Assembly (NCBI GenBank): GCA_963771175.1
Contig: CAVYSY010000032.1
Coordinates: 480,001-544,000, forward strand
Length of the DNA stretch: 64,000 bases
From: an uncultured delta proteobacterium
GTDB taxonomy: Bacteria > Myxococcota > Myxococcia > Myxococcales > Myxococcaceae
Direction of reading: 5' to 3'
The notes under the pieces were generated by a model. That model worked only from the letters and a program-made list of their open reading frames with translations. It made no database searches and was not told the DNA's origin. The number at the start of each line of letters is the position of its first letter. Position 1 is the first letter of the stretch. This document shows positions 1 through 64,000 of this stretch, one piece after another. The translations under genes were made by a program, and so were the position numbers.

Positions 1-1281
1 TCCGCGAGCGCCAGGTCCTCCTCGTCGAACCGCCGCTGGGGCGGGGCGGCGGCCAGGATCATCACCCCGAAAACCTTCCCACCGGCCCGGCATCGGCACG
101 GTCATCACGGAGTGGGCATCCAGCGCGTTCATCACGTCCAGGTGAGCGGGGCTGACGGCGAACCGTCGCCGGACCTCCGGGTTGTTGAAGTCCCGGACGA
201 GGATCGCCTCGCCGGTGCGCACCACCCCCAGCAGAGGGCTCGTCCCACCGCCACCGGGCACGATGAACTTCATGGCCTCCTGGACGAAATCCTCCTTCGA
301 CGGCTCCCGGTGCGCCCCGGCCAACCGTCGCAGGCTGCCGTCCTCCTCCACCACGGTCATGATGCAGTAGGTGGAGATGGTGGAGGCGGCGAGTCGGGCA
401 ACCCGCTGGAGCATCTCCTCGGTCTTGTCCAGGCGCTCCGCGAGGAGACGACTGGCCACCGAGAGGAAACGGGCGCTTGCCTCCGCCCGCTTGCGTTGGG
501 TGATGTCCAACACGGTGCCGATGAAGCGGCAGGGCTGGCCCCTGGCGTCGAACTTGACAGTCCCCTGGGCGGCGATCCACCGCTCGACGCCATCCTTGAT
601 GCCGATGAGCCGGTACTCGACGTCATAGCGCCCGCCACTCTCCGCACGCAGGACCTGCTGGACGACCTGATTCGTGCGTTCCCGGTCCTCGGGGTGGATG
701 GTGGAGAGAAACAGGTCGTAGCTCACCGGGGTCTCCGAGGACACGCCGCAGAGTTCCTTGGTCCGTGCGTCCCACAGGAGCTCGTGGGTGACCAGGTTGA
801 AGTCCCAGGTGCCGATGGCCGCCGCCTCGACGGCCATCCGCAGGCGCTCCTCGCTCTCCCGGATGGCCTCGCTCGCGCGCTGCTGGTCGGAGATGTCCTC
901 GACGTATACGCAGACGCCCACCACCTCCACGCCGTCATGGATGGGGTAACAGCTCAACCGGGAGCACCGGCGTTGGCCAGCGGGTGGCCGCGCCTCCCAT
1001 TCCCCGTCGAGCTTCACGAGCGGCTGACCCGTCGCGAGAACCTGATGAAGGCCATGGAGGATGGTCCGCGTGGCCTCGCCAGGCGAGAGCACGTCAGCGA
1101 GCGTCTTGCCCAGGTGCGCCTCCGCGGGCAGTCCATTCATTCCCGCCAGGGCGGCATTGATGCGCTGAATCCGGAGCTGCCGATCCAGGAAGGCAATGCC
1201 GATGGGCGCGTTCCACAGCGCCTCGAGCTGAGCCGTGGCCAGCTCGAGCCTCGGCGTCGGCTTCGGCAAAGCGTCATTCAT
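1..1281 (-). CDS. PAS/GAF-domain sensor protein, probably a histidine kinase (N-terminal part; runs off the window; probable indel near 90)
   Basis: Manual translation from ATG at 1281 gives MNDALPKP...NAPIGIAFLDRQLRIQRINAALAGMNG (PAS_4-like), then a second PAS domain, then a GAF ending ...VFGVMILAAAPPQRRFDEEDLALA. Absent from the ORF track because there is no stop inside the window. Confidence 0.8.
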   Translation of the reverse strand, partial: MNDALPKPTPRLELATAQLEALWNAPIGIAFLDRQLRIQRINAALAGMNGLPAEAHLGKTLADVLSPGEATRTILHGLHQVLATGQPLVKLDGEWEARPPAGQRRCSRLSCYPIHDGVEVVGVCVYVEDISDQQRASEAIRESEERLRMAVEAAAIGTWDFNLVTHELLWDARTKELCGVSSETPVSYDLFLSTIHPEDRERTNQVVQQVLRAESGGRYDVEYRLIGIKDGVERWIAAQGTVKFDARGQPCRFIGTVLDITQRKRAEASARFLSVASRLLAERLDKTEEMLQRVARLAASTISTYCIMTVVEEDGSLRRLAGAHREPSKEDFVQEAMKFIVPGGGGTSPLLGVVRTGEAILVRDFNNPEVRRRFAVSPAHLDVMNALDAHSVMTVPMPGRWEGFRGDDPGRRPAPAAVRRGGPGARG

Positions 1282-1510
1282 CTCCGTGCCCCATCAGCTC
1301 CGTGCCCCCATGTCGGTCTTCGTAGAGATATTCTGGAATCAACATCACTCGACCCGGGGAGGAACAATACCGAGCCCCGCATCGCACACTCGTCCCGCCG
1401 AACGAGAGGCTGTCTCTCCCGTACTCGCTCGGTAGAAGGAGGGAGGGGCGAGCGCAATACTCCCTCCATCCCATTCGCGCCCTACTCTAGATGGCTGGAG
1501 GAGCCCTGAC

Positions 1511-2194
1511 ATGCGCATCCGAACACTGTTCCTGCTCGTTCCCCATATCACCCTGTTGGCCCTCGCCGGCTGTGCTGGCTCCCAGGCAGGCACTCGCGAG
1601 GACTCCGCCACGACGGGTGGGGCCTCCCAGCAGCAAGGGATGCAGGCCATGGCCGGCATGTGCCCCATGGAGGTGCAGGGCACGAAAGTCGAGGCCGCCG
1701 ACACCGACAACGGTGCGGCGCTGACCTTCACCACCACGGGCGATGTCGCGGAGTTGCGACGGCGCGTCACCGCCATGGCGGAGAGGCACAACGCCATGGC
1801 GGAGAAGCATCAAGCCCACCACCCCGGCGGGCAAGGCATGACCGGGTGTACCTGCCCCAGGCAGGAGGGCGAGGCCAAGGCCTGCAACTGCCCCTCGCCC
1901 GGGGCCGGACCGGGGCAGGGAGGCTCCGGGTGTCCCGCCTGCGAGCAGCAGGGAGGCCAGGCTTGCCCCCACTGCCCGATGCACGGCGCTGGGGGCCCGG
2001 GCATGAAGAAGGGCATGCACATGCCCGCATCGCGCGCCACCACCGAGGAGGTGCCGGGCGGCATCCGGCTGGTGCTGACGCCCGTGGAGGCAACGCAGCT
2101 CGACGCCCTGCGCGCGAGCGTCCGCCATCACGCCGAGCGGATGGGCTCGGGCCAGTGCCCGATGATGCAGGCCCCCCCGGCGCACGGCGGCTGA
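1511..2194 (+). CDS. Cys/His/Met-rich lipoprotein, putative metal-binding
   Basis: RBS-like GGAGGAG upstream; lipobox LAGC; two related alpha/beta modules separated by a CTCP/CNCP/CPAC/CPHCPMH linker. Confidence 0.7.
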   Translation: MRIRTLFLLVPHITLLALAGCAGSQAGTREDSATTGGASQQQGMQAMAGMCPMEVQGTKVEAADTDNGAALTFTTTGDVAELRRRVTAMAERHNAMAEKHQAHHPGGQGMTGCTCPRQEGEAKACNCPSPGAGPGQGGSGCPACEQQGGQACPHCPMHGAGGPGMKKGMHMPASRATTEEVPGGIRLVLTPVEATQLDALRASVRHHAERMGSGQCPMMQAPPAHGG

Positions 2195-2342
2195 ACGAGG
2201 AGCCTCCGCTCCTGGCGGGACTGGGTCTCCCCCACCGTGAAGGAGGCCGCGGAGTCCCTCTCCTACGAGGAGGCCCTCGAGAGGCTCCGCGGGGCCTGCG
2301 GTGGCGCCCCGACGGGACTGGGCGCCTGGGTGCCCTGAGGGT

Positions 2343-3536
2343 TCAGAACATGTCGGGGATGGCCGGCGGCGGCCCGGAGAAGAGCGCCGCGGCCGTGCGC
2401 AGGGAGACCTCGTCGGCCTCGAGCGCCCCCGCGAACTGGAGGGCCGCGGGCGAGAGAAAGCCGGTGTAGAGCGGCGCGAGCGCCCGCACGTGCAGCCGCA
2501 CGTCCCCGTCTCCTCCGGGGCGCACCTCGGCCTCTCCGTCTTCCACCTCCAGCACGAAGCGACCGCGGTTCTCCGGGAAGAGGTCGTCATCCACCTCGAA
2601 GTGCAGCGCCCCCGAGATTCCGACCGGATAGCCACGGGCCTGGAGCACCGCGGGCACGTCCAGCACGCGCAGCATCCAGTGGAAGAGGTGCTTCACCTGG
2701 TACGTCTGCTCGCGCAGGAGGAAGAGGATCGGATCCACCGGTCCACCACGCCACACCGCCTCCCTCGCGAGCGAGCCGTGGTCGCCGATGAAGCTCAGCA
2801 GCCGCCGCCCAGCCGCCGGAGTGAGCGCGACCAGGTCGGTGAGGTTGAGCTCCTGCTGGAGCTCTCTCGGCTGCAGGGGCCTGCGCGTGAGGTAGAGGTA
2901 GCCCTCCACTCCGGCGCTGCCCTCCACGAGGTAGCCGTAGGCCGTCTCCCCCTTGGGATGGGTGACGCGGTTCCAGGTGTACGCGGTGCGGTCGAGCCAC
3001 CCCTGCTGCCGCTGCGCATAGCGGCGGTAGACGTCGTGGATGGCCGGCATGTCGGATGCCTCGATGGGCCGCAGCGCGAGGGTGCGCTCGTGGAAGTCGA
3101 GCCCCGAGACCTGCACGCGAATCTCGAAGCGCGAGCCGGCCTGCTCGAAGCCCACGCGCCGGTAGAGCGGCTGGGTGGCCGGGTAGAGGCTGGCGAGGGG
3201 GACGCCCTGCGTCCGCAGCTCGCGAAGGCCAGCCTGCATGAGTCGAGTGGCCGTGCCCTGGCCCCGACGGGCGGGCGCCACCCCCACTCCACCGATGCCC
3301 GTGACGGCCACCCGGCGGCCTCCGAACCACTGCCCCATGGGAATGAAGACGAGCGTGGCGACCGCCGAGCCGCCCTCGCGCAGCACCTTCAGGTGCCCGT
3401 TCCCGGCCTCGACCTTCTGCCTCCAGGGGGGCAGCTCCTCGGGGGGCATCCCGAAGGCCTGGGAAATGATGTCGTCCGCCGCGGCGAGCTCTCGCTCACC
3501 CTGTGGCGTGCCGAAATCCGCTGCTGTCGAGTCCAT
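2343..3536 (-). CDS. Eis-like GNAT acetyltransferase with SCP2-like C-terminal domain
   Basis: GIGGVGVAPARRGQGTAT acetyl-CoA motif, LASLYPAT..LYRRVGFE, C-terminal ...PDMF typical of the Eis family. Confidence 0.88.
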   Translation of the reverse strand: MDSTAADFGTPQGERELAAADDIISQAFGMPPEELPPWRQKVEAGNGHLKVLREGGSAVATLVFIPMGQWFGGRRVAVTGIGGVGVAPARRGQGTATRLMQAGLRELRTQGVPLASLYPATQPLYRRVGFEQAGSRFEIRVQVSGLDFHERTLALRPIEASDMPAIHDVYRRYAQRQQGWLDRTAYTWNRVTHPKGETAYGYLVEGSAGVEGYLYLTRRPLQPRELQQELNLTDLVALTPAAGRRLLSFIGDHGSLAREAVWRGGPVDPILFLLREQTYQVKHLFHWMLRVLDVPAVLQARGYPVGISGALHFEVDDDLFPENRGRFVLEVEDGEAEVRPGGDGDVRLHVRALAPLYTGFLSPAALQFAGALEADEVSLRTAAALFSGPPPAIPDMF

Positions 3537-3681
3537 GCCGCCCTCCCGGGTCACAGGGGGCGCAGCCTAGGACATCGGTGTCCTGCCCGCCCCACTTCCA
3601 GGCGGGCCGTTGACTGGACAAGGCGTTTTCAATGGTTACAGGGAGGGCGTTCGCGCCCCCGAGGGGGCGCCCGGAGGCGAT

Positions 3682-5610
3682 ATGTCGGTCGAGACCCAGC
3701 GAGAGACCCACAAGTTCCAGGCGGAGATCAATCAGCTCCTGAACCTGGTCATCAACTCGCTCTACAGCCACAAGGAGATCTTCCTGCGCGAGCTCGTGTC
3801 GAACGCGTCGGACGCGCTCGACAAGCTGCGCTTCCGCTCGGTCACCGAGCCCGAGCTGCTCGAAGGAGCCTCCGCCCTCGAAATCCACATCCTCCCGGAC
3901 GAGGAGAAGGGCACGCTCACCATCGAGGACACCGGCATCGGCATGACGCATGACGAGCTGGTGAAGAACCTCGGCACCATCGCCCACTCCGGCTCGCGCG
4001 AGTTCCTGGAGCTGGCGGCGCAGCGGGGCCAGAAGGACATGAACCTGATCGGCCAGTTCGGCGTGGGCTTCTACAGCGCCTACCTGGTGGCCGATCGAGT
4101 GGAGGTGGTCAGCCGGGCGGCGGGCAAGGACTCCCAGGCGTGGCGGTGGGCCTCGGACGCCAAGGGCGCCTTCACGCTGGAGCCGGCCGAGCGCGCCACG
4201 CGCGGCACCTCCATCATCCTCCACCTCAAGGAGGACCAGAAGGAGTTCCTCGACGACCTGGCGCCTGCGCGCGCTGATTACGCAGTACTCGGACTACGTG
4301 AGCCACCCCATCAAGCTCCAGGTAGAGAAGACCACCGGAGAGGGGGACGCGAAGAAGACCGAGGCGCAGCTCGAGGTGGTGAACAAGGCCAGCGCCCTGT
4401 GGCAGCGGTCGAAGAGTGAGATCACCGACGAGCAGTACGCAGGAGTTCTACAAGCACCTCACGCACGACTGGGAGCCGCCGCTGGCGTGGACGCACTTCC
4501 GGATCGAGGGCAACCAGGTCTTCACCGGGCTGCTCTTCCTCCCGAAGCAGCCGCCGTTCGACCTGAACAGCCCCACGCAGCACGGGGTGCGCCTGTTCGT
4601 CAAGCGCGTGCTCATCATGGACCGGCTGCGAGGAGCTGCTGCCGCAGTGGCTGCGCTTCGTGCGCGGCGTGGTGGACTCGGACGACCTGCCGCTGAACGT
4701 GTCGCGCGAGCTGCTGCAGGACTCGGCGGTGGTGCAGGCCATCCGCAAGCAGGTGACGAAGAAGACGTTGGACATGCTGGAGAAGCTGGCCAAGGACAAG
4801 CCGGAGGACTACGGCACGTTCTGGAAGAGCTTCGGCACGGTGCTGAAGGAGGGCCTGGCGGTCGACACCGAGCACCGCGAGAAGCTGGGCGCGCTGGTGC
4901 GCTACGAGAGCTCGCGCGAGGAGGGCCTCACCTCACTGGCGGACTACGTGTCGCGGATGAAGGAGGGCCAGGAGGCCATCTATTACGTCTTCGGCGAGTC
5001 GCGGAAGGCGGTGGTGGACTCGCCGCACCTCGAGGCGCTGAAGAAGCGCGGGTACGAGGTGCTGTACATGACCGACCCGGTGGACGAGTGGGCGGCGCAG
5101 GGCCTGCGCGAGTACCAGGGCAAGCCGCTGGTGTCGGCGATGCACGCGGACCTGAAGCTCAAGGAGACGGACGAGGAGAAGCGCGAGAAGGAGGAGCGCG
5201 CCAAGGGGCTGGGGCCGCTCGCGGACCGCATGAAGGAGGTCCTCAAGGAGCACGTGCGCGAGGTGCGGGCGTCGGATCGGCTCACGGACTCGCCCTGCTG
5301 CCTCGTGGTGCCGGAGGGCGGCTCGCACGCGTTCGTGGAGCGACTGCTGCGTGAGCGGGGCCGGAGCGTGCCTCGCACCAAGCGCATCCTGGAGGTCAAC
5401 CCGTCGCACCCCATCATCGAGCACCTGCGCGCGCTGAACGAGAAGGAGTCGGGCTCGCCCCAGGTGACGGAGTGGGTGGAGATGCTCTACGACCAGGCGC
5501 TGCTCACCGAGGGCAGCAGCGTGGAGGATCCGAACCGCTTCGCGCGGCGGATGACGGCGCTGATGACGCAGGTGGCCGCGAGGCCCGAGACGCCGGTTCA
5601 GCACAACTGA
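3682..5610 (+). CDS. htpG: Molecular chaperone HtpG (Hsp90); indels near 4255, 4440 and 4625
   Basis: [75 protein letters not shown], spread over several frames. Confidence 0.95.
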
Positions 5611-5616
5611 GGAGCG

Positions 5617-6558
5617 TCATTCCAGACCGCGGCGGCGGGCCTCGGCATCCATGATGCGCTTCTCCACCTTCACGCGAGCGAAGTTGGAGAAGATGCCCCC
5701 CGGCTGCTTCGCTGGCAGCGAGCGCATCTGCAGCCGGAGATCCTCCAGCGTGTTCTCCGCCCGGTCCCGCCGGGCGAGCAAATCAGCGTTGGAGGCGAAG
5801 CGAATGGACAACATGGTGTCCACCTCGAGCCGCCCGTCCAGCTCGCGCTCCAGCAGCTTGAGGGAGATGGCGCACGGCGCCTTGGCCGTCAGCGCCTTCT
5901 CCACCAGGGTCCGGACGTCCAGCGCCGCCGTGCGCAGCGCGTTCATGTCCGCCGCGGCCTCCAGCCGCTCCATGCCCGTGGCCAGGTCCGCCAGCAGCGG
6001 AGTCATCGCCTTGCGGCCCGGCGGGGCCAGCAACTGCGTGACGTAGGCATCCATCCCGTCTCCGCCGGCCTGCTCCACCACCTGCCGCAGCAGGGGGAGC
6101 CAGTCCGTCTTGAGCTGCTCGCGCACGCTCCCCACCGTCGCACGCGACTGCGCGACCTTCTGGAACGCCTCGTCCAGGCCGTTCAGGATGGCCGTGGACG
6201 GCAGCACGCCACGAGGCGCGGCGGATCGGTCGTACCAGAGGCCCTTGCTCACCTCGGGGGCCACGCCGGTGAAGGCCGGGCGCCCGGGGTTGGTGCCCTC
6301 CCCGGTGAGCGCTGGCAGATTGGGGTTGGTGCCGCCGCGCGTGGGGAGGGCGGGGCGCCCCGGACTGGTGGGCCTCTCGGAGGCCTCGAAGCCGTCCCGA
6401 CCCGACCAGGCGGGACGTCCGACAACGGTGCGCTCGGTGTCGCGCGTGGGGGTGCGCGGGAGGACGAGCTTCCGCGGCTGCAACTGCGTGGGGGCCTCGT
6501 CGATGTCGAGCGGCACACCCGGGGTTGGGACCTTCGGCTTGGACGGCGGAGGCGGCAT
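5617..6558 (-). CDS. Hypothetical protein (Pro/Thr-rich N-terminus, helical C-terminus)
   Basis: Long ORF with GC-rich third positions; likely start MPPPPSKPK at 6558. Confidence 0.65.
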   Translation of the reverse strand: MPPPPSKPKVPTPGVPLDIDEAPTQLQPRKLVLPRTPTRDTERTVVGRPAWSGRDGFEASERPTSPGRPALPTRGGTNPNLPALTGEGTNPGRPAFTGVAPEVSKGLWYDRSAAPRGVLPSTAILNGLDEAFQKVAQSRATVGSVREQLKTDWLPLLRQVVEQAGGDGMDAYVTQLLAPPGRKAMTPLLADLATGMERLEAAADMNALRTAALDVRTLVEKALTAKAPCAISLKLLERELDGRLEVDTMLSIRFASNADLLARRDRAENTLEDLRLQMRSLPAKQPGGIFSNFARVKVEKRIMDAEARRRGLE

Positions 6559-6631
6559 GGGCACCCTCCCGACCCATGTTGCTACGACCGGGCCCGGTAA
6601 GGAAAGCCGGCCAGAGTAGGATGGTGGGCGG

Positions 6632-8210
6632 ATGCCGCGCGCCCCCACCGCTTCCCCCGTCCTCGACGAGGAGGAGCTCGTCCACCAGTTCCCCGGTCTC
6701 GACCGGCGTGCGCTCGGTGCGTTCTACACCCCCGCGCCACTGGTGGAGCGCACGCTGGCGCTCGCCCTGGCGCACGCCGGGGACGGGCCCCTCGCGGTGG
6801 TGGACCCGGCGTGTGGTGCGGGCGCCTTCCTCGCCGCCGCGGCACGCGCCCGCCCCGAGGCCTGGCTCACGGGTCTGGAGCTCTCCCCCGAGGTGGCCCA
6901 GTCCTGCCAGGCCCGCGTGCCCGGCGCGCACATCCGCGTGGGCGATGCCCTGCGCGGCGGGCTCGAGCCCCTCCTCGACGCGCTCCCCCCAGGTCATCGC
7001 GAGGTGTGGGTCGGAAACCCGCCCTACAACGGCACCTCCGCGCTCCTGAAGGACCGCGACGCCTATGCCCGACTCCGGGCCCTGATGCCCATTCTCGTTC
7101 CCGCCGGGCACCAGCCTGCGCGATGACTTCGCCTTCTTCCTCCTGCTCGCCGCGCACCGGCTCTCCTCCCGCCCGGGCGTGCTCGCCTTCATCACCCCTT
7201 CCAGTCTCCTCGACGCCTTCCTCTATGCGCCCCTGCGCGACACCTTGCTGCGCACGCTGTCGCTGCGCGAGGTGGTGGACCTCGGCCCCGGTGTCTTCGC
7301 GGGCACCCAGGTGCGCACCTGCATCACCGTGTGGACCTCGCCTCCGGATGCGCGGCTCCGGCCCGTGTACTCCCGGCACCCGCCCGCGCCGATTCCCTTC
7401 ACTCCCGAGGCCCCCGAGTGGCGCCTCGTGCCCACGCCTCCCGAGGCGGCGGAGTTGGACGCTCGCTGGCGCTCCGAGGGCGAGCCCCTCACCACGCTCG
7501 TCCCGGTGAGCCTGCCGGGCGTGAAGACGCGCTTCGACGAGCTGCTGGTGGATGAGGACCCCCAGCGACTCCTCACCCGCCTCGAGGACTTCGCGCGCAC
7601 GCCCCTGGAGTCCCTCGAGGACTTCGCCCGCTCCCATGGGATTCCCGAGTCGCTGCTGCCCAAGCTGCGCGCGTTGAAGGAGGGCCCGCCCGTCGCGGTG
7701 GACCCCGCCTGCGTACGCCCCTTCTTCCGCTACGCCGGAGCGCGCCACCGCGGCACCCTCCCTCCCGAGGCCCGCGCCTTCTGCTACCTGGATCGGCGCC
7801 TCATCCTCCGCGGCGACCACCGCCTGCGCGGCCCGTGGGATCCACACCGCGGCGAGGTGAAGCTCCTCTTCAACGTGCGCGAGCTGCCCCTCTCCGCCGC
7901 GCTCCTGGAGGAGGAGGGCTGTGTCCACGACCACCGGCACGCCCGCTTCGCCCCCCTGCTCGTGCCCCTACGCGTGCGCGACGAGGGGCTCGACATCACC
8001 CGCGTCACGCGCTCGGCGGAGGCCCTGGGCCCGCTCGTGCCCAACCTCTCGCCGAGAGGGCTCGCCTGGGCCGAGCAGCTCGGAGGCCCACTGGCCGCCT
8101 ACCAGGTAATCGTTCGATTCCTCAACGGCGCCGAAGTGCAGCAGCGCTGGGCTCCCGTCTACGGCGCCTCCCGTGTGGTCCACGTACCATTGGCTGCTCT
8201 CCAGCCTTGA
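6632..8210 (+). CDS. N6-adenine DNA methyltransferase (Eco57I/TaqI-like) with C-terminal putative target-recognition region; indel near 7100
   Basis: GAFYTP, VVDPACGAGAFL (motif I) and GNPPYN (motif IV); continues in ORF 7179..8210 (LAFITPSSLL). Confidence 0.85.
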
Positions 8211-8269
8211 GGAACGCGCCCGGCGCATTAGTGTCCACCTTCACTCTCGTTCCAACGGAGACACTCCAT

Positions 8270-8848
8270 ATGAAGACTCGCGCACTGCTGACCGCTGCTG
8301 TCCTCTGCCTCGCCGGCCCAGCCTTCGCCCAGGGCAAGGCCCCCGCCGCCAAGGAGAAGGCCGCTACCAAGAAGGAGGAGAAGACCGCCGAGAAGGCCGA
8401 GCAGAAGGCGGAGGGAGCCACCGCCCGCGCCGAGCTGAAGGACCAGAAGGGCCAGACGGTGGGAGAGGTGACGCTCACCGAGACGCCCCACGGCATTCTG
8501 GCGAAGGGGACGTTCTCCAACCTCCCGCCGGGCGAGCACGCCATCCACATCCACGAGACGGGCAAGTGCGAGGTGCCCTTCAAGACGGCCGGCGGTCACC
8601 TCAACCCGGACAAGAAGAAGCACGGCATCCTCGCCGCCGAGGGCAAGCACGAGGGAGACCTGCCCAACCTCCACGTGGGCGCTGACGGCAAGGTGCAGTT
8701 CGACTTCTTCGCCCACGACCTCAAAATGAAGGACGTGCAGGACCTGGACGGTGCGGCCGTCGTCGTCCACGCCACCGCGGACGACTACAAGAGCGACCCC
8801 GCCGGCAACGCGGGTGACCGCATCGCCTGCGGCGTCGTGACGAAGTAG
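8270..8848 (+). CDS. sodC: Periplasmic Cu/Zn superoxide dismutase
   Basis: Signal peptide; HAIHIHETGKC, AGGHLNP, HEGDLPN, VVHATADDY, GNAGDRIACG. Confidence 0.95.
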   Translation: MKTRALLTAAVLCLAGPAFAQGKAPAAKEKAATKKEEKTAEKAEQKAEGATARAELKDQKGQTVGEVTLTETPHGILAKGTFSNLPPGEHAIHIHETGKCEVPFKTAGGHLNPDKKKHGILAAEGKHEGDLPNLHVGADGKVQFDFFAHDLKMKDVQDLDGAAVVVHATADDYKSDPAGNAGDRIACGVVTK

Positions 8849-8857
8849 CAGGAGGCG

Positions 8858-8889
8858 CCGAGCCCTCCACTCACCTTCGGAGGGCTCGG
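8858..8889 (+). terminator. Stem-loop after sodC, possible terminator
   Basis: ccgagccctcc-loop-ggagggctcgg, 11-bp stem just after the stop; no U-tract. Confidence 0.35.
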
Positions 8890-9011
8890 ATGTCCCTGTA
8901 GCCGCCCCCGCGGACGGCAATGGAGTGCCCTGTGGGAGGTGGATGAGTTGGTGAAGTGAGTTGCCAGCACGGGCCGCCTCCGAGCAGCATGCGCTTCGGA
9001 GGAAGAACCTG

Positions 9012-10154
9012 ATGAGCAGCCTTGGCAACTCCGACCACGAATCAGGAGCCGTCCGGCCCCCCAGCAACCTTCGCACCTACACCCTCGCTGGGCGCCGCGG
9101 TCTGCGAATCTCCCCCATCTCACTCGGCGCCGGCACCTTCGGCGATGGCTGGGACCCGGCCTGGCAATCGCCCCCCGACGAAATCGATCGCATCATCGAT
9201 GCCTACCTGGACGCGGGCGGCAACGTGATCGACACGGCGGACCGCTACCAGAACGGCCGGAGCGAGGAGCGCGTGGGCGCATACCTGCGCAAGTCGGGCC
9301 GGCGCGACGACGTGGTGCTCGCGACGAAGTGCGGGTATGGCGCGCCAGGTGACGTTCACCAGGGTGGGAACGCACGGCTGACGCTCCAGCGCGCCCTGGA
9401 GGCGTCGCTTCGAAGGCTCGGGACCGACGTCATCGACCTCTACCACGTGCACCTGTGGGATACGTTCACGCCGGTGGACGAGGTGATGGCGACGCTCGAC
9501 GCGTTCGTGCGGGCGGGGAAGATCCGCTACGTCGGGCTGAGCAACGTGCCCGCGTGGTACCTCGGGCGGGCGCAGACGCTGGCCGAGTGGCGCGGCTGGG
9601 AGCCGGTGGCGGTGGTGCAGGTGAACTACAGCCTGCTGGCGCGCACGGTCGAGTACGAGTTCGTCGATGCAGCGCAGGAGCTGGGTATCGGCCTCACTGC
9701 CTGGAGCCCGCTGGCGAATGGCCTGCTCACCGGCAAATACCGGGTGAACGAGCAGGGCCAGTTCGAGGGGGATGGGCGGGTGACGAAGACGTGGATCACC
9801 GACAACACGGTCGATGCATCTGCCCAGACGAAGCGGGTGCTGGACGCGCTCGTGGCCACGGCGGCCGAGCTGGAGCGAACGCCCGCCCAGGTCGCGCTGA
9901 ACTGGGTCATGAACCGGCCGGGCGTCGTCTCCACCATCATCGGTGCGAGAACCGAGGCGCAGCTCCGCGACAACCTCGCGGCGTTGGATTTCGAGCTGCC
10001 AGCAGCGCTCGCGGCCCGGTTGGAGGAGGTGGGGAGGCCCCCCGCGCAATACCCCTACTCGTTCTTCACCGATGCGTTCCACGACTCCACGGTCCGCTCC
10101 GGCCTTCCCGTGCAACGCGAACCGCGTGGATATCGCGGTCGCGGCTTTCGCTGA
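9012..10154 (+). CDS. Aldo/keto reductase
   Basis: GLRISPISLGAGTFG, IDTADRY, ATK, SLRRLGTDVIDLYHVH, GKIRYVGLSN, WSPLANG. Confidence 0.93.
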   Translation: MSSLGNSDHESGAVRPPSNLRTYTLAGRRGLRISPISLGAGTFGDGWDPAWQSPPDEIDRIIDAYLDAGGNVIDTADRYQNGRSEERVGAYLRKSGRRDDVVLATKCGYGAPGDVHQGGNARLTLQRALEASLRRLGTDVIDLYHVHLWDTFTPVDEVMATLDAFVRAGKIRYVGLSNVPAWYLGRAQTLAEWRGWEPVAVVQVNYSLLARTVEYEFVDAAQELGIGLTAWSPLANGLLTGKYRVNEQGQFEGDGRVTKTWITDNTVDASAQTKRVLDALVATAAELERTPAQVALNWVMNRPGVVSTIIGARTEAQLRDNLAALDFELPAALAARLEEVGRPPAQYPYSFFTDAFHDSTVRSGLPVQREPRGYRGRGFR

Positions 10155-10171
10155 TATCCCAGGAGCCGTTC

Positions 10172-11717
10172 ATGAGCGCGGCGCACCCTCCCCGACGGCT
10201 GGGAGTGGCCATCTTCCTCGGCGCCCTCGTGCTGAACCTTCTCGTCAGCTACGGGGGAATCCGCTCGGCGGACAGCGAGGTCGTCTTCTCGCTGTGCGAG
10301 TCGCTCGTCACCCGGGGCAGTCTCGCCGCGGAGGGGACTCCGTTGTGGGAGGGCTTTGGACTGGCTCCCGGGAGGGATGGCCGGCGTTATCCCGTCTTCG
10401 GGCCGGGTGAGTCCTTCGCCTGCGTGCCGATGCTGGCGCTGGTGCGCGGACTGAATCGCACCGACTGGTACGAGTCGGGTCTCCTGCCGCCCCTCCATCC
10501 CAGCCATTACGTCCCCGAGGGGCTCAACCGCTTCCTCCTCGGGGAGCCGCTCCAGGACCTGGCGCCCCACGCGGACCGGCTCGCGCTGCCCCTCCTGAAC
10601 GTCCTGGTGGGGGCGCTCGGGGCGCTGGTGTTCTGGCACATCGCCTCGCGGCTCTCCCGCCACCCGGCGGCCGCGCTCGGAGTGACAGTGCTCTACGCCC
10701 TGGGCACCCTGGCGTGGCCCTACGCGGGTTCGGCCTTCAGCGAGCCCCTGGCGACCCTGCTCTCCCTGGCGGCGTTCGGGTTGCTCCTGCGAGCGGAACA
10801 GGCCTCACCCTCCTCGCGACTCTGGGCGGGCCTGGCGCTGGGTGGCGCCATCGCGACCCACATCACCACCCTGCTGTTCGTTCCCTTCTTCGCGGCGCTC
10901 GCCTTCCGGGGCGCGGAGGACCGCTGGCGCAAGGGCGCCTTCTTCCTGACGGGGCTGGGCGTCGTGCTGCTCGCGCTCGGCTATTACAACCACCTCCGGT
11001 TCGGCTCCCCGTGGGAGACGGGGCGCCATGTGAGCCCCGAGCTGGCGTTGCGCTACAGCTACGGCGAGGCCGTGGCGCCCTGGGAGGGCCTCTTCGGCCT
11101 CACCCTGAGCAGTGGCAAGGGGCTCTTCTTCTACTCACCCGCGGTGCTGCTCGGGCTGCATCGCTTGGCCGACGTTCCATCGCGAGCACCGCTTCCTCTC
11201 GTGGATGCTCGCGGGCGCCGCGCTGCTGCGCCTCGTCTTCATCGCCACGCGCAGCGACTGGCACGGCGGCTTCAGCCTGGGCCCGCGGCAGCTCGTCGTG
11301 CTCCTTCCATTCCTGCTCGTCCCGGTGGTGCCCTGGCTGGATCGGAAGCTCGAGGAGGGCAACCGCCGCGCGCTCCGCCTGTTCGCCGGCTTCTCGGTGC
11401 TGTGCATCGCGCAGCAGGTCGCCTTCTGCGTGGGCGAGGTGTTCTCGTACTTCCACATGATCCGCCGGGCCTACTCGGCGCAGGGCATCAACATCTTCGC
11501 GGACAATCGCATCTACCTGGACTGGGAGCTGTCCCCCCTGCTGTACCTGCTCGACGGCAAGCGCGGGCCGTGGCTGCTGTCAACGCTGCCGGTGGACAAC
11601 TACGCCCTCTGGGGCCTGCTGACCGCCCTCCTCACGGTGCTCTACTTCATCGGCCTGCGCCGGGTGGTGCGGACGCCCAAGGGGGCCCTGGTGCCTCCCG
11701 GCGAGCGAGCTTCCTAG
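10172..11717 (+). CDS. Polytopic membrane protein, GT-C/ArnT-PMT-like glycosyltransferase; indel near 11160
   Basis: Many transmembrane segments; SADSE loop motif, AWPYAGSAFSEPLA, SSGKGLFFYSP, WHGGFSLGPRQL. Confidence 0.7.
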
Positions 11718-11777
11718 AGGTCTCCTTCCGTGAAGCGGCCCCACCGGCAGCGCCGGTGACGAGGTGCGCGAGGAGCG

Positions 11778-14366
11778 CTACGTGCTGGCCGAGGCGTTGG
11801 CGAGCGGCAGGACGGGCACCGTGAAGAAGAACGTGGTGCCCTGGCCGGGCTCGCTCTCGACCCAGATCCGGCCCCCGTGGGCCTCGACGATGCCCTTGGC
11901 GATGGCCAGCCCGAGCCCCCGCCCCCGCCGGTCCGCGGAGTCCGCCTGCCAGAACCGATCGAAGATGTGCTGCCGTTGCACCTCGGGGATCCCCGCGCCG
12001 GTGTTCATGACGGAGAAGACCACCTCGTCACCCTGTACGGTGGCGCATAGGGACAGACGTCCGCCAACGGGGGTGAACTTCAACGCGTTTCCCAGGAGGT
12101 TGGCGAACACCTGGAGGATGCGGTCGCGATCCGCGAAGATCAGCGGCAGGCCGGGGCTCACCCTCTCCTCCAGCAGGAGCTGCCTGTCTTCCGCCTGCAA
12201 CTGCACCGACTCGACGGCCTCGTGGACGATCGACGCGGGCTCGACCGCACTGCGCTGAAAAGAGAGCCGCCCCTCTTCGATGCTCACGATGTCGAGCAGA
12301 TCCTCGATGAGCTTCCGCATGGTGCGGCTGGAGCGCAGGATGCGCTCAACGGAGGCGTGGAGCCACTCGCAGCCGCCCTCCTCCCCCACGCGCTGGGAGA
12401 TCTTCCGCACGGCGAGCTCGATTGCCTGTAGCGGGCTCCTCAAGTCATGGGAGACCACGCCGAGCATCTCATCCCGCGCCCGCACGGCGCGACGCAGCGC
12501 CTCCTCGACCTCCTTCAGAGCCGTGATGTCCTCGTTGACGACGACCGCCCCGGCGAACTTCCCGCGCTCGTCGTACAGCGGCATCGCCGAGTTGATGATC
12601 GTCTTGTACGTGCCGTCGAAGCACTGGATGCGGATCAGCTCTCCGAGAGAGGTCTCCCCTTTCTTCAGTGCGCGCGCCAGCGACCACTCCTCCGGGGAGA
12701 TCGGCTTGCCAGTGTCCACCCACCACCCCTTGTACACGCCAAGCTCGGGCCCGCCGACATAGTGGGCGCCGCCCCAGACGCGCAGCCCGGCGGGGTTCGT
12801 GCGGATGAGGCGCCCGGTATGGTCCGCGATCCACACCCCCACGGGGAGGAGCTCGAAGATGCCGTTCAAGAGGCGTTCATTCGCACGGATCGCCTCCTCG
12901 ACCTGCATCCGTTCGCTCACATCCTGGAACACGCCGACGCCGCCAATGATCTTCCCTTCGGCATCGCGGATGGGCGCGGCGCTCCCGAGGATCGGGATTC
13001 GCGAGCCAGGCGAGCGCTCGATGATGTACTCGACACCGACGACCGTCTCACCACTCCGAAGGACCCGGTTCGAGGCAAACTGCTCCAACGGAACGGGCGT
13101 CCCGTCGCGAAAGAAGACGCGGTCCCGGTACTGCTCAGTGCCTCCCGTGGGCGAGAACGTCGGGCCGAGGAGCTCTTCAGCCCGCTGATTGCAGGAGATC
13201 CCGCCATCGGGACTGAAGAGGAGCACTCCCACCGGAACGGTGTCGAGCACCGCCCTGAGCCAGCGCCGCTCCTCTTCGATCTCACCCATGAGGCGCTCGC
13301 GTTCTTCTTGAGCGCGCGTGCGCGCTGACACATCCCGGACAAACGCGAGCCAACGCTTGTCGGGCAGCATCCGCGCACTCACCTCGATGATCGCCGGAGT
13401 ACCGTCCCCGCGTCGAATCTTCCAGTCACTGACGTCCGAGGTCCCGGCGAGGAGCTTCTCCCGGACCGCGGACAAGCGCGCCAGCTCCTCTGGCACGACG
13501 AGGTCCGCGACGGTCATCGAAAGCATCTCCTCTTGCGTCCGACCGAGCATCTCGCGAAGCCTCGGGTTGACCGCGGTGTAGCGTCCCTCCGAGTTCGCGA
13601 TCGCAATGCCGTCGGACGCCTCCTCGAAGATGGCCCGGAGGCCTTCCTCACTCTGGCGAATCGACGCCTCCAGGCGCTTCTGGTGGGTAGTGTCGCGCAG
13701 TGCGATGACGAGCATCGTCTCCCCGTCGATCGGCGTCTCGGCCATCATCGCTTCTGCGGGAAATTCCTCGCCGGTCTTCCGCTGGAGGACGATCTCCCGG
13801 TGCATGGCCGTCCTCTCCTCCATCCCGTGTGTGGCCGCGAAGGAGGGCATCTGAGCGCGATGAGCGGCGCGAAGGCGCTCGGGGAGGAGCACCTCGAACG
13901 AGCCTCCGATGACCTCCCCGGCACTCCAGCCGAAGACACGCTCGGCGGCCAGGTTGAAGGCCCTGATGTGCTGTCCGGCATCAACCGTGATGAGGGCGGA
14001 AGGCGCATTCATGAAGAGCGTCTCCATGCTGGCCGCATGGGCGCGCAACCGTTCCTCCTCCTGCTTCCGGTCGGTGATGTCGAGTCCGACGGCGAGCGTC
14101 TCCTCGACCTGGCCCGCCGGGCTCACGCGCGGCGTCGTGGCCCAGGCGACCCATCGCACGGTCCCCTCGCGCGTCGGGAGCGGCCCCTCGAACCGACGAG
14201 GAGCGGACGATGGGATTCCCTCGAACCCTGGAAGGCTCCCTCGCCCACGGACCTCGGCGAGCGTCCAGCCCGTGGCCTCCTCGCAAGCACGGCTCCAGGA
14301 GAGGAGCCGTCCGGAGGGATCGAGGCTTAGAACGAGGACGCCATGGACCGCTTGAGGATCGAGCAT
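11778..14366 (-). CDS. Multi-PAS sensor histidine kinase
   Basis: Several PAS/PAC domains; H-box VSHDLRSPL, N-box NLLGNALKFT, G boxes NTGAGI and GRGLGLAIAKGIVEAHGG. Confidence 0.93.
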   Translation of the reverse strand: MLDPQAVHGVLVLSLDPSGRLLSWSRACEEATGWTLAEVRGRGSLPGFEGIPSSAPRRFEGPLPTREGTVRWVAWATTPRVSPAGQVEETLAVGLDITDRKQEEERLRAHAASMETLFMNAPSALITVDAGQHIRAFNLAAERVFGWSAGEVIGGSFEVLLPERLRAAHRAQMPSFAATHGMEERTAMHREIVLQRKTGEEFPAEAMMAETPIDGETMLVIALRDTTHQKRLEASIRQSEEGLRAIFEEASDGIAIANSEGRYTAVNPRLREMLGRTQEEMLSMTVADLVVPEELARLSAVREKLLAGTSDVSDWKIRRGDGTPAIIEVSARMLPDKRWLAFVRDVSARTRAQEERERLMGEIEEERRWLRAVLDTVPVGVLLFSPDGGISCNQRAEELLGPTFSPTGGTEQYRDRVFFRDGTPVPLEQFASNRVLRSGETVVGVEYIIERSPGSRIPILGSAAPIRDAEGKIIGGVGVFQDVSERMQVEEAIRANERLLNGIFELLPVGVWIADHTGRLIRTNPAGLRVWGGAHYVGGPELGVYKGWWVDTGKPISPEEWSLARALKKGETSLGELIRIQCFDGTYKTIINSAMPLYDERGKFAGAVVVNEDITALKEVEEALRRAVRARDEMLGVVSHDLRSPLQAIELAVRKISQRVGEEGGCEWLHASVERILRSSRTMRKLIEDLLDIVSIEEGRLSFQRSAVEPASIVHEAVESVQLQAEDRQLLLEERVSPGLPLIFADRDRILQVFANLLGNALKFTPVGGRLSLCATVQGDEVVFSVMNTGAGIPEVQRQHIFDRFWQADSADRRGRGLGLAIAKGIVEAHGGRIWVESEPGQGTTFFFTVPVLPLANASAST

Positions 14367-14571
14367 GCCCCTCCAACACTGGCACCCAGCGCGGCCAAGT
14401 GCAGGCGGTTCCAGCCCCTCCCGCCGATCCGACAGGGGTTGGATGCGCTCGCGCACGGGACACAGCTCCTGGTGCTCGGCCCGTGGATTGTGCACCAGAT
14501 TCGGCTGGAGAGGAAGCATCCCAGCCGGTTTCCCCACGGGCAGGAGGGCTAGCGGGCGGGTACGCCGCGGC

Positions 14572-15825
14572 TCAGAGCGCCTCGCAGTAGCCGTAGTTGC
14601 AGGCGGGCGTGGACGACGGACAGTCCGCCGGCCCATTGCACGGCTTGCACGAGGAGGCCCCGTTGGCCACCAGGTCGAAGTAGCAGCCGCAGCGCGAATC
14701 GGTGGAGTACGAGCTCAGCGACCCCATCTCCGACGTGCGCTTCACCTTCATGGCGCACTTGGGCACCAGGTGCTTCTGGATGATGACGTCCAGCAGCTCC
14801 TTCTCCAGGCGGGCCGCGGCGAAGCGGCTCACGAGCACGGCGGCGGCCGGGCTGGGCAGGCCATTCTCGGTGCGCGTGTAGAAGTGCACCGGGCCCCAGA
14901 TGGGGTAGTGCCCATCCCGCACGTTCTGCTTGTCCTTGGCGAAGGGCGTGGAGTCCGGCAGGAATCCGCAGGACTGGCCGGAGGCCTGGAACGCCAGGAT
15001 GCGCAGGTTGCTGCGCTCCTCGTCCGCGATGTCCGTGGAGATGATGCCAATGGCCTTCTCGGCCGTGCTCGCGTCCAGGAGGACCTTCATGTTGCGGCGC
15101 ACGCCGTCACTGCCGCCCCGGTCCACCCCCCACCACTTGTCGGCGGGCACGCCGATGGCCCGGGCCAGCATCTGCTGCGTGCCGGAGCTGGCGTTGCGGA
15201 CGAAGTACAGGTTCGGGTCCGTCCATGGGGCGGCCGCCCCCTTGTTGCCCCCGGTGCCGAACACCATGTACGCCGCCTCGGCGCTGATGCTGCGCTGAGA
15301 GGAGGCCGCCGGCACCACGAAGGTCATCGGCTGGATGGGGCCCTCGTAGTCGGCGATCTGCACGTTCGCGGGTGCCGTCATGTCGCACGTGGAGGCGTAA
15401 ACGTCCGAGACGCCCACATCCACCACGTTGCCCTCCGGTGCCAGGAAGCACTCCTGCGCCGAGCCGTCCGCGTTGAAGAGGATGGCGTAGTTGGCCGCCT
15501 TGGAGCCGCTGGCGGGAATGTCCTTGATGATCTGCTGGCTCGGGTCCGTGCTGTAGATGGCCTTCACGCCCGTGCACGAGCCCTGCGACTGGTAGACGAT
15601 TCTCCAGGCGGGCGACTCCTTGGCGAGCAATGACGCCACCACCCCGAGGAACGGACGGATGGCGGAGGAGCCCGCCACGTAGATGGTGTTGGGGCCGGCG
15701 CAGTTGACGGTGGGCGTGTTGGTCTGCGCATGCGCCACGGTGCTCACGAGGGCCAGGGCGAGCAGGCCGGTCCAGAGCCCCGGCGCGAGCCGGCGAAGGT
15801 CGTATCTCATGCTGCGGATCTCCAT
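14572..15825 (-). CDS. Secreted PstS-like (type 2 periplasmic binding fold) protein with Cys-rich C-terminus
   Basis: Signal peptide (AHA|Q); IYVAGSSA, YQSQGSCTG, VRNASSGT and DGHYPIWG resemble PstS phosphate-binding motifs. Confidence 0.7.
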   Translation of the reverse strand: MEIRSMRYDLRRLAPGLWTGLLALALVSTVAHAQTNTPTVNCAGPNTIYVAGSSAIRPFLGVVASLLAKESPAWRIVYQSQGSCTGVKAIYSTDPSQQIIKDIPASGSKAANYAILFNADGSAQECFLAPEGNVVDVGVSDVYASTCDMTAPANVQIADYEGPIQPMTFVVPAASSQRSISAEAAYMVFGTGGNKGAAAPWTDPNLYFVRNASSGTQQMLARAIGVPADKWWGVDRGGSDGVRRNMKVLLDASTAEKAIGIISTDIADEERSNLRILAFQASGQSCGFLPDSTPFAKDKQNVRDGHYPIWGPVHFYTRTENGLPSPAAAVLVSRFAAARLEKELLDVIIQKHLVPKCAMKVKRTSEMGSLSSYSTDSRCGCYFDLVANGASSCKPCNGPADCPSSTPACNYGYCEAL

Positions 15826-15827
15826 GG

Positions 15828-16181
15828 TCAGGGCTTGGGAACGAGCGGAGGCAGGCTGGCGCCGTTACAGAGCCCCAGCCGCGCGCAGTTGTCGAACGGG
15901 ATGCACTGCGCCAGGGTGCACTGGTTGCGGTACTGCTCCTCGGAGGAGGGCTCTCCTCGGAAGCAGCCCGGCGGGCCCAGCCCGGAAGGCACGCAGAGGC
16001 CTTCCTTGCAGACGGGATAGGAGCCGAACCGGACGCAGTCGTCGTCCGTGGCGCACTGGTCGGCGTTGCCGTCGATGACGAGCGAGCAACCCGTGCCCGC
16101 CAGCAGCAATACCGCCAGCAAGGCCCACCCCGGCCAACGGCCATGGGAAGAGCACCTGTCAGATTGAGGGTACATGCACAT
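15828..16181 (-). CDS. Small Cys-rich lipoprotein
   Basis: Lipobox-like GTGC; CATDDDC..C..C..C pattern; 2 bp from the next gene. Confidence 0.75.
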   Translation of the reverse strand: MCMYPQSDRCSSHGRWPGWALLAVLLLAGTGCSLVIDGNADQCATDDDCVRFGSYPVCKEGLCVPSGLGPPGCFRGEPSSEEQYRNQCTLAQCIPFDNCARLGLCNGASLPPLVPKP

Positions 16182-16229
16182 GCCTCGTGAAATGGAGGGA
16201 AGCCAGCGGCCCGGAAGCGGGCCGCGGCG

Positions 16230-17224
16230 CTAGAAGGACCCCGAGACCCCCACGCTGCCCGGCCCCACCCCCACCTGCACTCCGGCGGAAGGAGTGGGCT
16301 CCGGCTCACGCAGGAGCGTCATCCAGGTGGACACCCCGACGGCCACCAGCGTGGCGCCCGCGAGCACGTCCGTGGTGAGCGCCAGGGTGCGCGTCCGGCC
16401 GCTGGCCTGGTCGAGCTCGGCCCGGCTCACCCCGAAGGTGTCGCGCCGGGTCTTCAGGTCACTCGAGGCATTCAGCGCCAGCACGGAGGAGACACCCGTG
16501 GCCACCGCCAGCCCCCCGGTGATGCCCCACGGCACCCAGGGAGAGACAGGCTGGGACTTGACGACCTCGGGCCGCGGAGCCTCGGGCGCGGGGCCTCGGG
16601 CCGCGAAGCCGGCGCGGGCGCGGCGGAAGCAACCGGCGCGGGCGCCGAGGGAGCGGCGAACTCCAGGGACACGTCGAGGGTGTCCCGGCCCGCCACGTCC
16701 ACCACGCGCGTCACCGGCGGGGTGCCCTGGAGCGAGGCGGAGATCTTCCGCCGCCCCGCGTTGAGCAGCAGCGGCTCGCGCAGCGGCGAGGTGCCCACCG
16801 GCACGTCATCCACGGAGATCTCCGCCCCCGGCTTGTTGACGGTGACGCGCACCGTGGCCACACGCACCTGGAGCCGGTCGATCTCCCGCTGGACCTCCTC
16901 GCGGCGCTGGGCCGGCAGCTCCCCTCCCCCTTCGTCGAGGTAGCGCTGGAAGCTGTCGAGCGCGCTGGCGTAGTCCTGGAGCTGATACTGCACCTGGGCG
17001 ATGTTGTAGAGGAGCCGGTAGCTCGGCGCGAGCTCGTAGGCGCGCTTGAACTCCACCAGCGCGGCCGGGAAGTCGTTCTCCTCGTAGAGCTCCCGCCCGC
17101 GCTGGTAGCGGTTCTGGGCTTCCTCGAGAGTGGCCTTCTTGGTGCGCCCCGCGGCACCGGCACTCCCGCCCGACAGCGCCAGCACGAGGGCGAGCGCGAT
17201 GGACCTGGACAGACGCATCATCAT
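16230..17224 (-). CDS. TPR + PEGA domain membrane protein; indel(s) near 16580-16640
   Basis: Signal peptide; TPR ([28 protein letters not shown]), PEGA ([18 protein letters not shown]), hydrophobic C-terminal helices ending GVSGSF; ATGA overlap with the kinase stop. Confidence 0.85.
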
Positions 17225-19112
17225 TCCTTCCATGGGTTGGTCGAATCCAGCTTGCGGTTGCTGCCGTTCCACGGGTCCTCACCATCGAGGCCACGCTTGG
17301 TGTCACCGCTCCAGGGGTTGTCCGCGTCGAGGCCGCGCTTCGCCTTGCTGGCGCCAGCGGCCGGCTTCGACGGCAGCTCGGCGAATCCGTCGTCGGCCGG
17401 CGCCACGGCCGGCTGCGGCGGGGCGGGAGCCCGGACCTTGGAGACACGCTCGCGGCGCACCACCAGGCTGCGCCGCTGCAGGTTGAGCTTCCAGCATCAG
17501 GTCCTTCTCGAAGCGGATCTGCTTCACCAGCGGCGCGAAGCCGGCGGCGGTGGCGCGCAACTCGTGCGAGGCGCCGTCCTTGGGGAAGCTGCCCGTGAAG
17601 GGATTGGACGGCAGCACCTCCCCGTCCAGCTGCACCACGGCGCCGCGCGGCACCACCTGGATGTGAAGCTCGACCACCTCCGAAGACGGCTCCTCCGCGT
17701 GCGCGGGGCGGCTCGACCGTCTCGGGACCGGGCGAGGCCACGGCCTGGGGCAGCGCGGCCGGGACCTCGGACGGTGGAGTGGGCAACGGAGTGGGGGGAG
17801 CGGGCGCGGGGGCCGGTGCGCTGGCCACCGGTGCGCTGGCCACCACGGCGGGTTGCACCTGGGGCTGGGGCTCGCGAGACCGGGAGCTGAACACCAGGGC
17901 CACGCCCCCGACCACCAGCAGCAGGGCCGCGCCCACGATGGGCAACACCCAGCGACGCCGGGGGGCGGCCCGCACCTCGGAGACGACATGCGCCTCGGTG
18001 AGGGACTCCGATTCGATCACCTGGGAGCGCGGCGCGGACAGGGTGGCCTCGGGAGGAGGAGGCGGCGGCCTCACCGGCGTCGCGGGCACGACGACACCGG
18101 GAAGGCTCCGGCGCGGCTTGCTGCCACTGCCGGGAGCCGGCGTGCCGAGCGGCCCCGAGCCACCGGACGGCAGCGAGAGCTGCGAGATGAGCTCCGCGAG
18201 CTGGAAGGCGCTCACCGGCTGGCCTTGCCCGAGCAGGAACTGCTCCAGGTCCGCCTGCATCTCCCGGCAGCTCTGGTAACGCTCCTCGCGGTCCTTGGCC
18301 AGCGCCCGCTCGATGATGCGCTGCAGGTCCTCGGGCACGTCGGCACGCCTGACGGATACGGGCGTGAAGGGCGAGTGGAGGATCGCGTTCATCAACGCGA
18401 TCTCGCTGCTGGCCTCGAAGGGCTTACGCCCCGCCACCAGTTCGTACAGCACGACCCCGAGCGCGTAGATGTCACTGCGCAGGTCGAGCGACTCGTTCCT
18501 GAGCTGCTCGGGCGCCATGTAGGGCACCTTCCCCTTGAGCGTGCCAACCTGGGTCTGGTGCACCTGATTGCTCGCCTTGGCGATGCCGAAGTCCACGACC
18601 TTCACGGACCCCGTTCGCGCCAGGAGGATGTTGTCGGGGCTGACGTCCCGGTGCACCAGGCCCAGCGGCTCACCGGTGTCGGGGTCGGCGAACTCGTGCG
18701 CGTAGGCGAGCCCCTCGCAGATGGCGGAGACGAGCTTCGCGCAGTGGGGCAGTGGCAGCGGCCGGCCCACCGCATGGGCCCTGCGCATCAGCGCGCGGAG
18801 GTTGGGGCCATCGATGTACTCCATGGCCAGGAAGTACACGCCGTCCGCCTCGCCGAAATCGAAGATCTGGACGATGTTGGGATGGTTGAGCTGGGCGGCG
18901 AGTCTGGCCTCGGACAGGAACATCTCGACGAACTGGGGCTCGTCGACCAGATGCGGGAGGATCTGCTTCACCACCAGGGTCTTCTCGAACCCCATGGGCC
19001 CCGCCACACGCGCCCGGTAGACCTTGGCCATACCGCCATGCCCAAGCTCTCCAAGCAGCTCGTACCGGCCCATCCGCGGGCTGTTCGGAACACTGTCTCG
19101 GGCGTCCAGCAC
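17221..19112 (-). CDS. Membrane Ser/Thr protein kinase with extracytoplasmic PEGA-like domain; indels near 17480 and 17710
   Basis: [29 protein letters not shown]; transmembrane segment [17 protein letters not shown]-terminal LDADNPW/LDGEDPW/LDSTNPW repeats. Confidence 0.93.
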
Positions 19113-19218
19113 CTGTTACCTCGGCGTCAAAATTAGCGTGCGGATAGCCTCTTTCTGGCACGCTGTCGAGATACCCAAGATACAAGACTTTGACTCCACG
19201 CGAGCAGTGGTGAAGTCA

Positions 19219-19285
19219 TGTCACGATCTTGTCACATATTCGGTGATAGGGATTTGTTCGCGATGAAGTGTCACGGTTTTGTCAC
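19219..19285. promoter_or_regulatory. Two pairs of 11-bp-period direct repeats (TGTCAC-N5-TGTCAC); Pho-box/OmpR-family-like sites
   Basis: TGTCAC at 19219 and 19230, and again at 19269 and 19280, in an AT-richer intergenic region. Confidence 0.6.
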
Positions 19286-19289
19286 GCCA

Positions 19290-19373
19290 AAGTTCGAGCT
19301 CATCGAGGCGGAGAAGACCCATTTCCCCGTGGACATCATGTGCCAGCAATTGGGCGTGTCGCGCTCGGGCTAA
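19290..19373 (+). mobile_element. IS3-family transposase (OrfB N-terminus) remnant
   Basis: Translates KFELIEAEKTHFPVDIMCQQLGVSRSG*, matching the typical IS3 OrfB start (..CxxLGVSRSGYY), with a stop where Y is expected. Confidence 0.7.
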
Positions 19374-19806
19374 TTTCGCCGACTCCTGGCAGGCGCTCAG
19401 TATCACCTCTATCGGAGCGACAGAGGTGCGGCCCTGGCCACGCTAGATGCACAGCTTGCGCGGCAACCCCAGAGCGTTGGGGCCCTCGCCTTCAAGGCGG
19501 AAATGATGGAAGACGCCGGCGAGTTGCTCCAGGCCTAGAAGCTTTACAATGCAGCGCTCGAGGCTCATTTCACGAAACGGCCCAACGCCCAGCATCCTCC
19601 CTTGGGGCTGATGGAGCGACGGGCCGCGCTCAGCAAGAAACTGTTCCCGGAAACGTTCAAGTAATCCTGAGCACGGTGTCGCTTCGTGTCGGCGGGCCGC
19701 GGGAGCCCTCGTGCCGGATGAACCGCCCGAGCGCGGAAAAGGGTTGCCTCGGCGGCCCGTCGCGTCAATCCTCCGCGTTCCCGCGGACGAGGGAGGGCAA
19801 GACCGC

Positions 19807-20238
19807 ATGCGTGGGACGTTCGGACTCCTGATTCTGGTGACGCTGGCTGGCTGCACCTCGGTGGACGTGGCCCGGGTGCCGTCGCTCCGCGACACGCGTG
19901 ACGTCTTCGTCACAACGGGGGACGTGAAGGGTCCCTACCAGAGCCTCGGTGTGGTGCAGGCCACGCGGCGCGGCGTGCTTCTCTTCGGCTTCGCGGACCC
20001 CGCGGGCACGGACCTGGAGGACGGGCTGCACGAGACGCTCATCCCCGAGGTGCGGCGCCTGGGCGGCGACGGCATCATGAACCTGCGCTTCCAGCAGACA
20101 CAGTACACCGTCCCCACCCGCCTCCTCTTCACCCTGCTCTTCTTCATCCCGCTGCCGAGCGAGGTCACCCTCAGCGGCGAGGTGGTGAAGCTCGGCCCGG
20201 GTGCCGCGCCGCCGTCGGCCGGTACCCCGTCGCGTTGA
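19807..20238 (+). CDS. YbjQ/DUF74-like lipoprotein 1
   Basis: Lipobox LAGC; GDVKGPYQSLGVV...EVRRLGGDGIMNLRF...LSGEVVK. Confidence 0.75.
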   Translation: MRGTFGLLILVTLAGCTSVDVARVPSLRDTRDVFVTTGDVKGPYQSLGVVQATRRGVLLFGFADPAGTDLEDGLHETLIPEVRRLGGDGIMNLRFQQTQYTVPTRLLFTLLFFIPLPSEVTLSGEVVKLGPGAAPPSAGTPSR

Positions 20239-20263
20239 ACCCGTTCCGCTCCTGGAGAACCCG

Positions 20264-20710
20264 GTGAGACTCCCGATCCTGCTCCCGTTGCTGCTGTGCG
20301 TCGGCTGCAGTGCCGTGTCGCGCGGCTCGAAGCTGTCGGACCGTCCGCCCGATGGCGAGCGCGGCCTGTACCTGAGCACCGGCGGCGCGCCGAGGCCCTA
20401 CCGCACCCTCGGGTTTACCCAGGTGCTGGGCTACGGCGTGACCGTGGCGGGCGTCTCGGACCTGGGCAACGCCGCCCTCGACAACACCATCAAGAAGACC
20501 CTGGTGGACACGGCCCTGAGGATGGGCGGCGATGGCGTCATCAACATCGAGTTCGAGGACGAGAACCCGCCCACCGACGTGGAGCGCGCGGCGGACCTCT
20601 CCGAGTCCATCACCAACGTGGCGAGCGGTCGCGGTGGCGGCGTGAAGACCCGCAACCGCAATGTGATCGTCACCGGCGAAGTCATCCAGTTCATCTCCTC
20701 CCAACCGTGA
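20264..20710 (+). CDS. YbjQ/DUF74-like lipoprotein 2
   Basis: Lipobox-like CVGC; PRPYRTLG...ALRMGGDGVINIEF...VTGEVIQF. Confidence 0.75.
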   Translation: MRLPILLPLLLCVGCSAVSRGSKLSDRPPDGERGLYLSTGGAPRPYRTLGFTQVLGYGVTVAGVSDLGNAALDNTIKKTLVDTALRMGGDGVINIEFEDENPPTDVERAADLSESITNVASGRGGGVKTRNRNVIVTGEVIQFISSQP

Positions 20711-20721
20711 GAGCTCCTCCC

Positions 20722-21159
20722 ATGCGTCTCCTCCTCGCGCTCGCGCTCGTGGCGCTCACCGGCTGCACCGTCATCAACACCACCTCCGTCCCGTCCGACC
20801 GCAGCGGCAGGGACGTCTTCGTGTCGGCGGGCGACATCCCCGAGCCCTATGAGACGCTCGGCGTGGTCCAGGCCACGCGCTCGGGCGTGCTGCTCTTCGG
20901 CTTCGTGGACGTGATTGGCACGGACCTCGACGCCGGCTTCAAGGACGTGCTCATCCCCCAGGTGCGGGAGATGGGCGGCGATGGCGCCATCAACGTCCGC
21001 TTCCGCCAGACGCAGTACCTGCCGGTGACGAAGGTGTTCGGCGCCATCTTCTTCTTCATCCCGCTGCCCAGCAGCGTGACGGTGACGGCCGAGGTGGTGA
21101 AGCTCCAACGCCGCGCGGACCTGCCCGCCGAGAGCTCGGCGCCCGTCGTCTCCCGCTGA
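20722..21159 (+). CDS. YbjQ/DUF74-like lipoprotein 3 (paralog of lipoprotein 1)
   Basis: Lipobox LTGC; GDIPEPYETLGVVQATRSGVLLFGF...VREMGGDGAINVRF. Confidence 0.75.
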   Translation: MRLLLALALVALTGCTVINTTSVPSDRSGRDVFVSAGDIPEPYETLGVVQATRSGVLLFGFVDVIGTDLDAGFKDVLIPQVREMGGDGAINVRFRQTQYLPVTKVFGAIFFFIPLPSSVTVTAEVVKLQRRADLPAESSAPVVSR

Positions 21160-21223
21160 AGGGAGCGCCCCTGGCGGCGCACGCCAGGCGTGCAGCGGAG
21201 CAGGCGCCGCGCTCCTCGGTCGC

Positions 21224-22726
21224 ATGAGCGGGAGCGCGGCCGGCCTCGGCCGCGCCTACGTTTGCTTCGTGCACCTCGAAGAAGTCCACATCCAGCCGGT
21301 ATCGATGGACCGCTTCGATCCGCTCATTGGCCCGGAGCGGGCGGCGGAGCTGCATGCCGCGGTGGAGCTGGCCCGGCGGGTGCTCCACGGGCGCGTCGTC
21401 TTCAACGTGAACTCGACCGCCGTGGGCGGGGGGGTGGCGGAGATGCTGCAACCCCTCCTCTCCTACACACGCGGCGAGGGCATCGATACCCGTTGGCTCG
21501 TCATCCAGGGCAACGAGGACTTCTTCCGCATCACCAAGCGCCTGCACAACCGCTTCCACGGGGCGCCCGGGGACGGCGGGCCGCTCGGTGAGGCCGAGCG
21601 GGCCACCTACGAAACCGTCCTGAAGGAGAACGCGCTGGAGCTCTCGGCGCTCATCGCGCCCCGGGACATCGTGCTGCTGCACGATCCGCAGACCGCCGGG
21701 TTGATTCCCCTGTTGCGGCGCTTGGGGGTACTCGTGGTGTGGCGGAGCCACGTCGGGACCGAGCAGTGGAACGACTCCGTGCGCTCCGCCTGGAGCTTCC
21801 TCCGGCCGTACGTGGAACAGGCGTCGGCCGTCATCCTCACCCGCGCCGAGTACGCGCCGGACTGGCTGCGACACCCCGTCATCATCCCGCCCTCCATCGA
21901 TCCGTTCTCGGTGAAGAACGAACCGATGGCCGAGGAGACGGTCCGCGCCATCCTCTGCCGCGTGGGCATCCTGAGCGGGAATCCGGAGACGCCCGCCATC
22001 TACATCCACCGGGACGGAACACCCGGTCGCATCGACCACTACGCGGACCTGCTGCGCGCCGGACCACCGCCTTTGCCCGAAGTCCCACTGGTCGTGCAGG
22101 TGTCCCGGTGGGACCGGCTCAAGGACATGATTGGCGTCATGCACGGCTTCGCGCGCCGCGCTGGCACGCTCCTGGGCGCACACCTCGCGCTCGTGGGCCC
22201 GAACGTGAGCAGCGTCTCCGATGACCCCGAGGGCGCCTTGGTGCTCGGCGAGTGCACCGCGGCCTGGCGTGCGCTGCCACATGCCGTCCGGCGGCGCATC
22301 CAGCTCGTCTGTCTGCCGATGGTCGACCGGGACGAGAACGCGGCGATCGTCAACGCGCTCCAGCGGCACGCGACCGTCGTCGTGCAGAAGAGCCTCGCCG
22401 AGGGGTTCGGACTCACCATCGCGGAGGCCATGTGGAAGGCCCGCCCCGTCATCGGGAGCGCGGTCGGGGGCATCGTGGAGCAGATCGTGGATGGCGAGAG
22501 CGGGCTGCTGCTCGACCCGCCCACGGATCTGGACGCCTTCGGCGCGGCACTGGCGCGGTTGGTCTCGGACCGCTCCTTCGCCGAGCGGCTGGGGCAGAAC
22601 GCCCGTCAGCGGGTAATCGAGCACTTCATCGTGATCCGGCACCTCATCCAGTACGCGCGACTCTTCGACAGTCTGGAGCACGCGCAGCAGGCGCCGGAGA
22701 CCGCCGCGGGTAGCCCACCCTCGTGA
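21224..22726 (+). CDS. GT4 glycosyltransferase, TreT-like trehalose synthase
   Basis: NVNSTAVGGGVAEML, FFRITKRLHN, HDPQTAG, QVSRWDRLKD, QKSLAEGFGLTIAEAMWK. Confidence 0.88.
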   Translation: MSGSAAGLGRAYVCFVHLEEVHIQPVSMDRFDPLIGPERAAELHAAVELARRVLHGRVVFNVNSTAVGGGVAEMLQPLLSYTRGEGIDTRWLVIQGNEDFFRITKRLHNRFHGAPGDGGPLGEAERATYETVLKENALELSALIAPRDIVLLHDPQTAGLIPLLRRLGVLVVWRSHVGTEQWNDSVRSAWSFLRPYVEQASAVILTRAEYAPDWLRHPVIIPPSIDPFSVKNEPMAEETVRAILCRVGILSGNPETPAIYIHRDGTPGRIDHYADLLRAGPPPLPEVPLVVQVSRWDRLKDMIGVMHGFARRAGTLLGAHLALVGPNVSSVSDDPEGALVLGECTAAWRALPHAVRRRIQLVCLPMVDRDENAAIVNALQRHATVVVQKSLAEGFGLTIAEAMWKARPVIGSAVGGIVEQIVDGESGLLLDPPTDLDAFGAALARLVSDRSFAERLGQNARQRVIEHFIVIRHLIQYARLFDSLEHAQQAPETAAGSPPS

Positions 22727-22749
22727 GCAGAGACGGCCCCGCGCCGCTG

Positions 22750-23556
22750 CTAATGCCGCCCCAATTCCCTGTCCCAGGCAGCCAACTGCACGGCCACCGT
22801 GTATTTCTCGGCGCTGGAGAGGTCGTCGAAGTCCTTCGGGGGAAGCGCGGAAAGGCGCTCGCGCAGGAAGTCCGGGTCGCTGAGCACCTCATGGTGCTTC
22901 AAGTCGTTGTCCCCCTCCACCAGGACAGGCATCAACCGGAGCACGGCCTCCTCGCACTCCTCGCGGGTGGCGCGAGCCATGCGCTCCACCGCCAGGGCCA
23001 TATGCTCGCGGACCAAGGCCGGGCCTCCGGGGCACCAGGCATCCAGGGTCTTGCGGTAGATGTCCGCTATGAGCTCGTCCAGCGTGTACTTCTGATCGAA
23101 CGACCAGAACGCATAGCGAGGGCCCTGGAGCACGTCCCAGAAGCGGAGCAGCGAGGCGAGCCGGTTCGCCATGCGTTCCGCGCTCCGCGGGGGGAGCGGA
23201 GACACGGTATAGTAGAGGGCCCCCCACGGGGTGCTCAGGCAGAAGGACTCAAAGGCCGCTTCAGTGCGTTGACGCTCCTCCTCCGGGACGCCTTCATTCA
23301 AGCCCATGAAGACGCTGGTGAACTTGTACATCCGCCAGCGCGGGCGGGGGGTTGGGTCGAAGTCGGCCCCCGAGTGCATCAACAGGACCTCGCCGGGCGG
23401 CACCTGGCGCATCTGCCGGGGCTGGGGAAAGGCACCGGTCTTGAGGTACTCCCGGGCCCACCAGCGGCCCTCGGCTATCAACTTGCGGAGGATGGCGGCG
23501 TTGGTGCTGTAGAGCATCGCTGGAAACTCGAGCACCGGGGAGTGTTCCGTGTTCAT
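22750..23556 (-). CDS. Hypothetical protein, candidate immunity protein for the upstream nuclease-like gene
   Basis: ORF of ~268 aa from MNTEHSP, co-oriented directly downstream of 23644..24354; role inferred from position. Confidence 0.6.
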   Translation of the reverse strand: MNTEHSPVLEFPAMLYSTNAAILRKLIAEGRWWAREYLKTGAFPQPRQMRQVPPGEVLLMHSGADFDPTPRPRWRMYKFTSVFMGLNEGVPEEERQRTEAAFESFCLSTPWGALYYTVSPLPPRSAERMANRLASLLRFWDVLQGPRYAFWSFDQKYTLDELIADIYRKTLDAWCPGGPALVREHMALAVERMARATREECEEAVLRLMPVLVEGDNDLKHHEVLSDPDFLRERLSALPPKDFDDLSSAEKYTVAVQLAAWDRELGRH

Positions 23557-23643
23557 GGCTTTTCGCCCTACCACAGAGGTCAGATGCTCCTCAAGCGACA
23601 GGCACTTCGCTCACTCCGAGGGCGGCGGATGCCTCCTGCCCGC

Positions 23644-24354
23644 TCAGCGGCAGTCCACAGGCAGGTAGACTTGGCCCTGGAAGCCCTTGGGGCTTTCGCC
23701 CCCTTCATAGGCAGCCCGGATCGCCTGCGCGGCCAACTCACCGCGCTGCTCTATTTCTTCCCCGGGCAACTTCTCTTCCTTCTGGGCCGCCCGCTCCTTC
23801 CAGGAAGCATGGGGCTGCTTGCGCCGGTAGCTCCAGCGATACAGTGTCACTCCGGGCTCTGGCGTGCGCCAGGACAACTGCCAGAGTGCTCCCCCGTTCT
23901 CGAATTCGAGGAAGAGCGACCCCTCGAAGCCGGTGCCTCCCATGAGCTTATTGTCAGGCTCGACGGCCTCATTCAGTGCCGCCAGGTAGCGCCCCGCCTG
24001 TTCTCTCCCTTCCACGCGCGACTGCTCATTGTCCGGCTTGAGCTCGAACAGCACGAAGAGACGGGTATCGGTGATGTCCGGGCGCAAGCGCCTCACGAAC
24101 TCTGAAAGACGCTCGGGGTCCCCCAACTTCCCCTCCTTTACAATGTCGTAGAGGTTGACGGTGTCGAGGAAGACGCGGTTGGTGGGATGCTGCACGCTGT
24201 ACGCTCTGCCAATGGCGTAATGTGCGGCCTTGCCAAGAAAAGCGCCCCAGGGCTCCCTGGAGTCCGGCTGACGGCCAGGGAGCTTGTAGGAGGGCGGCTC
24301 CGCCTGGGCGCCGAGGGCCGCCACGAGCACCAGGAGAAAACCCGCCAGCCCCAA
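23644..24354 (-). CDS. Secreted protein with PD-(D/E)xK nuclease-like motif, candidate toxin
   Basis: Signal peptide LAGFLLVLVAALGAQA; AAHYAIG...LRPDITD...LFELKP; TTG start with AGGAG upstream. Confidence 0.6.
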   Translation of the reverse strand: MGLAGFLLVLVAALGAQAEPPSYKLPGRQPDSREPWGAFLGKAAHYAIGRAYSVQHPTNRVFLDTVNLYDIVKEGKLGDPERLSEFVRRLRPDITDTRLFVLFELKPDNEQSRVEGREQAGRYLAALNEAVEPDNKLMGGTGFEGSLFLEFENGGALWQLSWRTPEPGVTLYRWSYRRKQPHASWKERAAQKEEKLPGEEIEQRGELAAQAIRAAYEGGESPKGFQGQVYLPVDCR

Positions 24355-24466
24355 GGTGCTCCTGCTTCATGTCCAACAGGCTCCTCCCGGTGCGGTGTAA
24401 GGATGGGGAGGGAACCATGAGGGGCTGACATGCCGATGACGACCGTGGGCCTTGTCGAGGGACGGG

Positions 24467-26753
24467 CTACACGTAGCCGAAGCGGCGGCGCAGGAACCAC
24501 TCGGCGCCCAGCAGGCCCACCAGCGCCATCAGGTAGTACCACCGGTCCCACAGCGGCTTGTCCTTCGCCCGGCCCACCTCCACCACCGGCGGGTCCAGCA
24601 GCGGCACGTCATCCGGCAGCCCGTCCATCGGCAGCCGGTACGACTTGCCCCCGGTGTACTTCGCGATCTGCTCCATGAGCGCCGGCCGCACCGAGGCGTC
24701 CGACAGCTCCGGGCCCACCGCTCGCACCGCCACCGCGTCCTCGCCCTTGCCCAGGTCCGTCTCGCCCTTCTTCGCCGTGGCCACCAGCTTGTACGGGCCC
24801 GGTGCCGGCGGAGCGAACTCCAGCCGCACCACGCCATCCGGCCCCGTCTGCCCCACCTGCACCGCCACCGGCTTCTGCGTGTCCACCGACACCAGTTCCA
24901 CCCGCACCTGCGCGTCCTGCGCCGGCTGGTAGTCCGACGTCCTCGACGACACCACCACGCCCACCGGCTTGCCCGGCTCCACCGACGGCGGATCCGCCGT
25001 CACGTTCAGCGTCGTCAGGTCAGGGTCTCTCACGAGCCAGCGCAGCGCGTTGCCCCAGAACCGGTCATAGGTGCGGCTGGGCGAGCCCTGCTTGTGCGAC
25101 GTGAAGGCCCAGTACCAGCTCGCGTCCGTCGCCATCACCAGCGCCCGGCCCCGGCCGTAGTCCCACACCGCCACCAGCGGCGCGTTCTTCCCGTCCACCG
25201 TCATGTGCGGGTGGTCCATCAGCACCGTCGCCCCCGGCTTCGCCCGCGTCTGGTTCGCGCCCGGAATCGCCGGCAGCTCCGCCCACGCAACCTCCGTGCT
25301 CGCTCCTCCCGAGGCCATCGCCGTCACCGGGTGACGCATCCCCTCGGGCGTCAGGCGCGCCTTGAAGGGCTCGGCGTTGGCCGGGCCCGCGCCCTCCACT
25401 GGCAGCGCCTCGTACAGCGTGGGCATGCTCGCGCGGCCCTCGCCCAGCACCGCGTCCCCGCCAATCAGCACCAACGCTCCGCCGTTGTGGACGTAGCGCT
25501 CCAGGTTGCGCTCGTACTGGGCAATCGACAGCGACTGATCCGCGTAGCCGAAGTTCTGGAAGATGACGACGTCGAAGGTGTCCAGCTTCGTGTCGAAGAT
25601 CTCCTCCATCGGGAACGGAATGAGCGACAGCTCGCGCTCCTGGCTCACCACGCCCGGGTCATCCGACATGGTCCGCAGGATGTAGAAGGACACCAGGTCC
25701 ACGTTGGCGTCCTGGCGCAGCAGGCCGCGCAGGAAGCGCTCGTCCCACGAGGGCCGGCCCACCACCAGCAGCACGCGCACGCGGTCGCGAATCACCTTCA
25801 GCACGAAGGAGCGGGTGTTGTTGTCCCCCACCGCCTCGTCCGGGAAGACGGGCATGCTCACCGTGTAGACGAAGCGCCCCGTCTGGTCCGGCGTGAAGGT
25901 GAAGCCCACCGGCTTCACGTCGTCCGAGGACTCGAAGCGCACCGACTTGCTCGCCACCACCTTGCCTTCCTGCTTCAGCACCACCGGCACGTCCTGGCCC
26001 GAGAAGCCCCGGCCGTGCACCTCCACCTCCACGGTGATGGAGTTGCGCACGAAGGCGAAGTCGTCCACCTTCACCCGCTCGACGGCCAGGTCCTTCAGCG
26101 CCTCCTTGCCCACGAGGAAGGTGGACACCGGCACGTCCAGGTCCGCCAGCGCCGCGCGCGCCCGGCCCACCGCCCCGCCCGCCAGCTCCACGTTGTCCGC
26201 GCCGTCACTCACCAGCAGGATGCCGCCCAGCTTCTTCGTGCCCTGCGCCCCCGCTCCCGCCGAGCGCAGCGCCGACAGCAGGTCCGACGTGCCCGCCCGC
26301 GCCGGCTCCTTCGCCAGCGCCTCGGCCGTGGTGGGCGACAGCTCCGGGTCGAAGCCGTACACCTCCACGGTGTAGCGGTCCTGCAGCGCCGCCAGCCCCG
26401 GCGCGGCCTTCTCCAGGAAGGAGGCCACCTGCGCCGAGCGCGTCATGCCCCCCGGCTCCACCGGGAAGTTCATCGAGGCCGAGCGGTCCACCAGCACCGC
26501 CACCCGGTTCTTCATCCGCGCCACCTGGAGGTTGCGGATGCCGGGCTCGAGCAGGAAGAAGAGCGCCGCCACGCCCGCGCCCGCGCGCAGCGCCCACAGC
26601 GCCCAGCGCCGCCAGCGCGAGGGCTCGCGCCGCACGCCCCACGCGGCCAGTCCCACGCCGAGCGCCAGCGCCCACGCCCAGCAGCACCAGCGCCCAGACG
26701 GGCAGCGGCGAGAGGCTGACGAGCTTCCAGGCATTGAAGGGAGTGGTGTCCAT
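24467..26753 (-). CDS. Membrane-anchored vWA + glutamine-amidotransferase-like (DUF1355-like) protein; indel near 26670
   Basis: N-terminal transmembrane segments, VAVLVDRSASM (MIDAS), LLVSDGADN, GRPSWDERFLR, C-terminal EWFLRRRFG. Confidence 0.8.
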
Positions 26754-26774
26754 GAAGGGGGCGAGGGCCTCGGG

Positions 26775-27534
26775 TCAGCGACGCTTGTTGAGGATGAGGG
26801 GCAGGTGGACGGCGTCGTCCTTGTAGTCCAGGCAGAGGGCGTACATGCACAGGTTGATGCCCAGCCGGATGGCCAGCTCGCGCTGGGGCTCGCCGCCCGG
26901 GGAGACGTCGAACTCGTAGTCGCCCGCCTCGCTCGCGGCTCCACGCGCCCGCCACGTCGTTCTGCGAGTACATCACCGCCGCGCGCTTGCCGAGGTTGGC
27001 CGCCAGCAACTGTGGCTTGTTGAGCAACCGGCCCGGCGCCGAGTCCAGCAGGAAGAAGCTCTTGAAGACGACGTGGGTGGAGGGCACCGGGGCGAGCGGG
27101 CTCTGCGGCAGCACGCGCGCCATCTCGCGGCGGAAGCTGGCGTCGAAGCCGTCCCCGTCGCTGCCGTCGTTGGCGTCCGCCAGGAGGAAGCCGCCGAAGG
27201 TGAGGTAGCGCCGGAGGTTCTCCACCTCCGCGTCGCTGAAGGGCGGAAAGCCCCCGTCCCCGCCCAGGTAGAGGAAGGGGTACTCGAAGAGGTCCGGGCT
27301 GGAGAGCGCGAAGGGGCGCGCGTCCGGCACCACCTCCACCGAGGTGCGCCGCTGCAGCTCCCACGCAATCCGTCGGAGGCCGGACAGCCGGGCGTCCCAG
27401 CGGCCGCCGTGCCGGGCCACGGCGGGGATGAAGCGGCTCTTCTCTCCGAAGGCGGACGCACGTCCAGCCAGCAGCGGGACGAGCGCCGCGCTGCCGAGCA
27501 AGAGGTGTCGACGGCTGAGGGGGCGCGGGGGCAT
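26775..27534 (-). CDS. DUF4159-family protein with Tat-like signal; indel near 26935
   Basis: SRRHLL twin-arginine motif; LFEYPFLYLGG, ENLRRYLTFGGFLLAD, C-terminal MYALCLDYKDDAVH. Confidence 0.8.
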
Positions 27535-27589
27535 GGGGTTTCTATATACCGTCGACGCGCCCTTGCATTCCCCGCTATAGAGGTCCCCC

Positions 27590-27851
27590 ATGGCGAAAGG
27601 CGGACAGACGCCGAGAGATCCTGCTTCCCCCCGGATGCAGGCGGCGTGGAAGCTCAAGGAATCGGGGGACGTGGTCGCGGCGCGCCGCGAGGCCGAGCGC
27701 ATCCTGGCGGACACTCCCAGCCCGGACGACAAGGCCCAGGCCGAGGAGCTGCTGCGCCGCAGCCATCACGCCCCCCGTCCTCTACGGCTTCGCGGCCCTG
27801 GCCGCCTTCATCCTCGTGCTGCTCGTGGTGCTCGCCACCACGCGCTACTAG
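27590..27851 (+). CDS. Small membrane protein; indel near 27762
   Basis: MAKGGQTP... helical region, then a transmembrane segment YGFAALAAFILVLLVVLATTRY* in a shifted frame. Confidence 0.55.
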
Positions 27852-27860
27852 GGGCTCGTC

Positions 27861-28585
27861 GTGGACACGTACCTCCAGGCCCTCAAGGCCTACCAGACCT
27901 TCAATCCCTCCGGCTGGGTGGCCATCTACCGGCTGCTCCCCATGTGGGCCGGCATCGTGTGCGTGCGTGGTGGGGCTCGCCCTGCTGCTCTTCGGCGGCG
28001 AGGTCGCCTCTTCCGAGTGATCGCCGGCCCCATGGGCGCGCTCATCGGCCTGGGCTGGACGGGCGTGCTGACGGCGAAGCTCGGCCTCACCGCTGGACCC
28101 GCGCCTGCCCACGGCCGCCGCCGCGGTGCTCGCGGTGCTGGGCTTCGTCTTCCCCCCGGCCATCGTCTACGTCGGCGTGGGCATCCCCATGGGGCTGCTC
28201 GGCGGGGAGATCGCCGGGCCTAGCGACTTCCTGTTCGGCTTCGCGCCGGGCCTCATCCTCGGCGGGCCTGGTGGCGGTGTTGCTGCACCGGCAGGTGTCC
28301 GCCATCCTCGCCTCCGTGCTGGGCGCGTGGCTGCTCGTCATCGGCGCGCTGGCGGCCCTGCACCCGTTCGGCGGCATCGTCACCGCCATGGCCAGCCAGC
28401 CCTGGGGACGTCATCATCGCCGCGGGCCTCTTCGCCATCGCCGGGCAGCGTCTACCAGATCGCCGTCCGGCCCTCGCCCGAGGAGGCCGGAGCGCCAGCA
28501 GGCCGAGCGCGAGCGGTTGAAGCTGCGCGAAGGCCGAGCAGCGGCCGCTGGAGAAGCGCTGGGGCGCCGAGTGGGCGCGGGATAG
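27861..28585 (+). CDS. Polytopic membrane protein (DUF4203-like); several indels; end approximate
   Basis: Consecutive hydrophobic helices across frames (GLALLLFGG, GALIGLGW, ASVLGAWLLVIG). Confidence 0.55.
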
Positions 28586-28674
28586 ACCAGCGCAGAGAGT
28601 CATCCTTTACCTCCACCGGGGCCGGCGCATACATTCCGCGCCCCCTTCCACCCCCCCCGGGACGAGCGACACCG

Positions 28675-29503
28675 ATGGGCCAGGCCAGACGCAAGGAGAA
28701 GAACCTCGAGGTGACAGGAGCCCCAGCGCTCCGAGGCGCGAAGGCGCTCCCTCGGAGGCCCCGACTCCCGAGCCCTGGAAGAAGCCCGCGGGGACTCTCC
28801 GCCGGGGCTGGGCGGTGCTCGCCGCCGTCATCCTCTTCATCCAGTTCCCCCTCATCCACTACGCCCTGCTCCGGGGCGAGGCGCGACACCACCGCCACCG
28901 TGCCCTACAGCCAGGACTTCGCGGACCCGGGCGTGGTGCAGCGCGACTTCTTCTCCACCGGCGGCCACTGGCGCGTGGTGGACGGGCAGCTCCTCTCGCC
29001 CGGCGTGAAGAACAACCCGCTGTGGCTCCAGGCGAAGCTGCCTCGCGACGTGGCCGTCGAGTTCGACGTGCGCTCCGAGTCCCCCGAGGGCGACATCAAG
29101 GTGGAGCTCTTCGGCGACGGCACGGACCACGCCTCCGGGTACGTCTTCATCCACGGCGGGTGGAACAACTCGCTGTCCATCATCGCGCGGCTGGACGAGC
29201 ACGGGGCCTCGCTGGAGTCGCTCCAGCGGCGGGCGGGCGGCAAGGGTCTGGTGGAGACGGGCGTCTTCCGCCAGGACACGCACATGCGCGTGGAGGCCCG
29301 AGCCCTACCCGGTGGAGATCGGTCGCACCTATCACTGGCGTATCGAGCGCCGGGGCTCGCTGATACGCTGGTTCATTGATGGCAAGCCGTTCATGCAGTT
29401 CGATGACCCCCTCCCGCTCGAGGGAAAGGGTCATGATCGCTTCGGGTTCTCCAGTTGGGAGGCCCAGCTCTTCTTCGACAACCTGAAGATCGAGCCGCTG
29501 TGA
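28675..29503 (+). CDS. Membrane-anchored protein with ConA/lectin-like beta-sandwich; several indels
   Basis: Transmembrane segment VLAAVILFIQFPLIHYALL; LPRDVAVEFDVRS, SGYVFIHGGWNNS, FGFSSWEAQLFFDNLKI. Confidence 0.6.
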
Positions 29504-29548
29504 GCCGGGTAACGGCCAGCGGCGATATTCAGGACCAGGGGTAACAAC

Positions 29549-31139
29549 GTGCGCAGAGTCGGAATCTTCGGCTGGGGCGTCGTCGCGCCCCGCTCGCGGA
29601 ACATCGAGCCTTCGAGCGCAACCTCGCGTCAGCGAGAGCTGGCTGACTCCCTTCGAGCGGCTTCGGTCCCGACAACTTCCTCGTCGGCAAGCCGGACTTC
29701 GACTTCGCCGAGTACAAGCCCTGGATCGACGAGCGCTTCCCCGCCAACCGCTTCCCCCAGCTCGAGAAGAAGATGGGCATGCCGACGAAGTACGCGATCG
29801 GCGCCTTCATCCAGGCGCTGCGGCCAGAACCCGGGCCTGGAGCAGGAGCTGCAGGCGCTGGGGCACCCGCGCCCACGTCTACGTCGGCACCGGCCTGGGC
29901 GACCTGCCGCACCATCCACGACAGTCGCCGCTGGACCTGCACCGCGCCCAGCGGCGGTGGGACCGCTTCTGGGCCGCGCCCGAGCGCAACAGCGCCCTCG
30001 CGCCGCTGGCCGGCAGACGCGCGAGCCGCTGCCGGAGCCTGCCGCCCGAGCCCTCCGACGCGTGGACGAGGCCGACCGCGACGAGGCCGAGGAGCGCCTG
30101 GTGGCACTTCTGGGCCGGCCGCTCCCCGAGCTGCGCGAGTACCTCGCCGAGCTGCAGGAGATCGAGGCCTCGGCGTCGAGGGCGACGTGGAGACCGCCAA
30201 GCTCGGCCGTGATCAAGGAGAAGCGGACGCGCAACCAGCGCCTGCAGAAGAAGTGGGGCGCCCCGGAGCCGCCCTGGAACGAGGTGTCCGTCCGAACCTG
30301 CTCTGGAACATCCACAACACCGCCGGCCTCGCAGATCTCGATGCTGGGCCGCATCACGCGGCATGACGTTCGCGCCGGTGGCGGCCTGCTCCACGTTCGG
30401 CTACGGGCTGAAGCTGGCGATCGACGCCATCCGCCGGGGCGAGGCGAAGGCGGTGGTGCTGGGCGCATCACCGATCCGCCGCCGCACGCCGCTCACGGTG
30501 GGCGGCTTCTACAACGCGCGCGTGGTGACCGCGCGGACGGCGCGGTGTCCAAGCCGCTCACCGGCCTGCGCGGCACGCACGTCGCCGGCGGCTCGGTGGT
30601 GTGGATCGTCGGCGACCTCGAGTACTTCACCGCCAAGGGCTTCCAGCCGCTGGGCATGGAGCCGCTCGCCGTGGGCGTCACCTCGGACGCCGACCACATC
30701 ATCACGCCCTCGAAGGAGGGCCCGATCACCGTGGCGATCCGCGAGGCCCTCGGCCGCGGGCGCGGCGCCCGCCCGAGGACGTGGGGAGCTGGGACCTGCA
30801 CGCCACCGCCACCCCGGGCGACTACCTGGAGGTGGAGACGCTGCGCGCGCGTGCTGCCGGAGACGGTGCTGGTCACCGCGCGCAAGGGCACCTTCGGCCA
30901 CGGCATGGGCGCCGGCGGCGGCTGGGAGCTGACGGCGCAGTACCTCGGCTACGCCCGGGGCAAGGTGTTCCCCACCCCGCTCACCGAGGCCGAGCTCAAC
31001 CCGGAGATCGGCCGCGTCCACGAGCCGCTTCGTCTTCGACCAGGGCTGCGCCGCGCCCGCAGGGCTCGCCGGCAAGCTCTCCATGGGCGTGGGCGGCATC
31101 AACGCCTGCGTCATCTCGCGCCCCTGGGGCGCGAAGTAG
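29549..31139 (+). CDS. Stand-alone beta-ketoacyl synthase (KAS II/FabF-like); heavily frameshifted
   Basis: RRVGIFGWGVVAP start; catalytic Cys in PVAACSTFG, His in WDLHATATPGD, His in KGTFGHGMGAGG; C-terminal SMGVGGINAC. Confidence 0.8.
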
Positions 31140-31254
31140 GACCCCGACCGCCGCGCCTCCTCCGGGCAGGCGCTGGCGGAATCCCCGCAGCCGCCGCAGC
31201 AAGGAGCCGGGCCTCACCACGCCGGGCTCCTGAAGAGCGGGTCTACCCCGGCGC

Positions 31255-31989
31255 CTAATCGATGTGCACGGTGTCGCCGACGATGCGCACCCTGTCGAGG
31301 GTGATGCCCATCATCTGCCCCAACAGGTCCTTCGCCAGCTCGCGGGCCGTCTTCATCTGCTCCGGACGCCCCTTGTCACGCCCCTCGTTGTAGAGGCCGA
31401 GGATGAGGGTGCCCGAGAGCACCACCGACTCGTACATCTCCTGCTTCTCCCGGTCGGACATGCGCCGCTCCTTGAGACCCATGGCGATGGCGGCGTTGAC
31501 CTGCTCCAGCATGCTCTCCTGCTGCGCCTCGGACAGCTCCTGGCCGTTCTTGAGGGCGTAGTAGGAGGTGATGAAGAGGAAGTTGAAGGCACCGGCGAGG
31601 TTGTTCTTCAGCCGCTGCTCATCGTTGTCCTCGAGGAGCTGGTCGTACCCCTTGAGCAGCTCCAGGAGGGCGCCCTCCAGCTCCTGACGATGCTCCACGT
31701 CGAGGTCCTGGATGCTGGCCGCCACCCGCTTGTGGATGACGGGAGCGCTCACGGAGCGGAACGACGACACCGAGAGCGGCAGCTTCTCCGGTGCGACCGT
31801 GGCGTCCGACTGCTGCCCACCGGCCGCCCCCCGCCACTGCTTCTGGAAGGCCTGTTTGAGGTTGCCGTTGACGAAGGAGCCGCTGTTGTACTGCCTGTAT
31901 GGGCTGGACTGCGCGCCCGCATCCCCGGCCGAAACGAGCAGGACGCATCCCGCTGCGATGGCCAGGACCATCCTGGAAACTTTGTTCAT
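31255..31989 (-). CDS. Secreted alpha-helical hypothetical protein (possibly DUF6683-like)
   Basis: Signal peptide ending AGA|Q; intact ORF; family assignment from memory only. Confidence 0.65.
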   Translation of the reverse strand: MNKVSRMVLAIAAGCVLLVSAGDAGAQSSPYRQYNSGSFVNGNLKQAFQKQWRGAAGGQQSDATVAPEKLPLSVSSFRSVSAPVIHKRVAASIQDLDVEHRQELEGALLELLKGYDQLLEDNDEQRLKNNLAGAFNFLFITSYYALKNGQELSEAQQESMLEQVNAAIAMGLKERRMSDREKQEMYESVVLSGTLILGLYNEGRDKGRPEQMKTARELAKDLLGQMMGITLDRVRIVGDTVHID

Positions 31990-32163
31990 GTCCCCCTCCA
32001 CACTGCTGAGTCGAAACGACTGAAACGAAGCGCTATCCGGGAGCCAGCCAACTCCAGCCCGCCGGCTCGGGGACGCGGAGCATCACCACAGCGGATGCGC
32101 CAGGGCAAGCCACGCGGCGAATGCGCTGGCCACCCACGCCCCGGGTTGGTAGCAGCTTCCCCC

Positions 32164-33716
32164 ATGCGCCTCACCCTCCACCGTGGCGTCAGCCTGGCCG
32201 TCCTCGCCTCGGCCCGCACCGAGGCCGAGCACCACGAGGACCTGGGTTGCAGCATCCAGGGCCCCACCGCCCGGCCCGTGCGTCAGGCCCATGTCCTCCT
32301 CAAGCAGCGGCTCGCGGAGCTGGGGCCGGAGCGCTCCCTGCGCGAGGCGAAGTCCCTCGTGCGCTGGCTGGAGGAGACGCCCCGCTACGCCGCGCTATGC
32401 GAGGGTGACAAGCGGCGCGGCGGCCGGCGCCTGCTGCGGCCCGAGGTGCTGTTCCCCGACGCGACGCGGCACAAGCCCCGCGTCCTCCACCTGCGCCAGG
32501 AGCAGCTGGGGCTCGACTTCCCCGTGAAGGCCCGCGAGTGGCCGGCCCTGGCCGAGCTCTTCGCCTCGCTGGCGCGCGGAGCCACCCGCGCGGAGTTGCG
32601 CGCCCTCTCGGCGGTCCCCGCGGTGGGCGAGCTGCTCGCGGACCTGTCGCAGCGCGGGCTGGCTGGTCCGCCACGAAGGCGCCGGTGGAGGTGCCCGCGC
32701 CCGGCGCCCTCTTCGTCGGCCACAACACCGTGCTGGTGGCCAGCACCCAGGCGCGCGTCCTGGTGGATCCGTACTTCCGCCCGGCCAGCGGGTTCGACCC
32801 GCCGGACTACCAGCCGATGCAGCCGAGGGACCTGGGCCAGGTCGACGCGGTGCTCATCACCCACTCGCACGGGGACCACTTCCACCTGGGCTCGCTGCTG
32901 CAGCTCCCCCGCGACACGCGCATCTTCGTCCCGACGGTGGAGCGCGAGAGCCTCTTCTCCACCGACTGCGTGCTGCGGCTCGAGCAGCTCGGCTTCACGC
33001 GCGTCGAGGCCCTGCGCTGGGGCGAGGAGCGGCCGTGGGCGACGTCACCGTGCGCGCCCTGCCCTTCTACGGCGAGCAGCCCACCGACGGCGAGGGCCTC
33101 TACCCGGGCCTCTTCAACGAGGGCAACACCTGGCTGGTGCGCACGCCCGACTTCTCCGCGGCCTTCTTCGCCGACACCGGGCACGACGTGCGCGGCGACA
33201 TGCGCGCCGTCTGCCGGCGCGCTGCGGAAGGAGGCCCCGGTGGACGTGCTCTTCTGCGGCGTGCGCGGCTTCCGGCTCAAGCCGCTCTTCTTCGGCTTCA
33301 CCACGCTGGACGCCTATCTCGTCGACGTGCCCCTGGACGCGCTCGCGAAGCCGCAGCAGCTCATGGCCGGGCCGGAGGAGGCCCTGCACTACGGCGAGTT
33401 GCTCGGCGCGCGCTACGTGGTGCCCTGCGCCGACGGTGGGGCTCCCTGGTACTGGCGCGAGGGCATGGGCCCGCGCTACCCGGGCTATCCCGGCGAGCCG
33501 GTGAGCGGCGCCAGCACCCTGGACGAGAACCCGGACGCGGACCCCTACCCCGAGCGGCTGAAGCAGGTGCGCCGGCAGGTGGGTCATGGGCCCCAGGCCC
33601 TGCTACTGCGCCCGGGTGAGTCCCTGGCCTGGCGAGGCCGCAAGGCGCCGGAGCGCCTCCAGCACCCCGGCTTCGTCTGGCCCTTCGGCGGCATGCAGGC
33701 ACGGCGCGGCGCGTGA
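32164..33716 (+). CDS. Metallo-beta-lactamase-fold hydrolase with N-terminal extension; indels near 32650, 33030 and 33220
   Basis: FVGHNTVLV, VLVDPYF, ITHSHGDHFH (HxHxDH motif), FFADT. Confidence 0.8.
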
Positions 33717-33726
33717 AACGGACCGC

Positions 33727-34011
33727 TCAGGTTCCTTGCTGCTGGGCTCCGAGCTCGGGCCCGAGCTCCCGGATGGGCTCCTCGGGGATGGTCTTCAGGT
33801 TGAGCAGACCCGCCAGGACGTGCAGCTTCTCGTGCACCGATTCGTTGGTGAACTCGTGGAGGTCCGTCAACGCCTGGGCGTAGTCCGTGAGCGCGGCCAG
33901 CCACTCGTGCAGGCTCTCCGTGCTCGTGGGTTTCGCACGGGCCGCTTCGATTCGCGCGAAGGCCTCGTGCAGCCGGTCAGCAGCCTCATCTACATGCTTG
34001 GGGAGTGCCAT
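33727..34011 (-). CDS. Small helical hypothetical protein
   Basis: MALPKHVDEAADRLHEAF...; purine-rich RBS-like sequence upstream. Confidence 0.55.
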   Translation of the reverse strand: MALPKHVDEAADRLHEAFARIEAARAKPTSTESLHEWLAALTDYAQALTDLHEFTNESVHEKLHVLAGLLNLKTIPEEPIRELGPELGAQQQGT

Positions 34012-34208
34012 GGTCCCTACCCTCTCTGCTTCACCATGGGACCGCCCCGCCCCGACGTGCCAGGGCGCGCCGCAAGCCGGGTCGATGAGCGAGCACACGA
34101 GCCCGAGGAACCTGGGCCCGCCATGCACACGCGCTGGAGCGGACGGATCCTGAATCTCTGTAGCGCGGACCGGGAGGACGGTCGCGACAGAGGGGAAAGG
34201 GGGTCGAC

Positions 34209-34430
34209 ATGCGAGGACGTGAGCGCATCTGCAAGAAGCACATCAAACAGGCAGGCTGGAGCGTCGCGAACGAGGGTGAACAGGGGCAGAGCTACCACCT
34301 CGAGCTCCACGGGCCCCGAGGGGAGCAGATGAAGGTGGATGCCCCCACCAAGGCCCGCGCCTACCGCCATGCGGAGCGGCAGGTGAACGGCTCGGAGCCC
34401 GGAATGGCGCTCTGGGTCGGACAGGCCTGA
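34209..34430 (+). CDS. Small hypothetical protein (73 aa)
   Basis: ATG with AAAGGGGG upstream; protein-like composition. Confidence 0.55.
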   Translation: MRGRERICKKHIKQAGWSVANEGEQGQSYHLELHGPRGEQMKVDAPTKARAYRHAERQVNGSEPGMALWVGQA

Positions 34431-34521
34431 CCCACCTGGGGGGCAGCCGACCGGGCTGGTCCATCCCGCCCTCGACTGCCCTCGGGCCTACTCTACACGT
34501 CAGGACATTGAGGGGCGCGTC

Positions 34522-35385
34522 ATGAACGTTCAAGAGACCGACAAGCCGCAGGAGGGCCAGGAGATCAAGCAGGCATCTCCTGACGAGCAGTCGAGCAAAC
34601 CGAGCAAGGCACCGCCTCCGATGCAAGCGGATCAACGTCCCCCCATCGAGCGGGGCGCGCACCTGCTGGCGCTGAGCACACTCAAGAACGCGGAGATTCC
34701 CTTCGTGGTGGCGGGCGCCTACGCGCTCCACCTCTACACGGGCATCTATCGCGACACCAAGGACCTGGACATCTTCCTCAAGCGCGAGCACGTGGAGCGC
34801 GCGATGGAGTCCCTGGGGAGCATGGGCTTCCAGACGAACATGCACGACCCGGTGTGGATCGCGAAGGCCTACGCCAACGACGAGTACTTCGCCGACCTCA
34901 TCTTCAGCTCGGGTAACGGCGTGGCGGTGGTGGACGACTTCTGGATTGAACGGGCCAATCCGGGCGTCGTCCATGGGCTGCCCATCCTGGTGGCGCCGCC
35001 CGAGGACATCATCTGGTCCAAGGCCTTCGTCTGCGAGCGCGAGCGCTTCGACGGTACGGACATCAACCACCTCATCCTCGCCCGTGGCAAGCAGATGGAC
35101 TGGAAGCACCTGATGATGCGGTTCGACCCGCACTGGGAGGTGCTGCTGGCCCACCTGATCTTCTACCGCTTCAGCTACCCGGGCCAGCGCGACCACGTGC
35201 CCCGCTGGGTCTGGGACGAGCTGCTGGATCGGGCTCGCGACCAGCACAACGAGCCCGAGAAGAAGAAGCTCTGCCGGGGAATGTTGATCGCCAAGGGGCA
35301 GTACAGTGTGGACGTCGAGCACTGGGGCTACGCCGACGCCCGCCTGGAGGAAGTGCCGACCTTCCGCGACTACAAAAAGGACTGA
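34522..35385 (+). CDS. Nucleotidyltransferase-family protein
   Basis: FVVAGAYAL..YTGIYRDTKDLDIF (pol-beta NTase DxD), PPEDIIWSK. Confidence 0.85.
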   Translation: MNVQETDKPQEGQEIKQASPDEQSSKPSKAPPPMQADQRPPIERGAHLLALSTLKNAEIPFVVAGAYALHLYTGIYRDTKDLDIFLKREHVERAMESLGSMGFQTNMHDPVWIAKAYANDEYFADLIFSSGNGVAVVDDFWIERANPGVVHGLPILVAPPEDIIWSKAFVCERERFDGTDINHLILARGKQMDWKHLMMRFDPHWEVLLAHLIFYRFSYPGQRDHVPRWVWDELLDRARDQHNEPEKKKLCRGMLIAKGQYSVDVEHWGYADARLEEVPTFRDYKKD

Positions 35386-35468
35386 GGCGCGCGACACGGC
35401 CCTTGCTCGCCTGGCAGTCCACCACTAGCAAGGGGGACCCTCGTTCCCCTGAACCGAGGCCCTCCTCG

Positions 35469-35867
35469 ATGTCCCTCTCCACGCTCTGCCTGCGCTGCGG
35501 CCTGTGTTGCGACGGCACCCTCTTCACCCACGTGCCGCTGCTGCGCACCGAGGTCGCACCGTTGCAGGCGCTCGGGCTGCCGGTGAAGGAGCGCGAGGAC
35601 GGCACGCCGGTGCTCCCCCAGCGCTGCGCGGCACTGGACGGGAGCCGGTGCACCGCCTACGCGGAGCGTCCCGAGGGCTGCCGCCGCTACCACTGCAACC
35701 TCTTCTCCGCGCTCGCCGAGGGTGAGGTGTCCCTCGACGAGGCCCTCGCCGTGGTGGACCGGGCGCATGCCCTGCGCGCCTCGACGGGCCCGGAGCGCGG
35801 GCCCGAGCTGGAGGACTACCTCGACCGACACTTCCGGGGTCGCAACCGGCGCTCCACGGCGCAATAG
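35469..35867 (+). CDS. YkgJ-family (CxxCxxCC) cysteine-cluster protein
   Basis: CLRCGLCC, C..L...CTAYAERPEGCRRYHC. Confidence 0.88.
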   Translation: MSLSTLCLRCGLCCDGTLFTHVPLLRTEVAPLQALGLPVKEREDGTPVLPQRCAALDGSRCTAYAERPEGCRRYHCNLFSALAEGEVSLDEALAVVDRAHALRASTGPERGPELEDYLDRHFRGRNRRSTAQ

Positions 35868-35948
35868 CCCGCGGTGATTCGTAGCGTGGGCGACGGAGCG
35901 GGCGGGGATTGATTGGAGCCTCGGGAGGGCGTCGTTAGCCTGACGGGC

Positions 35949-37355
35949 ATGCGCTCCTGGATCTTCGCCGCCGCGTTGCTGTGGGTGTCCTCGTCCGGCT
36001 GTAGCCACTCCTCCACGAAGACGCCCGCCGATGCCGGGCAGGGCTCCGGACAGGATGCCGGACAGGACGCCGGGCCTCGCACGGAGCCCCCCGATGCGGG
36101 CCCGAGCGACAACAACCCGAGCCCGCCCGTGGGAGCCAGCGTGCAGGTGCCCGTGACGGTCCCCGAGGGCCTGCGCGACTCCCCGTTCAACTCACCGCGC
36201 ACCCTCACGGTGCCGCCCGGCTTCTCCATCTCCGTCTTCGCACGCATCCCGGGTGCACGCTTCCTGGCGGTCGCGCCCAATGGAGACGTGCTGGTGTCAC
36301 AGCCGGACACGGGGACGGTGAAGCAGGTGCGGCCGAGGCCCGGACAGGCGCCCGAGGTGCTCGACTGGGCCACCGACCTACGCCGTCCCCATGACATCGT
36401 CTTCCACACCCGAGGGGGCACCACCTGGGTGTACGTGTCCGAGACGCACCGGGTGACGCGCTCGGTCTGGGAGCCGGGCGACACGCAGCGCCGCGACGCC
36501 GAGGTGCTGGTGGACGGACTGCCGGACTCGAGCTCGCCCGAGCTGAATGGCCGCTACGGGCACGAGTTGAAGAACATCGCGGTGGACTCGGCGGGGCGCC
36601 TCTACGTCTCCATCGCCTCCACCTGCAACGTGTGCCAGGAGGACACGCGGAGCACGCCCGAGCGCGCCACCCTCTACCGCTACGGGCCGGACGGCGGCGC
36701 GGGGCAGCTCTTCGCCCGGGGCCTGCGCAACGCAGAGGGCCTCGCCTTCGTGCCCGGCACGGACACCCTCTGGGTGACGGTGAACGCGCGCGACAACATC
36801 CCCTACCCGTTCGACGACGGCACCGGCCAGTACGGCAAGGTGCTGGCCCCGTACGTGGACGATCACCCGCCCGAGGCCCTCACCCACGTGCGCGAGGGCG
36901 GAAACTACGGCTGGCCCTTCTGCAATCCCAACCCGGACACGTCGAGCAAGCTCGAGCAGATGCCCTTGGATCGCGACTACGACCTCAACCGCGCCGGGAG
37001 CGTGGACTGCGACCGGATGGAACGCTTCGACCAGGGCATCCAGGCGCACTCGGCGCCGCTGGGGATGTTCTTCCTCAACGGCACGGCCTTCCCCGCGCCC
37101 TACAACCCGGGGGTGGTGGTGGCCTACCACGGCTCGTGGAACCGCACGCGGCGCACCGGCTACAAGGTGACGTACTTCGCATGGGACACGGCGGCGGGCC
37201 AACCCACCACGGAGATGGAGCTCGTCACCGGCTGGGTGTCACCAGACGGCAGGAGCGTGTGGGGCCGCCCGGTGGACGTGGGCGTCACCGCCGACGGAGG
37301 CCTGCTCATCAGCGATGACCAGGCGGGAGCGCTGTACCTGCTGCGCAAGCAGTGA
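35949..37355 (+). CDS. PQQ-dependent glucose/sorbosone dehydrogenase-family lipoprotein
   Basis: Lipobox-like SSGC; GLRNAEGL, GGNYGWP, AHSAPLG, HGSWNR, GRPVDV. Confidence 0.88.
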   Translation: MRSWIFAAALLWVSSSGCSHSSTKTPADAGQGSGQDAGQDAGPRTEPPDAGPSDNNPSPPVGASVQVPVTVPEGLRDSPFNSPRTLTVPPGFSISVFARIPGARFLAVAPNGDVLVSQPDTGTVKQVRPRPGQAPEVLDWATDLRRPHDIVFHTRGGTTWVYVSETHRVTRSVWEPGDTQRRDAEVLVDGLPDSSSPELNGRYGHELKNIAVDSAGRLYVSIASTCNVCQEDTRSTPERATLYRYGPDGGAGQLFARGLRNAEGLAFVPGTDTLWVTVNARDNIPYPFDDGTGQYGKVLAPYVDDHPPEALTHVREGGNYGWPFCNPNPDTSSKLEQMPLDRDYDLNRAGSVDCDRMERFDQGIQAHSAPLGMFFLNGTAFPAPYNPGVVVAYHGSWNRTRRTGYKVTYFAWDTAAGQPTTEMELVTGWVSPDGRSVWGRPVDVGVTADGGLLISDDQAGALYLLRKQ

Positions 37356-37555
37356 GAGCCCACGTCTTGATCGAGCCGGGCCTCGAACCGCAGCACCGTC
37401 GCGGTGTCGGCGGCAATCACCCATCGAGGCACATTCGCGCTCATGTGCTTCTTTCCCTGGCAACCGGATGACTCGAAAGGTAGCATCCGCTCCCCACATT
37501 CCAGCCACCTTTGAAGTCACGACAACTTCAGAGGTCAAGCCACCTGGAGGAGCAC

Positions 37556-37978
37556 ATGAATCGAGATCAATTCCTGACGTGGTCGGAGACCGTCCTGCTT
37601 CCCTGCGCCGCGCCGGGCGCCATTCCGAGTGGGGGTGGCGCCTACCGGAGCATCCGCACGGCCCCGAGGCAGTACCTCGGCGTCGATGTGCTCCAGGATG
37701 GAACCCTGCGCGTCTACCTCTACTCCAACAGCTCCGCGCTCAAGGAGCGCTGGCTGCGGCTGAAGCTCGCCCTGGAAGCGGGTGGCGCTGGCGCTCCCGT
37801 AACGCTGGACTCGCTCCCGCCGGAGGCGCGCCCCCGCCTCTACGTGCGCGACAACGGCGAGGAGCAGCGCGGCTTCTTCGGCTTCGAGTGGCGCCGCGGC
37901 TCGCGCGACCTCCTCCCCGAGCAGATGCCGCTGACCCAGTATGTGGAGTGGCTGCGCGAGGTGGCGCTCAAGGGGTGA
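37556..37978 (+). CDS. Hypothetical protein
   Basis: ATG with GGAGGAG RBS; 140-aa ORF with GC-rich third positions. Confidence 0.65.
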   Translation: MNRDQFLTWSETVLLPCAAPGAIPSGGGAYRSIRTAPRQYLGVDVLQDGTLRVYLYSNSSALKERWLRLKLALEAGGAGAPVTLDSLPPEARPRLYVRDNGEEQRGFFGFEWRRGSRDLLPEQMPLTQYVEWLREVALKG

Positions 37979-38008
37979 GGGCTCGGCGCCTCCACCCCAG
38001 ATGCCCCC

Positions 38009-39100
38009 TCATCCCTTGGGCATCGCCACCAGGTCGAAGTCCGGGATGTGCTCGCGCATGTACTCGCGCATGCGGTTGATGAGGGCGGCTTCGATCTGCC
38101 TCGCCCGCTCGCGACTCACCCCGTACTTGTCCCCGATGTCCTGCAGCGTCAGCGGCTCGTCGGAGATCAGCCGGTTCTCGAAGATGTAGCGCTCCTTGCC
38201 TTCCAGCGTCTTGGCGAACTCCTGGAGCTTCTCCCGGAAGAGGGACTTGAGCTGCTCGTTCCCCAGCCGCTCCTCCGCGCCCTGCTGCGCCGAGGGCAGG
38301 AACCGCTCCCCCCGCGTCGCCGACGAATCCTCCCCTCCCACCGGCGCGTCCAGCGACACCTCGTCGTGTCCCAGCCGCTGGTCCATCTCCATCACGTCCT
38401 GCTCGGTGACGTTGAGACGCTCGGCCAGCAGCTTCGGCGTCACCTCGAAGCCCTGGGCCAGCAACTTCTCCTGCTCCTGGCGCAACTTGAAGAAGAGCTT
38501 CCGCTGGGCCTCCGTCGTCCCCAGCTTCACCATCTTCCAGTTGTCCATGATGTAGCGAAGGATGTAGGCGCGAATCCACCAGGCCGCGTAGGAGCTGAGC
38601 TTCACCCCGCGCTCCGGGTCGTACTTCTTCACCGCCTGCATCAGCCCGATGTTGCCCTCCTGCACCAGGTCCAGCAGGGACAGGGGGTTGCGGTGGTACT
38701 CGTGCGCCAGCTTCACCACCAGGCGCAGGTTGGCCGCCACCAGGCGGTAGGCCGCCTTCACGTCCCCCGTGTCCCGGAAGTGCCTGGCCAGTGCCACCTC
38801 CTCCTCTCGGGAGAGCAAGGGGTGGCGCGTCACCTCGGCCATGTACGACTGGAGGGGGTCCGCCCGGGTCAGCCCCGACTCCCCCGCCTTCACCAGGGCC
38901 GCCGGAGCGCGCGCGGGGGCCTCCTCCACCTCGGCTTCTACCTCCTCCAGTTCCTCGGGGGCGGGCTCCAGGGCCTCCGGTTCCAGCTCGGCGGATTCCG
39001 CCTCCACCGCCTCCGCTTCCTCGGGGGGTGGGGCAGCGGCGGGCCGCTTCGCCCGGGTCCGGGAGCCTGGGCTCCCCGTTTTCTTCCTCCCATTCGCCAT
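38009..39100 (-). CDS. rpoH: RpoH (sigma32)-family RNA polymerase sigma factor with acidic N-terminus
   Basis: DLVQEGNIGLMQAV, YAAWWIRAYI, RpoH box QRKLFFKLR, region 4 GVSRERARQIE; which myxobacterial paralog (SigB/C/E type) is not determined. Confidence 0.88.
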   Translation of the reverse strand: MANGRKKTGSPGSRTRAKRPAAAPPPEEAEAVEAESAELEPEALEPAPEELEEVEAEVEEAPARAPAALVKAGESGLTRADPLQSYMAEVTRHPLLSREEEVALARHFRDTGDVKAAYRLVAANLRLVVKLAHEYHRNPLSLLDLVQEGNIGLMQAVKKYDPERGVKLSSYAAWWIRAYILRYIMDNWKMVKLGTTEAQRKLFFKLRQEQEKLLAQGFEVTPKLLAERLNVTEQDVMEMDQRLGHDEVSLDAPVGGEDSSATRGERFLPSAQQGAEERLGNEQLKSLFREKLQEFAKTLEGKERYIFENRLISDEPLTLQDIGDKYGVSRERARQIEAALINRMREYMREHIPDFDLVAMPKG

Positions 39101-39169
39101 GGGGAGTTTCCTTATGCAAAGTGAGCCGATTGTTGCCAGAGGGTAATGCAGGGGTTATGCCCCTGTCTG

Positions 39170-41581
39170 ATGAGCGACATTCAAGACCCGGAGCAGCCGG
39201 GAACCACTGCCGAAGCGTCGACCCGCCCCGCCGAGTACGTCGCGGATGTCAGCTTCGAAGACCTGAACCTCTCCGAGCCCCTGCGGCGTGCCATCGCCGA
39301 GCGCGGCTATACCCACCCTACCCCCGTCCAGGCCAAGGCCTTCGGCCCCGTCATGGCGGGCAAGGACCTCATCGTGCGCAGCAAGACCGGCACGGGCAAG
39401 ACGGCCGCCTTCGGCCTGCCCCTGCTGGAGAAGATTGCCGCCGAGGACAAGCGGGTGCGCGCCCTCATCCTCTGCCCCACGCGCGAGCTGGCGATCCAGG
39501 TGGCCGAGGAGCTGTCCTCCCTGGGCAAGCACAAGGGCGTGAAGGTGGCGGCCATCTACGGCGGCGCCTCCATGAAGCAGCAGGAGGACGCCCTGGAGGA
39601 GGGCACGCAAATCATCGTGGGCACGCCCGGCCGGGTGTTCGACCACATCAACCGCGGCAACCTCAAGCTCGAGGGCTGCACCCACGCGGTGCTGGATGAA
39701 GCCGACGAGATGCTCAACCAGGGCTTCTACGAGGAGGTCACCCGCATCCTCGACCGCCTCCCCAAGGACCGGCAGGTGCTGCTCTTCAGCGCCACCGTCC
39801 CCACGGACATCCAGAACCTGATCGCCCGCTACACCACCAACGCCGAGACGCTGCTGCTCTCCGGCGACGTCTTCACCGTCGAGCACATCCACCACATCCG
39901 CTACGACGTGTCGGACGCCTTCCCCAAGCCGCGCAACCTCATCTACGTGCTGGAGGCGGAGGAGCCGCAGAACGCCATCATCTTCTGCAACACCCGGGAT
40001 GACACGGCGCTGGTGACGGCGGTGCTCAACCGCAATGGCTTCGACGCGGACCTGCTCAACGGGGACCTGCCGCAGAAGGAGCGCGAGCGGGTGATGGGCA
40101 AGGTGAAGCGCGGCGAGGTGGCCTTCATGGTGGCCACGGACATCGCGGCGCGCGGCATCGACATCTCCGGCCTCGAGTACGTCATCAACTACTCGCTGCC
40201 CGAGGACCCGGCCGTGTACCTGCACCGGGTGGGCCGCACCGGCCGCATCGGCAACAAGGGCACCGCCATCAACCTCTTCTCCGGCCGCGAGCTGGCCACG
40301 TACACCGTGCTGGAGAAGAAGTACGGCATCAAGTTCGAGAAGCGCGAGATGCCCGCCCCCGAGGAGGCCATGCGCCTGTGGGCCGAGCGCCACGTGCGCG
40401 AAATCCGCGAGGCCGCCTCCGGCTCCATCTTCGAGGGCTTCCTCCCCCTGGCCACCCAGCTCAAGGGCCGGGCGGACGCGGATGACCTCATCGCCTTCCT
40501 GCTCAAGTACTTCTTCAGCCACCTGCGCATGGAGAAGGCCCTGGCCGCCGGGGAGACCGAGCGCACCGAGCCGCAGGAGCGCAAGCCCGAGAGCCGCCGC
40601 AAGGAAGGCGGCAGGGACCGGGAGCGCCCCCGCGAGAGGGAGCGCGAGCGGGAGAGGCCTCGGCGCGAGGAGCGTCGGGAGGTCCGTGGGGAGGCCGGCG
40701 AGCGGCGTGAGCGGGTCGAGCGGCCCCGCCGTGTCGAGCGCGAGCGCGGCCCCGGAGGGATGGAGGCCGGCCCCGGCGAGGTGAAGCTGTGGATCAACCT
40801 GGGCACCGAGGATGGCCTCGGGCCCGGCAGCATCGTCACCGCCCTGGAGGAGGCCGGCGCCCCCGCCAACAAGGTGGTGCGCGCCGACCTCAAGCCGGGC
40901 TTCGCCTACGTCTTCATCGCCCAGGAGGACCTGCCGGGCTTCGAGGCCCTCAACGGCAAGCAGTACAAGGACAAGGCGCTGAAGGTGGAGAAGAGCCGGC
41001 CGCGCGGCGAGCGCGACCCGAACCGGCCGCCGCCCTCGCCCGACGCCGGCCCCGGCGAGGTGAAGCTGAAGTTCAACCTGGGCACGGACGACGGCCTGGA
41101 CGACGCGAAGTTCGTCACCGCCCTGGAGGCCGCTGGCGCCCCCGCGGGCAAGGTGCTGAAGACGGTGCTGCGCCCCGGCTACGGCTACGCCTACGTGGCC
41201 GAGGCGGACGCCCCCGCCTTCGAGGGTCTCACCGGCAAGCAGCACGGCGAGAAGGTGCTCAAGGTGGATCGGCACCGGCCCCGCGGCTTCCGCGAGCGGC
41301 CGCCGCGCGCCGAGCGTCCCGAGCGCACCGAGACGCCCGAGGTGCCCGGCCAGGCGCGCCTGTGGGTGGGCCTCGGCCGCTCCGAGGGACTGGATGAGGC
41401 GGCCCTCACCGGCGCCCTGGAGACGCTGGGTGCCCCGGCGGGCAAGGTGCAGCGCGTGGAGCTCAAGCCCACCTACGCGTATGTCTTCGTCGCCGACGAG
41501 GACGTGGCCGGCTTCGAGGCCCTCAACGGCAAGCAGCACGGCGAGAAGACGCTGAAGATCGAGCGCGCTCGCCGCCGGTAG
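39170..41581 (+). CDS. DEAD-box RNA helicase (DeaD/CsdA-like) with three C-terminal DbpA-type RNA-binding domains
   Basis: TGTGKT, PTRELA, TPGR, DEAD, SAT, ARGID, HRVGRTGR; three repeats of the type LxxNLGxxDG...YxFxA...LNGK. Confidence 0.93.
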   Translation: MSDIQDPEQPGTTAEASTRPAEYVADVSFEDLNLSEPLRRAIAERGYTHPTPVQAKAFGPVMAGKDLIVRSKTGTGKTAAFGLPLLEKIAAEDKRVRALILCPTRELAIQVAEELSSLGKHKGVKVAAIYGGASMKQQEDALEEGTQIIVGTPGRVFDHINRGNLKLEGCTHAVLDEADEMLNQGFYEEVTRILDRLPKDRQVLLFSATVPTDIQNLIARYTTNAETLLLSGDVFTVEHIHHIRYDVSDAFPKPRNLIYVLEAEEPQNAIIFCNTRDDTALVTAVLNRNGFDADLLNGDLPQKERERVMGKVKRGEVAFMVATDIAARGIDISGLEYVINYSLPEDPAVYLHRVGRTGRIGNKGTAINLFSGRELATYTVLEKKYGIKFEKREMPAPEEAMRLWAERHVREIREAASGSIFEGFLPLATQLKGRADADDLIAFLLKYFFSHLRMEKALAAGETERTEPQERKPESRRKEGGRDRERPRERERERERPRREERREVRGEAGERRERVERPRRVERERGPGGMEAGPGEVKLWINLGTEDGLGPGSIVTALEEAGAPANKVVRADLKPGFAYVFIAQEDLPGFEALNGKQYKDKALKVEKSRPRGERDPNRPPPSPDAGPGEVKLKFNLGTDDGLDDAKFVTALEAAGAPAGKVLKTVLRPGYGYAYVAEADAPAFEGLTGKQHGEKVLKVDRHRPRGFRERPPRAERPERTETPEVPGQARLWVGLGRSEGLDEAALTGALETLGAPAGKVQRVELKPTYAYVFVADEDVAGFEALNGKQHGEKTLKIERARRR

Positions 41582-41723
41582 TCGGCTCGCTCGGAGGGCG
41601 GGGTTGCGGCCCACACCGCCCCCGCCCCGAGCACCCCCCGGATGGCCTGGACTCGCCCCGCCGTGTCCGACGACCGCTCGCCGCAGGGAGGCACGGGCCA
41701 TACCTACACGCCACCGGCAGCAC

Positions 41724-41903
41724 TGCCTCACCGGGCACCCAGAGAAGGCCCTGGAGTACTTCCTGCGGGCGGCCGAGACAGCGCTGATCGACCTGGAGTG
41801 GACCGACCGCTGCCCCGCGCTCGCGCCCCTGCGCGCGCTCCCGGGCTTCGCCGAGGGCCGACGTCAGGTGCGAGCCCGGGTGGCCGCCATCTGGAATGGG
41901 TAG
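41724..41903 (+). pseudogene. Orphan C-terminal fragment resembling the TPR tail of myxobacterial Ser/Thr kinases
   Basis: CLTGHPEKALEYFLRAAETALIDLEWTDRCPALAPLRALPGFAEGRRQVRARVAAIW; no convincing start codon. Confidence 0.5.
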
Positions 41904-41917
41904 GCCTCGGGGGCGCG

Positions 41918-42646
41918 TCAGAAGTCCTCGCGAGCCTCGGCCAGGGTGTACTCCTTCCGGGCGCGGACGAGCGGCCCTGTCTTCTCCACCAGCCACGCGG
42001 GCGCGCCCTCCGGCAGGTAGAAGGACTCCTCGAAGGGCGACAGCCCCAGGTGGCGCAGGTACTCCTGGAGCATGTCGAAGGTGAACCGGTCCCTCACCCG
42101 GCGCGACTGGTACTGCTCCGGTTTCTCGAAGGAAAAGGGCTCACCGAACTGGTCGAAGGCCCAGCGGCCTCCGTCGTTGAGTGCGCTCACGGCGCGTATG
42201 CAGTTGAGCCAGGCCGTCTGGTGCGGGCCATACATGGCGAGCGCCACGGCACCATAGCGGCCCTTGTCGTTCCGGATGGTATTGGGCACGGCGACCACAC
42301 GCAGGCACCGGCAGCCCAGCGTCCGAGCCATGTAGCGCATGGGGCCGGCGGCATCGGTCCCCCGCCAGCCGTTCTCGACGTACGCCGTCCAGGGGCCGCG
42401 GGTCGGGATGAAGAGATGCCGCTGCGTTTCGGAATCCGTGAGGGGCAACAGGGCGGAGAGAGCCTGTTCCAGGGAGCCCGTCACCGGGCGAACCTCGACG
42501 GCGACACCATCGGGCGCCAGCAGCCCTGCTTGCCACGCCGCGTAGGCGCGAGCGGCATGCTCCGCATCGGTCTCCAGAAATCCCATCTCCGAAGTGACGG
42601 GCGCCCAGCGGTCGTCCAGGAGCAGTCCCTTCATGTTCTCGGTCAT
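41918..42646 (-). CDS. Candidate immunity protein
   Basis: Intact 242-aa ORF starting 17 bp after the toxin-like gene; no signal peptide; role inferred from position. Confidence 0.65.
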   Translation of the reverse strand: MTENMKGLLLDDRWAPVTSEMGFLETDAEHAARAYAAWQAGLLAPDGVAVEVRPVTGSLEQALSALLPLTDSETQRHLFIPTRGPWTAYVENGWRGTDAAGPMRYMARTLGCRCLRVVAVPNTIRNDKGRYGAVALAMYGPHQTAWLNCIRAVSALNDGGRWAFDQFGEPFSFEKPEQYQSRRVRDRFTFDMLQEYLRHLGLSPFEESFYLPEGAPAWLVEKTGPLVRARKEYTLAEAREDF

Positions 42647-42663
42647 CCGCTGAGCCTCGCCCC

Positions 42664-43938
42664 TCAGGGCACGATGAGGAGGATGGTTTCCGCATCCGGG
42701 TCGTTGGATGTGGTGCGCGACTGGTGGCCGGGACCACGGCCCGACGTGGGCGCGTCATACTCCACCTGATAGCGGCGGCCTTTATAGTCGAACTGCAGGT
42801 CCGGGCGGTTGACCCCGACGCGCTGGCCGTTGCGATACGTGAGTTGCTGCTGGTTCACCCGGATGTTCGTGGCGCCTATGTCATCCAGGTATTGGATGTC
42901 CGCCTGAAGCTGCGCGTTCTGCGTGGGGCTGGAGCCAATGGGACGGCTCACCTCTCGTGCGCCGGGCACCTTCGGCTTGACCGCGATATCCTGAGGCAGG
43001 CGTGGGCCAGGAATCACTGGCCGTGTCGGGTTGTTGCCAGCGAGCGCCTGGACCAATCCTGGCGATGGCGCGGGTGAGGCCGACGCGGGAGCGGGCGCTA
43101 CTGGCGCGGGAGCGGGTTCGAGAGGGGGTGCGGCGGATCGCGACACCGGCCGTCGCGGCGCCGGAGCATTCCCCCCGAGTCCCTCCTCCCGAGAAAACGG
43201 ACGAAGTGCTGGCGCCGAGCCCACCCGCACCACGCGCGAGAAGACTCCCTGCAGGACCTTGGTCCCCGTCAGGGTCAACAACAGGACCTTCAGCTCGCGC
43301 TGGACCGTCTCCGCCAGTTGCGTCCGAACCTCGAGCATCGCCCGGGCAATGCGAGGCGTGGTGGCCGGAGAGAAGAGGGTGGGCACGATGAGCGCGCCTC
43401 CCGCGCCCCTGTAATAGGCATACCTCGAGGGGCTCGACCCGGGGACATTGGCCGCCGTGTCCACCAGGGCCGTATCCCGGTCCGGGTAGATGGATGCACT
43501 CAGCGGTTCCGCGCTCTCGAGTCCCAGGTCCACATGAGACTCCGGGACAAGCACGGGCTGCGGCAGCCCCTCACAGTAGAGAAGATACCCTCCTGCGGTG
43601 AGGACAAAGCCCACGGCGGTCACACGGACATCGACGAAGTCCCGATGCGCTCGGGGGTCAGCCAGCCCTTGAGAGGCCCGAGGCAACTGGACGCCGCTCT
43701 GGCGCAGTTCCGCTGCCCGCCGTGGCGTGGGGGCCTCGAAATCGACGTCGACGGCCTGCTGCCCGAAACCTGCCGTATCCCGGTAGTGCTGAGCCGCGAC
43801 AGGGCTGTTCTGCGCGTACCACGCAGGCCCCACCAGGTCGGGCTTCGCTGCACATCCCGCGAGAAACAACAGGAGCGCAAGCCCACTCAACCCACGGAGC
43901 CACCACCCCCTGGAATGGCAATACGTCACGAGGCGCAT
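42664..43938 (-). CDS. Lipoprotein polymorphic toxin with C-terminal restriction-endonuclease-like domain (SitA-like)
   Basis: Lipobox LAGC; Pro/Ala linker; C-terminal NRPDLQFDYKGRRYQVEYD (PD...ExD variant). Confidence 0.7.
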   Translation of the reverse strand: MRLVTYCHSRGWWLRGLSGLALLLFLAGCAAKPDLVGPAWYAQNSPVAAQHYRDTAGFGQQAVDVDFEAPTPRRAAELRQSGVQLPRASQGLADPRAHRDFVDVRVTAVGFVLTAGGYLLYCEGLPQPVLVPESHVDLGLESAEPLSASIYPDRDTALVDTAANVPGSSPSRYAYYRGAGGALIVPTLFSPATTPRIARAMLEVRTQLAETVQRELKVLLLTLTGTKVLQGVFSRVVRVGSAPALRPFSREEGLGGNAPAPRRPVSRSAAPPLEPAPAPVAPAPASASPAPSPGLVQALAGNNPTRPVIPGPRLPQDIAVKPKVPGAREVSRPIGSSPTQNAQLQADIQYLDDIGATNIRVNQQQLTYRNGQRVGVNRPDLQFDYKGRRYQVEYDAPTSGRGPGHQSRTTSNDPDAETILLIVP

Positions 43939-44187
43939 GAATCCCTTCCCGTTCGAGGCGAGTGCTCAGGGTCCACGGGGAGCCCTACGAAGCAACGATG
44001 CAGAACCCACGTGGAACCCTGAAGGACGCGAGAGGTAGATGGCAGCGGGCTCGCCCGGCACCGATGACGCAGCGCACCACCCACATGACACGGGACCAGA
44101 GAAGCGCGCCCTGGATTCATCAAGCCATCGTCGAATTCGTCAAAGATGACGCTTGCGCTGGGCCGTCTTGCTGGTTACCTAGGGTCC

Positions 44188-47100
44188 ATGCCCACGCCCC
44201 CCAGACTCTTCGGCGAAGCCCTCCGCGCAGCTGCGGCTCCCTGGCGCGAGGAGCTCGGCAAATCCGACCGGGACCGGCTCGATGCCTTGCTCGGCCTCGC
44301 CGTCAGGGAGCACATCCCTCTGTCCGACTGTCTCGCGGCGCTCTTCCCGGGCACGGAGACACGGAAGGCCCAGACCGCCCTGACCTCCTTCCGCAAGCGG
44401 CTCAACGATGCCGCGAAGGGAGAGGGCCGCGCCGACCTCGGTCTTCGCTTCCAGGTGGACACCAAGAAGCAGAACCCCCCCACCGAACGCCTCTGCTGGT
44501 TCACCGGACCCGATCCCGCCGTGATGAAGGCGGAGCAGGTCTCCGACCAGCTCACAGCCGATGTCCAAGGCATGCCCTTCGTCCCGTCCCGAGGGATCAC
44601 CACCACCGGGAATGCGATGGCCTCGGGAAAGCGGGTCATCCGCTTCTTCGTCTCCTACGCCCACGACAACAGGCAGCTCGCCGAGGCGCTCGTGAAGGAC
44701 CTGGGCACCCATTTCGCCGCATCCGCCCGCTACGCGCTCATCCCCTGGATGGACCGTGACATCCTGGTGGGTGAGCGCTGGAAGGAGAGCATCGAAGAGG
44801 CCATCAAGGACTGCGACTTCGGCCTCATGCTGCTCAGCCCGGCCTTCTTCGCGAGCAGATTCATCAAGGCGCACGAGCTGCCCCGGTTCGTGGGCGCTCC
44901 GGACAATCCCAGACTCAAGCCCGTCCTGCCCGTGGGATTGGTGCCGATCACGTTCGGCAGGCACGATCTCCAGGGGCTTGAAGAGCACCAGATCTTCCGA
45001 TTCCAAAACGAGCGGCTCGAGGGGCGCTACTACGATCAGATGCCGGCTGGCGCCCGGAGGCGCGAGTTCGTCCGCCAGCTCCACCTCGCCATCGAGAAGC
45101 GCCTCGACGCTTTTTTTTTGACTCCCCCTCCCGGCACGCCCCCCTCCCCTCCCAGGCCCGAGGCACGCACTCCTGACCTCCTCGCCGACCATGTCCCGGT
45201 TCCGGAGGAGACCCCCAACCACCAGCGCAACAAGGGCCTCCCGCTCGCCCTGGTGGACCTGGAGCGGCTCGACACCGGAGGACTCGACCTCGCGGAGCAC
45301 GTCCAGGCGCGCGACGCGCTCGACGAGCTCGAGTCCTGGGCCACCAACTCCGCCGCTCCGCCATTCTTCGCGCTGCTCGGGGAATATGGCATTGGCAAGA
45401 CCACCACCCTGAAGCAGCTCACCCGTCACCTGCTGGAGGAACGCAAGTCCAGACCGGAGCTGCCGCTCCCCATCTACGTGGACCTCCGCGCCTACGTCGG
45501 CGAGACCCGGGACAGCGTTCCCACCATCGAGCAGCTCCTCGCCCGTGTGATGGAGCGGAGCTGGAAGCTGCGGGACCGCAACATCACCCCCCAGGACGTT
45601 CTGCGCCTCGTCCGGGAGGAGGGCGCGCTCATCCTCTTCGATGGTCTGGACGAGAAGATCGTCCACCTCCAGCCCGACCGCGCCCGTGACTTCATCCGCA
45701 CGCTCTGGGCCGTCCTCCCTGATGCCGCACGAAGCGAGGACCCCCTGCCGCCCGGGAAGCGCCGGGGCAAGTTCCTCATCTCCTGCCGCTCTCATTACTT
45801 CCGCGACGTGTTGAGTCAGAACTCGATGCTCGTCGGCGAGGATCGCGAGGGCTTCGAGCGCAACCAGTTTCCCGCCCTCTGCCTCCTGCCATTCACCGAG
45901 GAGCAGATCCGGAGCTATCTGACTTCGCTCCTCGGAGACGCGGAGCGTGGGGCGGAGGCGTTCGAAGTCATTGCCTCCATCCACAATCTCCGGGAGCTCG
46001 CGCAACGGCCCTACCTGCTCACCCTCATCAGCGGCCGCCTCGGAGAGCTGGAGACGCTCCAGGCCCAGGGCGAACAGGTGAATGCCGCGCGGCTGTACGA
46101 ACTCGTCGTCCGCTCCTGGCTCAACCGCGACGACGGGAAGCACCAGCTCGACCCCGTGCACAAGAGCCGCATCATGGAGGACCTCGCCGCCGCGCTCTGG
46201 CGTGACGGCAGCAAGCAGTGGGACGTGGAGCGCCTCGAGGCATGGTTCGACGAGTATCTCGCCGGGAACCCCGCGCTCGCCGCGGCCTACGCGAACAAGG
46301 ACCGCGCCGTCCTCAAGGAGGATCTCCGCACCGCCACCTTCGTGCTGCGGCCCACCACGGAGGAGAAGCACTTCCGCTTCGCCCATACCTCCCTGCAGGA
46401 ATACTTCCTCGCCGCCCACCTCAAGCGCGCGCTGGTCGAGGGACAGGTGGCGCGCTGGGACCTGCCGAGGGTCTCCCGGGAGACGCTGGACTTCCTCGGG
46501 CAGCTCCTGGCCCTCGAGCCCCGGCCCGAGGCCCTGCGCTCGCTGGAGGCCATTCTGGGCGGCGAGTGCCTCGCCGCGGCCGTGCTCGCGTTCGCCTACT
46601 GGCTGCGCGCCCTCGAGCAGGGGCACCCGGTGCCCGCCCCGCAAGCGAGTGAAGCTCGCCGGGGCGGACCTGGAAGAATGGCACCTGCGCGGCCGCGGCC
46701 CCGCGCAGCCGCTGAACCTGCGCGGGGCCGACCTTTCCGGCGTGCGAGCTCAATCGCGCCGGGTCGAGCACGTGAACCTCGCCGATGCCGATCTCACCGC
46801 GCTACAGGCGAGGCAGGCGCTGTTCTTGAAGGTGAGCGCGCCGCGAGCGCGAGCACGGAATGCCGATTTCCGCGGGCTGCGGTGGCGGGAGGGCTCGCTG
46901 TTGGGCGCGGAGCTCCGCGGAGCACAGCTCGCGGGTTGTCAGTTCATCCGGGTGGACCTCGCCGGGGCGAGCCTGCCGGAGGGATGGGAGCGCCACGCCA
47001 CCGTCGTGGAGGAACGCCGAAGCGCTCCCCCTCCTCGAATGGGTACGCCGTCCCTGGCGGTGCTCCTCGGTCACGCCAACTACGGTGAGGGCGTGCGCGT

Positions 47101-49014
47101 GGAGTCCAGACGGCCAGCGCCTCCTGTCTGGCTCTTCCGACAAGTCCCTGCGGGTGTGGGACGCCGCGTCCGGCGACTGCCTTCTCACCCTCTCCGGCCA
47201 TGCCTCCCCGGTGACGGCGTGCGCGTGGAGTCCGGACGGCCAGCGCCTCCTGTCTGGCTCTGACGACCACTCCCTGAGGGTGTGGGACGCCACGTCCGGC
47301 GACTGCCTTCTCACCCTCTCCGGCCATGCCTCCTCGGTGAATGCGTGCGCGTGGAGTCCGGACGGCCAGCGCCTCCTGTCGGGCTCTTCCGACCACTCCC
47401 TGCAGGGTGTGGGACGCCACGTCCGGCGACATGCCTTCTCACCCTCTCCGGCCATGCCTCCTCGGTGAGGGCGTGCGCGTGGAGTCCGGACGGCCAGCGC
47501 CTCCTGTCGGGCTCTTCCGACAACTCCCTGCGGGTGTGGGACGCCGCGTCCGGCGACTGCCTTCTCACCCTCTCCGGCCATGCCTCCTCGGTGACGGCGT
47601 GCGCGTGGAGTCCGGACGGCCAGCGCCTCCTGTCGGGCTCTTCCGACAACTCCCTGAGGGTGTGGGACGCCGCGTCCGGCGACTGCCTTCTCACCCTCTC
47701 CGGCCATGCCTCCTCGGTGTTGGCGTGCGCGTGGAGTCCGGACGGCCGGCGCCTCCTGTCGGGCTCTTTCGACCACTCCCTGAAGGTGTGGGACGCCACG
47801 TCCGGCGACTGCCTGCTCACCCTCTCGGGCCATGCCTCCCATGCCTCCCCGGTGACGGCGTGCGCGTGGAGTCCGGACGGCCGGCGCCTCCTGTCGGGCT
47901 CTTTCGACAACTCCCTGAGGGTGTGGGACGCCGCGTCCGGCGACTGCCTTCTCACCCTCTCCGGCCATGCCTCCCATGCCCCCCGGTGACGGCATGCGCG
48001 TGGAGTCCGGACGGCCAGCGCCTCCTGTCTGGCTCTGACGACAGCTCCCTGAGGGTGTGGGACGCCGCGTCCGGCGACTGCCTTCTCACCCTCTCCGGCC
48101 ATGCCTCCTCGGTATTGGCGTGCGCGTGGAGTCCGGACGGCCAGCGCCTCCTGTCTGGCTCTGCCGACAGCTCCCTGAGGGTGTGGGACGCCACGTCCGG
48201 CGACTGCCTTCTCACCCTCTCCGGCCATGCCTCCTGGGTGAATGCGTGCGCGTGGAGTCCGGACGGCCAGCGCCTCCTGTCTGGCTCTGACGACAGCTCC
48301 CTGCAGGTGTGGGACGCCGCGTCCGGCGACTGCCTTCTCACCCTCTCCGGCCATGCCGATTCGGTGTGGGCGTGCGCATGGAGTCCGGACGGCCAGCGCC
48401 TCCTGTCTGGCTCTTCCGACCACTCCCTGCGGGTGTGGGACGCCGCGTCCGGCGACTGCCTTCTCACCCTCTCCGGCCATGCCTCCCCGGTGACGGCATG
48501 CGCGTGGAGTCCGGACAGCCAGCGCCTCCTGTCTGGCTCTGACGACAGCTCCCTGCGGGTGTGGGACGCCGCGTCCGGCGACTGCCTTCTCACCCTCTCC
48601 GGCCATGCCGATTCGGTGTGGGCGTGCGCGTGGAGTCCGGACGGCCGGCGCCTCCTGTCTGGCTCTTCCGACAGCTCCCTGAGGGGGTGGGACGCCACGT
48701 CCGGCGACTGCCTTCTCACCCTCTCCGGCCATGCCTCCTGGGTGAATGCGTGCGCGTGGAGTCCGGACGGCCAGCGCCTCCTGTCTGGCTCTTCCGACCA
48801 CTCCCTGAGGGTGTGGGACGCATCCTCGGGCCAATGCGTCTGGTCCAGCCATCTCTTCCCGGAGGGGCAAATCGCGTCAATCGACGAGGTTCACGGACGC
48901 GTCCTCCATGCATCCCCCGAAGCCTGGCGCTGGCTGGGCTGGCGCTGGAACGACCCCGCCACTGGCCAGCTTCGTATCCTCCCCGCTGAATCCCTTGGCC
49001 CACTCCCCGCTTGA
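44188..49014 (+). CDS. NLR-like STAND protein: possible wHTH, TIR, NACHT, pentapeptide repeats and 14 WD40 repeats; several indels between 46640 and 47980
   Basis: TIR: FFVSYAH, WMDRDILVGERW, LLSPAFFASRFIKAHEL; Walker A GEYGIGKTT; Walker B LILFDGLDE; FRFAHTSLQEYF; pentapeptides LRGADLSG and LADADLT; WD40 repeats. Confidence 0.9.
47085..48830 (+). repeat. 14 tandem ~126-bp WD40-coding repeats, near-identical at DNA level
   Basis: Unit gcgtgcgcgtggagtccggacggccagcgcctcctgtc...tgccttctcaccctctccggccatgcc recurs every ~126 bp; two units carry a 9-bp (HAS) duplication. Confidence 0.95.
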
Positions 49015-49084
49015 TTGGCTGCGCGGTGCCTCGTCCGCCCGGCGGTGACGAATCGAACCACAGGGGTCATCCCGGGTCCGCCGC

Positions 49085-49122
49085 CCCTCACCCCGACCCT
49101 CTCCCGGACGGAGAGGGAGGGG
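49085..49122. repeat. REP-like palindrome (CCCTCACCCCGACCCTCTCC...GGAGAGGGAGGGG)
   Basis: ccctctcc-cggac-ggagaggg stem between convergent genes; resembles a widespread REP-type motif. Confidence 0.6.
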
Positions 49123-49606
49123 TTTGCGGGGTTTTCGCTCTCCTCGCCCGGTGGTAGTGCGCCACGCACAGCTCCTTGGCCAGCACCGGCTTCCCACAGC
49201 CCGGCTCCTTGCAGCGGGGAGCCTCCTCGGGGCGGCGCCTGTCCGGTGGCTCCCGCTGGCCGAACATCGCCTCCGCCACCGCCAGCAGCCGATCCACCTC
49301 GGCCCGTCCCAGCCCGCGCGCGCGCACGAACTCCACCAGCCGGTGCGCCCCCGCCGCCTCGTCCTCCTCCACCCGGAAGAGCTCCGCCAGGGGCACGCCC
49401 AGCGCCGCCGCCACCTGAACGAGCGTCTCGTAGCTGGGGCTGCGCTCGCCCCGCTCCAGCAGCGACGCGAAGCTCACCGAGATGCCACACCGGGCGGCGA
49501 AGTCCTCCTGGGTCAGCCCCCGCCGCTCGCGCAGGGTGCGGATGCGGCGCGCGAGCCCCTGCAGGTGCCCGCTCGCATCCTGGGCTGACGGGGAACTGGA
49601 GCGCAT
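49088..49606 (-). CDS. XRE-family HTH regulator with C-terminal Cys3His zinc-finger-like motif
   Basis: RIRTLRERRGLTQEDFAARCGISVSFASLLERGERSPS; CKEPGC...LCVAHY. Confidence 0.85.
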   Translation of the reverse strand: MRSSSPSAQDASGHLQGLARRIRTLRERRGLTQEDFAARCGISVSFASLLERGERSPSYETLVQVAAALGVPLAELFRVEEDEAAGAHRLVEFVRARGLGRAEVDRLLAVAEAMFGQREPPDRRRPEEAPRCKEPGCGKPVLAKELCVAHYHRARRAKTPQTPPSPSGRGSG

Positions 49607-49697
49607 CGCCAACCCATGTTAGCGCACCCCTTCTGTTAAGGTCTCGCGCCGTCGCAGGTCCCCCGCGCGAGGGACGCCCCAGGAGAGCACCCCGGCC

Positions 49698-50927
49698 ATG
49701 CACGCCGTCGAAGCGATTCACCACTACTTCCGCAAGGCCGCTCGCATCATGGACGTGGGTGAGCGCATCGAGACGCTGCTCGCCACGCCCCTGCGCGAGG
49801 TGAAGGTCCAGGTCTCCATCGAGCTCGACAGCGGGGAGATCCGCACCTTCCACGGCTACCGCATCCAGCACGACAACAGCCGCGGCCCCATGAAGGGCGG
49901 CCTGCGCTACCACCCCACCATCAACCAGGACGAGTGCGTGGCGCTCGCCTCGCTGATGACGTGGAAGACGGCCGTGGTGAACCTCCCCTATGGCGGGGCC
50001 AAGGGCGGCATCGCGGTGGACCCCACCCAGCTCAGCTTCAAGGAGATGGAGCGCCTCACCCGCAAGTACGTGGACCAGATTCAAGACGTCATCGGTCCCA
50101 CCCGGGACATCGCCGCGCCCGACGTCAACACCAACCCCCAGGTGATGGCGTGGATCATGGACCAGTACTCGCGCTACCACGGGCACTCGCCGGCCGTCGT
50201 CACCGGCAAGCCGCCGGAGCTGTACGGCACCAAGGGCCGTGACTCGGCCACCGGGCGCGGGCTGCTCTACATCACCCGCGAAATCCTCCGGGACACGGGC
50301 ATGCCCATGAAGGGCACGCGCTTCGCCATCCAGGGCTTCGGCAACGTGGGCAGCCACACCGCGCAACTGCTGTCGCAGGACGGAGGCGTGGTGGTGGCCG
50401 TCGCGGACGTGTACGGCGGCGTCTACAACCCGCAGGGCCTGGACGTCCCCGGCCTCTTCGAGCACGTAAAGCGCACCGGCACCGTCACCGGCTTCGGCGG
50501 GGGCCAGGCATGCAAGAGCGAGGACGTGCTGGCCGCCGACTGCGACGTGCTCATCCCCGCCGCGCTCGGCCATTCGCTCAACCGCACCACCGCCAACGCG
50601 GTGCGCGCCCGGCTCATCATCGAGGGCGCCAACGGCCCCACCGACCCCGAGGCCGATGAGATTCTCGAGAAGAACGGCGTGCTCGTGGTGCCGGACATCC
50701 TCGCCAACGCGGGCGGTGTGACCGTCAGCTACTACGAGTGGGTGCAGAATCTCCAGCACCTCTCCTGGGAGGAGGACCGGGTGAACGCCGAGCTGGAGAA
50801 GACGATGAAGGAGGCCTACGACCGGGTGGCCCAGGTCGCGCGCTCGCGCAAGGTGACGTTGCGCACCGCGGCATTCATCCTGGCGATCGGCCGCGTGGGC
50901 AAGGCCACGGTGCTGCGCGGCATCTGA
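49698..50927 (+). CDS. gdhA: Glutamate dehydrogenase (Glu/Leu/Phe/Val dehydrogenase family)
   Basis: GPMKGGLRYHP, GGAKGG, APDVNT, IQGFGNVG, EGANGP, NAGGVTVSY. Confidence 0.93.
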   Translation: MHAVEAIHHYFRKAARIMDVGERIETLLATPLREVKVQVSIELDSGEIRTFHGYRIQHDNSRGPMKGGLRYHPTINQDECVALASLMTWKTAVVNLPYGGAKGGIAVDPTQLSFKEMERLTRKYVDQIQDVIGPTRDIAAPDVNTNPQVMAWIMDQYSRYHGHSPAVVTGKPPELYGTKGRDSATGRGLLYITREILRDTGMPMKGTRFAIQGFGNVGSHTAQLLSQDGGVVVAVADVYGGVYNPQGLDVPGLFEHVKRTGTVTGFGGGQACKSEDVLAADCDVLIPAALGHSLNRTTANAVRARLIIEGANGPTDPEADEILEKNGVLVVPDILANAGGVTVSYYEWVQNLQHLSWEEDRVNAELEKTMKEAYDRVAQVARSRKVTLRTAAFILAIGRVGKATVLRGI

Positions 50928-51010
50928 CAGACGAGCAGGCGGGCGTCTCCCCGAGGCTCCCGCCCCTTTCGCCCGGGCAGCGCTTCGGTTATCAGGCCCG
51001 ACACAAGCCC

Positions 51011-52226
51011 ATGGTCACCCTCCAGCAGATCGAAGACGCCCAGCAGCGCATCGGAGAATGCCGTCTACCGCTCTCCCTGCCCGAAGTCGGAGCAGTTCAA
51101 GGAGCTCACGGACTGCTCGGCGCTCTTCTGCAAGCTGGAGAACCTGCAGCGCACGGGTGCCTTCAAGGAGCGCGGCGCCCTCAACAAGCTGCTCACCCTC
51201 ACACCGGAGGAGCGGGCCCGCGGCGTCATCGCCGCCTCGGCGGGCAACCACTCGCAGGGGCTCGCCTACCACGCGGGCCGTTTGAGCGTGAACGCCACCA
51301 TCGTGATGCCGGAGCGCACCCCGCTCATCAAGGCCACGCGCACGCGCGGCTACGGCGCCACGGTGGTGCTGCACGGCACCAACTTCGACGAGGCCTACGC
51401 CGAGGCCCTGCGCATCCAGGATCGCGAGAACCGCGTCTTCGTCCACCCCTTCAATGATCCGCTCGTCATCGCCGGCCAGGGCACCATCGGCCTGGAGCTG
51501 CTCGAGCAGATTCCGTACATGGACATGGTGGTGGTGCCCATCGGCGGCGGCGGGCTCATCTCCGGCGTGGCGTGCGCGCTCAAGGAGACCAACCCGCGCA
51601 TCAAAATCATCGGCGTGCAGGCCGCGGCCATCGCGAGCATGAAGGCCTCGGTGGACGCGGGGAAGCTGGTGGAGCTGCCCGCCGGCACCACCATCGCGGA
51701 CGGCATCGCGGTGAAGCGCCCCGGCGACTACACCTACGAGATGATCCGCCGCTACGTGGACGACATCGTCACGGTGGACGAGGAGGAGATCGCCAACGCC
51801 ATCCTCCTGCTGCTCGAGCGAGAGAAAACGGTGGTGGAGGGCGCGGGAGCGGTGGGCCTGGCGGCGCTCATCCACGGGAAGATTCCCTCGGCGCGCGGCC
51901 GCAAGGTGGTGCTGCTCATCTCGGGCGGCAACATCGACGTCAACCTCGTCAGCCGCATCATCGAGCGCGGCCTGGTGAAGGACGGGCGACTGGTGCGGCT
52001 GAGCGTGCGCATGCCGGACCGGCCGGGGATGCTCGCGCAGCTCACCGCGGAGATTGCCCAGCAGGGCGCCAACGTGGTGGAGATCTACCACAACCGAGCC
52101 TTCTCCAAGGCGGGCCTGGGCGAGGTGGCGGTGGAGGTGACGCTGGAGACGCGCGGGCGCGGCCACATCGTGGACCTGATCGCCAGCCTGTCGCGGAACG
52201 GCTGGCAGGTCGCGGAAGAGACCTGA
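51011..52226 (+). CDS. ilvA: Threonine ammonia-lyase with C-terminal ACT domain; indel near 51058
   Basis: KLENLQRTGAFKERGA, ASAGNH, IAGQGTIGLE, PIGGGGL, SGGNID, ACT domain MPDRPGML. Confidence 0.92.
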
Positions 52227-52378
52227 GGCGCTGGCCCTCACTTCTGGACGTCCAGAAGCAACCCGCACTCGTAGTCGGCTACGAGTGACGCAGCAGTGAA
52301 CCTGCTGGGTTGTCCGATACGGAGGGGTGTCAGTGGGGAGGCTTAGGGTGTCCGAGCAACCCGAGTCTCGGAGGCCCC

Positions 52379-52812
52379 ATGAAGCGCTCTTCCGTGGTGC
52401 TCGTCCTCCTGTCCCTGCTGTGCCTGCCGGCGTGCATGTCCTTCGTTGGCGGGCCGTGGGGCATCCCGCCATCCCAATTCCAGTTCCGGCCCATCGTTCC
52501 ACGGAGGGTACCTGGGCCCGGTGGGTGGAAGTCCGCCCGGGTCACCGTCCAATTGGTACACGTGACGGACCAGGGGGTTCGCAGGAACGTCTGGTGCACC
52601 ATCGACGTGGAGGTGCCGGAGGTCAATTTCCGCGGAGTCGTGACTGACGAATTCGCCCAATGGGAAGCCGCGAAGGCGTCGGATATCGCCTCCGAGCGAA
52701 CACTGAGACGAGAGGGGCTGTTCTCGGCGGAGCTGTGCGAACATTTCAGGAAAGAATTGGAGAAAGAGCTGGGAAGAACCGTTGATGGTGCTCGCGTCAT
52801 CAGGCCCAATGA
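52379..52812 (+). CDS. Lipoprotein, candidate toxin/effector; 3' end uncertain
   Basis: MKRSSVVLVLLSLLCLPAC lipobox; lower GC than the flanking genes; stop obscured by probable indels. Confidence 0.55.
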
Positions 52813-52825
52813 CCTGGACTCGCAC

Positions 52826-53431
52826 ATGGAATTGAAGGCGCCTCCGGTGACCTGTCCCCCCCTCGGTTGCTGGAACTGGTCCACCAGTACTACCCGGCCA
52901 ATCTCCGGGATGCCGACGAGGGCTACGCCGAGTCGGCGCAGTACCAACGCCTTCTGCGGACACGTCAGGAAGCCCTGAACAACTCCGGACCCTGGAAACA
53001 TCTGCTCTCCAGGTTGACAGAGGCGCTGCCCGGTTGCCGTGTGGAGGACTGGAGCGTCCTCTTCTCCGATGACAACTGCTGGCGTGCCCGGGTGTACCTC
53101 CCCGAGGTTCATCCAACTCGAGGGCGGAGGTGCAGGAGGTCCGGGCCGTCGTGGTGCTCGTCAGCATCCTGGCGCCGGTATACGTGCGCTATAGCTCCTT
53201 CCGAAAGGTCTTCGGACGGCAGGTGGAAAAAGACGAAGCTCTTCTACGAGGACGTGCCGGAGACGAAGCCCTACGCGGACACCATGGAGGCGCTGGTGCG
53301 CTCGGAACTGGGCGTTCAGCCCCTGCCTCTCGATACGCTCTTCACCCCGGTTCCCGACATCCAGTGCCGCAACACATCCCTTGGTAAGGCCCAGCTCATC
53401 GACTGCCTCTTCACCGTACGACCGCTGGTAG
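52826..53431 (+). CDS. Hypothetical protein, candidate immunity protein; several indels
   Basis: LLELVHQYYPANL...EVRAVVVLVSILAPVY...LFTPVPDIQC...LIDCLFT-DRW* across frames. Confidence 0.5.
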
Positions 53432-53499
53432 AGGCGCGTCCCACCTCGTTCAGGGCGCCCACTTCGCTCCGGGGCACCGGCTCGGCGATACTGCGCCCC

Positions 53500-54867
53500 A
53501 TGCGCGCCCTGCTCCTCGCCGCCCTGCTCTCCGCCAACCCACCCCCTCCCCCCGCGCAGGCCCAGAAACTCGCCGCCCAGCGCGCGTGGGAGGACCTCTA
53601 CCTCGCCTACTCCTCCGCGGATCCCAAGGGCTACGAGGCCCCTCAGCGCCGCACCATCGCCGCCTCCCTGCTCAAGGGCTGTGAGGCCCTCGCCGGCTCC
53701 GACGCGGTGATGGCGTACTCGCTCGGCGAGCGCGCCGTGGCCTTCGAGGAGACGGCCGGAGGCCTGCGCTGCCTCGCCCGCACCGCGCTCGCCAGCGACC
53801 AGCGGGGCTCCGCCGAGGAGGCCCTTCGCCAGGGCCTGGAGCACTTCCCCAAGGAGGGCCACTTCGGGCTGGAGCTGGGCCGGCTCCTCCTGGAGGACAA
53901 GGATCCGCGGGGCGCCCTCGAGGTGCTCGGCAAGGTGCCGCCGCGCTCGCCCCAGGCCGCCAAGGCCCGGGCGCTGATGCAGAAGGCCCGCAGCCAGTCC
54001 TCCGAGGAGACCCAGGCCCGCGCCCAGGCCCGCGCCATCGAGCAGCGCTTCACCGGCGAGACCGAGGACAAGGGCAAGGGCTCCGTCCAGTCCGCCTCCG
54101 CCTCCTCCGGCCTCTCCTATGAGTCCGGCGTGAGCGCCGACGGCATGCGTACCCGCGCCAACGGCCGCTTCGTCGTGAAGTACTTCAACAACGAGCGCGA
54201 CTTCGGCCAGCGCGCCGACTACGAGGGCCGCATCGTCTCCGCGCTCGACGAGGCCTACGTCCATACGCGCCAGGTGCTCGGCGAGGCGCGCGAGGCGCCC
54301 GTGGACGTCATCCTCTATACCCGTGAGGAGTTCAGCACCCACCAGGGCTCCGCCCTCTCGCGCATGGTGGCCGGGCTCTACTCGGACGGCGCCATCCGCA
54401 TCAACGACGCCGCCGAGCTCACCCAGCAGACCAAGGCCACCCTCGTCCACGAGTACGTCCACGCCGTGGTGGATGACCTCGTGAACCTCGCCGGGGGCGG
54501 CCAGCAGGTCCCCATCTGGCTCAACGAGGGCCTCGCCGAGTACGTGGAGTGGCGCTACCTGGGCAGCGACAAGCCGCCCCAGGCGCTGGCCGCCCGCATG
54601 CGCGCCGCCGCCCAGGCCGGCCTCCTCCCGAGCCTCTCCTCGATGGCCGGGCAGGCCCTCATCCAGCAGGGCGACCCCGGCATGGCCTACGGCACCTCGG
54701 CCATCGCCGTCCGGGAGCTACTGCGCGATGGAGGGCCCGAGCGGCTGCTCGGTCTCATCCGCGAGGTGGGCCAGGGCACTCCCTTCGAGGAGGCCCTCCA
54801 GCAGCGCTACGGCCGCAGCCTCTCCCAACTGGAAGAAACCGTCACGTCCGCCCTCTCGCGGAGGTAA
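53500..54867 (+). CDS. TPR-containing peptidase MA-like (gluzincin) metalloprotease
   Basis: TPR-like helices; TLVHEYVH and PIWLNEGLAEY zinc motifs; start MRALLLAALLSA. Confidence 0.85.
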   Translation: MRALLLAALLSANPPPPPAQAQKLAAQRAWEDLYLAYSSADPKGYEAPQRRTIAASLLKGCEALAGSDAVMAYSLGERAVAFEETAGGLRCLARTALASDQRGSAEEALRQGLEHFPKEGHFGLELGRLLLEDKDPRGALEVLGKVPPRSPQAAKARALMQKARSQSSEETQARAQARAIEQRFTGETEDKGKGSVQSASASSGLSYESGVSADGMRTRANGRFVVKYFNNERDFGQRADYEGRIVSALDEAYVHTRQVLGEAREAPVDVILYTREEFSTHQGSALSRMVAGLYSDGAIRINDAAELTQQTKATLVHEYVHAVVDDLVNLAGGGQQVPIWLNEGLAEYVEWRYLGSDKPPQALAARMRAAAQAGLLPSLSSMAGQALIQQGDPGMAYGTSAIAVRELLRDGGPERLLGLIREVGQGTPFEEALQQRYGRSLSQLEETVTSALSRR

Positions 54868-54994
54868 CGAGCAAGCGGATTCCCCGTCCGCGAAGTTTAC
54901 CCCTCCTCCCGAGTCTCTTAGACTCGCGCGGAAATTTTATTCGTATAGGCGCTGCGACTGGAGCCCCGGACTCGGGTCAGCAGCGAGGTGACGG

Positions 54995-57900
54995 ATGTCG
55001 GACACGCGTGCGGCGATGAGGGAGTTTCGCTTCCTGGATGAGAAGCGGACGCGGGGAATCCTTTCCCCCGCGGAGGAAGCTCGTTGGAGCGAGCTACAGG
55101 GGCTCCTGGCTACCCAGGGTGTGCCCACGCAGGAGTCCGCCGAGGCCATGGACCCCGCGCAGCAGCCCCAGGGCTACTACGGCGCCGATGGTCAGTGGTA
55201 CGCCTACCCCGCCGACTACTCCCAGTCCGGCTACGCCGCGCAGGGCTACGATCCCCACCAGGGCTACGCGCAGCAGCCCCAGGGCTACTACGGCGCCGAT
55301 GGCCAGTGGTACGCCTACCCCGCCCAGGGCGAGGGCGGCTACGACCCCAACCAGGGCTACGCGCAGCAGCCCCAGGGCTACTACGGTGCCGATGGCCAGT
55401 GGTACGCCTACCCCGCCCGGCGAGGGCGGCTACGACCCCAACCAGGCCTACGATCCCAACCAGGCCTACGCGCAGCAGCCCCAGGGCTACTACGGCGCCG
55501 ATGGCCAGTGGTACGCCTACCCCGCCCAGGGCGGCTACGACCCCAACCAGGCCTACGATCCCAACCAGGCCTACGCGGCCACGCAGGGTCAGCCCTACGC
55601 CGATCCGCAGCAGGCCTACGCGGCCGGCTACGCCGAGCAGCAGCCCTACCCGCAGACGACCACGGACGTGCCGCAGCCGGCACAGGAGCCGACCCCGCTC
55701 AGCCTCGAGAACGAGAACCTCGACATCCCCGCGCTGAACGGACCCGCGCCCTGGGCAGAGCCCACGCCGGAGCCCGCCGCGCCCGTCGACGAGGCCCAGC
55801 CCGAGTTCGAAGCCCAGCCCGAGTTCGAAGCCCAGCCCGAGTTCGAAGCCCAGCCCGAGTTCGAGGCCCAGCCCGAGTTCGAAGCCCAGCCCGAGTTCGA
55901 GGCCCAGTCCGAGCTCGAGGCCGAGCCCCTCGACACGGCCGAGCCCGTCGCCGAGGACGTCTTCGAGGTCTCCGACACCGACGTCACACCCGTCAGCGAG
56001 GCCACGCCGATCCCCGAGCGGCTCGAGGAGCCCGAGTCCGTCGACATGACCGGCTGGGAGGACCCCACTCCCGCGCAGGCCGAGTCCCCGGCGGATCTGC
56101 CGATGTTCGAGGCCTCGCCCGAGCCAGAGCCCTCGTCGCCCATCGAACTGGGCGAGGACGACTTCTCCGCACTCAACTCCGACCTGGGGGCTCCCGCTCC
56201 CGCGTCCGCACCGCCCGTGGTCGAGGAGGAGCCCACGACTCCGGTCCGGACCATCGAGGTGCAACCCACCGACATCGAGCTGCTCGAGGGCGCCGTCGAA
56301 GAGCAGCTCACGCCCGAGCCGGTGCTCGCCGAGGAGCCCACCGCTCCCGTCGCCAACGAGTGGGACTCCGCGCCGCTCGCGGTGGACATGGAGTCGAGCA
56401 CCGCCGCGACCCCACCGCCGCATGCCGACGCCGAGACCTCGGAAGTCGCCCTGCTCGATCAGAGCCGGATGGAGATCACCGCGTCGTACGCGCTCCCCGC
56501 GTATCCGACGGGTGACGTCGCCCTGCTCGAAATGGATGTCACGGCGCCTTCCGCCCGGCCCCTGCCTCCCCTGGAGGAGACCGAAGCGGTCGACGAGACA
56601 CCCACGTTCGACGTCTCCGAGCTCGAGGCCACGCCCGAGCTGGAGCCAGCCCCCACGCTGGACATGCCGTGGCAGACCGACGCCGACACGGCGGCGCTCG
56701 ATGCGAGCCCCGCCCTGGAGTCCGCACCGCACGCCGAGCCCAGCCGCGGAGGAGCCCACCTTCGACGTGGCCGACCTCGGTGCCGAGATGGAGCCGACGC
56801 CCGCCCCGGCTTTCGCGGCCCAGGAACACCCGACCACGCTGGAACTGCACCCGGTGCAGGTCGCGCCCGATCTCCAGGCGGACACGATCGAGCTCGCCGA
56901 CACGTACGAGCCCGGGGCCGTGCAGCCCGAGCACAACACCCTGACCTGGGGCAGCAACGAGGTCGTGCCCTCGGGCGAGCAGCCGTTCGACCTGACCGGG
57001 GACTCGGGCGAGCCCGTGCCGCTCGTCAACGCGAACGAGTTCCTGGGCCACGCCGATGAGGCCGGGACGTCCGTGTCCTCCGAGCCCGTCCCGCTCGAGA
57101 CGGCGGATGCCGACGCGAGCTGGAGCGGAAACGAGGGCTCTGGAGAGAGCCTCCAACTCGAGAGCGCCGCGGAGTACATGAGCACTCCGGAGTTCACCTC
57201 CGCCAGCGCCACCTGGGGACACCAGCCGGGGAGCGAAGAGCTCACGGCGGAGACGAACGCCACGCCCGAGAGCACCACGGCGTACGGCGACAGCCAGAGC
57301 GCGGATGCCGAGCTGCCCTCCATCGAGGCCCAGCCCGAGTGGAGCGCGTCGGCCGAGGAGCCGGCGCCCATCGAGGTCCAGGCGGAGTGGACCTCCACCG
57401 AGCCCGCTACCGTAGAGCCATCCGCCGAGGGCCAGACCGACTGGTCCGCACCGGTCGATGAGCAGCCCGTCCTCGAGGCTCAGCCCGAGTGGAGCGCATC
57501 GACCGAGGAGGCGGCGCCCATCGAGGTCCAGGGCGAGTGGTCCACACCGGCCGAGGAGCAGCCTGTTGCCGAGGCTCAGCCCGAGTGGGCCACTCCCGCC
57601 GAGGGCCAGACCGATTGGTCCGCACCGGTCGAGGAGCAGCCCGTCCTCGAGGCTCAGCCCGAGTGGAGCGCATCGACCGAGGAGGCAGCGCCCATCGAGG
57701 TCCAGGGCGAGTGGTCCACACCGGCCGAGGAGCAGCCCGTTGCCGAGGCCCAGCCCGAGTGGGCCACTCCCGCCGAGGAGCAGCCTGTCCTCGAGGCACA
57801 GGCCGAGTGGTCCACACCGGCCGAGGAGCAGCCCGTCCTCGAGGCTCAGGCCGAGTGGGCCACTCCCGCCGAGGAGCAGCCTGTTGCCGAGGCTCAGACC

Positions 57901-60246
57901 GAGTGGGCCACTCCCACCGAGGGACAGACCGACTGGTCCGCACCGGTCGAGGAGCAGCCCGTCCTCGAGGCTCAGCCCGAGTGGGCCACTCCCGTCGAGG
58001 AGCAGCCCGTTGCCGAGGCCCAGCCGGAGTGGGCCACTCCCGCCGAGGAGCAGCCTGTTGCCGAGGCTCAGCCCGAGTGGGCCACTCCCGCCGAGGGCCA
58101 GACCGACTGGTCCGCACCGGTCGAGGAGCAGCCCGTCCTCGAGGCTCAGCCCGAGTGGGCTTCTCCCGCCGAGGAGCAGCCTGCTGTTGAGGCCCAGTCC
58201 GAGTGGGCCACTCCCGCCGAGGGCCAGACCGACTGGTCCGCTCCCGCCGAGGAGCAGCCTGTCCTCGAGGCGCAGACTGAGTGGGCCACTCCCGCCGAGG
58301 AGCAGCCTGCTGTTGAGGCGCAGCCAGAGTGGGCCACTCCCGCTGAGGTCCAGGGCGAGTGGTCCACACCGGCCGAGGAGCAGCCCGTCCTCGAGGCTCA
58401 GGCCGAGTGGACCACTCCCGCCGAGGAGCAGCCTGTTGCCGAGGCTCAGGCCGAGTGGACCACTCCCGCCGAGGGACAGACCGACTGGTCCGCACCGGTC
58501 GAGGAGCAGCCCATCCTCGAGGCTCAGCCCGAGTGGAGCGCATCGACCGAGGAGGCAGCGCCCATCGAGGTCCAGGGCGAGTGGTCCACACCGGCCGAGG
58601 AGCAGCCTGTTGCCGAGGTCCAGCCCGAGTGGGCCACTCCCGCCGAGGAGCAGCCTGTCCTCGAGGCACAGCCCGAGTGGACCACTCCCGCCGAGGAGCA
58701 GCCCGTTGCCGCGGCCCAGCCCGAGTGGGCCACTCCCGCCGAGGAGCAGCCTGTCCTCGAGGCTCAGCCCGAGTGGGCCACTCCCGCCGAGGAGCAGCCC
58801 GTCCTCGAGGCTCAGCCCGAGTGGGCCTCTCCCGCCGAGGAGCAGCCTGCTGTTGAGGCCCAGTCCGAGTGGGCCACTCCCGCCGAGGGACAGACCGACT
58901 GGTCCGCTCCCGCCGAGCAGCCCGTTGCCGAGGCCCAGCCCGAGTGGGCCGCTCCCGTCGAGGAGCAGCCCGTTGCCGAGGCCCAGCCCGAGTGGGCCTC
59001 TCCCGCCGAGGGGCAGACCGACTGGTCCGCTCCCGCCGAGCAGCAGCCCTGGATGGCCGCCGCCGAGCCGTCGGCCCCCGTCGAGCTCCAGCCCGAGTGG
59101 GCGTCCGAGAGCTCCACGCAGGACTGGAACGCCGCTCCGGCAGCTGAGCCCCAGACGGACTGGAACGCTCCCGCCGAGGCCCAGCCCGAGTGGAACGCGC
59201 CCGTCGAGGAGGTGCAGCCCGAGTGGGCCAGCGCGCCCGCGGAGACGAATTGGAACGCGCCCACCGAGAGCCAGGGTGAGTGGAACGCGACGGCCCAAGA
59301 CGCCGAGCCGCCCCTGAGCCCCGATACGAACGCGTCCCTGTTCGGCACGAGTCCGACCTGGTCGGCCGAGGAGTCGGAGGCCGGTGCGCAGGAGCAGTGG
59401 TCCGGCCAGCAGCAGGCGCCGGCGTGGGGTCAGGGCGACGGCGCGTACGGCACGCCCGTCGAGGAGCTCTCGGGCTCCGAGCAGACTCCCGAGGCCGACC
59501 TCCCGGTCATGGAGGCCGAGCCCGAGATGCCCGAGATCGACCTGGGCGAGCCCGAGGCCGACCTCCCGGTCATGGAGGCCGAGCCCGAGATGCCCGAGAT
59601 CGATCTCTCGGAGGACATCGTGGAGTCGCCCCCCGTGGCGGCTCCGGTGGCCCCCGCGCCGGTGGCCAGGACCGCGGCCCCCGCGATGCCTCCGCGGGCT
59701 CCCTCGGTCCCGGCGATGCCCCCGCCCCCGCCCATGGCGCCTCCGGCTCCCGTGGCGGCTCCGAGGGCGGCACTCGTGCCTGGGGCGCCTCCGCCTCGGT
59801 CCACGCTCCAAGCCATCCCGACGGTGCAGGCCTCGGCACAGTCGGCGTCCGCCGTGCCCATGGCCCCCATCAACGCCTTCATCGAGGGCGAGCACCGGGT
59901 CATCATCCACACGGTGGAGGGCCAGGTGAAGCGCGGTGCCATCCGCGACGTGGACCTGCTCGACGAGGCCATCCCGCTCGAGCAGCAGACCGGCTTCGCC
60001 CCCGAGCACATCCCGGTCACGCGCGTGAAGGCCATCTTCTTCATGCTCGCCACCGGCAGCCGTCCGCCGCAGCCGGAGGGGCAGAAGATCCGCGTCACCT
60101 TCAATGACGGTCGCCAGGTGGCCGGCTTCTCCCACGACTACAAGAACACCGGGCAGGGCTTCTTCGTCATCCCCGCGGACACGCGCACCAACACCTCGCG
60201 CATCTTCATCTACCGCGCGAGCGTGCAGGCCGTCGCCGAGGGCTGA
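54995..60246 (+). CDS. ~1750-aa low-complexity repeat protein with C-terminal globular (DUF6982-like) domain; indels near 55415 and 56745
   Basis: Continuous coding sequence across ORFs 54995.., 55038.. and 56422..; N-terminal helical hairpin, Q/G/Y repeats, acidic W repeats, ~115-aa globular C-terminus. Confidence 0.8.
55155..55580 (+). repeat. Four copies of a QQPQGYYGADGQWYAYP-coding repeat with YDPNQ spacers
   Basis: cagcagccccagggctactacggcgccgatggccagtggtacgcctaccccgcc occurs four times with few changes. Confidence 0.9.
55791..55920 (+). repeat. 18-bp tandem repeat (EAQPEF), about 7 copies
   Basis: gaagcccagcccgagttc in tandem. Confidence 0.9.
57320..59290 (+). repeat. About 45 Trp-anchored acidic repeats (EEQPVLEAQPEWATPA and EGQTDWSAP variants)
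   Basis: 48-bp and 30-bp units recur in higher-order blocks. Confidence 0.9.
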
Positions 60247-60267
60247 GCCACCCCGCCCAAGCCCGTG

Positions 60268-60306
60268 AATGAACGAGGGGCCTCGTCACCGAGGCCCCTC
60301 GTTTTG
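60268..60306 (+). terminator. Rho-independent terminator (possibly bidirectional)
   Basis: aacgaggggcctcg-tcac-cgaggcccctcgtt followed by T residues, downstream of the stop at 60246. Confidence 0.75.
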
Positions 60307-60439
60307 CTTGTTGAGCCACACGTGCAGGTCGCGGAGGTCCGGCTGCGTCGGATCGTTCACAACTGCCGGCGAACGCTCGGGTCCGCACGTGGAAGTCCCT
60401 CGAGGAGAACGGCAGCCTGTCCGAACGGGTGCTGCCGCA

Positions 60440-61012
60440 ATGGTGATCTCCTCTACGTCTGCGTATCTCATCTTCCTCGGACTGATCCTCGTCGAGCGGC
60501 TCTTCGAGCTGGTCGTCTCCAAGCGCAACGCCCGCCGGGCGCTGGAGCAGGGAGGCCGGGAGGTCGGTCAGGGGCACTACAAGGTGATGACGCTCTTCCA
60601 CACGGCCTTCCTCCTGGCCTGTGTGGGCGAGGTCCTCTACTTCCAGCGCGCCTTCCCGGGCCTGCTGGGGTGGCTCAGCCTGGCCGGAGCCGTGGCCGCC
60701 CAGTTGCTGCGCTACTGGGCCATCTCCACGCTCGGCGAGCGCTGGAACACGCGCATCATCTTCGTCCCCGGGGCCACGCCGGTGACGCAGGGTCCCTACC
60801 GCTTCGTGCGCCATCCCAACTACGTCGCGGTCATCATGGAGATGGTGTTCATCCCGCTCATCCATGGTGGGTACCTGACGGCCCTCCTCTTCACCCTGGG
60901 CAACGCGGCGCTGCTCTTCGTCCGCATCCGCGCCGAGGAGGCCGCGCTCGGTGCCGAGTACCAGCGGGCTTTCGGCGAGCGGCCCCGCTTCATCCCTGGA
61001 GGCCCCCAATGA
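60440..61012 (+). CDS. Isoprenylcysteine carboxyl methyltransferase family protein (BpsB/SrsB-like O-methyltransferase)
   Basis: ERLFELVVSKRN, GHYKVMTLFH, LRYWAISTLGERWNTRI, GPYRFVRHPNY, RIRAEEAAL. Confidence 0.88.
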   Translation: MVISSTSAYLIFLGLILVERLFELVVSKRNARRALEQGGREVGQGHYKVMTLFHTAFLLACVGEVLYFQRAFPGLLGWLSLAGAVAAQLLRYWAISTLGERWNTRIIFVPGATPVTQGPYRFVRHPNYVAVIMEMVFIPLIHGGYLTALLFTLGNAALLFVRIRAEEAALGAEYQRAFGERPRFIPGGPQ

Positions 61013-62118
61013 CGGACGTGGCAGTGGTGGGAGGAGGGCCCGCGGGGCTGGCGGTGGCCATCCACGCCGCGCGCCGTGGGCTCTCCACGGTCCTCTTCGA
61101 GCGACAGTCCCTGCCGATGGACAAGGCCTGTGGTGAGGGCCTGATGCCAGCGGGGTTGCGCGAGCTCGAGGCCCTCGGAGCCCGTGAGTACCTCTCCCCG
61201 GAGGACTGCGCTCCCATCGTGGGCATCCGCTACCTCCAGGAGGACGGCACGGCGGTCGAGGGTCGCCTGCCGCCCCCGGGAGGCCTCGGCATCCGCCGGC
61301 TCGCGCTGTCGCACGCGCTGGAGAAGGTGGCTCGGAAGAACGAGGTGGAGCTCCGGGAGCGCAGTCAGGTGACCCAGGTGGAGCGCACCCCCGAGCGCGT
61401 CCTCTTGACGACCGCCGCCGGCGAGCAGTTGGAGGCCCACCTCCTGGTGGCCGCGGATGGGCTGGCCTCGCCGTTGCGACGCGCCCAGGGGCTGGAGCAG
61501 GGGCCCGAGCATCCTCCCTCGGGCTCACGGCGCTACGGCCTGCGCCAGCACTTCCGCATCCGCCCCTGGACGGAGTTCGTCGAGGTCCACTTCGCCCGGG
61601 GCGTGGAGGCCTACATCACCCCTGCGGGCTCGGAGCGCGTCGGCGTGGCCTTCCTGTGGGATGACGGAGGGATGGAGGGCCGCGTCTCCTTCCAGAACCT
61701 CCTGGCGCGCTTCCCGGTGCTGCGGTCCCGGCTCGAGGGGGCTCCCGAGGACTCCAAGCCGCGTGGCTCGGGGCCACTGCTGCGCTCCGTCCGCTCCCGG
61801 GTGCTGGATCGCTTCGTGCTGGTGGGAGACGCCGCGGGGTACGTGGATGCCATCACCGGCGAGGGGCTGACGCTGGCCTTCCGCTCCGCGGCCGCGTTGG
61901 GGACGCTGCTGCCGGACGTGCTCGCCCGCGGGGCGACGCGCGAGTCCCTCGTCGCCTACGAGCGCGCCATCCAGCCCTTCTACCGCCGCTATGTGTTCTT
62001 CACCCAGACGCTGCTCGCCGTGGCGCGCCGCCCCTGGCTGCGGACCCGGCTCATCCGACAGCTGGCCCATGCCCCGGCCCTGTTCGAGAAGACGGTGAAC
62101 CTGGTCATCGAACCGTGA
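61009..62118 (+). CDS. FAD-dependent oxidoreductase/monooxygenase (SrsC-like)
   Basis: DVAVVGGGPAG, DKACGEGLMP, VAADG, LVGDAAGYVDAITGEG; ATGA overlap with the methyltransferase. Confidence 0.88.
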   Translation: MTDVAVVGGGPAGLAVAIHAARRGLSTVLFERQSLPMDKACGEGLMPAGLRELEALGAREYLSPEDCAPIVGIRYLQEDGTAVEGRLPPPGGLGIRRLALSHALEKVARKNEVELRERSQVTQVERTPERVLLTTAAGEQLEAHLLVAADGLASPLRRAQGLEQGPEHPPSGSRRYGLRQHFRIRPWTEFVEVHFARGVEAYITPAGSERVGVAFLWDDGGMEGRVSFQNLLARFPVLRSRLEGAPEDSKPRGSGPLLRSVRSRVLDRFVLVGDAAGYVDAITGEGLTLAFRSAAALGTLLPDVLARGATRESLVAYERAIQPFYRRYVFFTQTLLAVARRPWLRTRLIRQLAHAPALFEKTVNLVIEP

Positions 62119-62130
62119 GGGACCGCCCCA

Positions 62131-62163
62131 AATGAAAGAGGGGCCCCGGTACCGAGGCCCCTC
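62131..62163. terminator. Hairpin terminator between convergent genes
   Basis: gaggggcc-ccggtaccga-ggcccctc with a T-rich tail on the minus strand. Confidence 0.6.
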
Positions 62164-62192
62164 CGGACTACCGCCCTGTCCTGCTCAGGCGA

Positions 62193-62844
62193 TTACTTGC
62201 TGTCCTTCGCCGCCTTGGCCGGGGCCGCCTTGGCCGGAGCCGCCGCCGCCGGGGCCTGCTTCTTGTTCAGCTCCAGGTCGAGGGTGATGGAGACCTCCTC
62301 GCCCACCACCACGCCGCCGGCCTCCAGGGCCTTGTTCCAGCCCAGGCCGAAGTCCTTGCGGTTGATCTTCGTGGTGGCCACGCCGCCGCGCTTGGTGTTG
62401 CCCCAGGGGTCCTTCGCCTCGGCGGTGGAGCCATCCACGTCCAGCACCACCGGCTTGGTCACGCCGTGCATGGTGAGGTCGCCCGTCACCTTGAGGTTGG
62501 AGCCGGCCTTCTCCACCTTCGTCGACTTGAAGGTGATGGTGGGGTACTTCGCGGTGTCGAAGAAGTCCGGGCTGCGCAGGTGCTCGTCGCGCTTGGGCTC
62601 GTTGGTGTTGATGGAGGTGGCGTCGATGGTGGCCTCGACGGTGGACTTGGTCATGTCCTTCTCGTCGATGGTGGCCGAGCCAGTCAGCTTGCCGAAGTGC
62701 GCCGCGCACGTTCGACACCATCATGTGCTTCACGGTGAACTGCGCGCCCGAGTGGGCCGAGTCGATGACGTAATCGGCGGCGAACGCGAAGGAGGGGGCG
62801 GCGAGCACGAGGGCGGCGACGGCGGGCTTCAGGGACAGCTTCAT
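62193..62844 (-). CDS. yceI: YceI-family polyisoprenoid-binding periplasmic protein; indel near 62700
   Basis: Signal peptide; IDSAHSGAQFTVKHMMVSNVRG, RDEHLRSPDFFD, GDLTMHGVTKPV, INRKDFGLGW. Confidence 0.92.
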
Positions 62845-62925
62845 GGTGTTTCTCTCCAATGGGTGACTGCGTACCGCGGGTTTCATCCACGCAGCGCGAA
62901 GCCGCGTATCTTGGGGATGCTTCAT

Positions 62926-62941
62926 AGCAACCCCCGGGCCA
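62926..62941 (-). promoter_or_regulatory. Sigma54 (-24/-12) promoter for yceI
   Basis: Minus strand reads TGGCCC-GGGGG-TTGCT (GG-N10-GC), ~80 bp upstream of yceI and divergent from a sigma54 activator gene. Confidence 0.75.
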
Positions 62942-63048
62942 CCCGGCCACCCATTCCAACACCCTGGAATCACTAGAATTTTCCACTTTCGCTCGCACGG
63001 AAACTCTCAAAACGATAGAGAATACGCTCATCTTGAGAGGGAGGAGCC

Positions 63049-64000
63049 ATGGCGCCGAGACTGGAACTGGACCTGAGGGAGCTGCTGTCCTTCGAGCCGA
63101 ACGGGGGGCTCATCCACTTCGCGGGCCAGCGGGTGCTGCTGTTGGACCCGGTGGTGCTGGGGCTGCTGCGCAAGGAGCTCATCTCCACGGTGGGGCTGAT
63201 GGCGACGCGAGGCATCTTCACCCGGCTGGGCTTCGCGCACGGCTGGCGCACGGCGGAGACGATGAAGAACGCCTTCCCCTGGGAGGACGAGGCGCAGTGG
63301 CGCCGGGCGGGCGGGACGGCTGCACACGCTGCAGGGACAGGTGGTGATGGAGCGGGTGGAGCGGGGCGCCGAGGAGGGACCGGAGCCCTTCGCGGAGGCG
63401 CTCTGGCACGACTCGTACGAGGCGGAGCAGCACCTGCTGCAACTGGGCAAGGCGGAGGAGCCGGTGTGCTGGTCGCTCACGGGCTTCGCCAGCGGCTACA
63501 TGAGCTACTGCAACAACAAGCCCGTGTACTGCATCGAGACGCGCTGCGTGGGGAAGGGAGACCCGGTGCTGCCAGATTCTCGGCAAACCGGAGGAGGAGT
63601 GGAGCCCCGAGTGCCGCGAGTCGCTGCGCTTCTACGAGACGCAGTGCATGGAGGGGGCGCTGGCGCAGGTGACGGACGCGCTCAAGCAGGCCGAGCGCAA
63701 GCTGCGGACGAAGCGCCAGACGCTGGCGCGGGTGTCGGGCGTGCCGGAGGACCCCGCGGGCATGGTGGCGCGCACCGAGGCCATGCTGCAGGTGCTGAAC
63801 CTGGCGCGCCGGGCGGCGAAGGTGGACTCCACGGTGCTCATCACCGGAGAGAGCGGCGTGGGCAAGGAGCGGATTGCCCGGCTCATCCACGAGGAGTCGA
63901 GCCGGGAGCACAAGGCCTTCGTGGCGGTGAACTGCGCGGCGGTGACGGAGAGCCTGCTGGAGAGCGAGCTGTTCGGCCACGCGCAAGGGGTCCTTCACGG
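63049..64000 (+). CDS. XylR/DmpR-type sigma54-dependent activator (XylR_N, V4R, AAA+); partial, with indels
   Basis: [73 protein letters not shown]. Confidence 0.9.

Follow-up and report, generated by a model that had tools for sequence, protein, structure and literature searches.

The gene described here, part of a 64-kb stretch of DNA that was analyzed as a whole (the window), probably encodes an intact, stand-alone STAND receptor of the bacterial NACHT (bNACHT) type from an Archangium-like myxobacterium, with frame shifts introduced by assembly error and a TIR domain that putatively cleaves NAD+. The product is a bacterial relative of the animal and plant NLR immune receptors, its parts following in the order NNH6 helical cap, TIR, NACHT, pentapeptide beta-helix, 14 WD40 units, and conserved tail (Table 1). 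When the frame shifts are read through, the product spans about 1,606 codons up to a TGA stop at 49012-49014, close to the 1,597 to 1,604 aa of full-length homologues, and the start at 44188 (MPTPPRLFGEALR) agrees with the N termini of orthologues. An upstream ATG is also present at 44146, from which the Pfam residue numbers given below are counted; numbering from the 44188 start equals the Pfam residue number minus 14. The sequence-only reading of this DNA had proposed a single gene interrupted by indels, and the frames in the window, the open orthologues, and the agreement in length bear this out; the domains that it named were all recovered by Pfam and motif searches where it had placed them.

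Table 1. Features of the gene, with coordinates in the window
Feature	Coordinates	Strand	Details
Whole gene	44188..49014	+	six frame segments read through five single-base shifts
NNH6 (NACHT N-terminal Helical domain 6)	44218..44538	+	aa 11-117; Pfam PF22737
TIR domain	44632..45120	+	aa 149-311; Pfam TIR_2, Foldseek
Putative catalytic Glu E230	codon 44875-44877	+	motif IKAHEL
T9 homopolymer	45111..45119	+	in coding sequence (codons AFFL), end of TIR domain
Proline-rich linker, TIR to NACHT	45121..45369	+	low confidence in model
NACHT NTPase module and C-terminal helical region	45370..46642	+	Pfam NACHT, motifs
Walker A GEYGIGKT	45379-45402	+	aa 398-405, K404
Walker B / NACHT signature DGLDE	45640-45654	+	LILFDGLDE, D485-E489
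Frame shift 1	46641..46645	+	one surplus base in CCCCGCAAGCGAG
Pentapeptide-repeat region	46649..46990	+	~115 aa, frame mod3=2; Pfam PF00805 and PF13599
Fourteen WD40 units, 126 nt each	47053..48879	+	anchors, Tandem Repeats Finder, unit alignment
Frame shift 2	47080..47081	+	beginning of first WD40 blade
Frame shifts 3 and 4	47403..47431	+	WD40 unit 3: extra C 47403, extra A 47431
Frame shift 5	47980..47981	+	unit 7, one base lost within 9-nt insertion
C-terminal tail	48880..49011	+	after last blade; consensus ...AWRxLxWxxxD...PAExFGPLP (homologue alignment)

The N-terminal region, which had earlier been left as an extra segment without a name, is the Pfam family NNH6 (PF22737), matched at aa 25-131 (44146 numbering) with an E value of 2.8e-22 and 79.4 bits against a cutoff of 27. 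Its AF2 model (pLDDT 76) contains three helices, a helix-turn-helix, and a beta-hairpin, a winged-helix-like arrangement. VIA-align returned Z scores of 5.0 to 6.5 over residues 9-110, under the tool's caution level of 8, with the titles of its 50 rows mostly naming wHTH DNA-binding domains or the WHDs of ORC/Cdc6, kleisins, and NLRs, and a Foldseek search with NNH6 gave nothing significant (best E value, 0.23). For the winged helix that had earlier been suggested as a possibility, the matches are winged-helix-like folds at Z scores of only 5 to 6.5; both the NNH6 and the TIR models are of middling confidence, with pLDDT values of ~76.

The TIR assignment draws on a match to TIR_2 (PF13676) at aa 167-267 (44146 numbering; E value, 1.1e-12; 48.9 bits against 28) and on Foldseek, which paired the AF2 model of this domain (pLDDT 75.8) with MAL, BtpA/TcpB, TLR1/2, RUN1, PdTIR, BtTir, and TIR-SAVED at probabilities of 0.96 to 1.00. 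By phmmer, matches of the TIR to solved structures were weak, with BtTir (7uxr) the best at an E value of 0.008 and BtpA also matched; the alignment paired E230 with the Glu in 'EYEL' of BtTir and in 'ARELD' of BtpA, which we take to be the catalytic residues of those proteins. E230 was invariant in 49/49 aligned homologues, together with F154, S156, Y157, W187, D189, and G212, in line with the claim that the TIR retains its Glu. The T9 run at the end of the domain is the sole A/T run of at least 7 within the window; it is also found in the closest orthologue (L015), and six other relatives read GC(C/A)TTCTTC at this place. In the linker that follows, pLDDT falls below 50 at aa 313-332, and one related contig differs by 24 nt in frame.

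The NACHT module was matched by PF05729 at aa 409-512 (44146 numbering; E value, 1.3e-7; 32 bits against 26.7), and a NACHT profile search of the genome scored it at 33.4 bits, above the cutoff. Its Walker A motif fits GxxxxGK[ST], with G398, G401, and G403 invariant and K404 nearly so among 49 sequences, while each residue of DGLDE is nearly invariant in the same set; the latter fits D[GAS]hDE, described in the available part of the survey by Kibby et al. as the NACHT signature after the Walker B aspartate (10.1101/2022.07.19.500537). With GEYGIGKT and DGLDE both present, the NACHT motifs are intact, as had been read from the sequence. Beyond these motifs, a Pfam search matched no family at aa 505-817, and a sequence search for a solved relative of the aa 500-817 region found none. 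The pentapeptide repeats matched PF00805 with an E value of 5.2e-10 (39.1 bits against 20.2). Downstream of the WD40 units, the C-terminal tail is shared by the orthologue L004 and had no match in a Pfam search.

In the resistosome model of plant TNLs, induced oligomerization activates the TIR NADase, and the mechanism of TIR activation proposed here is borrowed from that model. The 14 WD40 units would act as the sensor, and binding of a ligand, which may be a phage or other foreign protein, would release autoinhibition. The NACHT module would then bind NTP and oligomerize, and the oligomer would join TIR domains into a composite active site around E230 that cleaves NAD+, so that upon NAD+ depletion the infected cell would stop or die. 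We infer the ligand, the oligomerization, the NADase activity, and the defense outcome. A ligand-activated TIR receptor had been proposed before from the sequence, and this agrees with bacterial NACHT proteins as portrayed in the available part of the published survey (10.1101/2022.07.19.500537); the activity itself is putative.

An intact receptor could also use its TIR to generate a signal, such as cyclic ADPR isomers or related molecules, or as a scaffold for recruiting another protein, and not as an NAD+-depleting executioner; we consider this unlikely. Thoeris TIRs of bacteria do produce signals according to the accessible portion of a recent study (10.64898/2025.12.03.692087), and a search of the protein against PADLOC-DB 2.0.0, which returned no named system, gave only weak TIR matches (ThsB, 6.1e-6; SAVED_TIR, 1.5e-6). 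The same portion of that study, however, sets aside the TIRs of stand-alone proteins as likely NAD+-depleting effectors. Moreover, the Glu at the catalytic position is invariant, the upstream gene lies on the opposite strand and lacks a TIR, and no conserved adjoining partner or effector gene appeared at 45 loci: when their flanking ORFs were clustered, no neighbor family was common to the window and another locus, and conserved neighbors occurred only among 9 to 10 closely related Verrucomicrobial loci. The gene is thus stand-alone, without a conserved partner gene. One relative (P0194) has the layout NNH6, PNP_UDP_1, NACHT, and WD40, in which another nucleotide-targeting enzyme occupies the TIR position; this fits a swap within a self-contained effector slot and again counts against the alternative role of the TIR.

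Against the proposed defense role, the surroundings of the gene are not a defense island; it is surrounded by genes for a DEAD-box helicase, a sigma-70 factor, glutamate dehydrogenase, a PLP/ACT enzyme, and an XRE regulator, plus two genes that lack an assignment. An adjoining lipoprotein has a toxin-like C terminus (Atlas lead only, score 0.88).

The sequence-only reading could match the architecture to no named system, yet the five-domain layout is a catalogued one, with 458 matches in one search and 115 clusters at 50% identity (E value, ≤1e-30) in another, found in Cystobacter, Hyalangium, Prosthecobacter, Planctomycetota, and others. The gene is therefore a further member of a widespread, already catalogued family. 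That family extends beyond myxobacteria to Verrucomicrobia, Planctomycetota, Chloroflexota, Acidobacteriota, and Gammaproteobacteria, so the link to multicellularity drawn earlier is not specific, and a full-length orthologue was present in only 3/17 congeners searched. A search of NCBIfam gave a single, subthreshold match, the FxsC TIR-like family, and a literature search for experimental work on the TIR-NACHT-WD40 family with NNH6 found none.

The five frame shifts are very probably errors of an indel-rich assembly, because housekeeping genes of the same genome are split alike, orthologues are open, and related contigs are without the extra base at the two sites that they could test. The coding frame (start coordinate, mod3) is 1 up to ~46642, 2 up to ~47080, 0 up to 47402, 1 over 47404-47430, 2 from 47432 to ~47980, and 1 again from 47981 to the stop; a sixth and a seventh indel, at ~46747 and ~46759, cancel each other and leave 'AQSR' where orthologues have 'LNRA'. 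In this genome (completeness, 81.66%; only 58 contigs), 4/4 long housekeeping genes checked were broken by shifts: rpoB is split into 3 pieces, rpoC into 4, ileS (contig C38 locus) into 5, and gyrA (C21 locus) into 3, which amounts to ~11 breaks in ~13.7 kb versus 5 to 7 in 4.8 kb here. At the first shift, orthologues read PAP(T/K/A)RVKLAG in a single frame, and the base was missing from the covering X1 contigs (summed depth, 18.1/18.1) and from X2 (1/1) and X3 (1/1); at the second, it was missing from 1/1 X1 contig and 1/1 X2 contig. These contigs come from public runs and hold DNA that is related to the window and not identical with it (for example, 12 differences in 271 nt and 123 in 2,379 nt); they could test the first two sites only, and the shifts at 47403, 47431, and ~47981 sit in repeats. 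At position 47403 the other units have C or A and unit 3 has both in the 14-unit alignment, and unit 7 reads CATGCC-CCCCGG where unit 6 has CATGCCTCCCCGG. The orthologues of three congeners are open over whatever shift places each covers: L004 is a complete ORF of 1,121 aa, and L003 (1,148 aa) and L002 (842 aa) are open up to the contig end.

That the gene is instead a genuine pseudogene in this strain, its five shifts existing in the DNA and the full-length protein being absent, seems to us quite improbable. The five net shifts and the compensated pair all fall within the 3' 2.4 kb, with none in the 5' 2.45 kb, three of the shifts are without a read check, and loss of accessory immune genes is frequent. 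Against this, essential genes show an equal density of shifts, the correct frame of each segment is without premature stops or bigger lesions, the insertion at 47403 falls where the repeat units differ (C/A), as a repeat consensus error would give, and the relatives are intact.

We return to the probable intact receptor and its WD40 region. All three C-terminal pieces matched WD40 (PF00400; E values, 9e-35, 4e-55, and 4e-88), and Tandem Repeats Finder reported a single array at 47083-48821 with a period of 126, 13.7 copies, and 91% matches. The count of 14 units given by the sequence-only reading is borne out by fourteen 'AWSPDG' anchors, which are spaced 126 nt apart save for three spacings of 128, 135, and 134 nt; an insertion of 9 nt ('HAS') is present in units 6 and 7. 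Judged from the repeat count, the 14 units may form two 7-bladed propellers. Variation within the units is concentrated in codons 14, 16, 37, 38, and 40: mean DNA identity among units 1-13 was 0.927, with 0.968 outside these five codons and 0.625 inside, and mean amino acid identity between units was 0.885. The same five positions vary in the repeats of the window and in 11/11 homologues examined. From our reading of the WD40 fold, the five residues would lie on the top face of the propeller, and they are the likely ligand-contact positions of each blade.

Hypervariable surface codons in otherwise conserved repeats would also suit a role in telling self from non-self among conspecifics, or in cell death during development, of a social myxobacterium, similar to fungal HET-E/HET-D, in place of phage defense. 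Two Cystobacter fuscus strains are 89% identical in the N-terminal part and 81% in the WD40 part, with separate, private repeat frameworks, which is consistent with such a role, as is the toxin-like neighbor. We regard it as very improbable: the family and its repeat pattern also occur in non-social Verrucomicrobia, Planctomycetota, Chloroflexota, and Gammaproteobacteria, a full-length orthologue is carried by only the few searched congeners noted above, and variable hotspots are general in highly repetitive prokaryotic WD40 proteins, as stated in the available text of PMC5587647. A joint reading, in which the protein is a bacterial counterpart of HET-E with private recognition surfaces made by blade recombination, switching at T9, an NNH6 lock or sensor, and a guard against neighbor cells, is likewise a long shot. 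If it were true, recombination among 126-bp blades that are almost the same would hold the scaffold constant in any one allele and reshuffle the five surface codons, so that every strain would have a private recognition surface; slippage at T9 could switch the gene on and off in Archangium, the NNH6 winged-helix cap could lock the TIR or sense nucleic acid, and a social myxobacterium could be guarded against toxins or elements of neighbor cells as well as phage.

Several known systems resemble the proposed phage-defense receptor in part. The WD40 pattern, with 93% DNA identity and five differing surface codons, is of a previously described kind: its internal identity exceeds the cutoff of 0.7 used for highly repetitive prokaryotic WD40 proteins, whose diversity is limited to predicted interaction hotspots (Hu et al. 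2017, PMC5587647, available text). That work is a WD40 catalogue, and NACHT, TIR, and pentapeptide have 0 occurrences each in the available text. Thoeris was considered as a candidate and rejected, given the weakness of the ThsB match, no adjacent effector gene, and no conserved neighbor in the 45 loci. Like Avs/AVAST proteins, the window protein would be a single-protein STAND sensor of the sort that binds phage proteins and activates an N-terminal effector, and WD40 beta-propeller sensors are found among prokaryotic defense-associated STANDs (PMC13581612, in the part available); Avs sensors, in contrast, are mostly TPR-like, and the window protein belongs to the NACHT clade. Avs models of PADLOC-DB 2.0.0 were absent from the 6 matches of the N-terminal 835 aa and the 1 match of the C-terminal 354 aa.

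The fungal HNWD/NWD proteins HET-E, HET-D, and HET-R of Podospora anserina share with the window protein a NACHT and conserved WD40 units with few variable surface positions (PMC12222747 and PMC4986451, each in part), and HET-D/E-like proteins are assigned to NACHT clade 18 in the portion of the Kibby et al. survey at hand (10.1101/2022.07.19.500537). They differ in their effector, which is HET and not TIR; a Pfam search of the window protein for a HET domain found none, with NNH6 and TIR instead, and the NNH6 cap and pentapeptide spacer are additional. Allorecognition is an established role there and only a hypothetical one for the window gene. In plant TNLs, too, a TIR effector is joined to a STAND NTPase with repeats as the sensor, and the RUN1 TIR matched the window TIR at Foldseek probabilities of 0.97 to 1.00, but here the NTPase is NACHT and not NB-ARC, the sensor is WD40 and not LRR, and the system is without a helper NLR or EDS1-type partner.

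The closest parallel is with the bacterial NACHT proteins, which, with N-terminal enzymatic effectors and C-terminal repeat sensors, protect against phage, and for one of which, bNACHT01, a Walker A mutation ends defense (10.1101/2022.07.19.500537, available part). That part of the survey lists NNH domains, TIR as NAD+ targeting, pentapeptide repeats, and beta-propellers. The defenders there belonged to a set of 27 proteins that were expressed in E. coli, and the same part mentions no tested member with the five-domain layout. The window protein shares with them an N-terminal effector, a central NACHT bearing both GxxxxGK[ST] and D[GAS]hDE, and repeats as a C-terminal sensor.

The ORF list for window positions 44188-49014 (+) gives a string of overlapping ORFs rather than a single gene. 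By three-frame translation, one coding line was found to cross frames between these positions, every frame change being a single base; read through the shifts, it comprises ~1,606 codons, in agreement with the sequence-only reading, which had proposed one gene once indels were repaired. Pfam matched five families along this line, and the motifs IKAHEL, GEYGIGKT and FDGLDE, noted earlier, were all recovered (see the table below). Tandem Repeats Finder reported a single array with a period of 126 and 13.7 copies, and fourteen AWSPDG anchors were counted in the WD40 array, matching the 14 units previously proposed. Pfam gave no match to residues 505-817 or to a ~44-aa tail after the last blade (48880-49011; ...AWRWLGWRW...PAESLGPLPA), a segment conserved throughout the aligned family. 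Against the PDB, phmmer with the NACHT part returned P-loop noise only (FtsY, E 0.17 and higher). Scans of 43800-49300 yielded no promoter-like sites; terminator-like sites numbered 3 compared to 1.8 expected, one of the three being only the T9 tract. This T9 run lies inside the coding sequence at 45111-45119 (AFFL) and is the sole A/T homopolymer of at least 7 in this 70%-GC window; the closest orthologue has the same run (locus L015, 8921-8929), and six other relatives have GC(C/A)TTCTTC. The tract could be slippage-prone.

Reading frames, domains and motifs of the receptor gene, neighbouring genes, and split housekeeping genes of the same assembly (window coordinates unless a contig is named; residues numbered from the start at 44188)
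Feature	Position	Strand	Detail
Frame 1 (start mod 3)	44188 to ~46642	+	three-frame translation
Frame 2	~46642 to ~47080	+	three-frame translation
Frame 0	~47080 to 47402	+	three-frame translation
Frame 1	47404-47430	+	three-frame translation, nine codons
Frame 2	after 47430 to ~47980	+	three-frame translation
Frame 1	47981 to TGA at 49012-49014	+	three-frame translation
NNH6			Pfam, "NACHT N-terminal Helical domain 6", E 2.8e-22
TIR_2			Pfam, E 1.1e-12
NACHT			Pfam, E 1.3e-7, exceeds cut-off
Pentapeptide repeats			Pfam, E 5.2e-10
WD40			Pfam, present in 3/3 C-terminal pieces
IKAHEL	contains E230		TIR motif
GEYGIGKT	aa 398-405
LILFDGLDE	aa 481-489
242-aa gene without match	41918-42646	-	follows the lipoprotein gene
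Predicted lipoprotein, 424 aa	42664-43938	-	directly upstream; signal peptide ending LAGC
XRE-family HTH regulator, 174 aa	49088-49612	-	converges on receptor 3' end, 73-bp gap
DEAD-box helicase			window neighbour
Sigma-70 factor			window neighbour
Two genes without assigned function		opposite	window neighbours
Glutamate dehydrogenase			window neighbour
PLP/ACT enzyme			window neighbour
rpoB	contig C25, within 92475-100856 (with rpoC)		three pieces
rpoC	contig C25, within 92475-100856 (with rpoB)		four pieces
ileS	contig C38, 181307-183869		five pieces
gyrA	contig C21, 188529-191071		three pieces

The five frame shifts are very probably not real in the organism, where we consider it highly likely that the gene is intact. 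The window's own assembly consists of 58 contigs with a marker-gene completeness of just 81.66%, and all four long housekeeping genes checked in it were split into pieces in differing frames, with ~11 breaks in ~13.7 kb compared to 5 net shifts (7 indels) in the 4.8 kb of the receptor gene. Orthologues in three genomes of the same genus were open across whatever sites they cover: one (L004) is a complete 1,121-aa ORF with the same C-terminal tail and only three WD40 units, and the other two are open to the contig end for 1,148 aa (L003) and 842 aa (L002). The first two shifts are read straight through in L003 and L004, and L002 extends to the first only. The short WD40 arrays of these orthologues are as would be expected from collapsed or truncated short-read contigs.

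Contigs from public sequencing runs were compared with the gene over 44188-47130, a stretch that reaches the first two shifts, the other three being internal to the repeats. At 46641/46642, one base fewer than in the window was found in the contigs of run X1 (summed depth 18.1 of 18.1) and in the single contig of each of runs X2 and X3; at 47081, the one contig each from X1 and X2 likewise had one base fewer, and contigs of a fourth run, X11, lay outside both sites. None of the public runs contained at least half of the words, the best being X1 at 0.42, and the contigs are related rather than identical DNA, showing frame continuity in relatives and not direct evidence for the window's strain. 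The related contigs further differ from the window by two indels that compensate each other, with a base fewer at 46747/46748 and one more at 46758/46759; as a result, the window reads AQSR where orthologues have a conserved LNRA in the pentapeptide region. Within the repeats, unit 3 carries an extra C placed exactly where other units have C or A, which has the look of a consensus error in repeated sequence. Since the assembly is full of single-base indels, other "broken" genes in it can be called pseudogenes only with better reads. GC3 frame tracking suggests that the frame also changes within one strand, with no obvious gene boundary, at 24500-27400 (-), 19800-22700 (+) and 55100-57100 (+); additional indel errors in the genes nearby are the probable cause.

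A Glu at the expected catalytic position of the TIR domain had been noted earlier, and this residue, E230, proved invariant in a 49-sequence alignment, together with F154, S156, Y157, W187, D189 and G212. In phmmer alignments E230 pairs with the Glu in BtTir EYEL and in BtpA ARELD, which we take to be the catalytic residues. Residues 1-404 were modelled with AlphaFold2 (pLDDT 75.8), and the model matched the solved TIR structures of MAL, BtpA/TcpB, TLR1, TLR2, RUN1, PdTIR, BtTir and TIR-SAVED in Foldseek with probabilities of 0.96-1.00, the E-values being modest for this two-domain query (best 3.2e-4). Modelled alone (pLDDT 76), NNH6 forms a helix-turn-helix followed by a beta-hairpin. The suggestion that this region may be a winged helix found no significant Foldseek match and is weakly favoured by VIA-align against 48,161 chains, where Z values of 5.0-6.5 fall below the tool's own caution level and, to judge from the titles, most rows are winged-helix domains, either DNA-binding (OmpR-type and others) or from ORC/Cdc6, kleisins and NLRs. 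In P0194, a protein from the HMMER search with these 404 residues, NNH6 is followed by a PNP_UDP_1 phosphorylase-fold domain where the TIR would stand, with NACHT and WD40 after it; this layout argues that NNH6 acts as a constant cap and that the TIR occupies an exchangeable effector slot. The winged helix-turn-helix-like cap might suggest a transcription factor, but this was rejected as the principal reading: a full NLR layout of effector, switch and sensor follows the cap, which also precedes the PNP_UDP effector.

WD40 units 1-13 share 92.7% DNA identity, which rises to 96.8% outside codons 14, 16, 37, 38 and 40 and drops to 62.5% within these five; 7 of the 17 polymorphic codon columns show synonymous differences alone. 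The same five positions also vary in all 11 homologues examined. They flank the conserved Asp (SGSxDxS) and come after the GH dipeptide (GHxxxVxAC), and, by our reading of the WD40 fold, lie on the propeller top face. Two Cystobacter fuscus strains are 89.4% identical over the N-terminal 944 columns compared to 81.3% over the WD40 part, with a repeat framework particular to each allele, the mark of within-allele homogenisation. Such hotspot variation is described in the literature, both in prokaryotic WD40 proteins that are highly repetitive (Hu et al. 2017, PMC5587647) and in fungal NLRs (PMC4986451, PMC12222747). In the adjacent units 6 and 7, a 9-nt duplication adds HAS after GHAS (47837-47845 and 47972-47979), the copy in unit 7 being one base short; the 42-aa homologue units used for comparison lack the insertion.

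The receptor is an ordinary, probably intact member of an already catalogued family. The sequence-only reading could match its architecture to no named system, a view now revised in that the N-terminal region is Pfam NNH6 and the five-domain layout recurs in homologues. When the first 860 residues of an intact orthologue were searched against 7,999 scored candidates, 458 proteins were found at E<=0.001. Among the matches listed (the best 120 of 458), all five Pfam families occur in, for example, P0001, P0009, P0016, P0023 and P0024, and full-length members from long contigs (P0006, P0010, P0011, P0015 and P0018) measure 1,597-1,604 aa; the listed proteins bear generic names in their sources ("TIR domain-containing protein", "eIF2A-related protein", "WD40 repeat protein"), and among the organisms named are Archangium, Cystobacter fuscus, Hyalangium, Pyxidicoccus, Prosthecobacter and other Verrucomicrobia, Planctomycetota, Candidatus Limnocylindria, Solibacter, Thiothrix, Contendobacter and Accumulibacter. 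With residues 1-404 of the window's receptor as query, exhaustive HMMER searching returned 5,389 50%-identity cluster representatives at E<=0.001; tighter thresholds left 619 clusters at E<=1e-10 and 115 at E<=1e-30. The top matches mostly align residues ~10-404 in a single stretch, and many of the proteins are 1,550-1,650 aa long. A scan of species-representative genomes gave 44 loci in the same phyla. Within the window's genus, only 3 of 17 genomes searched have a full-length orthologue (78-84% identity), and one genome of another genus of the same bacterial family has a partial one. The window's genome has one NNH6 match and three NACHT matches; the two further NACHT-domain genes above the Pfam cut-off lie at C42:5945-6418 and C30:264039-264488.

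The receptor gene stands alone. When flanking ORFs were clustered across 45 loci, no other locus shared a neighbour with the window, conserved neighbours being confined to 9-10 closely related Verrucomicrobial loci, and no link between the XRE regulator and the receptor was conserved in other loci. The predicted upstream lipoprotein has no Pfam or NCBIfam match; as a lead only, its position in the Atlas is close to myxobacterial Tox-REase-5 toxin clusters (score 0.88), and the 242-aa gene may encode its immunity partner.

In the most likely mechanism, a foreign protein would be bound by the WD40 units, the NACHT module would then exchange or bind NTP and oligomerise, and the clustered TIR domains would turn active and cleave NAD+. 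This scheme is modelled on published bacterial NACHT proteins (Kibby et al., preprint 10.1101/2022.07.19.500537) and, more broadly, on STAND proteins (Kaur et al. 2020, PMC7159879; PMC13581612). The pentapeptide beta-helix would most simply be a rigid spacer between switch and sensor. NAD+ depletion appears considerably more probable than signalling, because the gene has no partner and stand-alone TIR proteins are generally taken as NAD+-depleting effectors, according to one preprint (10.64898/2025.12.03.692087).

Judged by sequence, the receptor has the features defining the NACHT clade together with a catalytic-type TIR. PADLOC and NCBIfam scans of the receptor returned no named system or family, and our literature search found no reported experiment on the five-domain family, Table S1 and the figures of Kibby et al. 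lying outside its coverage. Thoeris was rejected because the effector neighbour is absent; the receptor is not of a PADLOC Avs type; identity with the fungal HNWD proteins, whose sensor resembles that of the receptor, was rejected since the receptor has no HET domain. The family shares its TIR effector with plant TNLs, its NACHT switch with animal and fungal NLRs, and its WD40 sensor with Apaf-1 or HET-E. Because it unites these parts in one polypeptide, a tested member would provide a compact model for the conversion of ligand binding at a propeller into NAD+ cleavage.
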